From an uncultured Armatimonadetes bacterium (GTDB taxonomy: Bacteria > Armatimonadota > UBA5829 > DTJY01), in assembly GCA_963717145.1 (NCBI GenBank), contig OY970325.1, forward strand, positions 2,496,001-2,560,000: DNA of 64,000 nt. Direction: 5' to 3'. A program made the position numbers and the translations under genes. A model generated the notes under the pieces. The model saw only the letters and a list, made by a program, of their open reading frames with translations, was not told the DNA's origin and searched no databases. This document shows positions 1-64,000 of the stretch, in pieces (position 1 is the stretch's first letter; the number at the start of each line of letters is the position of its first letter).

Positions 1-237
1 CGCTTCGGCGAGATACTGCACGCTGAGGACCTCGCCGCTCTTCTGTGCCCGCATGATATTCCGCCCGACGATACCGATGAACAGCCCGCCGATGAACACC
101 ATCAGGAACATGACCCCGAGCGCCAGGAGCAGCGACTGGCCTCCCTGGCCTCGCAGTATCTCGGCCGGCCCCCCCTCGCCCTTCCGAGGGAGAGGGGTCA
201 GGGGTGAGGGTCCGAATCTATCGTCTGTTCGCATCAT
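1..237 (-). CDS. PilX/GspK-like minor pilin, N-terminal part (runs off window edge)
   Basis: Manual translation MMRTDDRFGPSPLTPLPRKGEGGPAEILRGQGGQSLLLALGVMFLMVFIGGLFIGIVGRNIMRAQKSGEVLSVQYLAEA; G|QSLLLAL hydrophobic segment and 'A/VQYLAEA' typical of PilX N-termini; ATG overlaps upstream TGA (ATGA). Confidence 0.7.
   Translation of the reverse strand, partial: MMRTDDRFGPSPLTPLPRKGEGGPAEILRGQGGQSLLLALGVMFLMVFIGGLFIGIVGRNIMRAQKSGEVLSVQYLAEA
169..210. repeat. CCCTC(G/T)CCC...GGGAGAGGGG...GGGGTGAGGG-type palindromic repeat inside the coding sequence
   Basis: ccccccctcgcccttccgagggagaggggtcaggggtgaggg, translated in frame as PSPLTPLPRKGEGG. Confidence 0.6.
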
Positions 238-2183
238 TGTGCTATGTTCCTCAACCTCACCTTGTTGGTGAGCTGTATGGCCTGAGGTTTGCCGGAACTC
301 GGGTCGTATATCCTGATGCCCATGATGACGCTCATCAGGCTCTTCGTGACGTAACTGGCGCGCAATGTGTCGCCCTTCTTGTTGTTCTGGACCTCGTAGT
401 AGACGTACACGGGATCCATACCGGGTTTTCGCGGAGGAATATCCTCCGTTCCGGGCGGAAGCTCGACTCCCGAACCCGGCTGCTGAGTCTGATACGAATG
501 GAAGAACAGGCAGGCGAGTCCGGGCTTGGCAATCGGATCTCCGTTGTTATCGACTGCCTGATAGTCAGTATCGAGTTGGTACTGGTTGAGTCCCGGCTCG
601 TACAGGTAGCTCGGCACCCGGCCGTATCTGATCGGCCGCCTGTAGTTCAGACCCGGAGCGGAGTCCGGCGCGACGACCCGCTCGGAGCCGGGGACGACAG
701 TGGACAAGGCGATCGGCGACGGTGTGGTAGTGTAACCATCGGCCGTGTTCGGCGACGGATCGTTAATGAAGAGCGAGCGGTAACGGTCCCTGAAGCTGCC
801 GGTATTCTTGTAGTTCAGGTTGATCTGATCTGTATTCGCGATCAAGCTGACCGCCATCTTGCCGGTCGGGCCGCTCAAGCTGTCACTCGCCGAGATATTC
901 ACGACCGGGAACGCGAAGTCCACCGTGCCTCTGGTCTCATCGATGGTGAAGGCCAAGTCCGGCTTGGTTGATGGAAACTCCCCGACGCCATACTTGTACC
1001 CGCCCCAATTGGGCGCATCACTGGGCCGCCCGGTCTTCGTGGCGAGGTAATGAGATATGTTGAAGATAGGATCTCCCGCGGAATTGTAAAGGATGCAACT
1101 GTGTTCCGCAATGCAGCGGTCCGCGGATGGAGCCGGACGAATAGCCCTATAGGTAACGCTGACGGGATTGCCGCTGTTGTCGTCTCTCTTGCCGGACAGG
1201 GTGACCTCGATCGGCGTCGTCCAGTAGCCGTATGTCGCCTTGTAGACGGTCGGCAGCGGGCTTCCGTGCTCCGCGTCACCGCCGAAATCGGAGGTCGGCA
1301 GCAGCGGATCGTTGTAGACCGCGGTCGGCATGAACTTGACGGTCGGGGTCAAGACCGGTTGCCCCGCCGCGTTGTATACCGGCGCGCCGCTCTGGAACTC
1401 CTGCACGATCAGGTCGACATTCTCCAGGGACACGACCGGGCGGCTGATCTTCCTCCAGGCGGCGGAATACTGTGGATCGTAGAAGAAGTTGGGATTGCGC
1501 ATATTCTCAGCGAAATGTGCGGCATCGGGATACTGGAAAAGCTGTGTAGCAGGATCGGGAGTGGCGTCGAACGGGCTGAACTCGGCCCTGTAGAGGACGT
1601 ACATGTTGTCCGCACCCTGGCTGAACTTGTTGGTATATCCATTGGCGTAAGGCAGGCTCGGATCCCTGAGACCGATGAAGTATCGCACGATGAGCTTGTC
1701 GGCGGCCAGCGGTTGTGCCGGCCTGAGTTCGAGCGGGGCTCCACAACCCTGAGCCGGGCAGCTCGGGATCGCTTCATCAAGCTCGGGCAAATCGGGATCA
1801 TGGCGCATGAACTCCCTCGTGGTGTTGCCGTGGGTAGGGCTGGTGCAGTATGCCCGCATCTTCGGCAGCACGATATCCACCTTGGCGTACAGCACCGAGA
1901 CGTTTGTCAGGCTGCCACTGGCGTCGATCATCGGGAAGTTGATCGGCTGGTTGGTATTGTCATAGATGAACATGGCATCGGCGAGTTCGCGGCTGACCTG
2001 TTCGAGCGCGAACCGGGCGTTGTCCTGCGCGCGGACCATGACCTCGGCCCGACGCGTGAAGTTGAAGGTCGAGATGACCGGCCCGAAGACGAGCCCGAGG
2101 ATTATGATCGTGAGCGCGATCACCACCAGGATCTCGACCAGCGTGAACCCTTTTCGGTTGTTCATCGTGTATTTCATCGTCAT
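234..2183 (-). CDS. Large (~650 aa) prepilin-type N-terminal cleavage/methylation protein (PilW-like)
   Basis: RKG|FTLVEILVVIAL motif; start moved downstream of the REP pair (ATG 2183, alternatives 2177 and 2165). Confidence 0.8.
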   Translation of the reverse strand: MTMKYTMNNRKGFTLVEILVVIALTIIILGLVFGPVISTFNFTRRAEVMVRAQDNARFALEQVSRELADAMFIYDNTNQPINFPMIDASGSLTNVSVLYAKVDIVLPKMRAYCTSPTHGNTTREFMRHDPDLPELDEAIPSCPAQGCGAPLELRPAQPLAADKLIVRYFIGLRDPSLPYANGYTNKFSQGADNMYVLYRAEFSPFDATPDPATQLFQYPDAAHFAENMRNPNFFYDPQYSAAWRKISRPVVSLENVDLIVQEFQSGAPVYNAAGQPVLTPTVKFMPTAVYNDPLLPTSDFGGDAEHGSPLPTVYKATYGYWTTPIEVTLSGKRDDNSGNPVSVTYRAIRPAPSADRCIAEHSCILYNSAGDPIFNISHYLATKTGRPSDAPNWGGYKYGVGEFPSTKPDLAFTIDETRGTVDFAFPVVNISASDSLSGPTGKMAVSLIANTDQINLNYKNTGSFRDRYRSLFINDPSPNTADGYTTTPSPIALSTVVPGSERVVAPDSAPGLNYRRPIRYGRVPSYLYEPGLNQYQLDTDYQAVDNNGDPIAKPGLACLFFHSYQTQQPGSGVELPPGTEDIPPRKPGMDPVYVYYEVQNNKKGDTLRASYVTKSLMSVIMGIRIYDPSSGKPQAIQLTNKVRLRNIAQ

Positions 2184-2189
2184 CCAACC

Positions 2190-2254
2190 GTAGTGGCCGT
2201 GCCTCTGTGCCGGCCTTCCGCCTGATGTGGCCGGCACAGAGGCGCGGCCACTAC
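2190..2254. repeat. GTAG-type REP doublet, family A copy 1
   Basis: gtagtggccgtgcctctgtgccggcc plus inverted copy ending ggccactac. Confidence 0.9.
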
Positions 2255-2261
2255 AGGATCA

Positions 2262-4097
2262 TCAATCTTGCAGACGCATCAAGTACGTCTGAAGATCGAC
2301 CTTTCGCCACTGGCCGCCGTTGAATCCGCGGCCACCCTCGCGCCAGATCACCCTCGTGCCTACCGACACGCCGTATACCTTCGCGATTCGGATGATCTCG
2401 ACATCCGTCACGTTGGCTCCTCGAAGCCTTGCGATTCGAACCACGGGGTCAATGTAGCATGTGCCAATGGCCCCCGAGGCCAGCGAAGTCTGGTACGTGT
2501 CGCCTATTGCGTTGTGGTATTCGTAGTTGCTGCCAACCTTGATGCGATAGGTGTAGTCGAGCGCAACACTCATGCCGGAGTAGCACCTGGCGAAGTATAT
2601 CTTGTCACTGAAATACGGGACATCGTCGCCCGCCGTGTTCTCCGACCCATACCACTCCCGATAGTCGAGTGCAGTCGTCGAACCGGTTCCCAAATTGTAG
2701 CTCCGACGGTACGTCTCATAGGTCTTGAAGACCTGGAGCCCCCAGTCGCCCTCGGCGCGGTAGTAGATGCGGAACGTCCGCCCGGCCATGCTGCCGTGGA
2801 ACCGAATGATGCCGTCCTTGTAGTTCACGGCCATGATCGGCAGACCATCGACTGGACTGATGCTCGCCTCGTTGAACCACTCGCCCGTCTGGATATCTAT
2901 CGCCAATATGCCGAATTGAAGTGCGGGATCAGGCGACAATCCCGCGTAGTTGCTGCCATCCATCTCGACGGTGGGCGCCTGGTTCGGATTGGCCACGTTA
3001 GTCGGTCCGACATTCTTGATGAACCGGAGGGTCAGTTTTGCATCGAGATCGGTCTGACTGGTGATCAGCGCCTGCTCGGGGATCTTCCGCTCCTCGCGGA
3101 TGATATGCCAGTCGAGCACGTCGTAGTCGATATAGGCGGTCAACTGCACAGTCCCCCATGCCGTGACTTCCTCGTAACCGTGACCGGCCGGGTTGAAGGC
3201 AAGGACGCCGCGGACGTTGTCGAGGACCTTGTACTGGTACGGGTTGTCCGGCGACCAGGGATCGCCGATATTGAGAATCTCGTCGAACTTCCTGCTCACC
3301 GTTTCACTGCCCGCATCGATGCCGACAAATCCGGTCTCGTCCTTCACATGCGGCGACAACCCGGATGGGATCTCCACGATACCCATGTCGGATGGGCCGG
3401 TCAAAGCCGGAACAGGGACCGTCACGCTGAGGACCGGCCTCAGTTCGGGACGGCCACTCGCATTCTTGATCCAGTACGAATACGATATGACGAAATTGCG
3501 ATCATAGGTCATCGGCCGAACGTAGAGAAGGGCCTCATCGTAATCTATCGCGTAGTCCGAGGAACTCCTGATCCTGTCCTCAGGTACATCCCGTCTTCGC
3601 ATCGGGCCGCTTCGGACCTTGATGGAATCGGTCCCGGTCCACTCGATCGGGCTGAAGTTCAGCACGTACATCGAGATATCGCCCCATGCCGGTGTGGACA
3701 TGGGCGCGGGTATCTTGGTCGACTCGCTGTATATGCGGCGGAACTTGTTGACGTCCGAATAGTAGTAAGGATTCGCGCCACCGGCGGCGACCATAGGACC
3801 GAGACCGGGCAGTTCGCCCATATCCTCGGGATCCATGTCGATGAGTACGGTGCCCGTCACGATGTCATAGCCCAGGATGCCGGCCGGGAGATTCGCGGTC
3901 GTACCCTTGAGTCGCTCCAGTTCGGACTGGGCCAGACGATTCGCGAGGGTGAAGTTCTCGCTCTGCTTGACGATGAAGAATCCCGGGGGAAAGAGGCGGA
4001 CGATAACCAGTATGCCGATCACGAATACTGCGAGCGCTGCAAGCACCTCGACCAGCGACATACCACGCTTATCCAGGATGTGAGTCCGAAGCCGCAT
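2262..4097 (-). CDS. Large (~610 aa) prepilin-type protein (PilV-like N-terminus)
   Basis: KRG|MSLVEVLAALAVFVIGIL motif, then ANRLAQSELERLK; start uncertain (4097 or up to 4157). Confidence 0.8.
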   Translation of the reverse strand: MRLRTHILDKRGMSLVEVLAALAVFVIGILVIVRLFPPGFFIVKQSENFTLANRLAQSELERLKGTTANLPAGILGYDIVTGTVLIDMDPEDMGELPGLGPMVAAGGANPYYYSDVNKFRRIYSESTKIPAPMSTPAWGDISMYVLNFSPIEWTGTDSIKVRSGPMRRRDVPEDRIRSSSDYAIDYDEALLYVRPMTYDRNFVISYSYWIKNASGRPELRPVLSVTVPVPALTGPSDMGIVEIPSGLSPHVKDETGFVGIDAGSETVSRKFDEILNIGDPWSPDNPYQYKVLDNVRGVLAFNPAGHGYEEVTAWGTVQLTAYIDYDVLDWHIIREERKIPEQALITSQTDLDAKLTLRFIKNVGPTNVANPNQAPTVEMDGSNYAGLSPDPALQFGILAIDIQTGEWFNEASISPVDGLPIMAVNYKDGIIRFHGSMAGRTFRIYYRAEGDWGLQVFKTYETYRRSYNLGTGSTTALDYREWYGSENTAGDDVPYFSDKIYFARCYSGMSVALDYTYRIKVGSNYEYHNAIGDTYQTSLASGAIGTCYIDPVVRIARLRGANVTDVEIIRIAKVYGVSVGTRVIWREGGRGFNGGQWRKVDLQTYLMRLQD

Positions 4098-4329
4098 GAG
4101 CTTCACCAACTGTCCAGTCAAAAATAGAGCGCCCCTTGCGCGCGCTCGCATAGCCATTCTTCAGCTTAGCTCTGAATGGCAAGCGGTTGCACTAACCTGT
4201 AAAAAGTCGAAGGGCGCGTAGAATCCGCGATCTCTGCCTTGCCTGGAGGCCCCGTGTGCCTCATTTTTTCGACTATCCCAAGACGCGAAATGTTCCCTCC
4301 TGAGACGATGGAGAGAGCTTCAGAGGTCA

Positions 4330-5124
4330 CTACATCGCGTTCTTCCAGACATCCCACCACGTGCTGGTCGCCGGATCACCTGGATAGACCTGCGTCGTGG
4401 CAATCGGCTTCACATGTCCGTCCAGGAAGAGCACAAGCTCCATGCTGCCGGCCTGCACGACAGTGCCGCTCAACTGCCGGTGGTAGCTGCACCAGGTGAC
4501 CACCGTGTCCTCGGGCGGGATCTTCCATCTGAGCTGACGCATGAACTCGGGATGCAGCGCCGCCCACGCGGCGTTCGTGGCCGGCGGCGTCGGATCCTGC
4601 CAGACCAGCGAGTAGTGGACCTCGTATTGGGTGCCTGGTACGTTCCTCGGGACCTGGATGTCGTATGAACTGAACGGGTAGACCGGATAGGCCGCGCCTC
4701 CTATGCCCGTGCCCCGGAAGCCGCTCACCTGATTGAACAGCGGATCGGGTATGGGTAGGTGAGGCTGAAACTCCTTCTTGGTGCCATTCCGGGCCGCTAC
4801 CGGGCAGACGAGGATCTGGACAGCCTTGATGTACTCGGGGTAGAGCGAACGCGCCGTCCCGTTCACGACGCCGGCTACGTCCTTGATCTGCACACTCCCG
4901 GTGAGATTCGCGGGACCGCAGATGAAGTCGGGATACCTGCCCTCGTTCTGCTGGAACGACTTCAGAGCAGTCCATATCTGGCTCATGTTGTTGAGGCACT
5001 GGGTCTTCTTCGCGTTCTCCCTGGACGATGCGATCACGGGGAAAAGAAATGCCGCCAGCACCCCGATGATTGCTATGACCGTCAACAACTCGATTAGCGT
5101 GAAACCACTTCGTCTCTTCAGCAT
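4330..5124 (-). CDS. Prepilin-type protein with H-Xn-DG C-terminal motif (DUF1559-like)
   Basis: RSG|FTLIELLTVIAIIGVLAAFLFPV...TQCLNNMSQI; C-terminal YH...LFLDGHVK; GGAGG before ATG 5124. Confidence 0.8.
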   Translation of the reverse strand: MLKRRSGFTLIELLTVIAIIGVLAAFLFPVIASSRENAKKTQCLNNMSQIWTALKSFQQNEGRYPDFICGPANLTGSVQIKDVAGVVNGTARSLYPEYIKAVQILVCPVAARNGTKKEFQPHLPIPDPLFNQVSGFRGTGIGGAAYPVYPFSSYDIQVPRNVPGTQYEVHYSLVWQDPTPPATNAAWAALHPEFMRQLRWKIPPEDTVVTWCSYHRQLSGTVVQAGSMELVLFLDGHVKPIATTQVYPGDPATSTWWDVWKNAM

Positions 5125-5156
5125 TCTAGGTTCCTCCATCGTCGGAACGGTCTGAC

Positions 5157-5996
5157 TCAACTCAGCCCGACGTAGTTTCTCCAGATCTCAATCAGTTCGT
5201 TGCCATAGAAAATCGTGATGATCGCGCCGGCGACCATCATCGGGCCGAACGGCACATAGTCCTTACGCGTCTTCTTGCCAATCGCGATGAGGCCGACCCC
5301 GATGATGCTACCGAGGGCCACGGCCAGGAAAAATGAGAGGAGCGCGTGGCCGAGAACCAGGTTCGCTCCGATCGCCGCTGCGAGTTTGACATCTCCGCCG
5401 CCGAGTGCCTCCTTCTTGAAGGCATAGTAGCTCAGAGTCGCTATCGCCAGGAAGATCCCGCCGCTGACCAGCATCCCGATTATCGACTGCAGCATCGGGA
5501 GCCCGTTCGCGAGCCCCGGAAACGGCAGGTGGTACAGCTCATAACCCTCACGCCTGAGCGCCAGGCCGATCACTTCGTGGCCGATGCCTATCACGATGCC
5601 GAAGATGCTGAGCTGGTCGGGTATGATCCAGTGATCCAGATCGATGCAGAACACAGCTATCAGGGACGCCCCGAACAGCGCGAACGCCACAAAGGTCAGC
5701 AGGTCGTACCCGTATACAAAATACAGAACCGCGAAGAAAACCGCTGTGATTAACTCCACGGTAAAGTAACGCCAACTGATCGGCTCTCCGCAATACCGGC
5801 ACTTGCACCGTTGTGCAAGGAAACTGAACAGCGGCACCAGGTCCCATGCCCTCAGAAGCGTATCGCACTTCGGGCAATGGGAAGCCGGCTTCATTATAGA
5901 TTCATCCCTCGGCAGCCGCCAGATCAGAACGTTCAGGAAGCTCCCGACGACCGCCCCATAGACAGACGCTATCGCTATCCAAAACCATTCGGACAT
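5157..5996 (-). CDS. pilD: Prepilin peptidase/N-methyltransferase
   Basis: GSFLNVLIWRLP, CPKC/CRYC, GGGDVKL, VPFGP motifs. Confidence 0.95.
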   Translation of the reverse strand: MSEWFWIAIASVYGAVVGSFLNVLIWRLPRDESIMKPASHCPKCDTLLRAWDLVPLFSFLAQRCKCRYCGEPISWRYFTVELITAVFFAVLYFVYGYDLLTFVAFALFGASLIAVFCIDLDHWIIPDQLSIFGIVIGIGHEVIGLALRREGYELYHLPFPGLANGLPMLQSIIGMLVSGGIFLAIATLSYYAFKKEALGGGDVKLAAAIGANLVLGHALLSFFLAVALGSIIGVGLIAIGKKTRKDYVPFGPMMVAGAIITIFYGNELIEIWRNYVGLS

Positions 5997-6020
5997 ACGG
6001 GAATCCGCTCTTCCTAAGCT

Positions 6021-7247
6021 CTAGTTAGCCTGAGTCAGGTTCGTGATAACGGCCAGCAGCGGCATGAACATGGCAACGACAATGAAGCCAACCGCGCCGC
6101 CCAGGAATACGATCATCAAAGGCTCGATCGATGCCGTCAGGCTCTGCAGCGCGACATCTACCTCCGACTCATAGAAGTCGGCGATCTTGTTCAGCATCTG
6201 GTCGAGCGCGCCGGATTCCTCGCCGATATTGATCATCTGCACGACCATCGGTGGGAACAACTTGCTCTTCTGAAGCGGGTCACCGATCCGGTCGCCTTCG
6301 CGGATCCTTGTTCTCGCTTCAAGGATCGCATCGCCGATGATCTCGTTTGCGACAGTGCCGGCGACTGTTTCCATCGCCTGAAGGATCGGGACACCACTGG
6401 TCAACAGAGTGCCAAGTGTCCGCGAGAACCGGGCAAGGCATATCTTGTGGTTCAGCTTGCCGAAGACCGGCGCCTTGAGCTTGAACCAGTCGAAACTACG
6501 CCGGCCGATCTTCGTCTTGATGAACATCCTGAAAGCCGTGACGAACACCACGAGACTGATGATCATGATGTACCACTTGCTCGTGAGGAAGTGGCTGAAG
6601 TTCATCAGCATCAACGTCATCGACGGCATGTCCGTGTCCTTCATGCCGAGTTCCTTGAACAGGTCCATGAACTTCGGCAGGATGATGGTAACCAGTCCGA
6701 TAACGATGACGAGAGCGACCACCATGACGATACACGGATAGGTCATCGCACCCTTGACTTTTCGTCGCAGCTCCATGTCCTTTTCGAGGAACGTGGACAA
6801 TCTCTGCAGACTCTCCTCGAGAGCGCCGCCGACCTCACCTGCCCGAACCAGACCAATGAACAGGTTGCTGAAGATGTTCGGGTACTTGGCCATCGACTTG
6901 GAAAGCGTCTGTCCGGCCTGGACTTCCTGCTCGATATCAGCGATCACGCGGCGGAGTTTTGGGCTCTGGGTCTGCTCGCCGAGAACGTTCAAGCATCGAA
7001 CGAGCGAGACGCCGGCATCTACCATGGTGGAGAACTGCCGGCAGAAGATCGACAGATCGCTGAGCTTGACGTACCCGAAACCGCCGCCGGGCGATTTCGG
7101 TTTCGTGGTCTTGACCTGCTGGATCTTCATGACCACGTAGCCCTGTTCCTGAAGCTTGCGTGCCAGTGCGGCTTCGGTTTCGGACTCCGAAGCCCCCTGT
7201 CTAAGCGCTCCCGTGCTATCTTTGAATGTATAAGCAAAACTTGGCAT
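6021..7247 (-). CDS. pilC: Type IV pilus platform protein (GspF/PilC)
   Basis: FCRQFSTMVDAGV, AGEVGG, GEESGALDQML motifs. Confidence 0.95.
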   Translation of the reverse strand: MPSFAYTFKDSTGALRQGASESETEAALARKLQEQGYVVMKIQQVKTTKPKSPGGGFGYVKLSDLSIFCRQFSTMVDAGVSLVRCLNVLGEQTQSPKLRRVIADIEQEVQAGQTLSKSMAKYPNIFSNLFIGLVRAGEVGGALEESLQRLSTFLEKDMELRRKVKGAMTYPCIVMVVALVIVIGLVTIILPKFMDLFKELGMKDTDMPSMTLMLMNFSHFLTSKWYIMIISLVVFVTAFRMFIKTKIGRRSFDWFKLKAPVFGKLNHKICLARFSRTLGTLLTSGVPILQAMETVAGTVANEIIGDAILEARTRIREGDRIGDPLQKSKLFPPMVVQMINIGEESGALDQMLNKIADFYESEVDVALQSLTASIEPLMIVFLGGAVGFIVVAMFMPLLAVITNLTQAN

Positions 7248-7292
7248 CGAAGATCACCTCCCACGCGGCATGCAAAGCCGGTGGCATTTTCC

Positions 7293-8468
7293 CTATTGGT
7301 TACCGTTAGTGTTCGGTCTTGAGCCCTGGCGTCCACCGGAAGTGCCTGAGGACACCATCGTCTTGAATTCCATCGCGTTCATGGCGCGAGAGAGGGCCTC
7401 GTCGTAGCTGACCATGCCCCTCTGGTATAGATCGCGCAGGCTCTGATCCATCGTCTGCATGCCAAGGTTCGCGCTCGTCTGTATAGCGGAAGTGAGCTGG
7501 TGAGCCTTGGCCTCGCGGATCAGATTGCGGATAGCGGGCGATGCGATCATGATCTCCATGGCGCAGATCCGGCCGGGAGTGCCCGCCCTCGGAAGGAGTG
7601 CCTGGCAGACGACCGCCTCCAGGTTGTTCGACAGCATGAACCTGATCTGTTCCTGCTGCTCGGGAGGGAAGACGTCCACCATTCGGTCTACAGTCTGCGG
7701 CGCGTTGTTGGTGTGCAGTGTGGCAAACACCAGGTGACCGGTTTCAGCGCAGGTGATCGCCGTCGAAATCGTCTCCAGGTCGCGCATCTCACCGACCAGG
7801 ATCACGTCCGGGTCCTCGCGGAGAGCGGCTCGAAGCGAATTTGCGAACGATCTTGTGTCCTGCCCGAGTTCGCGTTGGTTGATGACACTCATCTTGTGCT
7901 GGTGAAGATACTCGATCGGGTCTTCGATCGTGATGATGTGGTGAGCCACCTCGCTGTTGATCTGGTTGATCATGGCGGCCAGGGTGGTCGACTTGCCCGA
8001 GCCGGTCGGTCCGGTAACGAGAACGAGTCCGCGGGGCTTCCTGCAGAGGTCCTCGAGGATGGCCGGAAGGCCCAACTCCTTGATCGTCGGGATCCTGGTA
8101 GGGATGACCCGGAATGCGGTGGCAACGTTTCCCTTGTCGCGATAGATGTTGACCCTGAAGCGCGAGAGCTTGGCAATGGAGTACGAGAAGTCGAGTTCCA
8201 GGTTCGATTCAAACCGCTGTATCTGTTCGTCGGTGAGGATATCGTATACCAGCCTCTGACTGTCGCGAGGGGTCAGTCTGTCATAGTTGGTATGGATGAG
8301 CTTGCCGTCCAGCCGCAGAACCGGCGGCACACCAACGGCCAGGTGCAAGTCGGATGAGCCCTTCTCGACGATCAGCCGCAGCAGATCATCGATATGCACG
8401 TCGTCAAGAGGGATCGTTTTTGCCGCCGGACGCGGCGGCATCTGAGTTGTCATCGTAGCGTCCTGCAA
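7293..8468 (-). CDS. pilT: Type IV pilus retraction ATPase
   Basis: GPTGSGKSTT, ALREDPDVILVGEMRD, AIRNLIRE. Confidence 0.95.
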   Translation of the reverse strand: MQDATMTTQMPPRPAAKTIPLDDVHIDDLLRLIVEKGSSDLHLAVGVPPVLRLDGKLIHTNYDRLTPRDSQRLVYDILTDEQIQRFESNLELDFSYSIAKLSRFRVNIYRDKGNVATAFRVIPTRIPTIKELGLPAILEDLCRKPRGLVLVTGPTGSGKSTTLAAMINQINSEVAHHIITIEDPIEYLHQHKMSVINQRELGQDTRSFANSLRAALREDPDVILVGEMRDLETISTAITCAETGHLVFATLHTNNAPQTVDRMVDVFPPEQQEQIRFMLSNNLEAVVCQALLPRAGTPGRICAMEIMIASPAIRNLIREAKAHQLTSAIQTSANLGMQTMDQSLRDLYQRGMVSYDEALSRAMNAMEFKTMVSSGTSGGRQGSRPNTNGNQ

Positions 8469-8492
8469 ATCACACCTCCGGAAAATGGTGCA

Positions 8493-8560
8493 TGGTTGAT
8501 GGCTAATGGTTAATGGTTAATGGTGTTTCATTAACCATCAATCATTGACCACCAACCATC
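8493..8560. repeat. Heptamer tandem repeat (TGGTTRA)n with inverted complementary array
   Basis: ggttgatggctaatggttaatggttaatgg ... ttaaccatcaatcattgaccaccaaccatc. Confidence 0.8.
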
Positions 8561-8564
8561 CAAT

Positions 8565-10354
8565 CTAATGTTGTCCCGCTGTGAAGACTACCTTTCGTAT
8601 CTCCTCGGCGGTGGTTACGTGCGACAGCACCTTCTCGAGACCGTCGTCTCGAAGCTCCGTCATTCCGTTGGCCTTCGCTGCCTCACGGATGTCGGCGAGC
8701 GGCGCTCGTCGCACGACCAACTCGGCGATTTCGTCGTTCATGCACATCATCTCATGGATACCTGTCCTACCCTTATAGCCGGTGTGCCTGCATACCTCGC
8801 ATCCACGTCCTCTGGCCAGGGTGAGAACCTCATCCTTCTCCTTGGGCTGATAGCCGAGAATGCGAAGTTCGGATGCAGGAATCTGATACTCCTCTTTGCA
8901 GTTGGAGCAGACCTTTCGGGCCAGTCTCTGTGCGATAACACCGATGACCGTCGCGGAGATCAGGTACGGCTCGACGCCCATATCCACCATTCGGATGACG
9001 GCGGACGGAGCGTTGTTCGTGTGCAGAGTCGAAAGCACCAGGTGACCTGTGAGCGACGCCTCGACTGCGATCTCGGCGGTCTCCAGGTCGCGCATCTCTC
9101 CGACCATGATGATATCCGGGTCTTGCCTGAGGAACGATCGAAGGGCGGTTCCGAATGTCAGTCCCGCCTTGACGTTGACCTGCACCTGAGAGATACCGGT
9201 CAACTGATACTCGACCGGGTCTTCGACGGTGATGATGTTCTTGTCTACCGAGTTGATCTTGTGGAGAACTGAATACTGAGTTGTGGTCTTTCCGCTGCCG
9301 GTAGGTCCTGTCAACAGCACCATACCGTTCGGCTGAACGATAAGCTCTTCGAGTCTGGCCAGGTTCGAGGGGCAAACCCCAGCTTGGTCAGACCGATCAT
9401 GACGCTCGATTTGTCGAGGATTCGGCATACGATCTTCTCGCCATAGACCGTCGGGAGGCAGCTCACACGAAGGTCGTAGTCCTTGCCGTCCTTCCGAACG
9501 CCGATACGTCCGTCCTGCGGAACACGCCGCTCGGCGATGTTCATATCGGCCATGATCTTGAATCGCGAGATGAGAGGCGCCTGGATGTACTTCGGTACGG
9601 TCATCTCTTCGTGCAGGACGCCGTCAACACGGTACCTGACCCGGACATGGCGTCTGTCGGGCTCCACATGCACATCACTGGCGCCCATCGCGACCGCCTG
9701 CTGGATGACGATATTGGCAACCTTGATGATCGGGGCTTCTTCCGCAACCTTGGCCAGCGCATCGACATCTTCCTCGTCGGCCTCTCCGCGCGACTTGTAC
9801 GAATCGATCGCGTCCTGAACACTGGCGAGTCCTCCGCCGCCGCCGCCACCGCCGGATGGTATCTGCAAGCCAGGCACCGCGCTCACGACGCCACCGCCGC
9901 CATTGCCACTTGCCCCGTCACCGCCGGTGTAGTTGCGATCAATGGCGTCAAGGATGGCAACCTCAGTTGACAAGGCGGGCGCGATCCGCATCTTGGTGAC
10001 CGACCGCAGGTCGTCAAGCGCCATGATGTTGTTGACATCTGCCATGGCAACGGTGAGACTATTGCCATTCTTGAAGAATGGCATGACCTTGTGGCGTCTG
10101 GCCATGTTCTCGGGCACGGCGTTGAGCGCGTTGGGATCGATCCGCTGCGTGGTCAAGTCCACGAAGGGTATATTGAGCTGGCGAGCTTTCGCCTGCATGA
10201 CCTGCTTCTCATTGGCGAAGCCCAGGTCGATGACCAGTTGCCCGATCTCCCCAGGCGCAGTCTTCTGCGCATCTCTGACCTGCTCGAGTTGCTCCAAGGT
10301 GATCACCTGCGCCTCGACCAGCAGATCTGCTATGTCCTTTCTCATTGTTGCCAT
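8565..10354 (-). CDS. pilB: Type IV pilus assembly ATPase, split by one frameshift near 9370
   Basis: ORF 9311-10354 ([17 protein letters not shown]) plus ORF 8565-9428 ([16 protein letters not shown], CxxC pairs); one extra base in the G4 run at 9369-9372 restores [13 protein letters not shown] and a 596-aa protein. Confidence 0.9.
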
Positions 10355-10405
10355 ATCTTAACGGCCTCCCAATTTCGTGCCGGAAGCTCAAGGGTAGTCC
10401 GAGGC

Positions 10406-10434
10406 ATTATAGCATTCCGGGCTGACTGCCGCAA
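10406..10434 (-). promoter_or_regulatory. Sigma70-type promoter of the pil operon
   Basis: TTGCGG-17-TATAAT with TG extension on the minus strand. Confidence 0.55.
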
Positions 10435-10440
10435 CCGTCC

Positions 10441-11319
10441 CTATCGGGGATCGGGGCGCAGCCCGGACAGAACCGCTTGCCTCATAACATCCGTCGGCGG
10501 CTTCCGACCAGTCCATATCTCGAATGAAATCGCCCCCTGGTATACCAGCATACCGACTCCGTTCTCTCCTCGGGCGCCGGCGGCTTCCGCAGCTTCCAAA
10601 AGACGTGTTTTCAAAGGGTTGTAGATCAGATCATATACGAACAATCGGTCATGCAGCCACTCAGACGGGATAGGCTGCTCATCCTCATTCGGATGCATAC
10701 CGACCGAAGTACAGTTGACAAGTAGATCAGCCTCGACGACGGCGTCTCGGGCCTCCGGACTGTTCAGCGCGATGGCTCGGATGGAGCGTCGCCCTCCCGA
10801 GAGAGCCGACCTTAGCTGTTCGGCCAGGTCCTCCGCACGGGTCGCGGTGCGGTTCACTACGGACACCCGCGCCCCGTGAACCGCCAGCGCATGAGCCACC
10901 GCCCTCGCGGATCCTCCTGCGCCAAGCACAACGGCTCGACCGCCCTCGGCCGATTTCCCCTCGGCCTCGAGTGATCGCATGAATCCCTCGCCGTCGGTGC
11001 TATGTCCCATCAGGACTCCGTCTACGTTGTGGACGGTATTCACTGATCCGATCAGCAGGGCCTCGGGGCTGACCGAGTCCAGAAGCTCGACAGCGCGCTC
11101 CTTATGCGGGATCGTCAGGTTTACTCCGGCAATGCCGAGCGCCCTTACTCCCTCAAGCGCATTTTCAAGGTTTTCCGGGATGACATTGAACGGAACGTAC
11201 ACATAATCGAGGCCCAGCTCCTGGAATGCCGCATTGTGCATACCTGGAGAGAGGCTGTGGTACACCGGGTATCCGAAAACGGCGACCACTCTTGTGCGCC
11301 CGCTCAATGGATTCGTCAA
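10441..11319 (-). CDS. aroE: Shikimate dehydrogenase
   Basis: HSLSPGMHN, NLTIPHK, TDGEGF, GAGGSARA; TTG start at 11319 inferred. Confidence 0.93.
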   Translation of the reverse strand: MTNPLSGRTRVVAVFGYPVYHSLSPGMHNAAFQELGLDYVYVPFNVIPENLENALEGVRALGIAGVNLTIPHKERAVELLDSVSPEALLIGSVNTVHNVDGVLMGHSTDGEGFMRSLEAEGKSAEGGRAVVLGAGGSARAVAHALAVHGARVSVVNRTATRAEDLAEQLRSALSGGRRSIRAIALNSPEARDAVVEADLLVNCTSVGMHPNEDEQPIPSEWLHDRLFVYDLIYNPLKTRLLEAAEAAGARGENGVGMLVYQGAISFEIWTGRKPPTDVMRQAVLSGLRPDPR

Positions 11320-11320
11320 C

Positions 11321-11899
11321 TCACTGCTCCGCTTTACTTTGACTGCCCTCATCGGGCGATTGTTCCCCTCGTCCCAGCGAAGAGGACGAGGGCAACGCAC
11401 GGAGAATCATCCTCTCGAAAACCCGGCTGATTCTTGTCCCGAAGAACTCCTTCGGGCTCAATGGTTTCACCAAAATGGTGAAGAGGCTCAATCTATTACC
11501 ACCCAATATATCGGTAAAAATCTGGTCGCCGATCACTGCTGTCCTCTCAGGCGCGATATTGAGGAGTTCCAGGGCGGGCCGAAATGCGCTCTTCCGAGGC
11601 TTCATGCGTCCCTTGACGAATGGGACCTTCAGCTTCTCGGCGAGGATTCTCAAGCGTCCGGGGTACCGCGTGTTCGAGACGATGCAGACCTTCATCCCCT
11701 GAGCTTCGACGCTGCGTAACCACTCCAGGATGACGTCCGAGACCTCGTACCCGTGCCACGGGACGAGCGTGTTGTCGAGATCGACGAGCAGCCCCTCGAT
11801 GCCCAAATCCGCCAGTTCGGCGGGAGTGATGTGAGCCACCGATTCCGCCATGCGGTCGGGGCGACATAGCTCGATAAACCTGCTGAGCTTAACCCGCAC
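11321..11899 (-). CDS. yqeG: YqeG-family HAD IIIA phosphatase
   Basis: DLDNTL, VSN, KP, GDQIFTDILGGNR motifs; GTG start inferred. Confidence 0.88.
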   Translation of the reverse strand: MRVKLSRFIELCRPDRMAESVAHITPAELADLGIEGLLVDLDNTLVPWHGYEVSDVILEWLRSVEAQGMKVCIVSNTRYPGRLRILAEKLKVPFVKGRMKPRKSAFRPALELLNIAPERTAVIGDQIFTDILGGNRLSLFTILVKPLSPKEFFGTRISRVFERMILRALPSSSSLGRGEQSPDEGSQSKAEQ

Positions 11900-12884
11900 G
11901 TTCCCTCCGAGCTTTTCCGATGGCCTGCTGATGCTCTTCGAATGTGCGGCTGAATATGTGAGAACCATCCGGCCTGGCGACGTAATACATGTAGTCACGA
12001 TCGGCAGGACGGAGCGCGGCCTCGACCGAATCGAGGCCGGGACTGGCGATCGGTCCCGGCGGCAGTCCGCGGTTGCGATAGGTATTGTATGGCGAATCGA
12101 CCTCCAGGTCGCGGTATAGCACCCGATCCTTGTGATGGCCGAGCGCATAGAGCACCGTCGCATCGACCTCGAGCAGCATGTCCTTGTTCAGCCGGTTATG
12201 GATCACCGCCGACACGAGCGGACGGTCCTTCGGGATCCTCGCCTCTCGTTCCACCAGCGACGCCAGAGTGACGCACTCGCGGAGGCCCATGCCGCTCCTG
12301 GCGATCTCGTCTGCCAGAGGATCCGCAATCTTGTCGGCGAACGCGTCGAGCATCATCTTGATGACAAACTCCTCGGATGCCCCGATCGGCACGAGATAGG
12401 TATCGGGAAACAGGTAACCTTCCAGGCTGTCCGGATGTGGAAACGAGGTGTCGAACGACGCGCCGCCGTACAGGGCGAGTTCGTCGAAGCGGTCAGCGCG
12501 TCCGATCTGTTCCGCCTGAAGTCGCTCCCCGATCTGGCGGACGGTGAACCCCTCGGGGATCGTGATCCAGCGCGCGGATACGTCGCCTCGTTCGATCTTA
12601 TTCAGCGCCGCTCTCGGGCCCGCCGCCGGGTCGAGTTCATATGCGCCCGGCTTGAGTGATCCGCTCTTGCCGCTCAGCCTGGCAAGCATCTGGAACCCGA
12701 AGGCACTGCGGACGACGCCTCTCTCGGCGAGAATGCCTCCGATCTGGGAGGCGGACGAGCCGTTCGGGATCATCACCCTGACTTTGCCACTCGGTCCGGC
12801 GGCAAACATCGCATGCGCGACCCACAGGAATGCCAGAACGACGATCCCGGCTGCTATCAATATACGAACAGACTTACTCTTCAT
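11889..12884 (-). CDS. mltG: Endolytic murein transglycosylase
   Basis: TIPEG, LEGYLFPDTY, ASLVERE, SPYNTY..GLPPGPI. Confidence 0.95.
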   Translation of the reverse strand: MKSKSVRILIAAGIVVLAFLWVAHAMFAAGPSGKVRVMIPNGSSASQIGGILAERGVVRSAFGFQMLARLSGKSGSLKPGAYELDPAAGPRAALNKIERGDVSARWITIPEGFTVRQIGERLQAEQIGRADRFDELALYGGASFDTSFPHPDSLEGYLFPDTYLVPIGASEEFVIKMMLDAFADKIADPLADEIARSGMGLRECVTLASLVEREARIPKDRPLVSAVIHNRLNKDMLLEVDATVLYALGHHKDRVLYRDLEVDSPYNTYRNRGLPPGPIASPGLDSVEAALRPADRDYMYYVARPDGSHIFSRTFEEHQQAIGKARRERAG

Positions 12885-13317
12885 CGTGCGTTTCTTCGGC
12901 GGCCGATTTCTGGCGGTCCATGTAGGACTGCAGGATCACCGCGGCCGCGTGCATGTCTATGATCTCTTTCCGCTTCTCGCGCCTGTGCCCGGTCTCGATG
13001 AGCATGCGCTCGACCTCGGAGGTCGTGAGGCGCTCGTCCCAGGTCTCGATCGGGACGCGGATTCGCTTCCGGATCTCTTCGATGAACGCGAGGACCTTCT
13101 CGGCCTGGATACCGATCGCCCCTGTTAACATTATCGGCATGCCGACGACAATCCGTTCGACCTGGTATTCTTCCACGAGTTCGCGGACCTTGCCGATGTC
13201 CTTCCTGACGCTGTCAGTGCGCCTGATGACCGTGACGGGATGCGCGCCGAATCCAAGCTCATCACTGACCGCGACGCCGATTGTCTTATCCCCAACATCC
13301 AGGCCGATCAACCGCAT
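12874..13317 (-). CDS. ruvX: YqgF/RuvX pre-16S rRNA nuclease / Holliday junction resolvase-like
   Basis: GLDVGDKTIGVAVSD, WDERLTT, IDxxAAAVILQ. Confidence 0.93.
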   Translation of the reverse strand: MRLIGLDVGDKTIGVAVSDELGFGAHPVTVIRRTDSVRKDIGKVRELVEEYQVERIVVGMPIMLTGAIGIQAEKVLAFIEEIRKRIRVPIETWDERLTTSEVERMLIETGHRREKRKEIIDMHAAAVILQSYMDRQKSAAEETHDEE

Positions 13318-13394
13318 TCTTACCTACCGTTTGCACTGACGAATATCCACCGCATGCTTGCCAATGGGATGATCAGTAAGGAGTCGGACACCAC

Positions 13395-13492
13395 TGTTCG
13401 TACTGGAGTTGTACTCCAGTACGCGCCACTGATCGGGGAGTTCAACTCCCCCACTCAGTTCGCCGGGCGGGAGTACAACTCCCGCCCGAACA
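13395..13492. repeat. Three-hairpin palindromic element (GGAGTnnnACTCC cores), intergenic copy
   Basis: TGTTCG...CGAACA enclosing three hairpins; same architecture as the element in dinG. Confidence 0.75.
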
Positions 13493-13506
13493 ATGTTTGG
13501 TTGCAG

Positions 13507-16154
<2,648 letters not shown>

Positions 16155-16161
<7 letters not shown>

Positions 16162-17093
16162 GCGGACTGCGCCTCCATGAACGCCAGGGTATCCTCGAGG
16201 CTTCGGATTCCCGTGGTCGCGCCGATCGCCGTCACACAGAGCGCGCCGACCGCGTTGGCGAATCGTCCGGTCTTCTCGAGGTCCCACCCCTTCAGTATCC
16301 CGGTCAGGAAGCCGGCGGAGAACGCGTCGCCCGCGCCACACGCATCGACCGCCTCGACGTCGTACTTCGGGATGCGAAGCTCCTCGTCGGCTGACCGAAT
16401 GTAGCATCCCTCTTCGCCCATCTTGAGGCCGACGACCTTCACGCCGCGCTCCATGAGCACCTTCGCGACATCGGCCGGGTCATGCCTACCCGTAACCATC
16501 CGCGCCTCCTCGATGCTCGGAACGGCATAGTCCATATACGGCAGGCACGGCGCGAGAAGCTCCATCCAGCGGCCACGGGAGTCCCAGGCGGTGTCGAGCG
16601 ATGTCGTTATGCCCATTTCCTGCGCGCTCTTGAGCACGCTGGCGGTCGGCTGACCGTCGAACGACGGCATCAGGAACGTCCCGGCGACATGGAGTATCTT
16701 CGCGCCCTTCACGAAATCGAAGTTGACATCGTCCTCGACGAGGGTGGCATTCGCGCCGAGGTAATGGATGAAACTGCGCTCACCATCCGAGTGGATCATG
16801 ACCATCGTGCCGGACGTATTGTTGTCCGGGTCGCGCACGACACCACGCGCATCCATGCCGTGACCTTTGACCGTCGAGATCACGAAATCGCCGAATCCGT
16901 CCTCGCCGACCTTGCCCATGATACCGGTGTCGATGCCGATCTTGGCCAGATCGACGCCGGTGTTCGTCGCACATCCGCCCGTGTGAAGCTCCATCTGATC
17001 GACGAGGACGAGCTTCCCGCGCCCGGGGTACTCGTCAACCGGCTTGCCGAGAACGTCGGCGACCAGGATGCCAAGACAGACTATATCAGCCAT
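16155..17093 (-). CDS. PfkB-family carbohydrate kinase
   Basis: GGCATN and DACGAGDAF motifs. Confidence 0.9.
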
Positions 17094-17133
17094 GATGATG
17101 CATTCCTTTCAGATTGGAGTGCTGGAGCACCGG

Positions 17134-17919
17134 TCAGGCCCGAGGACCGATTCCGTGCTTTTGTGCCGCCCGCGGATCGTCCGCGATCGCATCCCACGGA
17201 TCGTCGCCCGGCGACGGCTCTTTGTCAGGCGGCAGCAGATCATATTTCACGAACAGCGCGCGAGTGGCCCTGGTCAGGATCACGCTGCTCAGACCCATGT
17301 ACAAGATTACCATCGGCACCATGAGGCCTGCGGAAAGGCAAGTGAGGAGTATTATAGCAAACAGGACGAAGCCGGTAAAGGACGGATTGTCGAGCGCGAG
17401 AAGAAACCCTCGCTTGAGCAGCTTGAATGTGCTCGGTCGCTGCTCGATCAGAACCGGGAAGTGGTACAGCGCGCTCATCATCCAGATAAGCATTCCGTAG
17501 AGGAACAACATGCCGAGGCCCTTGACGATCATGTTCCCATGGGACAGGTAGAACCATGCGTTGACTGCAATCAGCAGGGTGATGGCAACCTGGCTGAACG
17601 AGAGCAGGACGGCCCGTCCCCAGTGCTCCCTCGCGCCCCGGAAGAGATCGAGCGGCGTCGGATCGTCGTGGGTGATGATCTTTCGGGCTATATGATACAC
17701 CCCGGCGGTGAGCGGTCCGAGAAGCAGGCTGTACAGGCCGATGACGAACACGATCCAGGCCATAGGCGACGGCACGCGGAGGGCGGCCCATCCCGAGAAC
17801 ATTGCGACTGCGACACCAAACCAGACGCAACTGCAGAATATCACGATCCCGAGGTAATCGTATGCATCGCCGAATGACTTCTTGATCGTCTTCCAGAATC
17901 CAGGCATGGGAAACCTCAT
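17134..17919 (-). CDS. DUF624/YesL-like membrane protein
   Basis: Multiple hydrophobic segments, GPLTAGVY motif, sugar-gene context; start placed downstream of the REP pair. Confidence 0.6.
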   Translation of the reverse strand: MRFPMPGFWKTIKKSFGDAYDYLGIVIFCSCVWFGVAVAMFSGWAALRVPSPMAWIVFVIGLYSLLLGPLTAGVYHIARKIITHDDPTPLDLFRGAREHWGRAVLLSFSQVAITLLIAVNAWFYLSHGNMIVKGLGMLFLYGMLIWMMSALYHFPVLIEQRPSTFKLLKRGFLLALDNPSFTGFVLFAIILLTCLSAGLMVPMVILYMGLSSVILTRATRALFVKYDLLPPDKEPSPGDDPWDAIADDPRAAQKHGIGPRA

Positions 17920-17925
17920 ATCATT

Positions 17926-17990
17926 GTAGTGGCCGTGCCTCTGTGCCGGCCTACTACGTCCGCTGGCCGGCACAGAGGCACGGCCACTAC
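17926..17990. repeat. GTAG-type REP doublet, family A copy 2
   Basis: Perfect 26-bp inverted pair gtagtggccgtgcctctgtgccggcc. Confidence 0.9.
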
Positions 17991-17994
17991 AATG

Positions 17995-19020
17995 CTATTG
18001 CGGGACGACTTGCACCTTTACTGAATCCCGCCCGGCGGCGGTCTCAAGGGCCTTGGATACGTCATCGAGCCCGAAGCGGTGCGTGACGAGCGGCATGACT
18101 TCGACCTGCTTCGATGCGAGCATCTCGACCGCCCGCGCGTGGGTGAACGGGTTGACGAACGACCCTACGATGGTCAGCTCCCGGTAGAAGATGTCGTAGG
18201 GCGAGATCCGCATAGTCTCCTGCGGGCTGACTACGCCGAACTGCAGGATCGTGCCGCCTCTCCGCGCCAGTTTCGGGGCGAGTTCGGCGGTTTCCAGGCG
18301 TCCGGCGCACTCGATCACGACATCTGCTCCGACGACCGTCGATTCCAGCACTTCGGCCTTCGGATCGCAGGCCGAGGGGTCGATCTCGACCTCCGCGCCG
18401 AGTTGACCGGCCATGCGGCGCTTCCTCTCGTCCGGCTCGCTCACGATCACGCGAGCACCGGCGGCCTTCGCCAGTTGAACCATCAGCAGCCCGATCGAGC
18501 CTGCCCCGAGGATCACCACCGTGCTCCCGGCGACGACACGCGCCCGGTCGATACCGTGGATGCAGCAGGCCAGCGGCTCGGCGAACGCCGCTTCATCGAG
18601 GCTGACGCTGTCCGGCACTCCATACGCCTGCTCGGCCGGAACGCGGCAGTACTCGGCGAATCCACCGTCGTAGTTCACTCCGACCGCCGTGAGGTTCTCG
18701 CACAGATGGATCTCGCCACGGGTGCAGAACCGGCATGTATGGTCCACGATATTCGGATCGACGGTAATCCGATCGCCGACCTTGGCATTCGTAACCTCGT
18801 CACCCACCGCGACGATCTCGCCGGAGAACTCGTGGCCGGGAATGACGGGGAACCTGACGATATGCTCGCCGGCAAATATGTGCAGATCCGTGCCACAGAC
18901 GCCGCACGCGTGTACTTTGACCAAAGCATCGCCCGCGCCGATCTCGGGTATCGGCCTCTCTTCAACGACGAGCTTATTCGGTTCAAGGAATACGACCGCC
19001 TTCATCCGTTCACCGTTCAC
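17995..19020 (-). CDS. Zinc-dependent alcohol/polyol dehydrogenase
   Basis: CGVCGTD, GHEFSG, CxxC...C, GAGSIG. Confidence 0.92.
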   Translation of the reverse strand: MNGERMKAVVFLEPNKLVVEERPIPEIGAGDALVKVHACGVCGTDLHIFAGEHIVRFPVIPGHEFSGEIVAVGDEVTNAKVGDRITVDPNIVDHTCRFCTRGEIHLCENLTAVGVNYDGGFAEYCRVPAEQAYGVPDSVSLDEAAFAEPLACCIHGIDRARVVAGSTVVILGAGSIGLLMVQLAKAAGARVIVSEPDERKRRMAGQLGAEVEIDPSACDPKAEVLESTVVGADVVIECAGRLETAELAPKLARRGGTILQFGVVSPQETMRISPYDIFYRELTIVGSFVNPFTHARAVEMLASKQVEVMPLVTHRFGLDDVSKALETAAGRDSVKVQVVPQ

Positions 19021-21057
19021 GGCTTTGCCGCCGGATCATTCTGCAGGCCCTGCAGGCGATGGGTCAACTCGTCGACGTTCACCTGCACCATGTCGAGCGC
19101 GATGAACAGGCTGTTGCCCTTGACCAACTCCTGGGCGCGCTTCACCATGTCCTTGTAGCCGGAGACGTCCATACCCTTTGTCTGACCCTTGGCGATGAGG
19201 TCATTCAGCGTCACCGATGGCCTCCTCCACGACCTCGACCGGCAGAAACCCCTCGGGCCGGATGCCGGTGATCAGCGAAGGCTCCCCAACAATGAGCAAC
19301 TCGACGCGGTTCTTCTTGGGCTTGACCTCGATCTTCTCGCCCGTTGCGCGGGTGATGATCGTGGTCTGATCCGTCGGGACGTGGACCGTCACCGGATCCC
19401 CGGTCGCCCAGATATACAGGCTTTCCTCTCCTCCGGGCATCAGCAGCGCGTATCCCGCCAGCTTGCCACCGAGTACCATGTTGCGACCCGACAGCAGCGC
19501 GGGCAACCACCAGGTCCCCACGCCCAGCTTCTTCACGGACCCCCTGGCCATGCCCTGTGGATAGTATACGACTGTAGGGCGGAAAGCCGCGAACTGCGGA
19601 TCGGACGCCACCGTCGTACCATACTGCGCGAGCCATAGGAGCACGTCAGCGCCTGAGGCCTGCTTCGGGACAGCGCTCTCGTCGAGGAAGAACCCCTTCG
19701 CGCCGAGGTCACGAAGCCCGTTGATGTGGGCGAAAAGCTGGTCCTTCTGCTGGAAAACCGCTCCGTCACCTTGTATGCGGGACACGATCCACATGTTCCG
19801 AGACGAGTGCTCGGCCATCGAGTAGACGTTGCCTCCCTGGGTCGGGAGGCTCTGGAGTCCACGCGCGGGAACCGCCAGTCCATCGAATCCGAAGGGTTGC
19901 TGCTCCTGGAAGAACGGCTGCAGATCATCAGCGGTGAAGACAACGGGCACATCAGCCACTGTGCGCTTCAGGACATCAGCAACTCCGTCCATGTAACTAC
20001 GCACGGATTCGGAGCGAAACTCCACAAGATCATTCCAGAGGGCAGTGGTCGTCGCCTCCACATCGTACTTTCGGCCGGTCTTGTCGTCATATACCGCAGC
20101 GAGTCCCCTGCCCTGTCGCCACATCGGGATCAGGTTGACCGCCTCGTCGAACGATGCTATCTCGTGCCGGAGAACCGACCATGCGACCTTCACGCCGTCG
20201 ACCGTGCGATACTTACGGCTCAGCCATGCCGCGTACTCCATCCTGAAGCCGGGCGATGTCGGAACGAGAGCAGCGACTTCCCCGCGCAGGCCCAATCGCT
20301 CGCCGAACGGATCGGTGAAGAACCGCAGGCCCTTGCCCCACTTGATCTTCGGCAGGACGTATGCCAGCCGGTCCCGGTGCGCGTCGACATCGCTCCAGAG
20401 GTCGGGCAGACTCCAATCCTGCGACTCGGGAACGATCACCTTCTGGGGATAGATGAGCAGGGTATGCTCGACGCCGGCCTCGATGTTCGCCTGCACACTC
20501 AGCGTGCCCCCGGGAACCAACGCCTGCCCGAGGTCGAGGACCGCGGCGCTCTTCGCGTCACAGAGGGCGTAGAAGGCAAGCTTGGTGTCCGGCATCTCCT
20601 TGGTGACAACCCCAGATGTCACGATGCCGCTAACCCTGTTTACGCTCGGATCGATGACGTAGCCGGTGAGCGGCGTATATGGCGAGTCGTCGAGTTCGAT
20701 GCCGTATGTGAGGCCGTTCTCCTCCAGGAGATCGATGGTTTTCTGCCAGGCCTCGACGGGGATAGCGGATATGCCTTTGCCCGGAGTGATGATGATATCC
20801 TTGATCCCCGCAAGAGTGAACGCCTCGAGGTCGTCCCTGTCGGCGGCCAGATTCTCGTCGGTCTGCTCGGCCGAAAGGTACCTGGGCTTGAAGACGAGCC
20901 CGAACGGCACGTATGGCGAGCCATCCCACGTCAGTGTATGGGCGGCGTCTATCGTCCAGGGATGCTTGTCGCCGTCCCGGTCCTCATACGTTCCTGCGAA
21001 CGCGCCGGGGACGGCGATGATAACAAAGCATATCAGTAGGACAAGTGTTGTCTTCAT
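19017..21057 (-). CDS. Secreted hypothetical protein (possibly glycoside-hydrolase-like), frameshift near 19215
   Basis: Signal peptide MKTTLVLLICFVIIAVPGAFA; ORF 19201-21057 continues into ORF 19017-19214 if one base is removed (EEAIVTLNDLIAKG). Confidence 0.7.
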
Positions 21058-21075
21058 GGTGTCAAGAGCCTCTGA

Positions 21076-21190
21076 ACCGTCAGTCCTGAGTGCGCCGGTG
21101 AATGACGGCGTGTATCGAAGGACGGCCTTGCGCCACCGAGCCGTCCTTCGATACACGCCGTCATTCACCGGCGCACTCAGGACTGACGGT
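21076..21190. repeat. Perfect 51-bp inverted repeat with 13-nt loop
   Basis: 21076-21126 is the exact reverse complement of 21140-21190. Confidence 0.9.
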
Positions 21191-21226
21191 ACGCGGTTAC
21201 CGGTACCTATCATACGCGAAATCCGG

Positions 21227-22903
21227 CTACATCCTCTCAGGTGCGCTGATTCCGAGGAGTCGCAGATTGTTCGCCAGAACCGTCCTCGTCGAGTCTGCGA
21301 GCACCAGTCGCGCATCGGTCAACGCTTTGTCATCAGTGATGACACGGCACTCGGTGTAGAAGCTGTGGAAGACCGACGCCAGGTCCTGCGCGTACCGGGT
21401 CAGCTTGTGCGGCTCGTATGCCTGTCCCGCCTCCAGGATCACGTCCGGGAAGTCGCCAAGTTTCTTCATGAGGTCGATCTCGCCATCGTGAGTCAGAAGC
21501 GACAGATCGGCCTCTCGGGCACTCGGAACTCGTACGCCGTCCTCCTCGACTGCCTTCCGAAGAATGCTGCAGATCCGCGCGTGGGCGTACTGGACGTAAT
21601 AGACCGGGTTCTCGTTCGTCTGAGACTTCGCCAACTCGAGGTCGAAATCGAGCCCGCTGTCGGTGCTCCTCATCAGGAAGAAGAACCGCGCGGCATCCTT
21701 TCCGACCTCATCGATCAACTCGGAGAGGAGAACGACATCGCCCGCGCGCTTGGACATCATGACGAGTTCGCCGCCCGAATACAGACGCACGACCTGGAAG
21801 ATGATGATCTCGACTTTGCCGGCATCGTATCCGAGTGCGGCAATCGCGGCCTTGGTCCGGGCGATGTACCCGTGGTGATCCGGACCCCAGACGTCGATGA
21901 CCTTGTCGAATCCCCGGTCGAGTTTGTCGGCGTGATACGCGGCGTCGGCGGCGATATAGGTCGGCTGGCCGTTGCTTCGGACCAGCGTGCGGTCCTTATC
22001 GTCGCCAAATTCGGTGGATTTCAGCCAGAGCGCATCGGCCTTCTCATAGGCGTAGCCCCGCTTCTTGAGCCGCTCGATGGATTCCTGAACCTTCCCGCCG
22101 TCGTGCAGGGTCTGCTCGGAGTACCAGACATCGAACTTGATACCGAACTTCTCGAGGTCCTCCTTCTGCTGATCGAGCATCATCTTCTCGCCAAGATCGG
22201 TGAACGCCCGGACGCGTTCGTCCTCGGGCATGGAGACGAACTTGTCGCCGTTTTCCGCCACGATCTCTTTGGCGATATCGGTTATGTACTCGCCCCTATA
22301 AGCGTCCTCGGGCATCGGGTAGTCCTCGCCGAGTTCCTGCATGTACCGGGCATTGAGCGACCTGCCGAAGTTCTGCATCTGGAGGCTCGTCCGCGCGTCG
22401 TTGATGTATGACTCGCGGGTGACCTCGTAGCCGAGCGACTCGCACATGTTGGCGATGACGTCGCCGGTCGCGCCGCCGCGTCCATGAGCGATGTGGATCG
22501 GCCCATTGGGATTCGCGCTGACGAACTCGACCTGGACCTTGAGTCCCTTGCCGATTTCGGATCGGCCGTACGATTCACCCTGGTCGGCAATCCTGAGAAG
22601 AATGTCGTTGAGCCACGTCGGCTTGAGGTGGAAGTTAATGTACCCCGCGCCTGCGACTTCGGCCCGTTCGATGATACCATCGGCCTTGGGAAGCCGTGCG
22701 ATGATCCTCTCCGCCAACTGGCGTGGAGCGATGCCGACCTCCCGTGCCATCACCATGGCGATGTTGGTCGCATAGTCGCCAAATGCCTTGCCTTTCGGCG
22801 GCTCGAGTGCTATCTCAGGAAGCTGGTCGTACTGAATCTCGCCGGCGTCCCTGGCTTCCTGGAGCGCCTGCTCGATGGCGGCTGCAAGTTTGTCCCGAAT
22901 CAT
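21227..22903 (-). CDS. argS: Arginine--tRNA ligase
   Basis: GDYATN, EFVSANPNGPIHIAHGR, MSKRAG, YYVQYAHARICSI. Confidence 0.97.
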   Translation of the reverse strand: MIRDKLAAAIEQALQEARDAGEIQYDQLPEIALEPPKGKAFGDYATNIAMVMAREVGIAPRQLAERIIARLPKADGIIERAEVAGAGYINFHLKPTWLNDILLRIADQGESYGRSEIGKGLKVQVEFVSANPNGPIHIAHGRGGATGDVIANMCESLGYEVTRESYINDARTSLQMQNFGRSLNARYMQELGEDYPMPEDAYRGEYITDIAKEIVAENGDKFVSMPEDERVRAFTDLGEKMMLDQQKEDLEKFGIKFDVWYSEQTLHDGGKVQESIERLKKRGYAYEKADALWLKSTEFGDDKDRTLVRSNGQPTYIAADAAYHADKLDRGFDKVIDVWGPDHHGYIARTKAAIAALGYDAGKVEIIIFQVVRLYSGGELVMMSKRAGDVVLLSELIDEVGKDAARFFFLMRSTDSGLDFDLELAKSQTNENPVYYVQYAHARICSILRKAVEEDGVRVPSAREADLSLLTHDGEIDLMKKLGDFPDVILEAGQAYEPHKLTRYAQDLASVFHSFYTECRVITDDKALTDARLVLADSTRTVLANNLRLLGISAPERM

Positions 22904-22911
22904 GATCTCTC

Positions 22912-23136
22912 CTAGCCCTTATTCTGTTCCTCGTGCGCACAAACGTTCAACTCGTCCACGATCGCACCGACATCGACGCCGTGCATCGATGCGCCCTCTT
23001 CGATCGTCTCCGCCGATGATATGAGACAGACCGCACAGCCCATTCCGTGCGCGGCGAAGATCTCGGGGGCGCGAGGACAGAGTTCCATCGCTTCTTCGAT
23101 CTTCATTTCCTTTGTGATTTTACAGGCGGTTTCCAT
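22912..23136 (-). CDS. DUF1858 domain protein
   Basis: GMGCAVC...ETIEEGASMHGVD pattern. Confidence 0.85.
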   Translation of the reverse strand: METACKITKEMKIEEAMELCPRAPEIFAAHGMGCAVCLISSAETIEEGASMHGVDVGAIVDELNVCAHEEQNKG

Positions 23137-23171
23137 TTCTCATTCCTCCACATTCGTCAGACCCGGGTCGG

Positions 23172-23235
23172 GTAGTGGCCGTGCCTCAGTGCCGGCCTTC
23201 CGCCTCACTGGCCGGCACTGAGGCACGGCCACTAC
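23172..23235. repeat. GTAG-type REP doublet, family A copy 3
   Basis: gtagtggccgtgcctcagtgccggcc plus inverted copy. Confidence 0.9.
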
Positions 23236-23239
23236 CCGC

Positions 23240-24397
23240 TCAAAACACCACCGGCAGCACCGAGTGAAGCAGCTCCCCAATGCTCATCATAACTGCCGCG
23301 CCGAGCATCACCTGGGGCATTCCCGTATTCCAGAACCGCCGCCATCCCGTCACATGGTAGGCGGGGTTCTCCCTGTATCTCGCGAGCAGGCTCTCACCCG
23401 CTCGGATCCCGCTCATCAACTGCCCCGGACTCGCCGGCTTGGTGGTCACATAATTCTGGACATACGCGCCGATGCTGCGCCACGCAAAGATCATGACGAA
23501 GATCGTCACCATTGCCACGATCTCCGTTCCGAACGCCTGGGCAATCAGCAGGAACAGCACCACCGCCGCTACTATGTTCGTGCCGCACCTGGGATGCACC
23601 CTCGGCATCCTCGCGACGGTATCCGGCTTGAGCGGCTCCCCATGCTCGATGGCGTGTACGACCTGGTGCTCGGCGGCATGATATCCCGACAACGGCGCCA
23701 GTCTCAGCAGCAAAAGAAACAGCGGGACGGACATGCCGAACATGATCGTGCGCGCGGTATCCATCCAACCCACCGGATTGAACCCGGTCCAGTTCAGAGC
23801 CGCCCAGAGGCGGATGCCGGTCGCATGCTCGATCGCCCAGGCCAGGCCGGCTATCAGGCCGATCGCCAGGTAGTTCAACATCATCAGCGAGACGCCCGCC
23901 AGAAACAGTCCGAAATCGCCCGCGCCGGCGCGGATATGGCCGGTGGTCAGATATACCCCCAGCGGTGTCGCCATTCCCGCGATCGAAGGCGGCCGAATGC
24001 TCATGGTGAGCGCACCCGCGACATCCGAGCGAGTCACAACTCCGAGATAGCGGCCGTACTCATCGATGATCGGAAGCACTCCTACCCCGTGTTCGTCCAT
24101 GACCGCCGCAGTCTGGCCCACGGACATGCGCGAGCTGCCATAGACGACTTCACGCGTCATCACCGATTCGACCGCCGCTGTCGCGGCATCAGGATCCCCG
24201 TCGCGCTTCACGAGGGCCGACAGAATGCCCGCCTCGCCGACCGTGCCGACCAGTCTGCCCGCATCGAGGACGGGCAGTTCGGTCACGCCTGAGACCCTCA
24301 GGGACTCGGCGGCTCGGGCGACGGTGTCGGTCGCGGCGACGGGCGCCACGATCTTGAGAATATTCAGAATCGGCCCATCTCGCATATCTCGGTCCAA
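23240..24397 (-). CDS. CBS-pair plus DUF1385 membrane protein
   Basis: Two CBS domains, then YHAAEHQVVHAIE and HPRCGT (DUF1385 motifs). Confidence 0.85.
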   Translation of the reverse strand: MDRDMRDGPILNILKIVAPVAATDTVARAAESLRVSGVTELPVLDAGRLVGTVGEAGILSALVKRDGDPDAATAAVESVMTREVVYGSSRMSVGQTAAVMDEHGVGVLPIIDEYGRYLGVVTRSDVAGALTMSIRPPSIAGMATPLGVYLTTGHIRAGAGDFGLFLAGVSLMMLNYLAIGLIAGLAWAIEHATGIRLWAALNWTGFNPVGWMDTARTIMFGMSVPLFLLLLRLAPLSGYHAAEHQVVHAIEHGEPLKPDTVARMPRVHPRCGTNIVAAVVLFLLIAQAFGTEIVAMVTIFVMIFAWRSIGAYVQNYVTTKPASPGQLMSGIRAGESLLARYRENPAYHVTGWRRFWNTGMPQVMLGAAVMMSIGELLHSVLPVVF

Positions 24398-24455
24398 ACC
24401 CTTGCAGAACCTGCCCGATGTGTGCTATTATGAAGTGTTGTGCGTCTCAACATCC

Positions 24456-24519
24456 GTAGTGGCCGTGCCTCAGTGCCGGCCAGTAACGTGATTGGCCGGC
24501 ACTGAGGCACGGCCACTAC
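24456..24519. repeat. GTAG-type REP doublet, family A copy 4 (upstream of rpmB)
   Basis: Same 26-bp unit as an inverted pair. Confidence 0.9.
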
Positions 24520-24559
24520 ACAAGGTTTTCCTACCGATCAGCAGGAGGTTTACTCGATA

Positions 24560-24778
24560 ATGGCACGAACTTGTGATGTCTGCGGCAAAGGCCCGCAGTT
24601 CGGTCAGAATATCCGTCACCAGCACTCCGGATCGTGGGCATTGCGCGCCCCCAAGACCAAGCGCAGATGGAATCCCAACCTGCAGACCGTCCGCGTCGCC
24701 AATGGCAAGACCAGCACGCGACAGATGTCAGTCTGCGCCAAGTGCCTCAAGGCCGGCAAGGTCGTCAAGGCCACTTAG
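24560..24778 (+). CDS. rpmB: 50S ribosomal protein L28 (Cys-containing type)
   Basis: MARTCDVCGK...TKRRWNPNLQ...CAKCLKAGKV; AGGAGG RBS. Confidence 0.95.
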   Translation: MARTCDVCGKGPQFGQNIRHQHSGSWALRAPKTKRRWNPNLQTVRVANGKTSTRQMSVCAKCLKAGKVVKAT

Positions 24779-24789
24779 CCGAAAAAAGC

Positions 24790-24862
24790 GAAGTCAGAAG
24801 TCAGAAGTCAGGAGTCAGAATGGATTCCGCTTCTTCTGACTTCTGGCTTCTGACTCCTGACT
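24790..24862. repeat. Heptamer array (AGTCAGA)n with inverted array; likely bidirectional terminator hairpin
   Basis: agtcagaagtcagaagtcaggagtcagaa ... ttctgacttctggcttctgactcctgact between convergent genes. Confidence 0.8.
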
Positions 24863-24873
24863 ACCGGATTATA

Positions 24874-26166
24874 CTATAATCCCCCTGTTTTCGCAACCCA
24901 TTCCGGGATCGCATCCGCCGTCTGCAGAGCCGCCGCACCGCCCTGCGCGAGTGCACTGAAAAGCCTCTCGACCTCACCATCCATGAAGTCCCGCTCCGCG
25001 TATGACTCCGGCTTCCCGATGACCGCCACTCGCTTCCCCTGCTCCATCGCACGAACCGCCAGGCGCAGGTTCGAGACATTCCCCGAGCCGAAAGGAACCT
25101 CCGCCACCACTATGACATCGGCGGCCGAGATGAAGTTCCAGTTCGCCGATTCCGCCGCCTCCGAGACCGGCGAGAACGGCGCATCCTCGACGTACTCGAT
25201 GCCGAGCGACTCCGCCGCCTCCTGATCCGAGTCGCCGAGGTTGATGACCCCAGCGGTCACCTCGCATCCCGACTCCAGTAGGTGCGTGAACACCGGCAGA
25301 CCGCTTCCCCCGCCGCAGATGACGTGCGCCTTCAGCCTCGGACGGTCGCTTGCCTCGGCAAACCGCGCCGAAAACGCCCGGCTGCCTGTGGAGAGGATAT
25401 ACGGCCTCCCGGACGTGGGATGCTTCCGCACCCAGACCGACGTGCCGTAGACGCAGCCCACGTTGTTGGCGGTGATGACATCCTCGGGCGGGCCGTCGGC
25501 ATAGAGTCGCCCATCCTTGACCATCAGGAGGCGACTGCAGAACTCGGCGGCGAGATTGAGGTCGTGCAGGACGACGATGACCGTCTTGCCGTTAGCGGTG
25601 TTCTCCCGTCTGAGAAGGTCCAGTATCTCCACTTGATAGCTGAGATCGAGGTGCGCGGTCGGCTCGTCGAGGAGCAGGATGTCGGTCTGCTGGGCGAGTG
25701 CTCGGGCGATGATCGCGCGCTGACGCTCTCCGCCGCTCAGTTCCACGATCCTGCGGTCGGCATACTGCAGCAGGTTCGTGCGCTTGAGCGCGTCGGCGGC
25801 AAAGTCGAGGTCGGACCGCTTCTCCAGTTCGAACCGCCCGAGATGCGGCGCCCGGCCCATGAGGACGACTTCCAGCACTGTGAACTCGAAGGCGACCGGG
25901 CTGTCCTGCGGCACGACGGCGACCATTCGGGCGAGATCACGCCCGCGGATCGTGGATATATCGCGCCCATTGAGGGAGACCGTGCCGCTCGCGGGTCGGA
26001 GCGCGCCGACCATCGTCTTGAGGAGCGTGGACTTGCCCGACCCATTCGGCCCGACGATGCCGACGAATTCACCGGCGTTGATGTGGAAGCCGATGTCCCG
26101 AAGGACATCGGCTGAATCATAGGCTACGCAGATTCCGTTCAGTTCGAAAAGCTTCGACATACTCAT
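24874..26166 (-). CDS. FecE/BtuD-like ABC ATPase with C-terminal extension
   Basis: GPNGSGKST, LSGGERQR, LDEPTAHLD, LHDLNLA; extra domain starting HVICGGGSG. Confidence 0.88.
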   Translation of the reverse strand: MSMSKLFELNGICVAYDSADVLRDIGFHINAGEFVGIVGPNGSGKSTLLKTMVGALRPASGTVSLNGRDISTIRGRDLARMVAVVPQDSPVAFEFTVLEVVLMGRAPHLGRFELEKRSDLDFAADALKRTNLLQYADRRIVELSGGERQRAIIARALAQQTDILLLDEPTAHLDLSYQVEILDLLRRENTANGKTVIVVLHDLNLAAEFCSRLLMVKDGRLYADGPPEDVITANNVGCVYGTSVWVRKHPTSGRPYILSTGSRAFSARFAEASDRPRLKAHVICGGGSGLPVFTHLLESGCEVTAGVINLGDSDQEAAESLGIEYVEDAPFSPVSEAAESANWNFISAADVIVVAEVPFGSGNVSNLRLAVRAMEQGKRVAVIGKPESYAERDFMDGEVERLFSALAQGGAAALQTADAIPEWVAKTGGL

Positions 26167-26242
26167 CAGGCCGCCGAGGGATCCGGCGCTGCAGGACGTT
26201 CAAGCAGCCCGATGATAGCACAGCCGAGCGTGGGCGGGCAAA

Positions 26243-27709
26243 TCACTGTGGCGGGCTCGGCCCTATTGTCACAGTCACAGTTTCCTGTGGCTCAGGGCGA
26301 CGCTTGCGGTTCACGTACCATTCGGGGTCTGTACCGAATCCCGTCAGGATCACCGCTCCGAAGCCGATCAGGGTCAGCACGAACACCGCCAGGCCCCCCG
26401 CGAACGGCACCAGTTCCACGAGGGCCATTATGAGTATGCCCAGGGCCGCCGCCAGGATGCCGTTTGCGATCGGCCTGTTCACCGCATCCCCGACTTTTCG
26501 TCCCACTGCAAGGCCGACCGCGATCCGGGCGAACGCCCAGGCGATCACAACGAGCAGCGCCTCGACCGCAATCAAGGGTATCCCTATGCACGATACCAGC
26601 AGCAGCAGGGCGATCGGCAGGATCAGCACGGCCGCCACGACTCCGTAGAGCATCGAAGGCCCGGGCCGGTCGAGTACGGTCTCGGCCACCATGTTGGCGC
26701 GCACGGGGAACAGCGCGACCACCAGCACGGCCAGGACTATGAACAGCAGCCCCTTGAACAGGGAGATCAGCCCGCCTATGAGCGCGAAGTGCTCCCAGCC
26801 GTCAAAACTCCATCCCTTGAAGCTGCCGAAGAAGGGGAGCCTGATGCTCTGGGTATCGCCGCCGATGTACCCGTCGCCCTCCTTGACAACTCGCCCGCCG
26901 ACAGCCACCGCGTCACCATCGATGCGGCCTCCGGGCATGACAGTGACGTTCCCCATCACCGCCACAGCATCGCCTGTGACGTGACCGTGAACTACAACGC
27001 CTCCCATCACGGAAACGGCGTCGCTGACCGTCTCACCTTTGCGGACGACGACTGGGCCGCTCACCTCGACCTTCTCGGAACCTCTTGAACCGGCCTCCGC
27101 GCTCTCCGGTTCGTTGACCGAGAGCGACACCGGCCCCTCGACTATTCCTCCGGCCCCTCGCGTATCGAGAACGCGGACTGCGATAACGTTCGGCTGTCCG
27201 AAGCGAATCGCATCGCCTGGGATCCGGTAGGAACGGCGGATGTCGGAACTCGCTTGCGCGGTCGTGGTCGTCTGCCCGATGGGGGTTCCGTTCAGGTACG
27301 CCCAGTCCATGTCGTCAATCCGACCAAGGTTGAGGTACAGCACCTTGCCTTTGAGGGTAACCGGAATCACGACAGACTTCTGATACCATGCATAGCCGCT
27401 GTAGGGCACCTTCAGATCATCGTCCTTCCAGGCAGGATTGGCCTCAGCGAAACCCTGATCCTCCCAACTGCCGGGTACACTGATCTTCTTCCACGTCGCG
27501 TAGTCGTGCCCAGGCTTCTGCCAGCCGAGTTTCTGGCCACTGTCCGTCGGGTCGGTCTGGAACTTCCAGTCGCCCGACAAGTCAATCCTCTCCGACACGA
27601 TGTTCATCTCACCGGTCCGTACCTCCGCGCGGGCCGTCGTGCAGACAGCGCACAGGGCGACGGTCAGCACTATCAAAGCTCTGGTAACTATCGTTTTCAT
27701 CTTCGACAA
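26243..27709 (-). CDS. Membrane protein: GH2-type sugar-binding domain, bactofilin-like repeats, TM bundle
   Basis: Signal peptide; IDLSGDWKF...VPGSW...GYAWY...LGRIDD; GDAVAVxG repeats; hydrophobic C-terminus. Confidence 0.7.
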   Translation of the reverse strand: MSKMKTIVTRALIVLTVALCAVCTTARAEVRTGEMNIVSERIDLSGDWKFQTDPTDSGQKLGWQKPGHDYATWKKISVPGSWEDQGFAEANPAWKDDDLKVPYSGYAWYQKSVVIPVTLKGKVLYLNLGRIDDMDWAYLNGTPIGQTTTTAQASSDIRRSYRIPGDAIRFGQPNVIAVRVLDTRGAGGIVEGPVSLSVNEPESAEAGSRGSEKVEVSGPVVVRKGETVSDAVSVMGGVVVHGHVTGDAVAVMGNVTVMPGGRIDGDAVAVGGRVVKEGDGYIGGDTQSIRLPFFGSFKGWSFDGWEHFALIGGLISLFKGLLFIVLAVLVVALFPVRANMVAETVLDRPGPSMLYGVVAAVLILPIALLLLVSCIGIPLIAVEALLVVIAWAFARIAVGLAVGRKVGDAVNRPIANGILAAALGILIMALVELVPFAGGLAVFVLTLIGFGAVILTGFGTDPEWYVNRKRRPEPQETVTVTIGPSPPQ

Positions 27710-27730
27710 ACCTCCGGATTCAGAGATAGC

Positions 27731-28315
27731 TCAACAAAACATCGCAGACGTCCTGGTCACCCTCCGACGTCCGAAGAAGATCATGAGGACCGCCACCAGG
27801 AACAGCGCGTCGAACGCGAGAAACGCCAGGATGGCTGGAGATGCGTCGGCGACCAGCCGCATCGAAAGCTCCATCAGCGAGAGCGCGTTTCGAGCCACGA
27901 TTCCAAGCACGGCCCAAGCCGTCTTCGCATAGCCGATCGCGCCTACTACAATGCGGTCCACTGACCACGACGCCATCCAGCCGTAGAGCGCGAACCCGAG
28001 CGCGGATAGAATCACGAGGCCCGCAAGCCAGGATGCGCCGAGCCATGCGAGGACGGGCCTCGGGTAGCGCACTCCGGCGGCATGCCTCGACGCGGGGTGG
28101 GCATCCGGCAGCCGAGCCATCACCGCCCCGACAATATCAACGACAGGCAGATCGTCTCGCCCCTCATCGATAATGCGGCACATCTCCGACATGCCCGCCT
28201 GCCACTCGCGGCAAGCCGTGCACTCCTGCGCGTGCCGGGCAGCTTCCGATGCAAGCGGATGGGTTTCGCCATCCAGAACCCCGTTCAGGATCTCTCGTGC
28301 CTTGTCGCAGTTCAT
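27731..28315 (-). CDS. Zinc-binding anti-sigma factor
   Basis: MNC...HAQECTAC (ZAS motif) plus TM segments, downstream of ECF sigma. Confidence 0.85.
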   Translation of the reverse strand: MNCDKAREILNGVLDGETHPLASEAARHAQECTACREWQAGMSEMCRIIDEGRDDLPVVDIVGAVMARLPDAHPASRHAAGVRYPRPVLAWLGASWLAGLVILSALGFALYGWMASWSVDRIVVGAIGYAKTAWAVLGIVARNALSLMELSMRLVADASPAILAFLAFDALFLVAVLMIFFGRRRVTRTSAMFC

Positions 28316-28875
28316 ATCGACACCTCAACTCCTGCCAATCGCCGCCTGAGCCTCTCCCTGGCGAGGTGGAGATCGGACTTCACCGTGCCCTGCGGCCTTC
28401 CGGTCGCCTCGCTGATCTCCCTGATGCTCAGGCCATTGAAGTGAAACATCACCAAAGCCGCACGATGGTTCTCCGGCAGCTCGAGGACAGCCTGATTCAG
28501 TCGTCTGCTCGTGTCGCTCTGAAGCGCCACCTGCTCCGGCGACTGAGCGTCGGATGCCAGTTCGCTCGCGCCGGATTCATCATCGTCGATCGAATCGGCC
28601 CGGCGCAGAGCGCGCCGCCTCAGGGAATCAAGGCAGGCGTTCCGAGCTATGCGGAACACCCACGTGAGGAACTGAGCATCCTGCCTGAACGACTCCAGAG
28701 CATGGTAAGCCTTCACGAAGCTCTCCTGGGCAGCGTCGGCCGCGTCATCGGCATTGCCGAGCATGCGGTAACACAGGCTGTAGACCTGGCGCTGGTACTT
28801 CCGCACCAACAAGTCAAAGCCCGCGTTGTCGCCCGCGAGGCATCTCTGTACAAGCTCGGCATCGGATGGTCCCAA
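28312..28875 (-). CDS. ECF sigma-70 factor (SigW-like)
   Basis: DAADAAQESFVKAY, FLTWVFRIARN, GTVKSDLHLAR. Confidence 0.93.
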   Translation of the reverse strand: MGPSDAELVQRCLAGDNAGFDLLVRKYQRQVYSLCYRMLGNADDAADAAQESFVKAYHALESFRQDAQFLTWVFRIARNACLDSLRRRALRRADSIDDDESGASELASDAQSPEQVALQSDTSRRLNQAVLELPENHRAALVMFHFNGLSIREISEATGRPQGTVKSDLHLARERLRRRLAGVEVSI

Positions 28876-28909
28876 TCCTCCAGCCTCTCTTCACTGCGCC
28901 TTCACAGGT

Positions 28910-28937
28910 ATTACGGACGAGGATCAGACGTGGTTGA
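28910..28937 (-). promoter_or_regulatory. Putative autoregulatory ECF promoter
   Basis: TCAACC-N16-CGTAAT on the minus strand, matching the AAC/CGT consensus of SigW-like promoters. Confidence 0.55.
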
Positions 28938-28969
28938 GGGTATTTTCGACGGGGAGGATGCAGCGACCT

Positions 28970-29033
28970 TGGAGTGGTGGAGCAATGGAGTATTGGGGAA
29001 TTGGGCGGCGAACCCAGTACTCCAACACTCCAT
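28970..29033. repeat. Octamer-based hairpin repeat (TGGAGTRN)n
   Basis: tggagtggtggagcaatggagtattggg ... cccagtactccaacactcca. Confidence 0.65.
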
Positions 29034-29036
29034 TCG

Positions 29037-30026
29037 CTAGAAGTAGTTGAGGTGCATGGCCTCGCGGACCTCGGACATCGTCTTCGCGCCTTCCTGACGG
29101 GCGCGCTCGGTGCCGGAGCGGAGGATATCCTCGACCAGATCGGGATTATCTTCATACTTCGCACGACGCTCGCGCATCGGTTGGAGCAGCGTATTGAGCG
29201 CGGCAGAGAGGCGCTTCTTGCAGTCGACGCAGCCGATCTCCGCGGTTTCGCACGCCGGACGAAGCTCGGCGACGAAGTCGGGGTTGAAGACCTTGTGATA
29301 CTCGAAGACGGTGCAGACATCCGGGTGACCGAGATCGGTCCGACGCTGCCTGGCCGGATCGGTGATCGCCATGCTGATCTTCTGAGCAACCTCCGCCTCG
29401 GAATCGCTGAGGTAAATGCAGTTGCCGATGCTCTTGCTCATCTTGGCATTTCCGTCAGTCCCGACGAGCCGCCCAACCTCACCGACGAGGGCCTCGGGCT
29501 CGACGAGCACCGGCTTGTACAACTCGTTGAACCGCCGGGCGATCTTGCGCGCGAACTCGACGTGCGGGACCTGGTCCGCGCCCACCGGCACGAGGTTCGC
29601 CTTACAGAACGTGATATCCGCGGCCTGGCTCACTGGATAGCCGAGGAATCCATAGGTCATGTCCTCGTAGCCATACTGCTTGGCCTCGGTCTTGATAGTG
29701 GGATTGTGGCGCAGGACGTTCACCGTGATGAACATCGAGTAGAAGATGGTCAGTTCGGCGATCTGGGGGACCATCGACTGGACGAAGATCGTGCACTTCT
29801 CCGGCTCCAGTCCGACGGCAAGGTAGTCCGTCGCCACCTGCCTGACATCGTCCGGAAGCCGCTCGGGCGACTCGAAGTTGGTCGTCAGCGCCTGAACGTC
29901 CGCGATGATGATGAAAGTGTCGTACTCGTGCTGGAGCCTGACTCGATTGGCGAGCGAGCCCACGTAGTGCCCCAGATGCAGTTTGCCTGTCGGTCGGTCG
30001 CCGGTCAGGATTCTTCCTTTGGTCAT
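29037..30026 (-). CDS. trpS: Tryptophan--tRNA ligase
   Basis: TGDRPTGKLHLGHYVG, YPVSQAADI, VPVGADQ, KMSKS; start MTKGRIL at 30026. Confidence 0.97.
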   Translation of the reverse strand: MTKGRILTGDRPTGKLHLGHYVGSLANRVRLQHEYDTFIIIADVQALTTNFESPERLPDDVRQVATDYLAVGLEPEKCTIFVQSMVPQIAELTIFYSMFITVNVLRHNPTIKTEAKQYGYEDMTYGFLGYPVSQAADITFCKANLVPVGADQVPHVEFARKIARRFNELYKPVLVEPEALVGEVGRLVGTDGNAKMSKSIGNCIYLSDSEAEVAQKISMAITDPARQRRTDLGHPDVCTVFEYHKVFNPDFVAELRPACETAEIGCVDCKKRLSAALNTLLQPMRERRAKYEDNPDLVEDILRSGTERARQEGAKTMSEVREAMHLNYF

Positions 30027-30268
30027 GGTGCAGACTGCCTCAGTGCCTGCCTGGGACTCATCCTGTTCTTCTTGGCAGACAGAATATGGCGCAATGCCCG
30101 AGGCTTCTCCACCCACAGCGCATACTCCTCATCAGAGAACCCAAGGAACTCCGCCAGCGAGCGACCGTCATCCGACTTGTGCCACAACTCCACATATTGG
30201 TCTATATCTTTTGGATCTGCCTGTCCCTCGAAACACAGATCAACGAAAGTTTTTTCGTGCTCAGACAT
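30023..30268 (-). CDS. Small protein with acidic N-terminal part, putative immunity/antitoxin
   Basis: 81 aa; start overlaps the toxin stop, stop overlaps the trpS ATG (ATGA). Confidence 0.6.
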   Translation of the reverse strand: MSEHEKTFVDLCFEGQADPKDIDQYVELWHKSDDGRSLAEFLGFSDEEYALWVEKPRALRHILSAKKNRMSPRQALRQSAP

Positions 30269-30491
30269 TCAGCATCCGTCCTCTCACAGGCCCCTTGACA
30301 AGCTTACCAGTTACAGCGTCCAAGCTGCCCAGGTGAAACCCCCGCTTGTTGAACGCTTCAATCTCACCGTGAAGTGAGTCCCAGGTGTAGAGTCTCTCGC
30401 CATCGGGTGATCTCCATACCTTCCGACGATTTCGTACTGTGCTATCGAGGTTATCTAGGAAACCAGGACGTGGTCTCGTCTTGCCAGCCAA
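30261..30491 (-). CDS. Stand-alone colicin E3-like RNase (Cytotoxic domain) toxin
   Basis: RKVW..DGERLYTWDSLHGEIEAFNKRGFHLGSLDAVTG..KGP mirrors the colicin E3 C-terminal YEWDSQHGELEGY...HLGSFDPKTG; TTG start after GGGGAG. Confidence 0.8.
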   Translation of the reverse strand: MAGKTRPRPGFLDNLDSTVRNRRKVWRSPDGERLYTWDSLHGEIEAFNKRGFHLGSLDAVTGKLVKGPVRGRMLNV

Positions 30492-30531
30492 CGCAGACTC
30501 CCCATGTGAGTATCGGTCGTGCTCTTCCATC

Positions 30532-30540
30532 ATTATAACA
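30532..30540 (-). promoter_or_regulatory. Extended -10 promoter upstream of toxin-immunity-trpS
   Basis: TGTTATAAT on the minus strand. Confidence 0.5.
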
Positions 30541-30609
30541 TGATGCAGCCTGAGAAGAAAAGACTGGCCCATGCAGGCGACGATGGCTAAGAGCCCATAC
30601 CGATCAGTT

Positions 30610-30783
30610 CTAGTCTTGATCGCAGACAGCCAGGTAACCCCTCATGGCCTCTTGGATGTTGGTCAGCGCTTCTTCTCTCGTCTTGCCCTGAGAATGACAC
30701 ACGGGAAGGGCCGGAACGCTGGCAACGATCCAGCCGCTTTCCCCCTGCTCAAGGACAACGGCATATCTAGGTTTCACTCGCAC
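30610..30783 (-). CDS. hicB: HicB-family antitoxin, short orphan (57 aa; not in ORF track)
   Basis: MRVKPRYAVVLEQGESGWIVASVPALPVCHSQGKTREEALTNIQEAMRGYLAVCDQD; AGGAGG RBS. Confidence 0.8.
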   Translation of the reverse strand: MRVKPRYAVVLEQGESGWIVASVPALPVCHSQGKTREEALTNIQEAMRGYLAVCDQD

Positions 30784-31771
30784 TACCTCCTGATCCCGTA
30801 ACTAGAGTAACGCACTGGGGGCGAAATGTCAACGCTCGACAGGTCGGTAGTCCTTCAACCTCGATCGGGATCTGCACGATATCCGACACGCCGGACTTGG
30901 TGAGGTGGCACGTCAGGATCGTGGTCTGCTTGCAGTTCTTGAACGGCGAGTCGAAGAGGAAGTTGCCGAGACTGTACGCGATCACCCCGCCGTGGTACTT
31001 CTCGACCTTCTGCAGGACGTGCGGATGGTGGCCGAGAATGAGGTCCGCGCCGGCGTCGATGATCTTGTGGGCAAGCTCGACCTGGGCGGGCTGCGAATGC
31101 ATCCGGTACTCGATGCCCCAGTGGAGGCTGACGATCACGACATCCGCCTGCTCGGACGCCTGCCGGACCTCCGACTCGATCGTCTCGGTATCGAGGTAGG
31201 ACGAGTTCGGCGCATCCGGGCGGAACCATGCGCCCTCCGGCAGCCACGCGTTCCGGGCAAGGAAGGCGATCCTGATCCCCTTCAAGGTCATGATGACCGG
31301 CAGAGCCGCGTCCGACGGAGTGTCCCCCGCGCCGATGTATGCGATCCCACTCTTCGCGAGATAGTGCATCGTCTCGATGAGGCCCGGACGGCTGCAGTCC
31401 ATGCTGTGGTTGTTCGCCAGCGATATCATGTCGAACCCCCCGTCGGTCAGGCATTCGACGTTCGCCGGATCTGCCTTGAAGCAGATCGGCTTCGTGACCT
31501 TGATGCCCCGAGCCGAGAGCGGGCACTCCAGGTTGCAGAAAGCAAGGTCAGCCCCCCGAGTCGTCTCCCGGACGCCCTTGAACGGCCACTCGATGCCGTA
31601 CTTCCTGATCTGCTTGTCGATCCCGCGGTCGAGCATCACATCACCGACCGCCATGAGCGTGATCGACGGCTCCGGCGCAGGCGGACGCACCTGGCGCTTC
31701 CTGCATCCACTCGGGCCTGTGAGTAGAATCGCGATGCCGAGCAGCCAGACTGTCCGCCGGAATTCTAGCAA
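30767..31771 (-). CDS. CapA/PGA_cap metallophosphoesterase-like protein
   Basis: GDVMLDR, NLE, LANNH..D, HWG.EY, GHHPHV, YSLGNF; true stop probably 30829 (suspected indel near 30856). Confidence 0.9.
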   Translation of the reverse strand: MLEFRRTVWLLGIAILLTGPSGCRKRQVRPPAPEPSITLMAVGDVMLDRGIDKQIRKYGIEWPFKGVRETTRGADLAFCNLECPLSARGIKVTKPICFKADPANVECLTDGGFDMISLANNHSMDCSRPGLIETMHYLAKSGIAYIGAGDTPSDAALPVIMTLKGIRIAFLARNAWLPEGAWFRPDAPNSSYLDTETIESEVRQASEQADVVIVSLHWGIEYRMHSQPAQVELAHKIIDAGADLILGHHPHVLQKVEKYHGGVIAYSLGNFLFDSPFKNCKQTTILTCHLTKSGVSDIVQIPIEVEGLPTCRALTFRPQCVTLVTGSGGSASET

Positions 31772-34011
31772 CCTGTACTGTAGACCTCCCTTGGCAGAGG
31801 CTCCTCACGGGTAGTCCCCGGCATGAAACTCTTGATCCAGTCCGGCGGCGGCGGAGCTTTCTTCTGCTTCAGCATCTCCTGCCACTTCTCGTCGGTAAGC
31901 CGGTCGCTGGAGGGATGCACGAATTCGTGATAGGAGAAGACGGCCCCTCTCGTGAGATAGAGCTTCCCCTCAATGGGCACGACGACGTAGACTTCGTTCG
32001 CGTGGCCGACGCCCTCCTCCAGGCAGTCACTCCCGCTGGTGTGGACATCGGCGACTATGGCCATGTTCTTGTCGGTCTCGCTGGTGATCTCATACCACTT
32101 CGTCGGTTGACCCTCCATGACCGAGAGCGTCAACCTCTCCAAGTCGGCCCCATAGTACCTGATCTGTTCGTATTCCTGCTCGGTGAGCTTCTTGTTCGTA
32201 AGCTCCTTGACCGATATGTCTCTTAGGAAGGTGAGCAGATCTTCGAACTGGCTGAACTTCTCGGCTACCTCGTCAGTGATGAGATCGCGAGACTTCAACC
32301 CTGCTCTCGACGCCTTGGTCAGCCAAAGGAGCCGGTTATAGAACTCGACGTTCGGCTCGACGTATCCTTTGGGCATGGGACGGAATTCCCCGCCGCCGCA
32401 CTCAATACCACTCTGCTTGCCATACAGGATGGTATCGTGCCGAAGCTCGGCCCAGCTTCCGAGCGCTGTGTTCAGGCCCTTATCCGTCCACGCCTGGTTT
32501 GTCATAAACGATGGATAGCCTTTCCCGAACGGCTCGATCAGCGAATCGAGGCTCCAGAGCCATCCCCAATAGAGATTCGAGCGCCAGGTGCTCCCCGGCG
32601 TTTTGTCGAACTGCTTGCGGAGGCTCGTCCGTCGGGGTACATAGTCATCCCAGTGCGACGGCTCCTTGTAGACGTTGTCCAGGATATCGACCGCCCGGTC
32701 CGAGCCAAGGACCGCCATCACGTCGAGTCCTCTCGGGAATGGACGCTCAGGATACATCGAGAGCTTCTGGAGGATCTCGCTGTCCGGAATGTAGCGCTGG
32801 CCCATGAACTTGAATTGCCGGCCCATCGGCATCTGACCCTTGCCCTTACGGATATCGAAGAGCCTCACGTCGATCCTCGGATACGGGAGCTTCATCAACT
32901 CGTTATAGACCTGCTGGAGCTTCTTCTGGTCCTGAAGCTCGTTATAGCTTACGTTTGGGCCGTAGACCTTGTCCATCACCGCCTTGTACTGGTATGGAGT
33001 CAGGTCGTCGGCCTTCCCGACGTAGAAGGCGGTCGGCTCATAGATGCGGTCCCAAGCCTCGATCGCCGGCTTTCCCTTCACGTTGGCATCATAGAGCATC
33101 TTGGTGATCAGCAGCGCCTGCCTGATCTGAGGCCACGCCGGGTCGCCGATGAAGTCGCCGGTCGCGTGATTGGCCCCCGTGATCGGCCAGATAACGGGGA
33201 ACGACATGAAGCCATACCACATCATCGACCGGAAGAACTTCTTCAGCGGCTCACTCCTGGTATAGTGACCGCGCGGTATGAACTGCGAGTAGTCGGGCTG
33301 CCAAGGGAAGAGCGCCGACTGCACGCGGCCGGACGCCTTGCCTATGAGATTGAGTTCTGCGGCCAAAATCTTCTGCTGACCGGCTGTTGGAAGCTTCACG
33401 TTCTGCCCGATCAGCTTGGCGGGAACGGCGAAGTAGACCTGGTTATCGGCGGCGGCCTTCTTCCACGCCGGATCGGTCATCTCCTTGGCGACGGCGTTGC
33501 TCTCCTTCACCATCGACGCTGTGAGCGAGCTGAGTTGGTCGTACAGCTTGCTGGTTTCCACCTTGCGCAGGGTGAAATCGTAGAAGATGTGATAGACCTG
33601 CAGGACGCTGTCGGTCGTGACGAAGCTTCCGACATTCTTGTAGTCGTTGTTCTCGTAGATGAAGAAGAGCTGCTGCTCGTTGGTGGGAGCGCCGAAGAAC
33701 CCATTCTTCGCGAGCAGCGCCTTCTGCTCGGCGGTGAATGTGCCGAACTCCTTCCAGTTGACGACGTTACTCATATCGGCCTTGACCGTATATGAGGCGA
33801 CCGACGCCTTTACCGTCAACGGCTTGTAGGGAATATCGAACCCCTTCGGCGGGAGTTTCACCAACACGGGGGCAGCAGGCGTGGCGGATGGCGGCTTGCT
33901 CAATGCGATCGGCGCGGCCTTCTCCTTCGCGCCCCACATGCCGTGAGTCGCGTAGACGACTGCGGCAATGAGCGCGACTGCCAGGATGATGACGAGATAC
34001 TTCCTCTTCAT
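31765..34011 (-). CDS. DUF3160 domain protein
   Basis: FVTTDSVL, DYSQFIPRGHYT, WAELRHDTILYGKQS, GYVEP, IVADVHT. Confidence 0.88.
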   Translation of the reverse strand: MKRKYLVIILAVALIAAVVYATHGMWGAKEKAAPIALSKPPSATPAAPVLVKLPPKGFDIPYKPLTVKASVASYTVKADMSNVVNWKEFGTFTAEQKALLAKNGFFGAPTNEQQLFFIYENNDYKNVGSFVTTDSVLQVYHIFYDFTLRKVETSKLYDQLSSLTASMVKESNAVAKEMTDPAWKKAAADNQVYFAVPAKLIGQNVKLPTAGQQKILAAELNLIGKASGRVQSALFPWQPDYSQFIPRGHYTRSEPLKKFFRSMMWYGFMSFPVIWPITGANHATGDFIGDPAWPQIRQALLITKMLYDANVKGKPAIEAWDRIYEPTAFYVGKADDLTPYQYKAVMDKVYGPNVSYNELQDQKKLQQVYNELMKLPYPRIDVRLFDIRKGKGQMPMGRQFKFMGQRYIPDSEILQKLSMYPERPFPRGLDVMAVLGSDRAVDILDNVYKEPSHWDDYVPRRTSLRKQFDKTPGSTWRSNLYWGWLWSLDSLIEPFGKGYPSFMTNQAWTDKGLNTALGSWAELRHDTILYGKQSGIECGGGEFRPMPKGYVEPNVEFYNRLLWLTKASRAGLKSRDLITDEVAEKFSQFEDLLTFLRDISVKELTNKKLTEQEYEQIRYYGADLERLTLSVMEGQPTKWYEITSETDKNMAIVADVHTSGSDCLEEGVGHANEVYVVVPIEGKLYLTRGAVFSYHEFVHPSSDRLTDEKWQEMLKQKKAPPPPDWIKSFMPGTTREEPLPREVYSTGC

Positions 34012-34760
34012 GGACTTACCTCCTTAACCTGCAGACTGTTGTCCTTCCAGACATATGACCTGGTGGATGAACCGCTTCTCACCCGGATGGACCGCTTGTT
34101 CGCCTCCAGGCCCGTCAGCTTCTCAGCACCTGCTCCATTCCACTCGCGCGTGACGCCGAACCCGTCCCACTTGTAGACCGCAAGCTCGTCCGCGCCATCC
34201 CTGGTCTGTTCGACGGCCACGACGCGGACTCCTGAGCCGAGGTCTGCGAGCACGAAATCACTGAATGGCCGGGAGAGCCTTGATCCGAGCCACTTGGGGT
34301 ACATCGTCTTGCCGTCCCAACTGTAGATGAACGGCCGATTCGCCATGATGGGATGGAAGTGCGCCGTCTTGTAGACTCCGACCATCAGGTCGTCGCTGCC
34401 GTCGCCATCGACGTCGCCGATCTGGAGCTTCCACGGCTTGAGGGATTGCGACAGGCCGCTCCACATCTCCTCGAGGGCATCCGGCGTGACCTCGCACAGG
34501 CTCACCGGCTTCTCCCCGTCGGTCAGGACCGCGAGGCACCGTTTGCCATTGAAATCGGCGAGGAGTATCCGCTTGACCCGGACCCCATCGAGCCGGAGAC
34601 GCCTCGCACCGACCTCGATTTCGGAATGGCCGTCGAAGTTGCGCGCGGTCGCCTGCATGCCAGCGAGTGACGTGGTAATGGCCTCAGCCTTATGAGTAGG
34701 CCGAGCACAGCCTGCGATGAGCAGAAAGCTGAGGATGCAAAGACAAGAGATGGTTCGCAC
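34008..34760 (-). CDS. Hypothetical lipoprotein with DVDGDG (FG-GAP-like) motif
   Basis: Lipobox IAGC; GDVDGDGSDDLMVGVYK...RPFIY...WLGSRL. Confidence 0.65.
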   Translation of the reverse strand: MRTISCLCILSFLLIAGCARPTHKAEAITTSLAGMQATARNFDGHSEIEVGARRLRLDGVRVKRILLADFNGKRCLAVLTDGEKPVSLCEVTPDALEEMWSGLSQSLKPWKLQIGDVDGDGSDDLMVGVYKTAHFHPIMANRPFIYSWDGKTMYPKWLGSRLSRPFSDFVLADLGSGVRVVAVEQTRDGADELAVYKWDGFGVTREWNGAGAEKLTGLEANKRSIRVRSGSSTRSYVWKDNSLQVKEVSP

Positions 34761-34764
34761 GTCA

Positions 34765-35914
34765 TCAGTTCATACGACCAGACCGGTCAATCTGTTTCGC
34801 TAAGTCGATGTGCTCTTCTATCGCCTCCACGTAATACTTGTCATGGTTCTCCGCCAAGTCGGTTAGCCCGGAATTCGCGAACCCAACCGCTTCTCGTGCC
34901 CGTTTTCGTATCTCTGGGTCCATCGTGCCGGCCTTCCGCCCCGTCACGAGCGTGAAGTCGCCCAACGCCTGGCAGCCGATATCGACGAAGCCCGCCTTGT
35001 GGAGGAAGTCGAACATCTCGTCCTCGGTGTACGCACCCATCCGCATGTTGAACAACGCCGCCGAGAGCGGTCCGTTCTTCTCAGGGTACAGGACGAAGTC
35101 GCGGATGATGATCAGACCGCCGGGAACGAGGGCATCGAAGGCCTTTGGAGGGATGAGGTCGCCCCTGCTGCCGTGCATCATGCTCGACACGAGCACGACA
35201 TCGTAGCCCTCGCCGAATGGGACCTGCTCGATGTCGCCGACTTGGAACTTCACCCGGTCGGCCATCCCGTAAGAGCCGACCACGCGGTTGAAGATCGGCT
35301 CCGTCTCCGGCAGATCGAAGATCGTGGCGCTCAGTTCAGGATACTCGCGGCAGAGGCAGACGGACATCGTGCCCGGACCGCCGCCGAGATCGAGGAGGCG
35401 CTTCCGGCCGCTCAGATCGAGTGCATCGGCGAGCCGCTCGGCCTCGCCGTTTACCGCGAAGTCGTGCATCGCCTCGATGAACCGCTCATGGATGAAGCCT
35501 TCGGGCACGTTGTGCTTGGCTCGGTATTGAGCCAGGATGTCATTGCTGAGGTCGTTGAAGGGGCCCCGACCAGCCGCCTGTGAGCCAGATCGCATCGCCG
35601 ATGTAGTCGGGCTTCCCGTGGACGAGGTAGCGGTCGGCGATGAGGCTGTTCGTGAAGCACTCCCCGTCGGTGACGAGCAGCCCGATCGACACGGCGACGA
35701 GGAGCACTTTCTCCAGCGCCGACTGCTCGACTCCGGTACGCTCCGAGAGGCCCGCCAGAGTAAGCGAACCGCCCGCGAGTTCGGTGAAGATCTCGATGTT
35801 GTTCGCGACGGCGAATGCCCGCGATGCCTCGAACGCCCGCGCGATCCCGAAGAGATCATCCGGCGTCTCCGCCGGGATGCTGTATCCGTTCTCGATTCCT
35901 CGCTTGTTGGACAT
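34765..35914 (-). CDS. SAM-dependent O-methyltransferase (dimerisation plus Methyltransf_2 domains), frameshift near 35562, with C-terminal tail
   Basis: N-part 35540-35914 and C-part (LDLGGGPG, FDLP, GD) join after removing one base in GGGGCCCC. Confidence 0.85.
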
Positions 35915-35925
35915 ATCCCCTCCTG

Positions 35926-36753
35926 TCAAGCCTTGATTCCTGACATGACTATACCCTTGATGAAGTACCTCTGCGCGGCGACGAAGAGAATGATGCACGG
36001 CGTGATGTGAATCAGCGACGCGGCCATGAGCAGTTCGAGCTGCCCGCCGTACATATCCTGGAACATGCGCAGGCCGATCGAAACCGTGTACTTATCGAGC
36101 GTGTGCAGGTAGATCAGCGGCCCCATGAACTCATCCCAGTGGCCGATGAACGAGAAGATCACCACCGTGGTGAGCGCCGGCTTCGAGAGGGGCAGGATGA
36201 TCCGCCACCAGATGCCGAAGTACGAGCAGCCGTCGATCATCGCCGCCTCGTCGAGGTCGCGGGGGATCGTCATGAAGAACTGACGCAGGAGGAAGATCGT
36301 GAACGCCCCGCCGCCGAAGTAGGCGGGTATGATCAACGGCGCGAACGTGTCGATCAACCGGAAGCTGCGCCAGATCAGGAACGTCGGGATCATCGTGACT
36401 TGGTGCGGAAGCATCATCGTGCCGAGCAGCATGTAGAAGAGCGCCGTTCGACCACTGAACTTGAACCGGGCGAACCCATATGCCACCAGCGACGCCGAGA
36501 ACAACTGTCCGATGAGGCACATGACCGTCACGAACACCGTGTTCCCGAGGAACCTCATGAACGGCAGCACGGTCCATGCCTTAGCGAAGTTGCTCCACAT
36601 GAACGGATGCGGTATCCACTCGATCGGCACGGCACGGACCTGTGCGGCGCCCTTGAGCGCCGAGGTGACCGACCAGAAGAACGGCACACTGACGATCGCC
36701 GCTCCGACGACGAGAAGCGCATATATGGCTGTCCGGCCAGCGAATCTACCCAT
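35926..36753 (-). CDS. Carbohydrate ABC transporter permease (MalG-like)
   Basis: IPRDLDEAAMIDG EAA motif. Confidence 0.93.
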   Translation of the reverse strand: MGRFAGRTAIYALLVVGAAIVSVPFFWSVTSALKGAAQVRAVPIEWIPHPFMWSNFAKAWTVLPFMRFLGNTVFVTVMCLIGQLFSASLVAYGFARFKFSGRTALFYMLLGTMMLPHQVTMIPTFLIWRSFRLIDTFAPLIIPAYFGGGAFTIFLLRQFFMTIPRDLDEAAMIDGCSYFGIWWRIILPLSKPALTTVVIFSFIGHWDEFMGPLIYLHTLDKYTVSIGLRMFQDMYGGQLELLMAASLIHITPCIILFVAAQRYFIKGIVMSGIKA

Positions 36754-36760
36754 CAGGCTT

Positions 36761-36800
36761 CATACTCCCACACTCCCATACTCCCACACTCCCATACTCA
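36761..36800. repeat. Octamer tandem repeat (CAYACTCC)n
   Basis: catactcccacactcccatactcccacactcccatactca. Confidence 0.8.
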
Positions 36801-37760
36801 CTTCGCGTCCCCCTCATAGTGCACCCAAGTGCTCGAGTGCTTGAACTGGATCAGCGTGAATACGAACAGAATGATGAACAGCACCCACGCCAGCGCCGCC
36901 GCGTAGCCCATGTGGAACTGCTCGAATGCGTGCCGGTAGAGATAGAGCACGTAGAAGAGCGTCGCGTTGTTCGGGCCGCCGCCGGTCATGACATACGCCG
37001 CCGTGAAGACCTGGAACGCGCCGATGACCCCGAGCACCATGTTGAAGAAGATTGTCGGCGTCAGGAGCGGGAGCGTCACGTGCCGGAACTGAGCGAGCGC
37101 CCCTGCCCCATCGATCCGCGCGGCCTCATAGTACTCGTCGGCGATCCCCTGCAGGCCCGCGAGGAAGATGATCATCCGCCCGCCACCGATCCCCCATAGG
37201 CTCATCAGGATGAACGCCGGGAGCGCCCACGTGCTCGACTGCAGCCACTCGGGCGGGTGCGCGATCAATGGATGGTATGCGATGCCGTGAAGCGTCGGGA
37301 GCGGGACGTTCATCGTCAGGAAGCTGTTCAGGATGCCGCGCTCGGGATGGAAGACCCACATCCAAACCAAAGCCGACGCGACCGCCGGGGTGAGCGCCGG
37401 GAGGTAGAAGAGGGTCCGGAAGACCGTGACGCCCTTGACCTTCTGGTTGAGCAGAACCGCCAGAAGAAGCGAGCCGGTCAGGCCCATCGGGACGGAGAAC
37501 AGGACGTAGAGCGCGGTGTTCGTGAGCGACTTGAAGAAGACCTCCTGCTCGCTGCCCACGAACATGCGCTGGTAGTTGCCCACGCCGACAAACGTGACAT
37601 GCTGCAGGTCGTACTTGCAGAAGCTGAGTACCAGTGACGCGAGCATCGGCCCGGCGGTGAAGATGACGAACCCCAGCAGCCAGGGACAGATGAACAGGAA
37701 TCCCCAGAAGGAGGCACGGTGAGTCAGCGGTTTCTTCGATTGTTGGCTAGGTTTCGACAT
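36798..37760 (-). CDS. Carbohydrate ABC transporter permease (MalF/UgpA-like)
   Basis: LAGLQGI..EYYEAARIDGA. Confidence 0.93.
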   Translation of the reverse strand: MSKPSQQSKKPLTHRASFWGFLFICPWLLGFVIFTAGPMLASLVLSFCKYDLQHVTFVGVGNYQRMFVGSEQEVFFKSLTNTALYVLFSVPMGLTGSLLLAVLLNQKVKGVTVFRTLFYLPALTPAVASALVWMWVFHPERGILNSFLTMNVPLPTLHGIAYHPLIAHPPEWLQSSTWALPAFILMSLWGIGGGRMIIFLAGLQGIADEYYEAARIDGAGALAQFRHVTLPLLTPTIFFNMVLGVIGAFQVFTAAYVMTGGGPNNATLFYVLYLYRHAFEQFHMGYAAALAWVLFIILFVFTLIQFKHSSTWVHYEGDAK

Positions 37761-38658
37761 GCTGTGATATGTCCACGCCTTTGGCGGCTAACCGATCCAG
37801 GAAGTAGTTCCCAAATGCAGTGACTCGAGGACATGCGCTCGCCGATCTCATTCCACGCTCGTCCTCGGAGATGTCTCCATACCGTAACTCGAACACATCC
37901 CTTACCAAGCCGGCCCACGGTTCACCCACATACTGATCGTATGCATCAGGAACGTGCATCTTGTTGAATAGGAACTCGCCGGTTTCAAGAAAGACCATCG
38001 CACGGGCGAAGTGGAGGATTCTCAGTGAGACCCGATGGATCCCGCCGTAGCCTCGATCCTCGCTCTCGGGGTCTGGATCGGTGAGCGGCAGGACAATCTT
38101 GCACTCCAGCGGGTGTGAGCCGTCGGTCGGGCGGCAGTGAGCCTGCTTGATCCAACAGAACGGAGACTCAAGCACGTGTTGAAGCATATCCTCCGGTCGG
38201 CTGGAAACGATCCGCGGACGGATGTCCTCGCCCCACAGGAGCTTGCTATGCTCCTTGACCGCGAGCTTCAGAACCGGCCCGCACCGCAAGCTGTCGTACA
38301 GCTCGGCGAAATCCGCCGGATCGTAGAACGGCCTCTCGACATAGTTGTACATCGGATCGAGGTTGTACTCCATCAGACGGCTCAGGTGTGCGACGATGCC
38401 GAGTCCCGTTCGACTGCACTCCTCATCAGCGCCGTCCTTCCATACGAGACAACAGTCGATGTCGCTGTCCGGCGCGACACCGCCGTGCGCATAACTCCCG
38501 ATCACGAAGAACGCGCGCAGAGAGTCGCCCACCGCAATCCCGAGCGTGTTGGCCAGACAGAACAGGAAGTCATCGATCCTGTCATCGCCAGTTGGCTCGA
38601 TGAGGTCCGATGCCTCGATGCGCGGGAATCTACTGTGTATCGCCTCTGCCCTGGTCAT
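37747..38658 (-). CDS. Pol-beta superfamily nucleotidyltransferase (ANT/AadA-like layout)
   Basis: VIGSYAHGGVAPDSDID (GS...DxD); LLWGEDIR; start MTRAEAI at 38658. Confidence 0.75.
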   Translation of the reverse strand: MTRAEAIHSRFPRIEASDLIEPTGDDRIDDFLFCLANTLGIAVGDSLRAFFVIGSYAHGGVAPDSDIDCCLVWKDGADEECSRTGLGIVAHLSRLMEYNLDPMYNYVERPFYDPADFAELYDSLRCGPVLKLAVKEHSKLLWGEDIRPRIVSSRPEDMLQHVLESPFCWIKQAHCRPTDGSHPLECKIVLPLTDPDPESEDRGYGGIHRVSLRILHFARAMVFLETGEFLFNKMHVPDAYDQYVGEPWAGLVRDVFELRYGDISEDERGMRSASACPRVTAFGNYFLDRLAAKGVDISQHVET

Positions 38659-38660
38659 CT

Positions 38661-39938
38661 CTACCAATCCTCCTCGTTGAGCGCCTGCTCGATCCTCGGC
38701 TTCATGAACGCGACCGCTTCCTTCGCGTCCAACTCGTTCGTCCACATGCGACTCAGGCCGCGATTGAGTTCTGTTGTCCACTGGATGAACTTCTTGTCGA
38801 TCGGCGGGCGCTTGCCGTAATCCATCTCGCTTCGGAACACGTCGGTATGGTATGGACGAGTGTGCGCCACCAGGTACTCCGGATCGTTGTAGACGCTCTT
38901 GCGCGTGGTGATCCAGCGCCGAAGCTTGCCGCAGATGTACATCTCCGACTTCGCGCTCGTCACGTACTTTACGAATTCGTATGCCTCCCGGGGATGCTTG
39001 CTCTCGATGTAGGTCGCCATCACGTTGCCCTTGAGCGGAGTGAACCTCCCCGCCGGACCCGCGGGCACCGGCGCGACGTCCCACTCGAACGCGCCCTTCG
39101 AGCCCTCAAGGATCACCGCCGTCTGCCCCGACCAGCCGAAGTACATGGCGATCCGTCCCGACTCGAAGCTGAACGCAGACATCGCGCCCTCCGCCGGGGT
39201 CGGCAGGACGTGATGCTTCCATCGGAGGTCCTTCATGAACTGGAGCGCGCGGATCGACTCCGGCGAGTCGAGCACGCAGCGCTTGTAGTCCGGCGTCACG
39301 AGTTCGCCGCCGAACGACCAGATCACGGTCCAGTGATGCGGCATCAGCGTCCCGAACTGAGTGTATCGCCCGCTCGAATCCTTCTTGGTGAGCGCCTTCG
39401 CGGCTTCAAGGTACTCCTTCCAGGTCCAGTGGCCCGCCGCATACTGCTCGTAGGGATCGGGGATGCCGGCCTCGCGGAACAGCGTCTTGTTGTAGTAGAG
39501 GACCTGCCCGCCGAACGCGATGTTGAACCCGTAGAGATGCCCGTTGTATGAGCACTCCACGATCGGCTGAGGGAAATAGTCGTTGATGTCCAAAGTCGGG
39601 TCGTTCTTGACGAACTCGTCGATCGGGCGGAAGTACCCCTTGCGGACGAGCGCCGGGAAGTAGTGCAGCTCGACCTTCATGACATCGGGGGCGGTCCGGC
39701 TGGCGAGCATGATCTGCTGCTTCTGGTGGTAAACCGAGTCCGGCACCATGAAGAGCTTGACCTTGATGCGCGGGTTGTCCCGCTCGAAGTTGTCGATGAT
39801 CTGCTGCTCGACCTTGAGGTGGCTGGCGTTCCCCCAGGCCATGTAGGTGATGGTAACGACGCCCGTGTCTCGGCGCGCGCATCCGCCGATGAAAACGAGC
39901 ATGAATGCAGCGATCAGATGGATTCGTGCGCGGGTCAA
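38661..39938 (-). CDS. Sugar ABC transporter substrate-binding lipoprotein
   Basis: Lipobox IGGC; APDV, YYNKTLF..AGI..P, WTW, F..G..AM. Confidence 0.92.
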   Translation of the reverse strand: MTRARIHLIAAFMLVFIGGCARRDTGVVTITYMAWGNASHLKVEQQIIDNFERDNPRIKVKLFMVPDSVYHQKQQIMLASRTAPDVMKVELHYFPALVRKGYFRPIDEFVKNDPTLDINDYFPQPIVECSYNGHLYGFNIAFGGQVLYYNKTLFREAGIPDPYEQYAAGHWTWKEYLEAAKALTKKDSSGRYTQFGTLMPHHWTVIWSFGGELVTPDYKRCVLDSPESIRALQFMKDLRWKHHVLPTPAEGAMSAFSFESGRIAMYFGWSGQTAVILEGSKGAFEWDVAPVPAGPAGRFTPLKGNVMATYIESKHPREAYEFVKYVTSAKSEMYICGKLRRWITTRKSVYNDPEYLVAHTRPYHTDVFRSEMDYGKRPPIDKKFIQWTTELNRGLSRMWTNELDAKEAVAFMKPRIEQALNEEDW

Positions 39939-40191
39939 CTTACCCTCTGGCAGAGTGATCGCCCCTCACAGGGACGTGCCAGAGTATTACTCACCACCCG
40001 CGCCTTTTCCTTCAGATCAGGGTCTGGAGTAGTACAGGTGCGCACTACCGTCGTCGTCGGATCAGTGCGCCGAGTGCGAGAGGCCGCCTCCGAGCGCCCG
40101 AGCTGCCCCCGCAAGCGAGGCCTTGCCCTCATGCACGTTCCGAGGCACGTGAAAGCGATGCACGTGCGTCTACACCAGACAATCCGACTGC

Positions 40192-40221
40192 TTGACATTC
40201 CGGGCCGCCCGACCTTACACT
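40192..40221 (+). promoter_or_regulatory. Sigma70-type promoter for the NTPase-nuclease pair
   Basis: TTGACA-18-TACACT. Confidence 0.5.
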
Positions 40222-40407
40222 GTGAATCACCAAAGTGACATGCGTAGAGCTGCGAGGCAACACTATGGTAGAAGAGACCAAGTACGTCTGGTGGACGCTA
40301 TCCTATACGCCCCGAAGTTGGGTGGAATTTCCCTGCATGTCCTATTCCTGCTTTACATTTATTGCATCGCATGCCGGCTGTAGAGCTGCTGGACCAAGGA
40401 GTACATT

Positions 40408-43374
40408 ATGGAGACTTGGAGGCGCTGGGACGGTCCCGATACTTCATCCGATTATCTCAGCCTCTTAGCTGGATGTGCCAGCGAGGCGCTGTATACCCTT
40501 TTCGGACGGCTGTATTACAGCGTCGCGGGACAGCCGATGAAGGAGGTCCTGGACTTCGCCAACCAGTGCTACGTACAGGCCAAGGATAACCAGGCATGGG
40601 ACGACATCTTAGCGCGATTCGCGGCTTCAGGGGCACCAGGTATGTTCGCCATGGTCGGCGACGCGGGAGTGGGTAAGACCGAGTATCTCTCTCACTTTGC
40701 TTTCGAGACGTGCGCTCTAACCGGGGACAGCCCGACAGTTGCACTATTCGTCTCATTTGATACAGGAGGCGCACACTGGACCGATAAGATCAATCGAAAC
40801 ATCGACCAATTCATATGCGAGAACTATCGTGTTCTTTCCCAGCTTCATGCTGATCTGCCTGAGCAGATAGCTGTTTTTCGGAAGGCCTTCGGATATGATA
40901 CAGACCTTGATCCTACACCCTCAGGTTTTGATATTGTCCGCGTGCTTCGAACAAAGATAATGGGCCGCGTTGTGGAAGGCTTGAGAAGCAAGGGTCGGAA
41001 TCTGCTGTTGATTATAGACAATGTGGATCAGAGCGACACCAGACAACAAGAGGATCTCATTTCGAGAAGAGAGGAACTCCACAGGGAACTCCCTTGTCCT
41101 GTAGTGGTCTCCATACGGCCAGAGACGGCGGCACGATTGCGTCGCGACCTCGGCCGGCTCTTTAGTGTGTTGCCATCGTTTCGAAGAAAGATGCCCGCGC
41201 CGTTGGCTGAAGTGTTGGAGCGTCGCATTCGTTACCTGATCGACTACGGTGCACAGGACCGACGTTTCAGCGGGCTTGTAATACCAGTTTACCACGGTGC
41301 GGGCCGTGTTACAGTGGATTTCTCTGTTGTCCTGCAGGGCTTGTTGACGTTGATGCAGCAGCCGTTCTGCGTTACGCCAACTTCACCCGCGGTCACGTTT
41401 CTTGATCTAGCCAGCCGGCTGTGTAACGAGACCAGCCTCACAGCGGCTCTCACCCAGATCGTAGGCACGCTCGCGTCCGGACACCTGCCCGCTGAACTCA
41501 TGACACGTGTCATGTCAGGCTATAGACTTGACCTTGTGGATCCTGAAGCGCTGATTGCCGCGCTAGTGCTAGGCTCAGACACGCGGTATACCGAATACGC
41601 TGAGCACGGAAGGGCAGGGAGTTCGGTGATCAATCTGTATGACTGCAACCTGCGCCAGATGCCACGAGGACCGCTTTACACGTGGCTCAGGCCTCTATGT
41701 TTGATAGCACCCCATGCGGAATCGGGCCCAATCCCGCACGCTGAGCTGGTATCTAGTATGTGCCAAGCGTGGCCTCAGAGAGTTTGCTCAGAAGACGTTG
41801 AAGCGACAGTCCGCCTGCTCCTAGGCCACCGCCTACTGAATGAAGATAACGATGGCTTATCAATCACTCACGCCGGAGAGTCGTATATCGACACGCTTGC
41901 CGTTTCCCGGGTCTACCTTGATTCCGTCCATCGACGAACCATGCGGGATGACGAGCCACTTGCTGCCCACCGAGGAAGAAGTCGTCTGGTTCGTGATATT
42001 CTTGCTTTTGAAGTGTTTCTCTCGCGCACCCTCAGAGAACTCACGGAAACCTGCGAGGCTGAGAGGGTAGAAGCATGGCTGGGATTCCTGGGAGAATACA
42101 CACTTAATAGAATAACGCTGCGCACCCAGGACTACGTTCAGCGCCTACTTGCCAGACAGGTGCATACGACGGAATGGGTCTGTAGTGACTGCCCGCAATG
42201 TGTCCTCTTCGGAAAGCGAGCGTCTGTTCCAAAGGAGATCACCGCAAGACTGGATTATCCCAACCCATGGCTGGCAATGGAGGCATCGGATGTGGCCGTC
42301 GAGACCGGAGCGACCTGGACACAGATGCGTTATTTCTTTGATGGCGAAGTACTGTCTGTCATATGCAGTGAACCCACCGCTTGTGGTGCACCATGCCCGG
42401 GACCGGTCCGTTTGGATCTCACGGGTTGGATCGACTCGGACACCTACAATGGTGAGTCTGCTTTAAATCGCCAAGTGCTCGAAGAAGAAGACAGACCGCG
42501 CCACGTGACCAGGAATGGTGGACCAAGCAACGGCGACCTTCGAGTCCGTATCAGCTACGCGGAGATAGACTCCGCTACTGCGAGACGGGTGGTTGCTCAA
42601 CTCGCAGCAGACGGAGTTCTAGTCGACCAAGCGAACTACAGCGCATCTGTGCAGGGGTCAGCGGGGCTAGTCGGTACGGTTCTGGCCGCAGGAGACTGTC
42701 TTATCGTCTTGCTGTCACCCGGGGCAGTAGAGTCCGCTGAGTTGCGGCCCATTCTGGAGGGGGTGGGGTCTGGTGAACTGTCTAGCAGAGACATAACCGT
42801 CATTCTGGCGATGATCGAAGACTGCGAGGTTCCGGATGAACTGAGGGACTACTGCCTCTTAGATATGCGAACAAGCTTCAGCGAGGGCGTGTCAACACTA
42901 GCAAGAAAGCTGCGGTCGGCAAGTAGGCTGGATTTCTCCAAACTGAACGATGACGAGTTCCAAAGGCTTGCGCTCAATGTCGCGGAGAGGCTGGGATTTG
43001 TTGAGTGGGCTCTGGATGGGACAGATCAACCAGCCGGCGATGCAGCCTCTATACCAGCCGACACGGTGTTGGCGCATCGTGACATGCCGACTGCGGTGTC
43101 TGCTGAGACCTGGGTGATTGCTGCCAGATTGTACCCACAGGCTAGGGTCGATCTCAGGTCTCTACGCCGGCTCCGCGAGAATGTGCACAAACACGCCGGA
43201 TTGAAGGGCGGTCTTCTTGTGACAAACACTCATCTAACTTCCGCGGCACAACATTGGCTCCGCGAAACTCAGAACGATCCCCCAATGATTCAGGTCATAG
43301 ACGGGGCAAGACTGAAGACTCTGTTACTGCAGTACGACGATCTGGCTGAAAAATACTTCCGACGCAGCTGTTGA
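40408..43374 (+). CDS. P-loop NTPase-wHTH-TIR-like-Mrr-like multidomain protein
   Basis: Walker A GDAGVGKT, Walker B LLIIDNVDQ; TIR-like VRISYAEID...LIVLLSPGAVES; Mrr-like FQRLALNVAERLGF...GLLVTN...IDGARLKTLL. Confidence 0.75.
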   Translation: METWRRWDGPDTSSDYLSLLAGCASEALYTLFGRLYYSVAGQPMKEVLDFANQCYVQAKDNQAWDDILARFAASGAPGMFAMVGDAGVGKTEYLSHFAFETCALTGDSPTVALFVSFDTGGAHWTDKINRNIDQFICENYRVLSQLHADLPEQIAVFRKAFGYDTDLDPTPSGFDIVRVLRTKIMGRVVEGLRSKGRNLLLIIDNVDQSDTRQQEDLISRREELHRELPCPVVVSIRPETAARLRRDLGRLFSVLPSFRRKMPAPLAEVLERRIRYLIDYGAQDRRFSGLVIPVYHGAGRVTVDFSVVLQGLLTLMQQPFCVTPTSPAVTFLDLASRLCNETSLTAALTQIVGTLASGHLPAELMTRVMSGYRLDLVDPEALIAALVLGSDTRYTEYAEHGRAGSSVINLYDCNLRQMPRGPLYTWLRPLCLIAPHAESGPIPHAELVSSMCQAWPQRVCSEDVEATVRLLLGHRLLNEDNDGLSITHAGESYIDTLAVSRVYLDSVHRRTMRDDEPLAAHRGRSRLVRDILAFEVFLSRTLRELTETCEAERVEAWLGFLGEYTLNRITLRTQDYVQRLLARQVHTTEWVCSDCPQCVLFGKRASVPKEITARLDYPNPWLAMEASDVAVETGATWTQMRYFFDGEVLSVICSEPTACGAPCPGPVRLDLTGWIDSDTYNGESALNRQVLEEEDRPRHVTRNGGPSNGDLRVRISYAEIDSATARRVVAQLAADGVLVDQANYSASVQGSAGLVGTVLAAGDCLIVLLSPGAVESAELRPILEGVGSGELSSRDITVILAMIEDCEVPDELRDYCLLDMRTSFSEGVSTLARKLRSASRLDFSKLNDDEFQRLALNVAERLGFVEWALDGTDQPAGDAASIPADTVLAHRDMPTAVSAETWVIAARLYPQARVDLRSLRRLRENVHKHAGLKGGLLVTNTHLTSAAQHWLRETQNDPPMIQVIDGARLKTLLLQYDDLAEKYFRRSC

Positions 43375-43378
43375 AGAG

Positions 43379-43918
43379 ATGAATCTCGCCACTGATTTCG
43401 TCAATAGACTCGAATGCTGTCCAGCGGGTCAGAAGGGATGGAGAACCTTTGAAGACCTGTGCGTGGACATTCTCATCCACCTATTCGTTCCGCCGCTATC
43501 TGCACCCAGAGTCCAGTCCAGTTCGACTTCCTGTACAGACCGACGCGATGCCATCTTTCCGAACAGAAATCTGTCGGATATCACCCCATGGGGGTTTCTA
43601 TTCCACGACCTCAAAGCTCGAATGATATTGTTCGACTTTAAGAACTATCATAGCAAAGAGATAGGTAAAGACCAGGTAGATCAGATTGCGGCCTATATGA
43701 GAGAACCCTGGGGTCAGCTCGCGCTGGCAGTGTGTAGCAAGGAGCCTTCCCCGAGTGCTCGAGTACGTCAGCGTGCCCTGCTTGACCGCAAAGGGACGGT
43801 GATAGTTCTCTTGACAAAGGAGCAACTCAAGGAAATGCTCTATATCAAGGAGCGAGGTGATGATCCTGCTCGCCTGATCTTGGACTTGATCGAAGACCTG
43901 TACTGCTCATCCGACTGA
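43379..43918 (+). CDS. PD-(D/E)xK (Mrr-related) endonuclease
   Basis: FEDLC..IL..LF.P...RRDAIFPN...FDFKNY; starts 4 nt after the NTPase gene stop. Confidence 0.75.
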   Translation: MNLATDFVNRLECCPAGQKGWRTFEDLCVDILIHLFVPPLSAPRVQSSSTSCTDRRDAIFPNRNLSDITPWGFLFHDLKARMILFDFKNYHSKEIGKDQVDQIAAYMREPWGQLALAVCSKEPSPSARVRQRALLDRKGTVIVLLTKEQLKEMLYIKERGDDPARLILDLIEDLYCSSD

Positions 43919-44022
43919 CGGCATAGCCGAATGGCATCGATTTTCGTGCAGACTTGGTAATCCGTCCCATTCACCTCCCGATTCGTGAGCGGTATGGCAG
44001 CAGTATGAGCCCGCATGAGACA

Positions 44023-44085
44023 GATGGGACGTATGGGACCGATGTGACGCTCTGTCCCTATTCGCCCATTCGTGCTATTCGTGTT
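44023..44085. repeat. Nonamer-based degenerate repeats
   Basis: gatgggacgtatgggaccgatgtgac ... ctattcgcccattcgtgctattcgtg. Confidence 0.5.
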
Positions 44086-45277
44086 TCCCATACTGCCATG
44101 CCGCGTCGTAGCAGGCGACCACGTTCGTGGGCGGGACGTTCGACTGGACGTTGTGGATCTGGTTGAACACGAACCCGCCGCCGGGTGCAAAGATCTCGAT
44201 GCGCTCGCGGACATGTCGGTCGATCTCCTCGGGCGTCGCATTCGGGAGCACCGACTGCGTATCGCATCCCCCACCCCAGAACGTCAACTTGTCGCCGAAC
44301 TCCTTCTTGAGCCGCCGAGGATCCATCCCCGCGGCCGAGGTCTGGACCGGGTTGAGCGCCTCGACGCCCTCGTCCACCAGGTCGCCCATAATGTCGTAGC
44401 ACGATCCGCAGGCGTGGAGGAAGACGTGGACGTCCGAGTGCTCACGGATGAACCGGTACTGCTTCGTGTGGCGCGGCTTGACGACCCGCCGATAGAGATC
44501 GGGCGAGAGCATGGTCGCGGTCTGCGTGCCGAGATCATCGCCCATCTGGATGAGTTGGACGTACGGGCCGATCGCCTGCAGGTATGTGCGCAGGTCCTCC
44601 ATGTAGACCTCCACCATCTTGTCGAGCGCGTAATCGACGACCTCGCTGCCGAGCGCGATCTCCATCATGAACCGCTCCCATCCGAAGGCGTTCTGGCCGC
44701 CCTCCAGGATGTTTCCGCCGAATCCGAACATGATCGCGTAGTCCGTGTTCTCATAGAGCCACTTCGTCCGCTCGATCAGCGGTGTCAGGCGCTTCGGATC
44801 GGCGGGCTTCATATCTAATAAACGGTCCACGTCGGCAAAAGTTACGGCCTCAGCGAGAGGATTGTGGCACGGCTCGAAGTAGAGGCATCCCTCGGGCATG
44901 CGCTGGATGTCGCGGCCGGCCGCATCACGAATCACGAGTCCTCCCGCACACGGAACGGGGTTGAAACCGACAGGGACCTTGGCGGGCGAGCCGTCCGGGA
45001 GCGTCCAGTCCTTCCACTCCTCAGCCCACCGGCCGAGCATATTGAGACTATCGAGCACATCGACGTGGAAGCGGTCGAGAATCGGCTGCTCGGGGAGCGC
45101 GAGTTGCTGCATGGTATCATAGACGCGGGTCTCGCCCCCGGTGATGCCGAGGTGCGCCTTGAGTCTGTTGTACGCGATCGCCATGATGCCGGTCGAGCGC
45201 ATCCCGCCGAAGTCGATCGGCACGCGGTCCGGCTCCTTGTGCGCGAGGGTGGTCAGAACTCTCTCTCGTGAGGTCAT
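44075..45277 (-). CDS. Uroporphyrinogen decarboxylase (URO-D/MtaA-CmuA) family protein
   Basis: MTSRERV...EPDRVPID, GDDLGTQ, FLHACG, LNPVQ, GGGCDTQ, IHNVQ. Confidence 0.9.
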   Translation of the reverse strand: MTSRERVLTTLAHKEPDRVPIDFGGMRSTGIMAIAYNRLKAHLGITGGETRVYDTMQQLALPEQPILDRFHVDVLDSLNMLGRWAEEWKDWTLPDGSPAKVPVGFNPVPCAGGLVIRDAAGRDIQRMPEGCLYFEPCHNPLAEAVTFADVDRLLDMKPADPKRLTPLIERTKWLYENTDYAIMFGFGGNILEGGQNAFGWERFMMEIALGSEVVDYALDKMVEVYMEDLRTYLQAIGPYVQLIQMGDDLGTQTATMLSPDLYRRVVKPRHTKQYRFIREHSDVHVFLHACGSCYDIMGDLVDEGVEALNPVQTSAAGMDPRRLKKEFGDKLTFWGGGCDTQSVLPNATPEEIDRHVRERIEIFAPGGGFVFNQIHNVQSNVPPTNVVACYDAAWQYGKHE

Positions 45278-45331
45278 TGATGTCCTCCTTGTTTGTGGGA
45301 CTTTTCGGCGGTGTTGGGGAAAAGTCCTTGG

Positions 45332-45452
45332 AACCGCCAAGACGCCAAGTCCGCCAAGGAAGGGGAACCACAGAGACACAGAGGGCACAGAAGAATTCCG
45401 GATTAGCGGTTTCTTTCCGTATTTTCCTTCTGCTTCCGTGCTTCCGTGTTCT
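45332..45452. repeat. Cluster of nonamer/octamer repeats
   Basis: aaccgccaagacgccaagtccgccaag; aaccacagagacacagagggcacaga; cttctgcttccgtgcttccgtg. Confidence 0.65.
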
Positions 45453-47505
45453 ACGCCTTTCGATCGCCAAAGAACCTCTGCACATCGGCCATGTTGACCG
45501 TGACGGGGCACTGGGGGAGGAAGCGGATGAACTCCTTGCCATACATCTTCTTGATCAGCCGCGAGTCGAGGATCGCGACGACTCCCCGGTCGAGCTTCGT
45601 GCGGATGAGGCGTCCGAATCCCTGCTTGAGCCTGATCTGCGCCTGGGGCATCGAGAAATCGCGGAACCAGTCGCCGCCGGATGCCATGATCGCATCGGTG
45701 CGCGCCTTGTTGACCGGGCTGTCCGGCACGGCGAACGGGAGCTTGTCGATCACCACGATGCTGAGCGCCTCGCCCCGGATATCGACGCCCTCCCAGAAGC
45801 TGTGGACGCCGAACAGGCATGCTTGATCCTGCTCCAAGAACGACTGGACGAGCGCCTCGTTCGACATGTCGCCCTGCTTCATCATGGTAAACGGCAGCCG
45901 CCCGAACAGCCTATCGTAGACGGCATTGAGCATCCGGTATGAGGTGAAGAGCAGGAACGCCCGCCCGCCGGACGCCCGCACAAGCTGCTCGATCTCCTCG
46001 GCGACGGCATCCGTGTACATCGGATTCTCGGACGGGAATTCGAGATGCCGCGGGATGTAGAGCATGCACTGCGTGGTGAAGTCGAACGGCGAATCCTGCG
46101 CGGTCTCGACGCACTCGGGCACTCCGAGCCGGCCCCGGAGGTAGCCGAACGTGCCGGAGTTCGTGAGCGTCGCCGAGGTCAGCACGACGCTGTCGATCTC
46201 CTTCCAGAGGTTCTGCTTGAGGATATCCGCCACGGAGAGCGGCGAGTATCGGAGGAAACACGGGCCACCCGTATCCCCACGCCGTTCGGGAGGGAGTTGG
46301 ACTCCCTCCCGCGACACTAGGGCTGGGAGTTCAACTCCCGATTGAGTCCTGCGGGAGGGAGTCCAACTCCCTCCCGAACGGCGTGGGGATGCTCCGCGCT
46401 CGCCCCACTTGAAGAAGCCCTTCTCCGTGCCGAAGAAGAGGAGCGTCATCTCCTCCTTCAAACGCGCGGTCATCCTGCGCAGGCCCGAGAGCCGGTCCTC
46501 GAGTTCGGGCTTGCCGGTTGTATCCTGCTCGGTCAGCTCGCGGTTGAGCCCATCGAGCATCGAACAGATGACCTTGACTGTCTCCTCGACCTCCGACTTA
46601 CTGTTTCCGCGACAAACCTCATGCAGGAAGAACTCCTGCTTTGGGTGGCCGGCGAAGAAGTCGAAGAGCGCGCGGTTCAGTTCGTCGAGTGTCTGTATCC
46701 GCTGGGGATCGAGGCCGATGCCCTTGACGCGCTTGATCCGCTTCAGGAGACTCGGCACGCGGAAGCTCGCACACTCGATGCCGAACGCCTTAGTGGCGAT
46801 GTCCTCCAGGTGATGGGCCTCATCGAAGATCACGGCATCGTATGCGGGGAGGACCCCCGCGTTCGGGTCGGACATCCGGATGCCGAGATCGGCGAAAAAG
46901 AGCGAATGGTTCGTGATGATGACATTGGCGTCCTGGGCCTCGCGCCGCATCTTGTAGTAGAAGCACTTTCCGACGAATCGGCACTGCTGATTGTGGCAGG
47001 TATCCTGGTTCGAGCAGATGTCCGACCAGTCGCCGAACTGGAAATCCAACTCGCCGACGTCGCCGGTCTCGGTCTCGGCCGCCCACTTCTCGAGCTTCCT
47101 GAGGTTCGGGTCGCCGATGAGGTGAAGCTGCCCGGACTCGGCGTCGAAACTGTTCATGCAGAGGTAGTTTCCCCGGCCCTTGACCACTACGGCCTTGATC
47201 TTCCGCTCGGGGAAGACGCTCTGAAGGAATGGGATGTCCTTGTTGAGAAGCTGGCTCTGGAGGTAGATGGTATGCGTGGAGACGATGACTTTCTTCCCGG
47301 TGAGGCTGAACTCGATCGCCGGGAGCAGGTAGGCCATGCTCTTCCCGACGCCGGTGCCGGCCTCCGCGAGGCAGTGGTGCTTCGAGGCGAGCGCGCGCTC
47401 GATAGCGAGCGCGACCTCGATCTGCTGAGGCCGGTATTCGTAACCCGGCATCCGTTCTGCAATCAGTCCACTTGGGCCAAGCGCCCGCTCCAAGTCCATC
47501 TTCAA
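45451..47505 (-). CDS. dinG: DinG/YoaA-family ATP-dependent DNA helicase with in-frame repeat insertion
   Basis: EAGTGVGKS, KGRGNYLC, Fe-S Cys, DEAHHLE, TSATL, LFTSY, FWEGVD, KLPF, QGFGRLIR. Confidence 0.92.
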   Translation of the reverse strand: MKMDLERALGPSGLIAERMPGYEYRPQQIEVALAIERALASKHHCLAEAGTGVGKSMAYLLPAIEFSLTGKKVIVSTHTIYLQSQLLNKDIPFLQSVFPERKIKAVVVKGRGNYLCMNSFDAESGQLHLIGDPNLRKLEKWAAETETGDVGELDFQFGDWSDICSNQDTCHNQQCRFVGKCFYYKMRREAQDANVIITNHSLFFADLGIRMSDPNAGVLPAYDAVIFDEAHHLEDIATKAFGIECASFRVPSLLKRIKRVKGIGLDPQRIQTLDELNRALFDFFAGHPKQEFFLHEVCRGNSKSEVEETVKVICSMLDGLNRELTEQDTTGKPELEDRLSGLRRMTARLKEEMTLLFFGTEKGFFKWGERGASPRRSGGSWTPSRRTQSGVELPALVSREGVQLPPERRGDTGGPCFLRYSPLSVADILKQNLWKEIDSVVLTSATLTNSGTFGYLRGRLGVPECVETAQDSPFDFTTQCMLYIPRHLEFPSENPMYTDAVAEEIEQLVRASGGRAFLLFTSYRMLNAVYDRLFGRLPFTMMKQGDMSNEALVQSFLEQDQACLFGVHSFWEGVDIRGEALSIVVIDKLPFAVPDSPVNKARTDAIMASGGDWFRDFSMPQAQIRLKQGFGRLIRTKLDRGVVAILDSRLIKKMYGKEFIRFLPQCPVTVNMADVQRFFGDRKA
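46273..46390. repeat. 118-bp palindromic element inside dinG
   Basis: Perfect 40-bp inverted repeats (46273-46312 and 46351-46390) around a central gggagttcaactccc hairpin. Confidence 0.9.
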
Positions 47506-47509
47506 GCCT

Positions 47510-47523
47510 CGAACACACGTTCC
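47510..47523. promoter_or_regulatory. LexA/DinR (Cheo) SOS box
   Basis: CGAACACACGTTCC matches CGAACRNRYGTTYC; lies between the promoter and dinG start. Confidence 0.75.
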
Positions 47524-47531
47524 AACGCATC

Positions 47532-47560
47532 ATTATAGGAGAAATGACGGGAGGGAGCAA
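47532..47560 (-). promoter_or_regulatory. dinG sigma70 promoter
   Basis: TTGCTC-17-TATAAT on the minus strand. Confidence 0.65.
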
Positions 47561-47566
47561 GGAAAT

Positions 47567-47644
47567 GGGGAATGGTTGATGGTTCATGGTTAGTGGCGGA
47601 CGGAGGTCTGCTTCCCATCAACCATGAACCATCAACCATTCCCC
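47567..47644. repeat. Heptamer-based hairpin (TGGTTNA)n
   Basis: ggggaatggttgatggttcatggttagtgg ... ccatcaaccatgaaccatcaaccattcccc. Confidence 0.8.
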
Positions 47645-47650
47645 ATTCCC

Positions 47651-47685
47651 AAAACAAAACCCCGGAGTCGGAACCCGGGGTTTGT
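47651..47685 (-). terminator. Rho-independent terminator after anti-sigma gene
   Basis: Minus strand acaaaccccggg...ccggggttttgtttt. Confidence 0.7.
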
Positions 47686-47717
47686 ATCTGAATGCCACCA
47701 TGCAGGTGTCAACTACG

Positions 47718-48821
47718 TCAGTTCTTGAACGGCCGGTCGACGTACACGGCCTTGTCTATGAACGCCCAGTCCAGGTCGATCGGCTTCAAGACCTTCCAGA
47801 GTGTGCTGTTCACGTCCTCTGAACCGACCTCGACTACCGCCGGCTTCTTGCTAAGCGATCCGTTGGCGATAATCGTCTTGCCGTAGTCCTGCGAGATCAT
47901 CTGCAGGATTCCGTACAGGGTTCGGTTTCCGCCTCGCATACCCGATCCCGACGTGACACCCAAGGCGTCGCTCGAGATCGGTCTTGCATCCTTATTCGGG
48001 ATGAACACGAGCTTCGAGAACGGAGTTTTGCGGAACTGATACGTGACAAGCAATGTGATCGGCACGGGCTCGCCCTTGGAATTGCTGATCCCCGGGACGG
48101 TCAACTGGACCGGACTGTCGCCGAGCACGTTACCGCTCCACATGGGCTTCCGGTCGCCGCCGGGATACAGGGCATATGTCCCGACTGGGAGCACGTATAC
48201 CTGGGCCGGAATTCTGTTCGTCACATCGCGGGCAAGCGCCTTATTGTTGATCGTGAGGATCAACTCATAGTAGCTGCTTCCGGCACAAAACTCAGTCGAT
48301 GTCACCGAGACCCAGAGGGCATTGCCCAGCCGGGTACGGGACTGCCAGTCTTCCTTGGAGTCGGATGCGGGGGCGGCCGACAGTTCATCGTCCGGTCTGC
48401 CTCCCACGCCACTGACGGACGTTCCTGGGTCCTGACCGCCAAACTGCTTGAGCACGCCCTGCGGCACGTTCAGCAGCACCATCGCGAGGATGGCGCCGGC
48501 ACATGCCACCGCGAGTGCTCGGGCGGGCAGCAGTCGCCCGAAGACATAGTCCCACGTCACGCCGAGGAAGCCCTGCTTGACGGCTCTCTTCTCTTCGTGC
48601 TGGAGTCGGGCAGCCCTCATGACCACATCGTGGCGGAAGCTCGAGGGAGGCTCGACCTCAGGCAGGGTACCGATCACATCCCAGGCGCGACCGAACGACT
48701 TGAGGTCGCCCCTGCAGCCGTCGCACTGGTCAATGTGGGCTCGCACTGTCGCGGTCAACGCGTAGTCAATGCTGCCTTCCAGGTATTCCGAGAATAATTC
48801 TTTCGCTCTTTCGCACTTCAT
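47718..48821 (-). CDS. Zinc-binding anti-sigma factor with large extracytoplasmic domain
   Basis: MKC...HIDQCDGC, one TM segment. Confidence 0.85.
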   Translation of the reverse strand: MKCERAKELFSEYLEGSIDYALTATVRAHIDQCDGCRGDLKSFGRAWDVIGTLPEVEPPSSFRHDVVMRAARLQHEEKRAVKQGFLGVTWDYVFGRLLPARALAVACAGAILAMVLLNVPQGVLKQFGGQDPGTSVSGVGGRPDDELSAAPASDSKEDWQSRTRLGNALWVSVTSTEFCAGSSYYELILTINNKALARDVTNRIPAQVYVLPVGTYALYPGGDRKPMWSGNVLGDSPVQLTVPGISNSKGEPVPITLLVTYQFRKTPFSKLVFIPNKDARPISSDALGVTSGSGMRGGNRTLYGILQMISQDYGKTIIANGSLSKKPAVVEVGSEDVNSTLWKVLKPIDLDWAFIDKAVYVDRPFKN

Positions 48822-48948
48822 GGAAAGTCCTCTCCCTCACCTCATACATCGCCAGTCGAATGTGTGGTCAGATCCGGGCTCTGACTCTCCTGATCGGTCC
48901 CTTGAGGTGCGGAACTTCCAGGTCCTGATTTTCACTAATTCGACGGCG

Positions 48949-49593
48949 CTATAGGTCGAAAAGTTCCAGTACCGGCCCAAGTTTGTCCCTGAGCGCAAGC
49001 CGGGCTCGATTGAGTCTCGACTTGACGGTACCGATTGGCAACCCCATAATCTCAGCGATTTCCTCGTAAGACTTCCCTTGTGTATGAAATAAGAGGACCA
49101 TAGCCCGCTGATAATCGGGGAGTTGCTGGATGACTGACTGGAGCACATCTGCGCGCTCCCTTGCTTCCAGCAGCTCTTGCGGGCCTGGCGACGAGTCTTC
49201 GATCTGGCGGGTTACCGTGCTTTCGTCCAGATCGATGTACTCGTCCAAGGGAATATTCATGTGAGCTTTCGACCTTTTCCGTTCGTCAAGGTAGAGGTTA
49301 GTGACTACGCGGAAGAGCCATGTTGAGAAGTTTGCATCCCCCCTAAATGAATCAATTGCGTGAAAAACCTTGATGAAGGCCTCCCCCGCTATATCGTTTG
49401 CGTCGTCGTAGTTTCCGGCGAGACGGTAGGCGAAGTTGTATACCTGTTTCTCGTACATGCGCACGAGATCGTCAAAGGCAGACAGATCGCCCTGCTTGCA
49501 CCTTTCGATTATCGCGCATTCGTTTCGACGCACGTTTTTTGCATCACCACGCGTCTGCACGATGCCGCTCTCCAGTCCCTCGACCCCGTCCAA
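48949..49593 (-). CDS. ECF sigma-70 factor
   Basis: FRGDANFSTWLFRVVTN, SYEEIAEIMGLPIGTVKSRLNRAR. Confidence 0.93.
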   Translation of the reverse strand: MDGVEGLESGIVQTRGDAKNVRRNECAIIERCKQGDLSAFDDLVRMYEKQVYNFAYRLAGNYDDANDIAGEAFIKVFHAIDSFRGDANFSTWLFRVVTNLYLDERKRSKAHMNIPLDEYIDLDESTVTRQIEDSSPGPQELLEARERADVLQSVIQQLPDYQRAMVLLFHTQGKSYEEIAEIMGLPIGTVKSRLNRARLALRDKLGPVLELFDL

Positions 49594-49614
49594 AGCTGAC
49601 CTCGACTACCGACG

Positions 49615-49640
49615 TTTCGCGGGTCAAGTCGTTACACTAA
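49615..49640 (-). promoter_or_regulatory. Putative autoregulatory ECF promoter (approximate bounds)
   Basis: TGTAAC-N16-CGTC on the minus strand just upstream of the sigma gene. Confidence 0.45.
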
Positions 49641-50268
49641 GCGTTCCCAATCGGGTTGGCGCTCTATGCATAACGGAATTTCTGCACCGCGATCTCGGAT
49701 TCCTTCCGCTCACCGAAGCGGGCGGAAAACACTACAGGTCACAGGCTGCACGACACGGTATAAGGAACCGGCCCCGGTCACTCTCGAACGCACCGTGATT
49801 GCCGTCTACGTCCAGTGCATCTCCAACACGGCTTTCTCACGCCACATAAGGTTCGGATCAGTCGACCAGGTTCGGTCGGCTGAGTTCGGATTCCGATTAA
49901 GGAAAGATGCCATCAGGAGTGCATTACAGCTCTTTTATATGGAATCCGAATCGCCGAACAGATCAGGGCCAGTCCCGAATCGCGGCCGTTTTCAGCAGTC
50001 CACTATGACCTTGTGAAGGTACGCTCCCGTTCGCCACGGGTGACAGATCGTATGAAGGACTGATATGAAGGTATGATTGCGGGATTTCTCCCACTTCGTA
50101 TGACGGCGTTACCTGCCGGCAAGGTTCCCAGTGCGTGTCCGGTTTTTTGGACTTTTCTTCAACCCTGAACGCACCCGTCCCCGTGCCTTGGCTCTCACGC
50201 AGCCCGGAGAACCCTCCTATCGTCCGCTTCTATTATATCACTTTTTGCCGAGCGCGGGCACCCTGAAA

Positions 50269-51735
50269 GTAACAGTTCACGCTTGGGGATAACGAGTTTG
50301 ATCAGGCAGGGAAGAGGACAGACTTGCCTGCGAGCAGTTGCCTGCATGATTCGAGCATGTCCAGACCCCTGACGTGCCATGTGCCAAACAGACTCATGAG
50401 CGTCATCTTTGTCTCGGAACCCTTCGCGCTTCGTGTGCCTCCGCATACCTTGCGGGCGATCACACACGGCCTCAGCGCTCGTTCTGCGCCATTGTTGTCC
50501 GACGGTACTTCCGGGTACTCTACGAACATGAACAACTCGTGCAAGCGATCTATGAATCTCTTTGCCAGCGTCTGCTGTGGAGCATCTGAGCCGACATACG
50601 GACCTGAGAGCGCCTCTACCTCTTCCTCGAAGAGTACTCGCTTCCACTTGCGAACCTCCGCCTTCTTGCTCCGGAACTCCTTTGCCCGATCGTAAACACC
50701 CTTCACCGCATCCGCCCATGCGATGACGCCCGTGTCGTCCGCGTTCCTCTCCTTCAGTTTGTGCAGATCCCTGGCCAGATGTGCCCAGCATATCTGGCGG
50801 TCTGCAACTACCGGGTTGTATCCGGCATAGCAATCCGTTACCACTACCCCTTCGTAGTCGCCGCCTATCGTTTCCTTCGGGATCTCTCCACTCCGACTCC
50901 GCCGGTAGATGAAGTATCGCACGTTCTTAGTGGAGAAGGTCCAGATGTATCCGTTCAGCCCATCCTCTCTCCAGCCCGTCTCGTCTGCGTTTATGTATGG
51001 GCTTCCACGTACAAGCGAGAGTAGCCGCTCTTTCTCTTTTTTGCCACAGTCTGCCACCGTGTGCAATATCTCGCTTATCTCTCCCACAGAGAGCTGAAGA
51101 CCATACAGAGCCTTCAGCAATCCCTGTATCGTCCGCTTTGTCATGCGACCTACCGTCGAAAGATACGATATCAGGCTCATCAGGTTCACGCCTACCCGAT
51201 GCTTGCCTACAACCTGGCCGGAAAGGTCAACCTTCGGCACATGACTCTTGCCACAGTATCCGCATCTTCTGGCGATGAACCTGTGCTCGACTACGTCCAC
51301 AGGCACGATGGGGATGTCGATGACTTGGCGGAGTCTCTTTACCGTGCCCCCTGTGAGCGCTCGGCCGCAGTCCGGACACTTCGAGTGCGCGTGCTCGACT
51401 ACACGGGTGGGTGTCTCCCGCCTGCGCACGAACGACTTCTTGCGCTTCTTTCGTTCAGCTGCCCGGCGCTCTTTGCGGTTCGGCTTCACCCAGTCAGGCA
51501 CGGATGGGGAACTGCCATCACCGCCGGAAAGCCTGGCGCGAAGGTCTTCGTTCTCCTTCTCCAGGTCGCCGATACGCGCCACGAGTTGGGGAACTAGACC
51601 TTCCAACTGGCTGACCCTGGCCTCAAGCTCCTCGTATGTCGGCTTGGATTGCTCGCTCACACTCCTTGGTTCGAGACGCTCCCAGCAGGTTCCTTCTTCT
51701 TACAGACAAAATAATCCCTAAGCCTGAACTGTTAC
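50269..51735 (-). mobile_element. IS66-family (single-ORF, ISBst12-like) element copy 1, 1467 bp
   Basis: TIRs GTAACAGTTCA(C/G)GCTT(G/A)GGGAT; 8-bp TSD CCCTGAAA on both sides. Confidence 0.95.
50302..51660 (-). CDS. IS66-family transposase
   Basis: Coiled-coil N-terminus, CPDCG/CGYC, ADETGW, TDCYAGY, QICWAH..R, DNNGAERALR. Confidence 0.95.
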   Translation of the reverse strand: MSEQSKPTYEELEARVSQLEGLVPQLVARIGDLEKENEDLRARLSGGDGSSPSVPDWVKPNRKERRAAERKKRKKSFVRRRETPTRVVEHAHSKCPDCGRALTGGTVKRLRQVIDIPIVPVDVVEHRFIARRCGYCGKSHVPKVDLSGQVVGKHRVGVNLMSLISYLSTVGRMTKRTIQGLLKALYGLQLSVGEISEILHTVADCGKKEKERLLSLVRGSPYINADETGWREDGLNGYIWTFSTKNVRYFIYRRSRSGEIPKETIGGDYEGVVVTDCYAGYNPVVADRQICWAHLARDLHKLKERNADDTGVIAWADAVKGVYDRAKEFRSKKAEVRKWKRVLFEEEVEALSGPYVGSDAPQQTLAKRFIDRLHELFMFVEYPEVPSDNNGAERALRPCVIARKVCGGTRSAKGSETKMTLMSLFGTWHVRGLDMLESCRQLLAGKSVLFPA

Positions 51736-51743
51736 CCCTGAAA

Positions 51744-53210
51744 GTAACAGTTCACGCTTGGGGATAACGAGTTTGATCAGGCAGGGAAGAGGACAGACTT
51801 GCCTGCGAGCAGTTGCCTGCATGATTCGAGCATGTCCAGACCCCTGACGTGCCATGTGCCAAACAGACTCATGAGCGTCATCTTTGTCTCGGAACCCTTC
51901 GCGCTTCGTGTGCCTCCGCATACCTTGCGGGCGATCACACACGGCCTCAGCGCTCGTTCTGCGCCATTGTTGTCCGACGGTACTTCCGGGTACTCTACGA
52001 ACATGAACAACTCGTGCAAGCGATCTATGAATCTCTTTGCCAGCGTCTGCTGTGGAGCATCTGAGCCGACATACGGACCTGAGAGCGCCTCTACCTCTTC
52101 CTCGAAGAGTACTCGCTTCCACTTGCGAACCTCCGCCTTCTTGCTCCGGAACTCCTTTGCCCGATCGTAAACACCCTTCACCGCATCCGCCCATGCGATG
52201 ACGCCCGTGTCGTCCGCGTTCCTCTCCTTCAGTTTGTGCAGATCCCTGGCCAGATGTGCCCAGCATATCTGGCGGTCTGCAACTACCGGGTTGTATCCGG
52301 CATAGCAATCCGTTACCACTACCCCTTCGTAGTCGCCGCCTATCGTTTCCTTCGGGATCTCTCCACTCCGACTCCGCCGGTAGATGAAGTAGCGCACGTT
52401 CTTAGTGGAGAAGGTCCAGATGTATCCGTTCAGCCCATCCTCTCTCCAGCCCGTCTCGTCTGCGTTTATGTATGGGCTTCCACGTACAAGCGAGAGTAGC
52501 CGCTCTTTCTCTTTTTTGCCACAGTCTGCCACCGTGTGCAATATCTCGCTTATCTCTCCCACAGAGAGCTGAAGACCATACAGAGCCTTCAGCAATCCCT
52601 GTATCGTCCGCTTTGTCATGCGACCTACCGTCGAAAGATACGATATCAGGCTCATCAGGTTCACGCCTACCCGATGCTTGCCTACAACCTGGCCGGAAAG
52701 GTCAACCTTCGGCACATGACTCTTGCCACAGTATCCGCATCTTCTGGCGATGAACCTGTGCTCGACTACGTCCACAGGCACGATGGGGATGTCGATGACT
52801 TGGCGGAGTCTCTTTACCGTGCCCCCTGTGAGCGCTCGGCCGCAGTCCGGACACTTCGAGTGCGCGTGCTCGACTACACGGGTGGGTGTCTCCCGCCTGC
52901 GCACGAACGACTTCTTGCGCTTCTTTCGTTCAGCTGCCCGGCGCTCTTTGCGGTTCGGCTTCACCCAGTCAGGCACGGATGGGGAACTGCCATCACCGCC
53001 GGAAAGCCTGGCGCGAAGGTCTTCGTTCTCCTTCTCCAGGTCGCCGATACGCGCCACGAGTTGGGGAACTAGACCTTCCAACTGGCTGACCCTGGCCTCA
53101 AGCTCCTCGTATGTCGGCTTGGATTGCTCGCTCACACTCCTTGGTTCGAGACGCTCCCAGCAGGTTCCTTCTTCTTACAGACAAAATAATCCCTAAGCCT
53201 GAACTGTTAC
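51744..53210 (-). mobile_element. IS66-family element copy 2, tandem with copy 1
   Basis: Same TIRs; CCCTGAAA at 51736-51743 and 53211-53218. Confidence 0.95.
51777..53135 (-). CDS. IS66-family transposase
   Basis: Identical 452-aa protein. Confidence 0.95.
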   Translation of the reverse strand: MSEQSKPTYEELEARVSQLEGLVPQLVARIGDLEKENEDLRARLSGGDGSSPSVPDWVKPNRKERRAAERKKRKKSFVRRRETPTRVVEHAHSKCPDCGRALTGGTVKRLRQVIDIPIVPVDVVEHRFIARRCGYCGKSHVPKVDLSGQVVGKHRVGVNLMSLISYLSTVGRMTKRTIQGLLKALYGLQLSVGEISEILHTVADCGKKEKERLLSLVRGSPYINADETGWREDGLNGYIWTFSTKNVRYFIYRRSRSGEIPKETIGGDYEGVVVTDCYAGYNPVVADRQICWAHLARDLHKLKERNADDTGVIAWADAVKGVYDRAKEFRSKKAEVRKWKRVLFEEEVEALSGPYVGSDAPQQTLAKRFIDRLHELFMFVEYPEVPSDNNGAERALRPCVIARKVCGGTRSAKGSETKMTLMSLFGTWHVRGLDMLESCRQLLAGKSVLFPA

Positions 53211-53250
53211 CCCTGAAAAATACACCGGTTTGTCTGGGGAAGACCGGCAT

Positions 53251-53283
53251 AAGAAAGAAGCCCCCGCCACAGGCGGAGGCTTC
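53251..53283 (-). terminator. Rho-independent terminator after PEP-CTERM gene
   Basis: Minus strand gaagcctccgcc-tgt-ggcgggggcttc-tttctt. Confidence 0.7.
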
Positions 53284-53309
53284 TCAAGTGCATGCTTCGG
53301 ACGGTTGGT

Positions 53310-53978
53310 CTACCTTCTACGTCTGATCGCGAAGCCCATCAAGCCGAGGCCGCTCACAAGAGCAAGCAGGCTCGACGGCTCGGGAACTGCCGTGTAATCA
53401 TAGGTAACTCGAGCCGAAGAAGAAGCCAGCGTCGAGAACTGCAAGATCAAGTTCCCTGCGCCGCTCCCAGTCGAAGCGCCAGTTGCGACCGACGGCAGTT
53501 CGATAAGCCCTGTTCCGGTGAACAGCGCCTTATCGGCCGCGGACGATGTGGTCGCGAACTCTGACTTGTCCGCTGACAGGCCTGTGTAGGTCCGTCCGGA
53601 AGTACCACCAAAATCGATGTTGCCATCAAATGTGGTGGCATCGTCAGTAGTGTGGGCAACCGGAATCGTCACGACCAGGTCACTGAGATCCGGGCGCTGG
53701 AGCTTCAGAACAGCCGAGAGGTCCATGGTAACCGTAGTCGGCCCGGCGTCCAGGCTTTCGAACTTCGCTGTTCCTTCTGCGTGGCCGTCCAGATAGAACG
53801 TGATGCTGTTCAGAGTACCCAATGCCGGGTTGAACATCTGAAGGAACACCGATGACGACCAGTTCGTGCTGGAAAGTGGCTTGGCGTACGGACCATAGGA
53901 CACTGTAGTTGCTCCTGCGACGGTTGCCAGGAGCCCTACGAGTGCCAACACCAATACAACATTCCTCATAGAATTCAT
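53310..53978 (-). CDS. PEP-CTERM sorting protein, choice-of-anchor E-like domain
   Basis: Signal peptide, FNPALGTLNSITF, C-terminal VPEPSSLLAL...IRRRR; GGGAGG RBS. Confidence 0.88.
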   Translation of the reverse strand: MNSMRNVVLVLALVGLLATVAGATTVSYGPYAKPLSSTNWSSSVFLQMFNPALGTLNSITFYLDGHAEGTAKFESLDAGPTTVTMDLSAVLKLQRPDLSDLVVTIPVAHTTDDATTFDGNIDFGGTSGRTYTGLSADKSEFATTSSAADKALFTGTGLIELPSVATGASTGSGAGNLILQFSTLASSSARVTYDYTAVPEPSSLLALVSGLGLMGFAIRRRR

Positions 53979-54301
53979 CCCTCCCTTCGAGACTTGTGCC
54001 TTGGCGACTGGCACAGTTCGTGATAATAGACCCTGCCTGTCCAAGATCGCCCGTAATACCTCGCGCCTGGACAGACAGGTGTGCAACGGTCCCGTCACCT
54101 CAAGCCTCACAACGGGCCTTTGGGTGACTCGATTCTGGCTAAGGCAGGATGCTAGGGCTGGTGTTTCCGAGTCAGAGCGATGTTCCGAGCGCCTGGGGAT
54201 TGCTCGCCTTTGACATCTCCCTGCCGATACCCACTCGCGGCAGGCGGGGCATATCGGAATGGTCATTCGCCGCAGTCGCCAAATGCCAATACTTCGCGCT
54301 C

Positions 54302-54329
54302 AGTATAACACAGGCAAACCAGTTGTCAA
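54302..54329 (-). promoter_or_regulatory. Sigma70 promoter about 320 nt upstream of the PEP-CTERM gene
   Basis: TTGACA-16-TATACT with TG extension. Confidence 0.6.
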
Positions 54330-54377
54330 GCGTTTCGCGGAAAAACCGGTATTATTGCTGGGTTCCGGGAACGGCAA

Positions 54378-55016
54378 CTAAGGCTCCCAGCCGCCGAAGT
54401 TGCGGAGGATGCGGAGGCCGAGGGATCCGCTCTTTTCGGGGTGGAACTGGGAGGCGAAGATGTTGTCCTTCCAGACCGCGGTGCAGAACTCGATGCCGTG
54501 CCTCGCGGTCGCGGCGACGAGGTCCGGGTCCTCCGGGCAGACGTAGAACGAGTGGACGTGATACGTCATCCCGCCCACGGGAAAATCTTTGAGCGGCGGC
54601 GCGGGCTTGCGAACGATCAACTCGTTCCAGCCCATGTGCGGGACCTTCAGCGCGTCGGTCTCAGGCGTGCGATCCTCCGGCTGGAAGAATTGCACGACCT
54701 TGCCGGGAATCAGGTCGAGCCCCCGGTAGTGGCCGAGTTCGAAGCTCTCCGTGAAGAGAAGCTGCAGGCCGAGGCAGATGCCCATGAATGGCTTCCCGGC
54801 GGCGACGACGGTCTTCACGGCCTCGTCCATGCCGGTCGCGCGCAGGCTGTCCATCGCCGCTCCGAACGCGCCGACGCCCGGGAGCACGACGCGCTCCGCC
54901 CTCGCGACCTCTTCAGGGCTCTGGGTTACGATGGCATCGCAACCGACCGCGAGGAATGCCTTCTCCACGCTGCGCAGGTTTCCGACGCCGTAGTCGATGA
55001 TTGTGATCTTAGACAT
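54378..55016 (-). CDS. hisH: Imidazole glycerol phosphate synthase glutaminase subunit
   Basis: DYGVGNLRSV, PGVGAF, GICLGLQ, PHMGWN, QFHPEKS. Confidence 0.96.
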   Translation of the reverse strand: MSKITIIDYGVGNLRSVEKAFLAVGCDAIVTQSPEEVARAERVVLPGVGAFGAAMDSLRATGMDEAVKTVVAAGKPFMGICLGLQLLFTESFELGHYRGLDLIPGKVVQFFQPEDRTPETDALKVPHMGWNELIVRKPAPPLKDFPVGGMTYHVHSFYVCPEDPDLVAATARHGIEFCTAVWKDNIFASQFHPEKSGSLGLRILRNFGGWEP

Positions 55017-55031
55017 TGAACCTCAGTGATC

Positions 55032-55107
55032 GTAGGGAACGGTCGCCGTCCCGTTCCGCTATGGCGGATGTCTGCGACAACGGAACGGGACGGCGGCCGT
55101 TCCCTAC
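55032..55107. repeat. GTAG-type REP doublet, family B copy 1
   Basis: gtagggaacggtcgccgtcccgttccg ... cggaacgggacggcggccgttccctac. Confidence 0.85.
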
Positions 55108-55141
55108 GTGGTTTTCTCCGTGTCCTCCGTGCCTCCGTGGT

Positions 55142-55729
55142 TCAAAGCACGCCCTTAGTCGAAGGCACACCCTTCACGCGATCGGAGAGACGGGTCGCCA
55201 TCTCGAGGGCGCGGGCGAATGACTTGAATACCGCCTCCGCCGTGTGATGCGGATCTTCGCCGGCGAGCTTGCGGATGTGGAGCGTCATGTTCCCGTTCCG
55301 CGCGAGCGACTCGAAGAACTCCGAAAACAGGACGGTCTCCATCGCGCCGACCCGCTCCTGCTCGATATTGACGTCGTAGCAGATGATGCCTCGCCCGCTC
55401 AGGTCGATGGCGGTCAGCACAAGCGCCTCATCCATCGGCACGGCGGCCCACCCGTAGCGCACGAGGCCGGCCTTGTCGCCGAGCGCCTTGTCGATCGCCT
55501 TGCCCAGGAGGATGCCGATGTCCTCGACGGTGTGATGCGGGTCGATCTCGAGATCGCCCTTCGCCTCGATCTTGAGGTCGAAGAGCCCGTGACGGGCGAC
55601 CGCATCGAGCATGTGATCGAGGAAACCGATCCCGGTGCTGACCTGCGACTCGCCGCTTCCGTCGAGGTCGATGCTGATCTTGATCTTCGTCTCTTTGGTC
55701 TTGCGCTCTACTTCGGCTGTTCGGGGCAT
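55142..55729 (-). CDS. hisB: Imidazoleglycerol-phosphate dehydratase
   Basis: TGIGFLDHML, HHTVED, PMDEAL, HHTAEAVFK, PSTKGVL. Confidence 0.97.
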   Translation of the reverse strand: MPRTAEVERKTKETKIKISIDLDGSGESQVSTGIGFLDHMLDAVARHGLFDLKIEAKGDLEIDPHHTVEDIGILLGKAIDKALGDKAGLVRYGWAAVPMDEALVLTAIDLSGRGIICYDVNIEQERVGAMETVLFSEFFESLARNGNMTLHIRKLAGEDPHHTAEAVFKSFARALEMATRLSDRVKGVPSTKGVL

Positions 55730-55745
55730 ATCGTGCCTCCACTCA

Positions 55746-55787
55746 GTTCAGCGTTCGATGTTAGACGTTCGATGTTCGATGTTCGAT
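55746..55787. repeat. Heptamer tandem repeat (GTTCGAT)n
   Basis: gttcagc gttcgat gttagac gttcgat gttcgat gttcgat. Confidence 0.8.
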
Positions 55788-55793
55788 TCCGGC

Positions 55794-55870
55794 GTAGGGA
55801 ACGTGGCGCTGTCCCGTTCCGTTGTCGCCGACATCCAGCATAGCGGAACGGGACGGCGACCGTTCCCTAC
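55794..55870. repeat. GTAG-type REP doublet, family B copy 2 (inverted relative to copy 1)
   Basis: Near-identical reverse complement of 55032-55107 including the spacer. Confidence 0.85.
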
Positions 55871-57147
55871 ATTCTTACCTTCACCGCATTCGCGTGCGCA
55901 TCGAGCCCCTCGGTCTCCGCGAGTTCGATCGTCGCGGCGGCGTCGGCAAACAGCGCCTCCTTCGAGTACATCACGACGCTCGACTTCTTCATGAAATCGT
56001 CCACATTGAGCGGCGACGAGAACCGCGCGGTGCCACTCGTCGGGAGCACGTGGCTCGGCCCGGCAATATAGTCGCCGATCGGCTCGGTCGTGTTGTCGCC
56101 CAAGAGGATCGCGCCCGCATGTTTCAGCCTCGGGAGCAGCACGAGCGGCTCCGCGACCGATACCTCCAGGTGCTCCGGGGCGACTCGATTGGCAATCTCG
56201 ACCGCCTCATCCATATCTGATACGATCACAATCGCACCGTTGTCGTCAAGGCTCTTCCGCGCGATCTCCTCACGAGAGAGCGACGCGATCTGCCTCTCGA
56301 TCTCGGCGTTCACGTCATCGGCAAGCTTCTGCGAAGGCGTCACGAGCAAGGAGCGCGCATCCGAATCGTGCTCCGCCTGACTCAGCATGTCGGCGGCGAC
56401 GTGGCGCGGATCTGCGGTATCATCCGCTAATACGAGCACCTCGCTCGGGCCGGCGAGCATCTCGATGCCGACCTGCCCGTAGACGAACCGCTTAGCCATC
56501 GTCACGTAGACGTTCCCCGGGCCGACGATCTTGTCCACTCGCGGGACAGTTGCGGTCCCGAACGCCAGAGCGGCGACTGCCTGAGCGCCCCCAATCCTGA
56601 ACACCCTGTCGACGCCTGCCTCGATCGCAGCGGCGGCAGTCGCCGGATGGATCGAGCCATCCTTCTGCGGCGGCGTGCAGACGAAGACCTGCTCGACACC
56701 CGCAACCTTCGCCGGGACAACCGTCATCAGCAGCGAACTCGGGAGCGGCGCGAGGAAACCGGGCACGAGCGCGCCGACGCGTTCGACGGGCCGGATGATC
56801 TGCCCGAGCATACGACCGGGCTGCTCCGTATCGAGCCAGGACTCTCGGATCTGCTTCTTGTGGAACCGCTCGATGTTCTGTTTCGACTTCCGAATCGCTG
56901 AGAGGAGCGACTTGGAGACCTGCGCATGTCCTTCCTCGAGCGCCTCGCGCGTCACCTCGAGTGAGTCCGCTTCCGGCCAGTCGAACTTGCGCGTGTATTC
57001 CAGAACTGCTTCATCGCCCCTGGCGCGCACGTCGGCCAGGATGCCCCGGACGGTCTTCTCGACCTTCGGGTTCTCCTGCAGCAGCGGCTTGTCCAGGATG
57101 GCGGCAAGCTCTTCGGGACTACATGTCTGCGTGTTCAGCGTTCGCAT
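55867..57147 (-). CDS. hisD: Histidinol dehydrogenase
   Basis: GGAQAVAALA, DKIVGPGN, AGPSE, QAEH, APEHLE, GPSHVLPT; ATG 57147. Confidence 0.96.
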   Translation of the reverse strand: MRTLNTQTCSPEELAAILDKPLLQENPKVEKTVRGILADVRARGDEAVLEYTRKFDWPEADSLEVTREALEEGHAQVSKSLLSAIRKSKQNIERFHKKQIRESWLDTEQPGRMLGQIIRPVERVGALVPGFLAPLPSSLLMTVVPAKVAGVEQVFVCTPPQKDGSIHPATAAAAIEAGVDRVFRIGGAQAVAALAFGTATVPRVDKIVGPGNVYVTMAKRFVYGQVGIEMLAGPSEVLVLADDTADPRHVAADMLSQAEHDSDARSLLVTPSQKLADDVNAEIERQIASLSREEIARKSLDDNGAIVIVSDMDEAVEIANRVAPEHLEVSVAEPLVLLPRLKHAGAILLGDNTTEPIGDYIAGPSHVLPTSGTARFSSPLNVDDFMKKSSVVMYSKEALFADAAATIELAETEGLDAHANAVKVRM

Positions 57148-57153
57148 GCGCCG

Positions 57154-57183
57154 ATTATACCAGAGGCCCGACGGGCTTAGCAA
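57154..57183 (-). promoter_or_regulatory. hisD promoter, leaderless geometry
   Basis: TTGCTA-18-TATAAT with TG extension, 6 nt before the ATG. Confidence 0.6.
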
Positions 57184-57204
57184 TCATTTGTCCGGAAAAG
57201 ACGT

Positions 57205-58671
57205 GTAACAGTTCAGGCTTAGGGATTATTTTGTCTGTAAGAAGAAGGAACCTGCTGGGAGCGTCTCGAACCAAGGAGTGTGAGCGAGCAATCCAAGCCG
57301 ACATACGAGGAGCTTGAGGCCAGGGTCAGCCAGTTGGAAGGTCTAGTTCCCCAACTCGTGGCGCGTATCGGCGACCTGGAGAAGGAGAACGAAGACCTTC
57401 GCGCCAGGCTTTCCGGCGGTGATGGCAGTTCCCCATCCGTGCCTGACTGGGTGAAGCCGAACCGCAAAGAGCGCCGGGCAGCTGAACGAAAGAAGCGCAA
57501 GAAGTCGTTCGTGCGCAGGCGGGAGACACCCACCCGTGTAGTCGAGCACGCGCACTCGAAGTGTCCGGACTGCGGCCGAGCGCTCACAGGGGGCACGGTA
57601 AAGAGACTCCGCCAAGTCATCGACATCCCCATCGTGCCTGTGGACGTAGTCGAGCACAGGTTCATCGCCAGAAGATGCGGATACTGTGGCAAGAGTCATG
57701 TGCCGAAGGTTGACCTTTCCGGCCAGGTTGTAGGCAAGCATCGGGTAGGCGTGAACCTGATGAGCCTGATATCGTATCTTTCGACGGTAGGTCGCATGAC
57801 AAAGCGGACGATACAGGGATTGCTGAAGGCTCTGTATGGTCTTCAGCTCTCTGTGGGAGAGATAAGCGAGATATTGCACACGGTGGCAGACTGTGGCAAA
57901 AAAGAGAAAGAGCGGCTACTCTCGCTTGTACGTGGAAGCCCATACATAAACGCAGACGAGACGGGCTGGAGAGAGGATGGGCTGAACGGATACATCTGGA
58001 CCTTCTCCACTAAGAACGTGCGCTACTTCATCTACCGGCGGAGTCGGAGTGGAGAGATCCCGAAGGAAACGATAGGCGGCGACTACGAAGGGGTAGTGGT
58101 AACGGATTGCTATGCCGGATACAACCCGGTAGTTGCAGACCGCCAGATATGCTGGGCACATCTGGCCAGGGATCTGCACAAACTGAAGGAGAGGAACGCG
58201 GACGACACGGGCGTCATCGCATGGGCGGATGCGGTGAAGGGTGTTTACGATCGGGCAAAGGAGTTCCGGAGCAAGAAGGCGGAGGTTCGCAAGTGGAAGC
58301 GAGTACTCTTCGAGGAAGAGGTAGAGGCGCTCTCAGGTCCGTATGTCGGCTCAGATGCTCCACAGCAGACGCTGGCAAAGAGATTCATAGATCGCTTGCA
58401 CGAGTTGTTCATGTTCGTAGAGTACCCGGAAGTACCGTCGGACAACAATGGCGCAGAACGAGCGCTGAGGCCGTGTGTGATCGCCCGCAAGGTATGCGGA
58501 GGCACACGAAGCGCGAAGGGTTCCGAGACAAAGATGACGCTCATGAGTCTGTTTGGCACATGGCACGTCAGGGGTCTGGACATGCTCGAATCATGCAGGC
58601 AACTGCTCGCAGGCAAGTCTGTCCTCTTCCCTGCCTGATCAAACTCGTTATCCCCAAGCGTGAACTGTTAC
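57205..58671 (+). mobile_element. IS66-family element copy 3, 1467 bp
   Basis: Same TIRs; TSD AAAGACGT at 57197-57204 and 58672-58679. Confidence 0.95.
57280..58638 (+). CDS. IS66-family transposase
   Basis: Identical 452-aa protein. Confidence 0.95.
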   Translation: MSEQSKPTYEELEARVSQLEGLVPQLVARIGDLEKENEDLRARLSGGDGSSPSVPDWVKPNRKERRAAERKKRKKSFVRRRETPTRVVEHAHSKCPDCGRALTGGTVKRLRQVIDIPIVPVDVVEHRFIARRCGYCGKSHVPKVDLSGQVVGKHRVGVNLMSLISYLSTVGRMTKRTIQGLLKALYGLQLSVGEISEILHTVADCGKKEKERLLSLVRGSPYINADETGWREDGLNGYIWTFSTKNVRYFIYRRSRSGEIPKETIGGDYEGVVVTDCYAGYNPVVADRQICWAHLARDLHKLKERNADDTGVIAWADAVKGVYDRAKEFRSKKAEVRKWKRVLFEEEVEALSGPYVGSDAPQQTLAKRFIDRLHELFMFVEYPEVPSDNNGAERALRPCVIARKVCGGTRSAKGSETKMTLMSLFGTWHVRGLDMLESCRQLLAGKSVLFPA

Positions 58672-58678
58672 AAAGACG

Positions 58679-58708
58679 TTGATCTCTCAGGCGGACTTGT
58701 GATATACT
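58679..58708 (+). promoter_or_regulatory. rpsB operon promoter
   Basis: TTGATC-18-TATACT with TG extension. Confidence 0.6.
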
Positions 58709-58740
58709 GCAACGTCCGGCTCATCTGAGACCGGATGATC

Positions 58741-58900
58741 ACACACCTTCCCGGACTTCGGCGCTGGTGCTTGGCACGTTTTCGTTCGGGAGGGCGAGGC
58801 TCCGTCCGAGCCGCAATGCCTGGCTCGGACGGAGCCTCGCCCTCCCGCGTGAGCGGAACCAAGTCGGGCCGCGGACTGATGGGAAGGGCGGTATAAACCA
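58741..58900 (+). ncRNA. rpsB 5' leader (t44 / S2-binding RNA)
   Basis: ACACAC...GGTGC...GTCGG...TGGGAAGGGCGGTATAAACC segments in t44 order, directly upstream of rpsB. Confidence 0.7.
58787..58847. repeat. 26-bp perfect inverted repeat (REP-like) inside the rpsB leader
   Basis: cgggagggcgaggctccgtccgagcc / ggctcggacggagcctcgccctcccg. Confidence 0.85.
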
Positions 58901-58914
58901 GAAGGGAGAATCAG

Positions 58915-59778
58915 TTGAGTTCAATCACCATGAAGGAACTCCTCGAAGCAGGAGTGCACTTCGGTCACCAGACCCGCAAGTGGAACCCCAAGATGAAGCG
59001 GTACATCTACGGTGGCCGAAACGGAATCTACATCATCGACCTCCATCAGACCCTCAAGCTCTTCGATGTCGCAAGGCAGTTCATCCAGGACGTCGTATCG
59101 AGAGGCGAGGTCGTGCTCTTCGTAGGCACGAAGAAGCAGGCCCAGGACGCAGTCGAAGAGGCCGCACGGGGCTGTGGGATGTACTGGGTCAACCAGCGCT
59201 GGCTCGGCGGCATGATGACAAACTACAAGACGATCAAGATCAGGATCGATCGTCTCGCCGAACTGCGCAAGATGGAAGAGGACGGGATTTTCGATCGGCT
59301 GACCAAGAAGGAAGCCGCCCTCCTCCGCGAAGAGATGGAGAAGCTGGAGCGGGTCCTCGGCGGCATCAAGAGCATGCCGAAGCTCCCCGGCGCGATCTAC
59401 ATCGTGGACCTAAAGAAGGAGCACATCGCGCTCGCCGAAGCCCGGAAGCTCGAGATCCCGGTCGTGGCAATCGTCGATACGAACTGCGATCCGGATGAAG
59501 TCGACTACGTTATCCCCGGCAACGACGACGCGATCCGTGCAATCAAGCTGATCACCGGCAAGATCGCCGACGCGATCGCCGAGGTCCGCCAGATCGAGAC
59601 CCAGGGCGAAGAAGTCGGAGAGGAAGTCTCCGAGGAAGAGGAAGAAGAGAAGCCCGAACCCGTCGATGCCATCGTTGATGAGGACCTCGTGATGCTGGGC
59701 GAAGCGGACGAACCGGTGGAAGAGGATGAAGCCGCCCGCAAGGTAGTCGCACCGATCGACGAGGAAGAGGAGGAATAG
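58915..59778 (+). CDS. rpsB: 30S ribosomal protein S2
   Basis: [36 protein letters not shown]. Confidence 0.98.
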
Positions 59779-59783
59779 GACTC

Positions 59784-60383
59784 ATGGCTATCAGTGCCGA
59801 GACAGTAAAGGACCTGAGAGAGAAGACCGGCGCCGGAATGATGGACTGCAAGAGAGCACTCGAGGAGTCTTGCGGCGACATCGAGAAGGCGATCAACATA
59901 TTGCGCGAGAAGGGCTCGGCCGTCCTGGCGAAGCGTGAGTCCAAGGTTGCCTCCGAAGGGACCGTGGAGGTCTACATCCACACAGGCGGGAAGATCGGCG
60001 TCCTCGTCGAGTTGAACTGCGAGACCGATTTCGTCGCCAAGACCGACGATTTCAAGCAGTTGGCAAAGGACGTCGCCATGCACATCTCCTGGAGCAATCC
60101 GGAGTACCTGACTCGCGAGGAGATCCCTTGCGAGAAGCTGGAGTGCGAGCGCGAGATCCACAAGCAGTGGGCGCTGAACCAGGGCAAGCCCGAGGCCGCT
60201 CTCCCGAAGATCGTCGAGGGCCGCATGGAGAAATACTTTTCCACGGTAGTCCTGCTCGATCAGCCGTTCATCAAGAACGAGGACATGACTATCGGCGAAC
60301 TCGTTCGAGAGAAGGCCGGCAAGATTGGCGAGAAGATCGGCGTCCGCCGGTTCGCGCGCTTCAGAGTCGGCGAAGAACTCTAA
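59784..60383 (+). CDS. tsf: Elongation factor Ts (short form)
   Basis: LREKTGAGMMDCKRAL, ELNCETDFVA. Confidence 0.97.
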   Translation: MAISAETVKDLREKTGAGMMDCKRALEESCGDIEKAINILREKGSAVLAKRESKVASEGTVEVYIHTGGKIGVLVELNCETDFVAKTDDFKQLAKDVAMHISWSNPEYLTREEIPCEKLECEREIHKQWALNQGKPEAALPKIVEGRMEKYFSTVVLLDQPFIKNEDMTIGELVREKAGKIGEKIGVRRFARFRVGEEL

Positions 60384-60384
60384 C

Positions 60385-60494
60385 AGGGAAATGGTTGATG
60401 GTTAATTGTTGATGGCAGAGGGGAATGGTTCATGGTTTTCATTCCCCATTTCCCATTAACCATCGACCATCAACCATTTCCCCCATCAACCATT
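60385..60494. repeat. Heptamer-based nested hairpin repeat
   Basis: atggttgatggttaattgttgatgg ... ccattaaccatcgaccatcaaccat. Confidence 0.8.
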
Positions 60495-61226
60495 ATGAAA
60501 CCAGAACCTCCGAGATGGAAGAGAGTCCTGCTCAAGTTGAGTGGTGAGGCATTCGCCGGCGATCAGGGCTTCGGCATCGATCCGGACGCCGTCAAGCGAC
60601 TGGCAGAGGACATCCTCGAAACCAGGCAGGTCGGCATCGATGTGGCAGTGGTGGTCGGCGGCGGGAACATCATTCGCGGCGGAAGGGCCTCCAGCAAGGG
60701 CGTGGACAGGGCGAGCGCCGACTACATGGGAATGCTCGGCACAGTGATCAACGCACTGGCGCTCCAGGATGCCCTCGAGAAGCTGGGCGCCGACACCAGA
60801 GTCCAGACCGCCATCACCATGTCCGCGGTGGCCGAGCCGTTCATCCGCCGGCGCGCCATACGACATATGGAGAAGGGGCGGATCGTCATCCTCGCGGCCG
60901 GGACGGGTATGCCGTATTTCACCACGGATACGGCGGCCGTCCAGCGCGCACTCGAAATCCACGCCGAAGCAGTCCTCAAGGGCACGAATGTGGATGGAGT
61001 GTATGACCAGGATCCCAGAAAGTGCCCGGATGCCGTCAAGTTCGAGCAGTTGGACTTCATGGACGCGATCAGCAAAGGGCTCGGCATCATGGACCTCACC
61101 GCGTTCTCGCTCTGCAAGGAATACGATCTACCGATAGTGGTATTCAACATCAACACGCCGGGGAACCTCAAGCGCGTCGTCTGCGGCGAGGCGATCGGCA
61201 CTTACGTTGGGAGGGCCAACCAATGA
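60495..61226 (+). CDS. pyrH: UMP kinase
   Basis: [33 protein letters not shown] 60495. Confidence 0.96.
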
Positions 61227-61780
61227 TCACTGAAGTGATGAACGAAGCCGAACGGAAGATGAAGAAAGCGGTGGAAGCCGCACAGCAGGACTACACAACG
61301 ATACGCACCGGACGTGCGAACCCGGCTCTGCTCGAGAAGATTACGGTCGACATGTACGGCAGCGCGATGCCTGTGAACCAGCTTGCCACCATATCCGTAC
61401 CGGAGCCGAGGCAGCTCGTCATAGCCCCGTGGGACAAGACCGCGATCGCAGCCATCGAGCGCGCGATCCAGAAGTCGGACCTGGCGCTGACTCCATCGAG
61501 CGACGGCAACGTCATCCGCCTCAACATTCCTCACCTGACCGAGGAGAGGCGCAAGGACATGATCAAGATCCTCCACAAGAAGGCCGAGGAGCATCGGGTC
61601 GCCGTGCGGAACGTCCGCCGTGAGGCGAACGAGGACCTGAAGAAACTCGAGAAGGCGCACGAGGCGTCGGAGGACGATGTCCGGCGGAATCAGGAGCAGG
61701 TCCAGAAGATTACCGACAAGTACATCGAGCAGATCGATGTCATCACTCACGCCAAAGAGGCGGAGTTGATGGAAGTCTAG
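61223..61780 (+). CDS. frr: Ribosome recycling factor
   Basis: [25 protein letters not shown] 61223. Confidence 0.96.
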
Positions 61781-61800
61781 AGTGACGGAGTGCAAGTGCG

Positions 61801-61826
61801 GGGTATGGGAGTATGGGAGTGTGGGG
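61801..61826. repeat. Octamer repeat (GGAGTRTG)n
   Basis: gggtatgggagtatgggagtgtgggg, complement of the 36761 array. Confidence 0.65.
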
Positions 61827-61862
61827 ATAGCCCATGCTCCCTTTCAGCTTTGAGGTAGTGTA

Positions 61863-62639
61863 GTGACAAACCCGGAGCAGGTTCAATACGAGATCGGCAT
61901 CGCGCTCGACCCGGATCGGATGCCCGAGCACGTCGCGATCATCATGGACGGCAACGGCCGGTGGGCGACCGAGCAGGGACTCCCGCGCATCATGGGCCAC
62001 CACGAAGGCTACCAGACCGTCCTCAAGATCGTGCGCGCCGCCGACGACCTGGGTGTCGGGGCTCTGACCCTCTACACGTTCTCGACCGAGAACTGGCGGC
62101 GTCCGAAGGATGAGGTCGAAATGCTGATGGCCCTCATCGAGGATGCCACCCGGAACGAACTCCCCATGATGCTGGAGAACAACATCAGGCTGCGAGTCTC
62201 CGGCCGGGTATCGGAGCTGCCGGACTCCCTGCAGTCGGCGCTCAACGACAATATCGAGCGGACGAAGAGCAACACGGGACTCGTGCTGAACCTGGCGATC
62301 AACTACGGCGGACGGGGGGAGATCCTCGATGCGGTCCGGGAGGCGTGCCGGCGCGTGCGGGCGGGTGAACTCGACCCGGAGACGATCGATGAGACGTACT
62401 TCTCCCATCTGCTGTACACTGCGGGGCTGCCCGACCCGGATCTGATGATCCGCACGGCCGGCGAGCTTCGGGTAAGCAATTTCCTGCTCTGGCAGATCGC
62501 CTACGCCGAGATCTGGGTGACCCCCACCCTATGGCCGGACTTCCGGAAGGCCGACCTTGTCCACGCGATCGCCGATTTCCAAAAGCGCACCCGCAAGTTC
62601 GGATCTGTTTCTTCCTTACCAGGAGGTACACGCCAATGA
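61863..62639 (+). CDS. uppS: Undecaprenyl diphosphate synthase
   Basis: HVAIIMDGNGRWA, FSTENWRRP, NYGGR, RTAGELRVSNFLLWQ. Confidence 0.96.
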   Translation: MTNPEQVQYEIGIALDPDRMPEHVAIIMDGNGRWATEQGLPRIMGHHEGYQTVLKIVRAADDLGVGALTLYTFSTENWRRPKDEVEMLMALIEDATRNELPMMLENNIRLRVSGRVSELPDSLQSALNDNIERTKSNTGLVLNLAINYGGRGEILDAVREACRRVRAGELDPETIDETYFSHLLYTAGLPDPDLMIRTAGELRVSNFLLWQIAYAEIWVTPTLWPDFRKADLVHAIADFQKRTRKFGSVSSLPGGTRQ

Positions 62640-63055
62640 CACGATCCAAAGGGCTTGCCGTCACAGTTGTCATCATCGCAGCGGCGGCCAACCTTTTCAT
62701 CCTTGGGGAGATTCTTTCCATCCTGCTCGGTCTGTATCGCGAACGCACCGACATGCCCCTCCTGACGCTGGGCATACCGCCCGGCCTGGCAGTAGTCGCA
62801 AGCAGCATTCTGGCCTGGCTCATTGCCTCGCTGCAGTTGAGGAAAGCATCCGTCGCGCGGCTGGACGCAATCGGTTGGGGCGCGCTTGCGGGACTCATCG
62901 CGGCGTTGGCGTCCTCCGTGACACTCGGATGGATCCTCATCACGAATCTGGGCTCATCAATGGTCGGCTCGGTACTGATAATCCTTGCCGTCGGACTCCT
63001 ATGCGGGCTGTCGGTGCTTTCCGCTGTGATGTGCCGGTATCGAGGTCGAGGCTAG
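62636..63055 (+). CDS. Hypothetical 4-TM membrane protein
   Basis: ATG 62636 overlaps uppS stop, AGGAGG RBS, four hydrophobic segments. Confidence 0.65.
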   Translation: MTRSKGLAVTVVIIAAAANLFILGEILSILLGLYRERTDMPLLTLGIPPGLAVVASSILAWLIASLQLRKASVARLDAIGWGALAGLIAALASSVTLGWILITNLGSSMVGSVLIILAVGLLCGLSVLSAVMCRYRGRG

Positions 63056-63063
63056 ACGTCCCC

Positions 63064-64000
63064 ATGAAAAGCATCTCGATCCTCGGGTCCACCGGCTCCA
63101 TAGGGACGCAGGTCCTCGACATAGTATCGCGGCTACCGAAGCGGCTGGAAGTCGTTGGACTGGCGGCACATCGCAACGTCGAGCTTCTCGCAGAGCAGGT
63201 TCTTCAATATCAGCCATCGGTCGTCTCCATCGGCACGGAAGAAGACGCCGGGCGACTGCGTACGGAACTCGAACGTCGAACGTCCAACTTCCAACGTCGA
63301 ACACTGAACTTGGAGATCGTCTGGGGCTCGGAAGGACTCGCCCGGGTCGCCACAATGGCTGAGGCGCAAACGGTCGTCGTGTCTGTCGCGGGTGCGATCG
63401 GACTCGCGCCGACCATCGCGGCGATCAAGGCCGGGAAAGAGATCGCCCTCGCGAGCAAAGAGGTCCTGGTAGCGGCCGGAAGCCTCGTGACGAAGCTCGC
63501 AGAAGAGCATGGAGTTCGACTGCTCCCGATCGACAGCGAGCATTCCGCCCTCCTCCAGTGCCTGAATGGCGAAGACCCGAAAACGATCCGGCGGCTGATC
63601 CTGACCGCGTCAGGCGGCGCATTCCGAGACTGCCCGGTTGAGTCGCTCAAAACGGCCACCATCGAGCAGGCACTGGCGCATCCAAACTGGACCATGGGCC
63701 GGAAGATCACCATCGACTCCGCCACGCTGATGAACAAGTGCCTGGAGATCATCGAAGCGCACTGGCTCTTCGGGGTCGAGCCGCAAAAAATCGAGGTTGT
63801 TATTCATCCCCAGAGTATAGTACACTCTATGGTAGAGTTCGACGACGGTTCGACAATCGCGCAGTTGGGAGTGCCCGACATGCGCCTGCCGATCCAGTAC
63901 GCACTCCTCTATCCTGAGCGGCCGGCAACCGGACTCCCGAGGCTCGAAATCACACAGGTCGGGCGTCTCGATTTCCGCGAGCCGGACCTCGAACGCTATC
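63064..64000 (+). CDS. dxr: 1-deoxy-D-xylulose-5-phosphate reductoisomerase (partial)
   Basis: ILGSTGSIG, LASKE, LPIDSEHSA, LTASGG, HPNWTMGRKITIDSATLMNK. Confidence 0.96.
   Translation, partial: MKSISILGSTGSIGTQVLDIVSRLPKRLEVVGLAAHRNVELLAEQVLQYQPSVVSIGTEEDAGRLRTELERRTSNFQRRTLNLEIVWGSEGLARVATMAEAQTVVVSVAGAIGLAPTIAAIKAGKEIALASKEVLVAAGSLVTKLAEEHGVRLLPIDSEHSALLQCLNGEDPKTIRRLILTASGGAFRDCPVESLKTATIEQALAHPNWTMGRKITIDSATLMNKCLEIIEAHWLFGVEPQKIEVVIHPQSIVHSMVEFDDGSTIAQLGVPDMRLPIQYALLYPERPATGLPRLEITQVGRLDFREPDLERY

Follow-up and report, generated by a model that had tools for sequence, protein, structure and literature searches.

We analyzed a 64,000-nucleotide stretch of a contig from an uncultured Armatimonadetes bacterium (hereafter, the window), in which a toxin gene, a partner gene and trpS follow one another on the minus strand. 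The toxin gene (30261..30491, including the stop codon) starts with TTG and encodes a 76-aa stand-alone rRNase domain of the colicin E3 type (PF09000); read from an ATG, the same ORF would span 30261-30572 and encode 103 aa, and the TTG at 30491-30489 yields the 76-aa product. The partner gene (30023..30268, including the stop codon) encodes an acidic, helical 81-aa protein whose family is unnamed; it is a putative neutralizer of the toxin and is present here in its short, truncated form. The trpS gene (29037..30026) encodes tryptophan--tRNA ligase (TIGR00233, 279 bits; cut-off 176.75). The toxin stop codon and the partner ATG overlap by 8 nt, and the partner TGA (30025-30023) and the trpS ATG (30026-30024) share the sequence ATGA. 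Both overlaps bear out a first-pass annotation of this DNA, and its proposal that the pair is coupled to trpS in this way agrees with the ATGA and with a terminator scan that gave no terminator-like site between toxin and trpS.

A Shine-Dalgarno-like GGGGAG (30498..30503, minus strand) is located 6 nt before the toxin TTG, and an extended -10 promoter-like element, TGTTATAAT (30532..30540, minus strand), which had also been noticed at first pass, is located about 41 nt upstream of the start codon; the roles of both elements are predicted. In the window there are 5 occurrences of the motif TGNTATAAT, compared with 0.26 expected from shuffles. A consensus promoter scan, which requires a -35 element as well, detected 0 sites in 28800-31000, and the extended -10 has no -35 match. 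Among sequencing runs, none from RNA was listed, and the DNA runs shared only 0.05-0.07 of the sampled words. Further upstream, outside the module, lies a gene for a 57-aa HicB-like (UPF0150-type) protein (30610..30783, minus strand; PF15919, HicB_lk_antitox, 28.1 bits; cut-off 27). The genes in the flanks are PGA_cap, the HicB-like gene, trpS and an ECF sigma factor gene, and no rhs, cdiA or secretion gene was found there.

Colicin E3 is the textbook case of an exported weapon, the cytotoxic domain of which cleaves 16S rRNA by means of the D, H and E residues of WDSQHGELE. The toxin in the window matches the Pfam Cytotoxic profile (PF09000) with 50.2 bits (cut-off 22; E = 3.3e-13), but only across profile positions 28-78 of 80, its first 22 residues being family-specific. 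It carries the stretches Y-T-W-D-S-L-H-G-E-I-E-A-F and H-L-G-S-L-D-A-V-T-G, and the D, H and E of the colicin E3 motif align with those of W-D-S-L-H-G-E-I-E. These residues (D38, H41 and E45) and a second histidine, H53, are invariant across 38 toxin-family members, and the toxin ORF in the window is intact and keeps all invariant family residues. Searched against the PDB, a profile of the toxin family matched chains of colicin E3 (1e44_B, E = 6.7e-14), and the top five Foldseek matches of the AF2 model (pLDDT 91.7) were all colicin E3 chains (probability 1.00, TMq 0.65-0.77). Profile search, alignment and model confirm that the 76-aa ORF is a stand-alone colicin E3-type rRNase domain, which would be expected to cleave rRNA. 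The stand-alone toxin of this type and the retained D/H/E residues put forward in the first-pass annotation are thereby upheld, as is the lack of receptor-binding and translocation domains that it reported: unlike a colicin or an S-type pyocin, the 76-aa protein consists of the RNase domain only. It is likewise neither fused to an RHS, CdiA, LXG or PT-HINT carrier nor in an orphan position behind one, as would be expected of a Tox-ColE3 tip.

The homologues of the toxin are mostly 75-78 aa long (about 77) and begin with M-x-G-K, and members of the stand-alone family share a family-specific conserved N-terminus of 22 residues and have start codons of their own; 17 of 79 members start with TTG according to a start-picking heuristic. 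Among the best 150 representatives (of 1545 representative clusters), 144 are 191 aa or shorter, in disagreement with the notion that homologues are always the tips of polymorphic toxins, and the six long ones, when scanned, match mainly in the RNase core. The source genome contains one PF09000 match. NCBIfam has no model for the toxin, and PADLOC gave no defense-system model for the toxin, the partner or the HicB-like protein, the sole row being NsnC (E = 0.064).

The partner gene is located immediately downstream of the toxin gene in 80 of 80 related loci from many phyla, and the same 8-nt overlap is present in 49 of the 78 loci compared. Of the 10 metagenome loci with toxins nearest to that of the window, eight encode the partner, and the remaining two are cut or partial. 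The partner is the sole invariably linked gene, and the layout is that of type II toxin-antitoxin systems, with a pair of small overlapping genes in the same orientation, never one without the other (80/80 loci). The pair, whose toxin was proposed at first pass to be a repurposed exported-toxin domain, is therefore no singular case in this genome but recurs across related loci. The toxin-partner module is thus widespread and seems to be unstudied so far: a literature search, which did not reach most subscription journals, returned no paper in which a stand-alone toxin of the E3 type is described with this partner or an ImmA/IrrE protease. The HicB-like gene has no homologue in the 80 related loci; a homologue lies upstream of trpS in a relative, G009, that has no toxin, and the gene therefore predates the insertion. 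On the same grounds we rejected the HicB-like protein as the real antitoxin. An identification of the pair as HicAB was rejected as well, given that no HicA is present, that the toxin belongs to PF09000 and that the HicB-like gene is missing from the related loci.

We identified 416 homologues of the partner, for which neither Pfam nor NCBIfam holds a family; in a protein atlas, the only clusters obtained (0.87-0.89) were unnamed and labelled "hypothetical protein". The partner model (pLDDT 83) comprises six short helices, and neither Foldseek (best E = 3.2) nor VIA (best Z = 2.9) matched it significantly to a PDB structure. In the window, the partner has a pI of 5.5 and the toxin one of 10.9, and the family medians are 4.6 and 9.7, respectively. 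Gene order and charge suggest that the 81-aa partner most likely binds and inactivates the basic toxin. Its description as a putative immunity protein at first pass holds insofar as it is a conserved cognate neighbor of the toxin, but not as regards kinship with the colicin E3 immunity protein, of which neither HMM nor fold search gave a sign; no Cloacin_immun or Imm45 match was obtained by Pfam HMM among 68 partner members, a search that a very distant kinship might escape. The nearest homologues of the partner are 51-52% identical and 104-113 aa long, and the window partner stops before their C-terminal module.

This C-terminal module is tied to a third gene. Across 74 evaluable related loci, an ImmA/IrrE (M78) metalloprotease gene follows the partner in 44, all of them among the 56 long-partner loci and none among the 18 short-partner ones; the protease belongs to PF06114 and contains HExxH in 44/44 cases. 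The strict co-occurrence of the protease with the C-terminal extension suggests that the partner is what this enzyme removes or cleaves. The usual form of the module is one of three genes, and the window holds a reduced form, in which trpS directly follows the partner, without a protease and without the C-terminal module of the partner. The same combination of short partner, no protease and intact toxin is found in the 18 short-partner loci (18/74). In temperate Gordonia phages, the trio adjoins the immunity repressor. In phage Phabuloso, genes 52, 51 and 50 in the prophage immunity region encode, respectively, a Cytotoxic-domain protein, a partner homologue and an M78-like protease; the first 70 residues of this homologue align with the partner (hhalign, 99.2%), the genes have the same 8-nt overlap, and the toxin and partner are longer (168 and 284 aa). 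These genes are annotated as "HicA-like toxin / HicB-like antitoxin / metalloprotease", the HicA and HicB labels having no Pfam support.

The trpS gene in the window is the only copy found in the genome (one match at E <= 1e-40), its product is 91% identical to that of the nearest relative, and the flanking genes are shared. In the relatives, the order is capA/hicB-leader-trpS, with a leader of 355-399 nt that contains Trp codons; the toxin and the partner are absent, so that the empty site looked for since the first pass is present, and similarity to the window restarts at the trpS ATG. The stretch in the window that takes the place of this leader (30027..30609, minus strand) comprises the toxin, the partner and the region upstream. 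The GC content across 30020-30740 is 0.52-0.55, compared with about 0.60-0.65 in the flanks, and among 301 genomes sampled in the phylum, the toxin was found in 1. Judging from these comparisons, the toxin and partner genes are an acquisition from elsewhere that displaced the native trpS leader. For the trpS loci of 12 relatives, an Rfam search yielded neither a T-box nor another relevant family (E <= 0.01), and scanning the G001 and G009 leaders for terminators gave 0 sites. A third hairpin of the relatives' leader appeared in the alignment fold only.

Linkage to a synthetase gene is found elsewhere too. The order toxin-partner-trpS also occurs in three Verrucomicrobiota species, the trpS of which is unrelated to that in the window, and toxin-partner-hisS occurs in three Acetobacteraceae-type loci; no further trpS linkage was seen in the 10 nearest metagenome loci mentioned above. 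The trpS-linked Verrucomicrobiota toxins are under purifying selection (dN/dS 0.04-0.08, with dS saturated). We rejected the idea that toxin, partner and trpS had moved together from one phylum to another, because the window TrpS, so close to that of its nearest relative, is only 33-36% identical to those of Verrucomicrobiota. On a tentative reading that we regard as unlikely, E3-type modules repeatedly capture the expression signals of aminoacyl-tRNA synthetase genes (trpS independently in one Armatimonadota genome and in three Verrucomicrobiota species, and hisS in Acetobacteraceae-type genomes), either by hitch-hiking on essential genes or through a tie between toxin and tRNA charging; as part of this reading, the module in the window may have displaced a Trp-codon leader that responds to tRNA charging. 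Should hitch-hiking be the explanation, the module would become undeletable through the essential gene, a new route to addiction. Should the second version hold, a ribosome-cutting toxin would be coupled to charging-enzyme supply, linking translation stress with toxin release.

Taken together, we consider it likely that a widespread toxin-antitoxin-like module reached this locus by horizontal transfer and is present here as a reduced copy; rRNA cleavage, neutralization, the protease trigger and co-transcription with trpS are predicted parts of this reading. The toxin, if active, would cut the decoding center of the 16S rRNA in the cell's own ribosomes, and translation would stop. The small acidic helical partner would bind the basic toxin and hold it inactive, and in the three-gene members some signal would cause the ImmA/IrrE-type zinc protease to remove or cleave the partner, releasing the toxin. 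In the copy in the window, the partner ends just before this extension and the protease is absent, so that the toxin and the presumed neutralizing core are what remains. The stop codon of this core is fused to the start of the sole trpS, and the relatives' Trp-codon leader is no longer there; given the overlap with the partner and the loss of the native leader, trpS is probably transcribed with the pair, and it would be partly translated by coupling.

Reduction could also signify decay. The locus would then be what is left, dead or silent, of a three-gene module whose toxin is no longer made or is inactive, and the DNA would have been kept only as expression signals for the essential trpS. The truncated partner might be a sign of such decay, in keeping with the missing protease; expression of the toxin could be poor from its TTG start, and the consensus promoter scan was empty; furthermore, the relatives' trpS leader is missing, and the upstream DNA could therefore not be lost without consequence. 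We nevertheless consider a relic unlikely, because every invariant residue of the family is present in an intact toxin ORF, the short partner without protease recurs with intact toxins in the other loci mentioned above, TTG starts recur in the family (as the heuristic picks them), and strong purifying selection acts on the toxin where it is linked to trpS in Verrucomicrobiota. Neutralization of the toxin might also come from elsewhere, for instance from the upstream HicB-like protein or from low expression, with the partner acting mainly as a regulator or adaptor. A few partner homologues do show weak, sub-threshold matches to sigma-70 region-4-type models, the Foldseek search with the partner returned weak rows to DNA-binding domains, and the annotators of Gordonia phages label the pair HicA/HicB-like. 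Yet the strongly acidic character of the partner (median pI 4.6) is unusual for a DNA binder, and the HicB-like gene, found in 0/80 related loci and older than the insertion (G009), stands against a partner that is the sole invariably linked gene. A regulatory partner of this kind is, in our estimation, improbable.

Of still lower probability, to the point that we give it hardly any credence, is the reading that a secreted polymorphic toxin or a bacteriocin left an orphan cassette here, that is, a detached C-terminal tip with its immunity gene, directed at neighboring cells or kept for recombination of the rhs/cdiA type. RHS, PT-HINT and colicin proteins are indeed known with PF09000 domains at their ends, both from our matches and from the polymorphic toxin survey (PMC3482391). 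However, the stand-alone family has a conserved N-terminus and start codons of its own, its best representatives are nearly all short and the six long ones match mainly the RNase core, the genome holds a single PF09000 match with no rhs, cdiA or secretion gene in the flanks, and HMM searches identify the partner neither as Imm-Cloacin nor as Imm45. We thus retain the reduced toxin-antitoxin-like module as the preferred reading.

On this reading, the colicin E3 enzyme would be a free-standing intracellular protein, accompanied by an unnamed inhibitor candidate and usually by a protease of the signal-responsive type, in many phyla and in temperate phages. If true, this would amount to a new, large toxin-antitoxin or defense family, in which the release of a toxin that cuts the decoding center is controlled by proteolysis, and the ribosome-repair system RtcB2-PrfH would gain a plausible everyday intracellular substrate. 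The copy in the window would add an unusual twist, namely, an essential synthetase gene without a sensing leader of its own that depends on a toxin operon, such that a selfish module and a housekeeping gene share their fate.

Among known systems, the rRNase domain of colicin E3, cloacin DF13 and pyocin S6 (PF09000; PDB 1E44, 1JCH, 4V5K) has the fold, the D/H/E residues and the second histidine in common with the toxin, and these systems also share the order of toxin followed by inhibitor and the combination of a basic enzyme with an acidic partner. In contrast to them, the toxin described here is a whole protein of 76 aa that lacks receptor-binding and translocation domains and has its own first 22 residues, the partner is helical and shows no kinship with the colicin E3 immunity protein by HMM or fold search, and most members of the stand-alone family add a metalloprotease gene. 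The Tox-ColE3 tips of polymorphic toxins, which are paired with Imm-Cloacin or Imm45 and end RHS, PT-HINT and colicin proteins in the sections of Zhang et al. (2012, PMC3482391) at hand, have the same domain, the second conserved histidine and a downstream protective gene. Compared with the tips as these sections describe them, the stand-alone family is devoid of trafficking and pretoxin domains, its close relatives are free-standing, and no Imm45 or Cloacin_immun match was found among the 68 partner members. Four of four E3-like (E3L) PF09000 proteins distant from colicin E3 were toxic in E. coli and produced the 16S cut of the colicin E3 type, according to the accessible part of Tian et al. 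(2022, PMC9304027). What the window toxin has in common with these ribotoxins is PF09000; that part of the paper gives neither their architecture nor their gene neighbors and discusses neither a partner nor a protease. RelS-RelI of M. tuberculosis (PMC13284704), another 16S-cutting toxin-antitoxin system, is RelE/BrnT-like, and we rejected it as unrelated.

The three-gene form resembles the predicted three-component toxin-antitoxin systems in which a COG2856 (ImmA/IrrE) protease accompanies an Xre partner, in the portion of Makarova et al. (2009, PMC2701414) available, in that a toxin, a small partner and an M78 zinc protease are also the usual set here; ImmR/ImmA of ICEBs1 is grouped with these COG2856-protease systems. 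As far as those systems are described in that portion, the present module differs from them in its toxin, an rRNase of the E3 type where those have RelE or PIN, in a partner with no recognizable Xre HTH and, in the window, in the missing protease. In Deinococcus, IrrE cleaves the C-terminal domain of DdrO, as reported in the available text of PMC12828697, and this cleaved domain parallels the link seen here between the protease and the partner's C-terminal part. The same trio, with the same 8-nt overlap, is encoded by Gordonia phage Phabuloso (genes 52/51/50), in proteins longer than those of the window and within the prophage immunity region.

The window carries five genes in one orientation on the minus strand: a capA-like gene (PGA_cap, 30767-31771), a HicB-like gene (UPF0150-type, 57 aa, 30610-30783), the 76-aa toxin ORF starting from TTG (30261-30491), its 81-aa partner (30023-30268) and trpS (29037-30026), after which comes an ECF sigma factor gene (28312-28875). 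The toxin stop and the partner ATG overlap by 8 nt, the partner TGA and the trpS ATG overlap as ATGA, and both a GGGGAG site and a perfect extended -10, TGTTATAAT (30532-30540, minus strand), precede the toxin TTG. The first-pass annotation, which described a stand-alone colicin E3-type toxin and a putative immunity gene coupled to trpS, was right in every detail of its sequence observation, the ORFs, both overlaps and the extended -10 all being present. Its reading of the toxin as a colicin E3-type domain held as well (Pfam Cytotoxic, PF09000, 50.2 bits, E 3.3e-13, profile positions 28-78 of 80), and the catalytic D, H and E residues that it took to be retained align with those of ColE3 chains in the match of the toxin family profile (1e44_B, E 6.7e-14). 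In the AlphaFold model of the toxin (pLDDT 91.7), the five best Foldseek matches are ColE3 chains (probability 1.00, TMq 0.65-0.77).

A search of 5.8 billion proteins yielded 45 toxin homologues among 48 candidates, mostly of 75-78 aa, with T36, W37, D38, H41, G42, E45, G51, H53 and G62 invariant in the alignment. TTG is taken as the start because the window sequence then begins like its best matches. Residues 1-22, which are proline-rich and end in F-L-D, are conserved in the stand-alone family but not covered by the Pfam match. Tian et al. 2022 (PMC9304027) report toxicity in E. coli and ColE3-type 16S damage for four PF09000 proteins, all distant from ColE3 and perhaps not of the stand-alone type.

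The 81-aa partner as a single query retrieved two relatives only, which reflects the word-index limit of that search. Scanning genomes for the toxin motif confirmed 122 loci, and in all of the best 80 a homologous partner gene lies directly downstream of the toxin (78 detected by script, L073 by eye, and L067 with a contig end that truncates the gene after 34 residues), so that the pair recurs in other genomes, with the identical 8-nt overlap in 49 of 78 loci. With a partner profile built from 68 members, 416 proteins matched at E <= 1e-3; among the 120 listed, nearly every one lacks a name or is called "hypothetical protein", and Pfam domains are absent from all of them. Any given Pfam family was matched by at most two of the 68 members and any NCBIfam model by at most four, all weakly, and nothing was found in PADLOC. 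The partner is modelled as a bundle of six short helices (pLDDT 83), for which PDB searches gave nothing significant (Foldseek E 3.2 and VIA Z 2.9 at best); it is therefore not recognisably a ColE3 immunity protein.

Clustering of all ORFs in the loci revealed a recurrent third gene right after the partner, encoding an ImmA/IrrE-type (M78) metalloprotease; its PF06114 match has E 1e-12 to 1e-16, and all 44 proteins carry HExxH. Among the 74 loci with enough DNA after the partner (four others had too little sequence and were excluded), the protease is present in 44 of 56 with a long partner (>=95 aa) and in 0 of 18 with a short one. Long partners carry an additional C-terminal module of about 30 residues, and this strict linkage suggests that the protease would act on that module. 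A Cytotoxic-domain gene is also carried by three Gordonia phages. In Phabuloso, the one whose region was examined, the next gene again overlaps it by 8 nt and encodes a protein with homology to the partner over residues 1-70 (hhalign 99.2%, E 2.5e-19); an M78-like protease comes third, and the trio adjoins the immunity repressor. These are genes 52-50 (L117:1210-3035), and the public labels "HicA-like toxin" and "HicB-like antitoxin" of the first two look wrong.

The window copy is probably an acquired and reduced version, cut down to the toxin and a putative neutralising core and joined to trpS. The nearest homologues of its partner (51-52% identity) have 104-113 aa; the window partner aligns with them to its last residues, ends just before their C-terminal module, and is followed by trpS, with no protease. 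GC is 0.52-0.55 across 30020-30740 versus roughly 0.60-0.65 in the flanks, and, of 301 genomes sampled from the phylum, the window's own genome alone matched the toxin profile. The pair is absent from the trpS loci of two relatives, which thus present the empty site: the nearest one, G001 (TrpS 91% identical), has capA, 399 nt and trpS, and G009 has a HicB-like gene, 355 nt and trpS, with similarity to the window resuming at the trpS ATG. The HicB-like gene has no homologue in the 80 related loci and is part of the host locus rather than the module. It is solitary, without a HicA partner; a copy 67% identical lies upstream of the G009 trpS leader, and a weaker one beside trpS in another relative (L098).

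Of the eight relatives from the same family that have a trpS locus, six carry upstream of trpS a short ORF that contains 3-4 Trp codons and a conserved W-A-W-R/W-W core (L083:2560-2790 (-), L087:1225-1440, L084/L085:1270-1470, L088:2660-2870 (-) and L089:1180-1400). An alignment of the six leaders folds into three conserved hairpins (40 predicted pairs, 6 with compensatory changes), with the Trp codons in the first and, in most, a U-rich tail after the third; in G001, a promoter-like site lies just upstream of the ORF. No Rfam family matched, and a simple terminator scan of the G001 and G009 leaders was negative; by its layout, the element looks like a leader-peptide attenuator. The window has neither a Trp-codon leader nor its hairpins upstream of trpS, and its genome has one TrpS match at E <= 1e-40 (several relatives have two), so that a Trp-sensing leader ahead of its sole trpS appears to have given way to the toxin operon.

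The same neighbourhood recurs elsewhere. Three Verrucomicrobiota MAGs (L002-L004), the genome loci with toxins closest to that of the window (56-58% identity), show toxin, short partner and trpS, the linked gene being the sole trpS-type match beside a tyrS-like one. Their TrpS shares just 33-36% identity with that of the window, so the module moved without trpS. The arrangement is rare, the toxin occurring in 4 of 301 sampled genomes of that order (these three and one weak match). In Acetobacteraceae and Rhodopila (L016, L045, L056), toxin and partner precede hisS. In total, 7 of 81 loci from about three lineages place the module beside a synthetase gene, a count that is no more than suggestive; the ten metagenome loci closest to the window toxin added no further synthetase-linked case. 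In an alphaproteobacterial MAG (L077:1975-3213, plus strand), the toxin frame runs on from ispG (GcpE, E 1e-122) without a stop in a 413-aa open frame, which may be an insertion into the ispG 3' end or an annotation trap; related genomes have hisS after the module.

Taken together, these data best support a type II-like toxin-antitoxin or defence module that would usually rely on protease-controlled release. Less well supported is an orphan polymorphic-toxin cassette. Searching 1.84 billion representatives with the toxin profile gave 1545 proteins at E <= 1e-3, of which 362 reach E <= 1e-10, and 144 of the 150 best have at most 191 aa, many matching from position 1. The first-pass annotation would have been refuted had every homologue been the tip of a larger toxin, and this is not the case. 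The six longer ones comprise two with sub-threshold RHS-type Pfam matches, a PT-HINT fusion, a TPR fusion and two with Cytotoxic only; five match the RNase core alone (profile position >=19) and the TPR fusion covers positions 8-73. The window's genome has one PF09000 match, and stand-alone copies also occur on large Bosea and Rhizobium plasmids. A partner acting as a regulator only is likewise less well supported: toxins of the family are basic (pI: median 9.7, window 10.9) and partners acidic (median 4.6, window 5.5), a combination more in keeping with a nuclease and its inhibitor than with a DNA-binding repressor, and we infer that the two proteins bind each other.

A silent relic also has less support. 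A promoter scan that demands a consensus -35 as well gave no match within 28800-31000, and no terminator-like site was found between toxin and trpS. Across L002-L004, the toxins are 73-78% identical (dN/dS 0.04-0.08) and TrpS 79-89% (dN/dS about 0.10), rough values given saturated dS, a pattern that fits long vertical maintenance of an active toxin. TGNTATAAT occurs five times in the window versus 0.26 expected. The four other perfect sites (10406-10414, 17351-17359, 50232-50240 and 57154-57162, all minus strand) include at least one 52 nt upstream of a 347-aa ORF, and this organism may make wide use of extended -10 promoters. At 30800-30850 (minus strand), inside the 3' end of the capA-like ORF and just upstream of the HicB-like gene, TTGACA is separated from TACTCT by a 17-nt spacer; this position is comparable to that of the promoter-like TTGACT/TAGACT site upstream of the G001 trpS leader. 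The window site could also drive transcription into toxin, partner and trpS.

The toxin domain itself is familiar, and NCBI annotation already has a name for its stand-alone form. The partner family, the three-gene architecture with the M78 protease and the link to synthetase genes appear to be undescribed; a full-text literature search, with most subscription journals outside its coverage, found no description of any of them. The action proposed for the protease of the toxin-antitoxin or defence module is of the same manner as in ImmA/ImmR and IrrE/DdrO, and has been predicted where the toxin of a three-component system is RelE or PIN (Makarova et al. 2009, PMC2701414).
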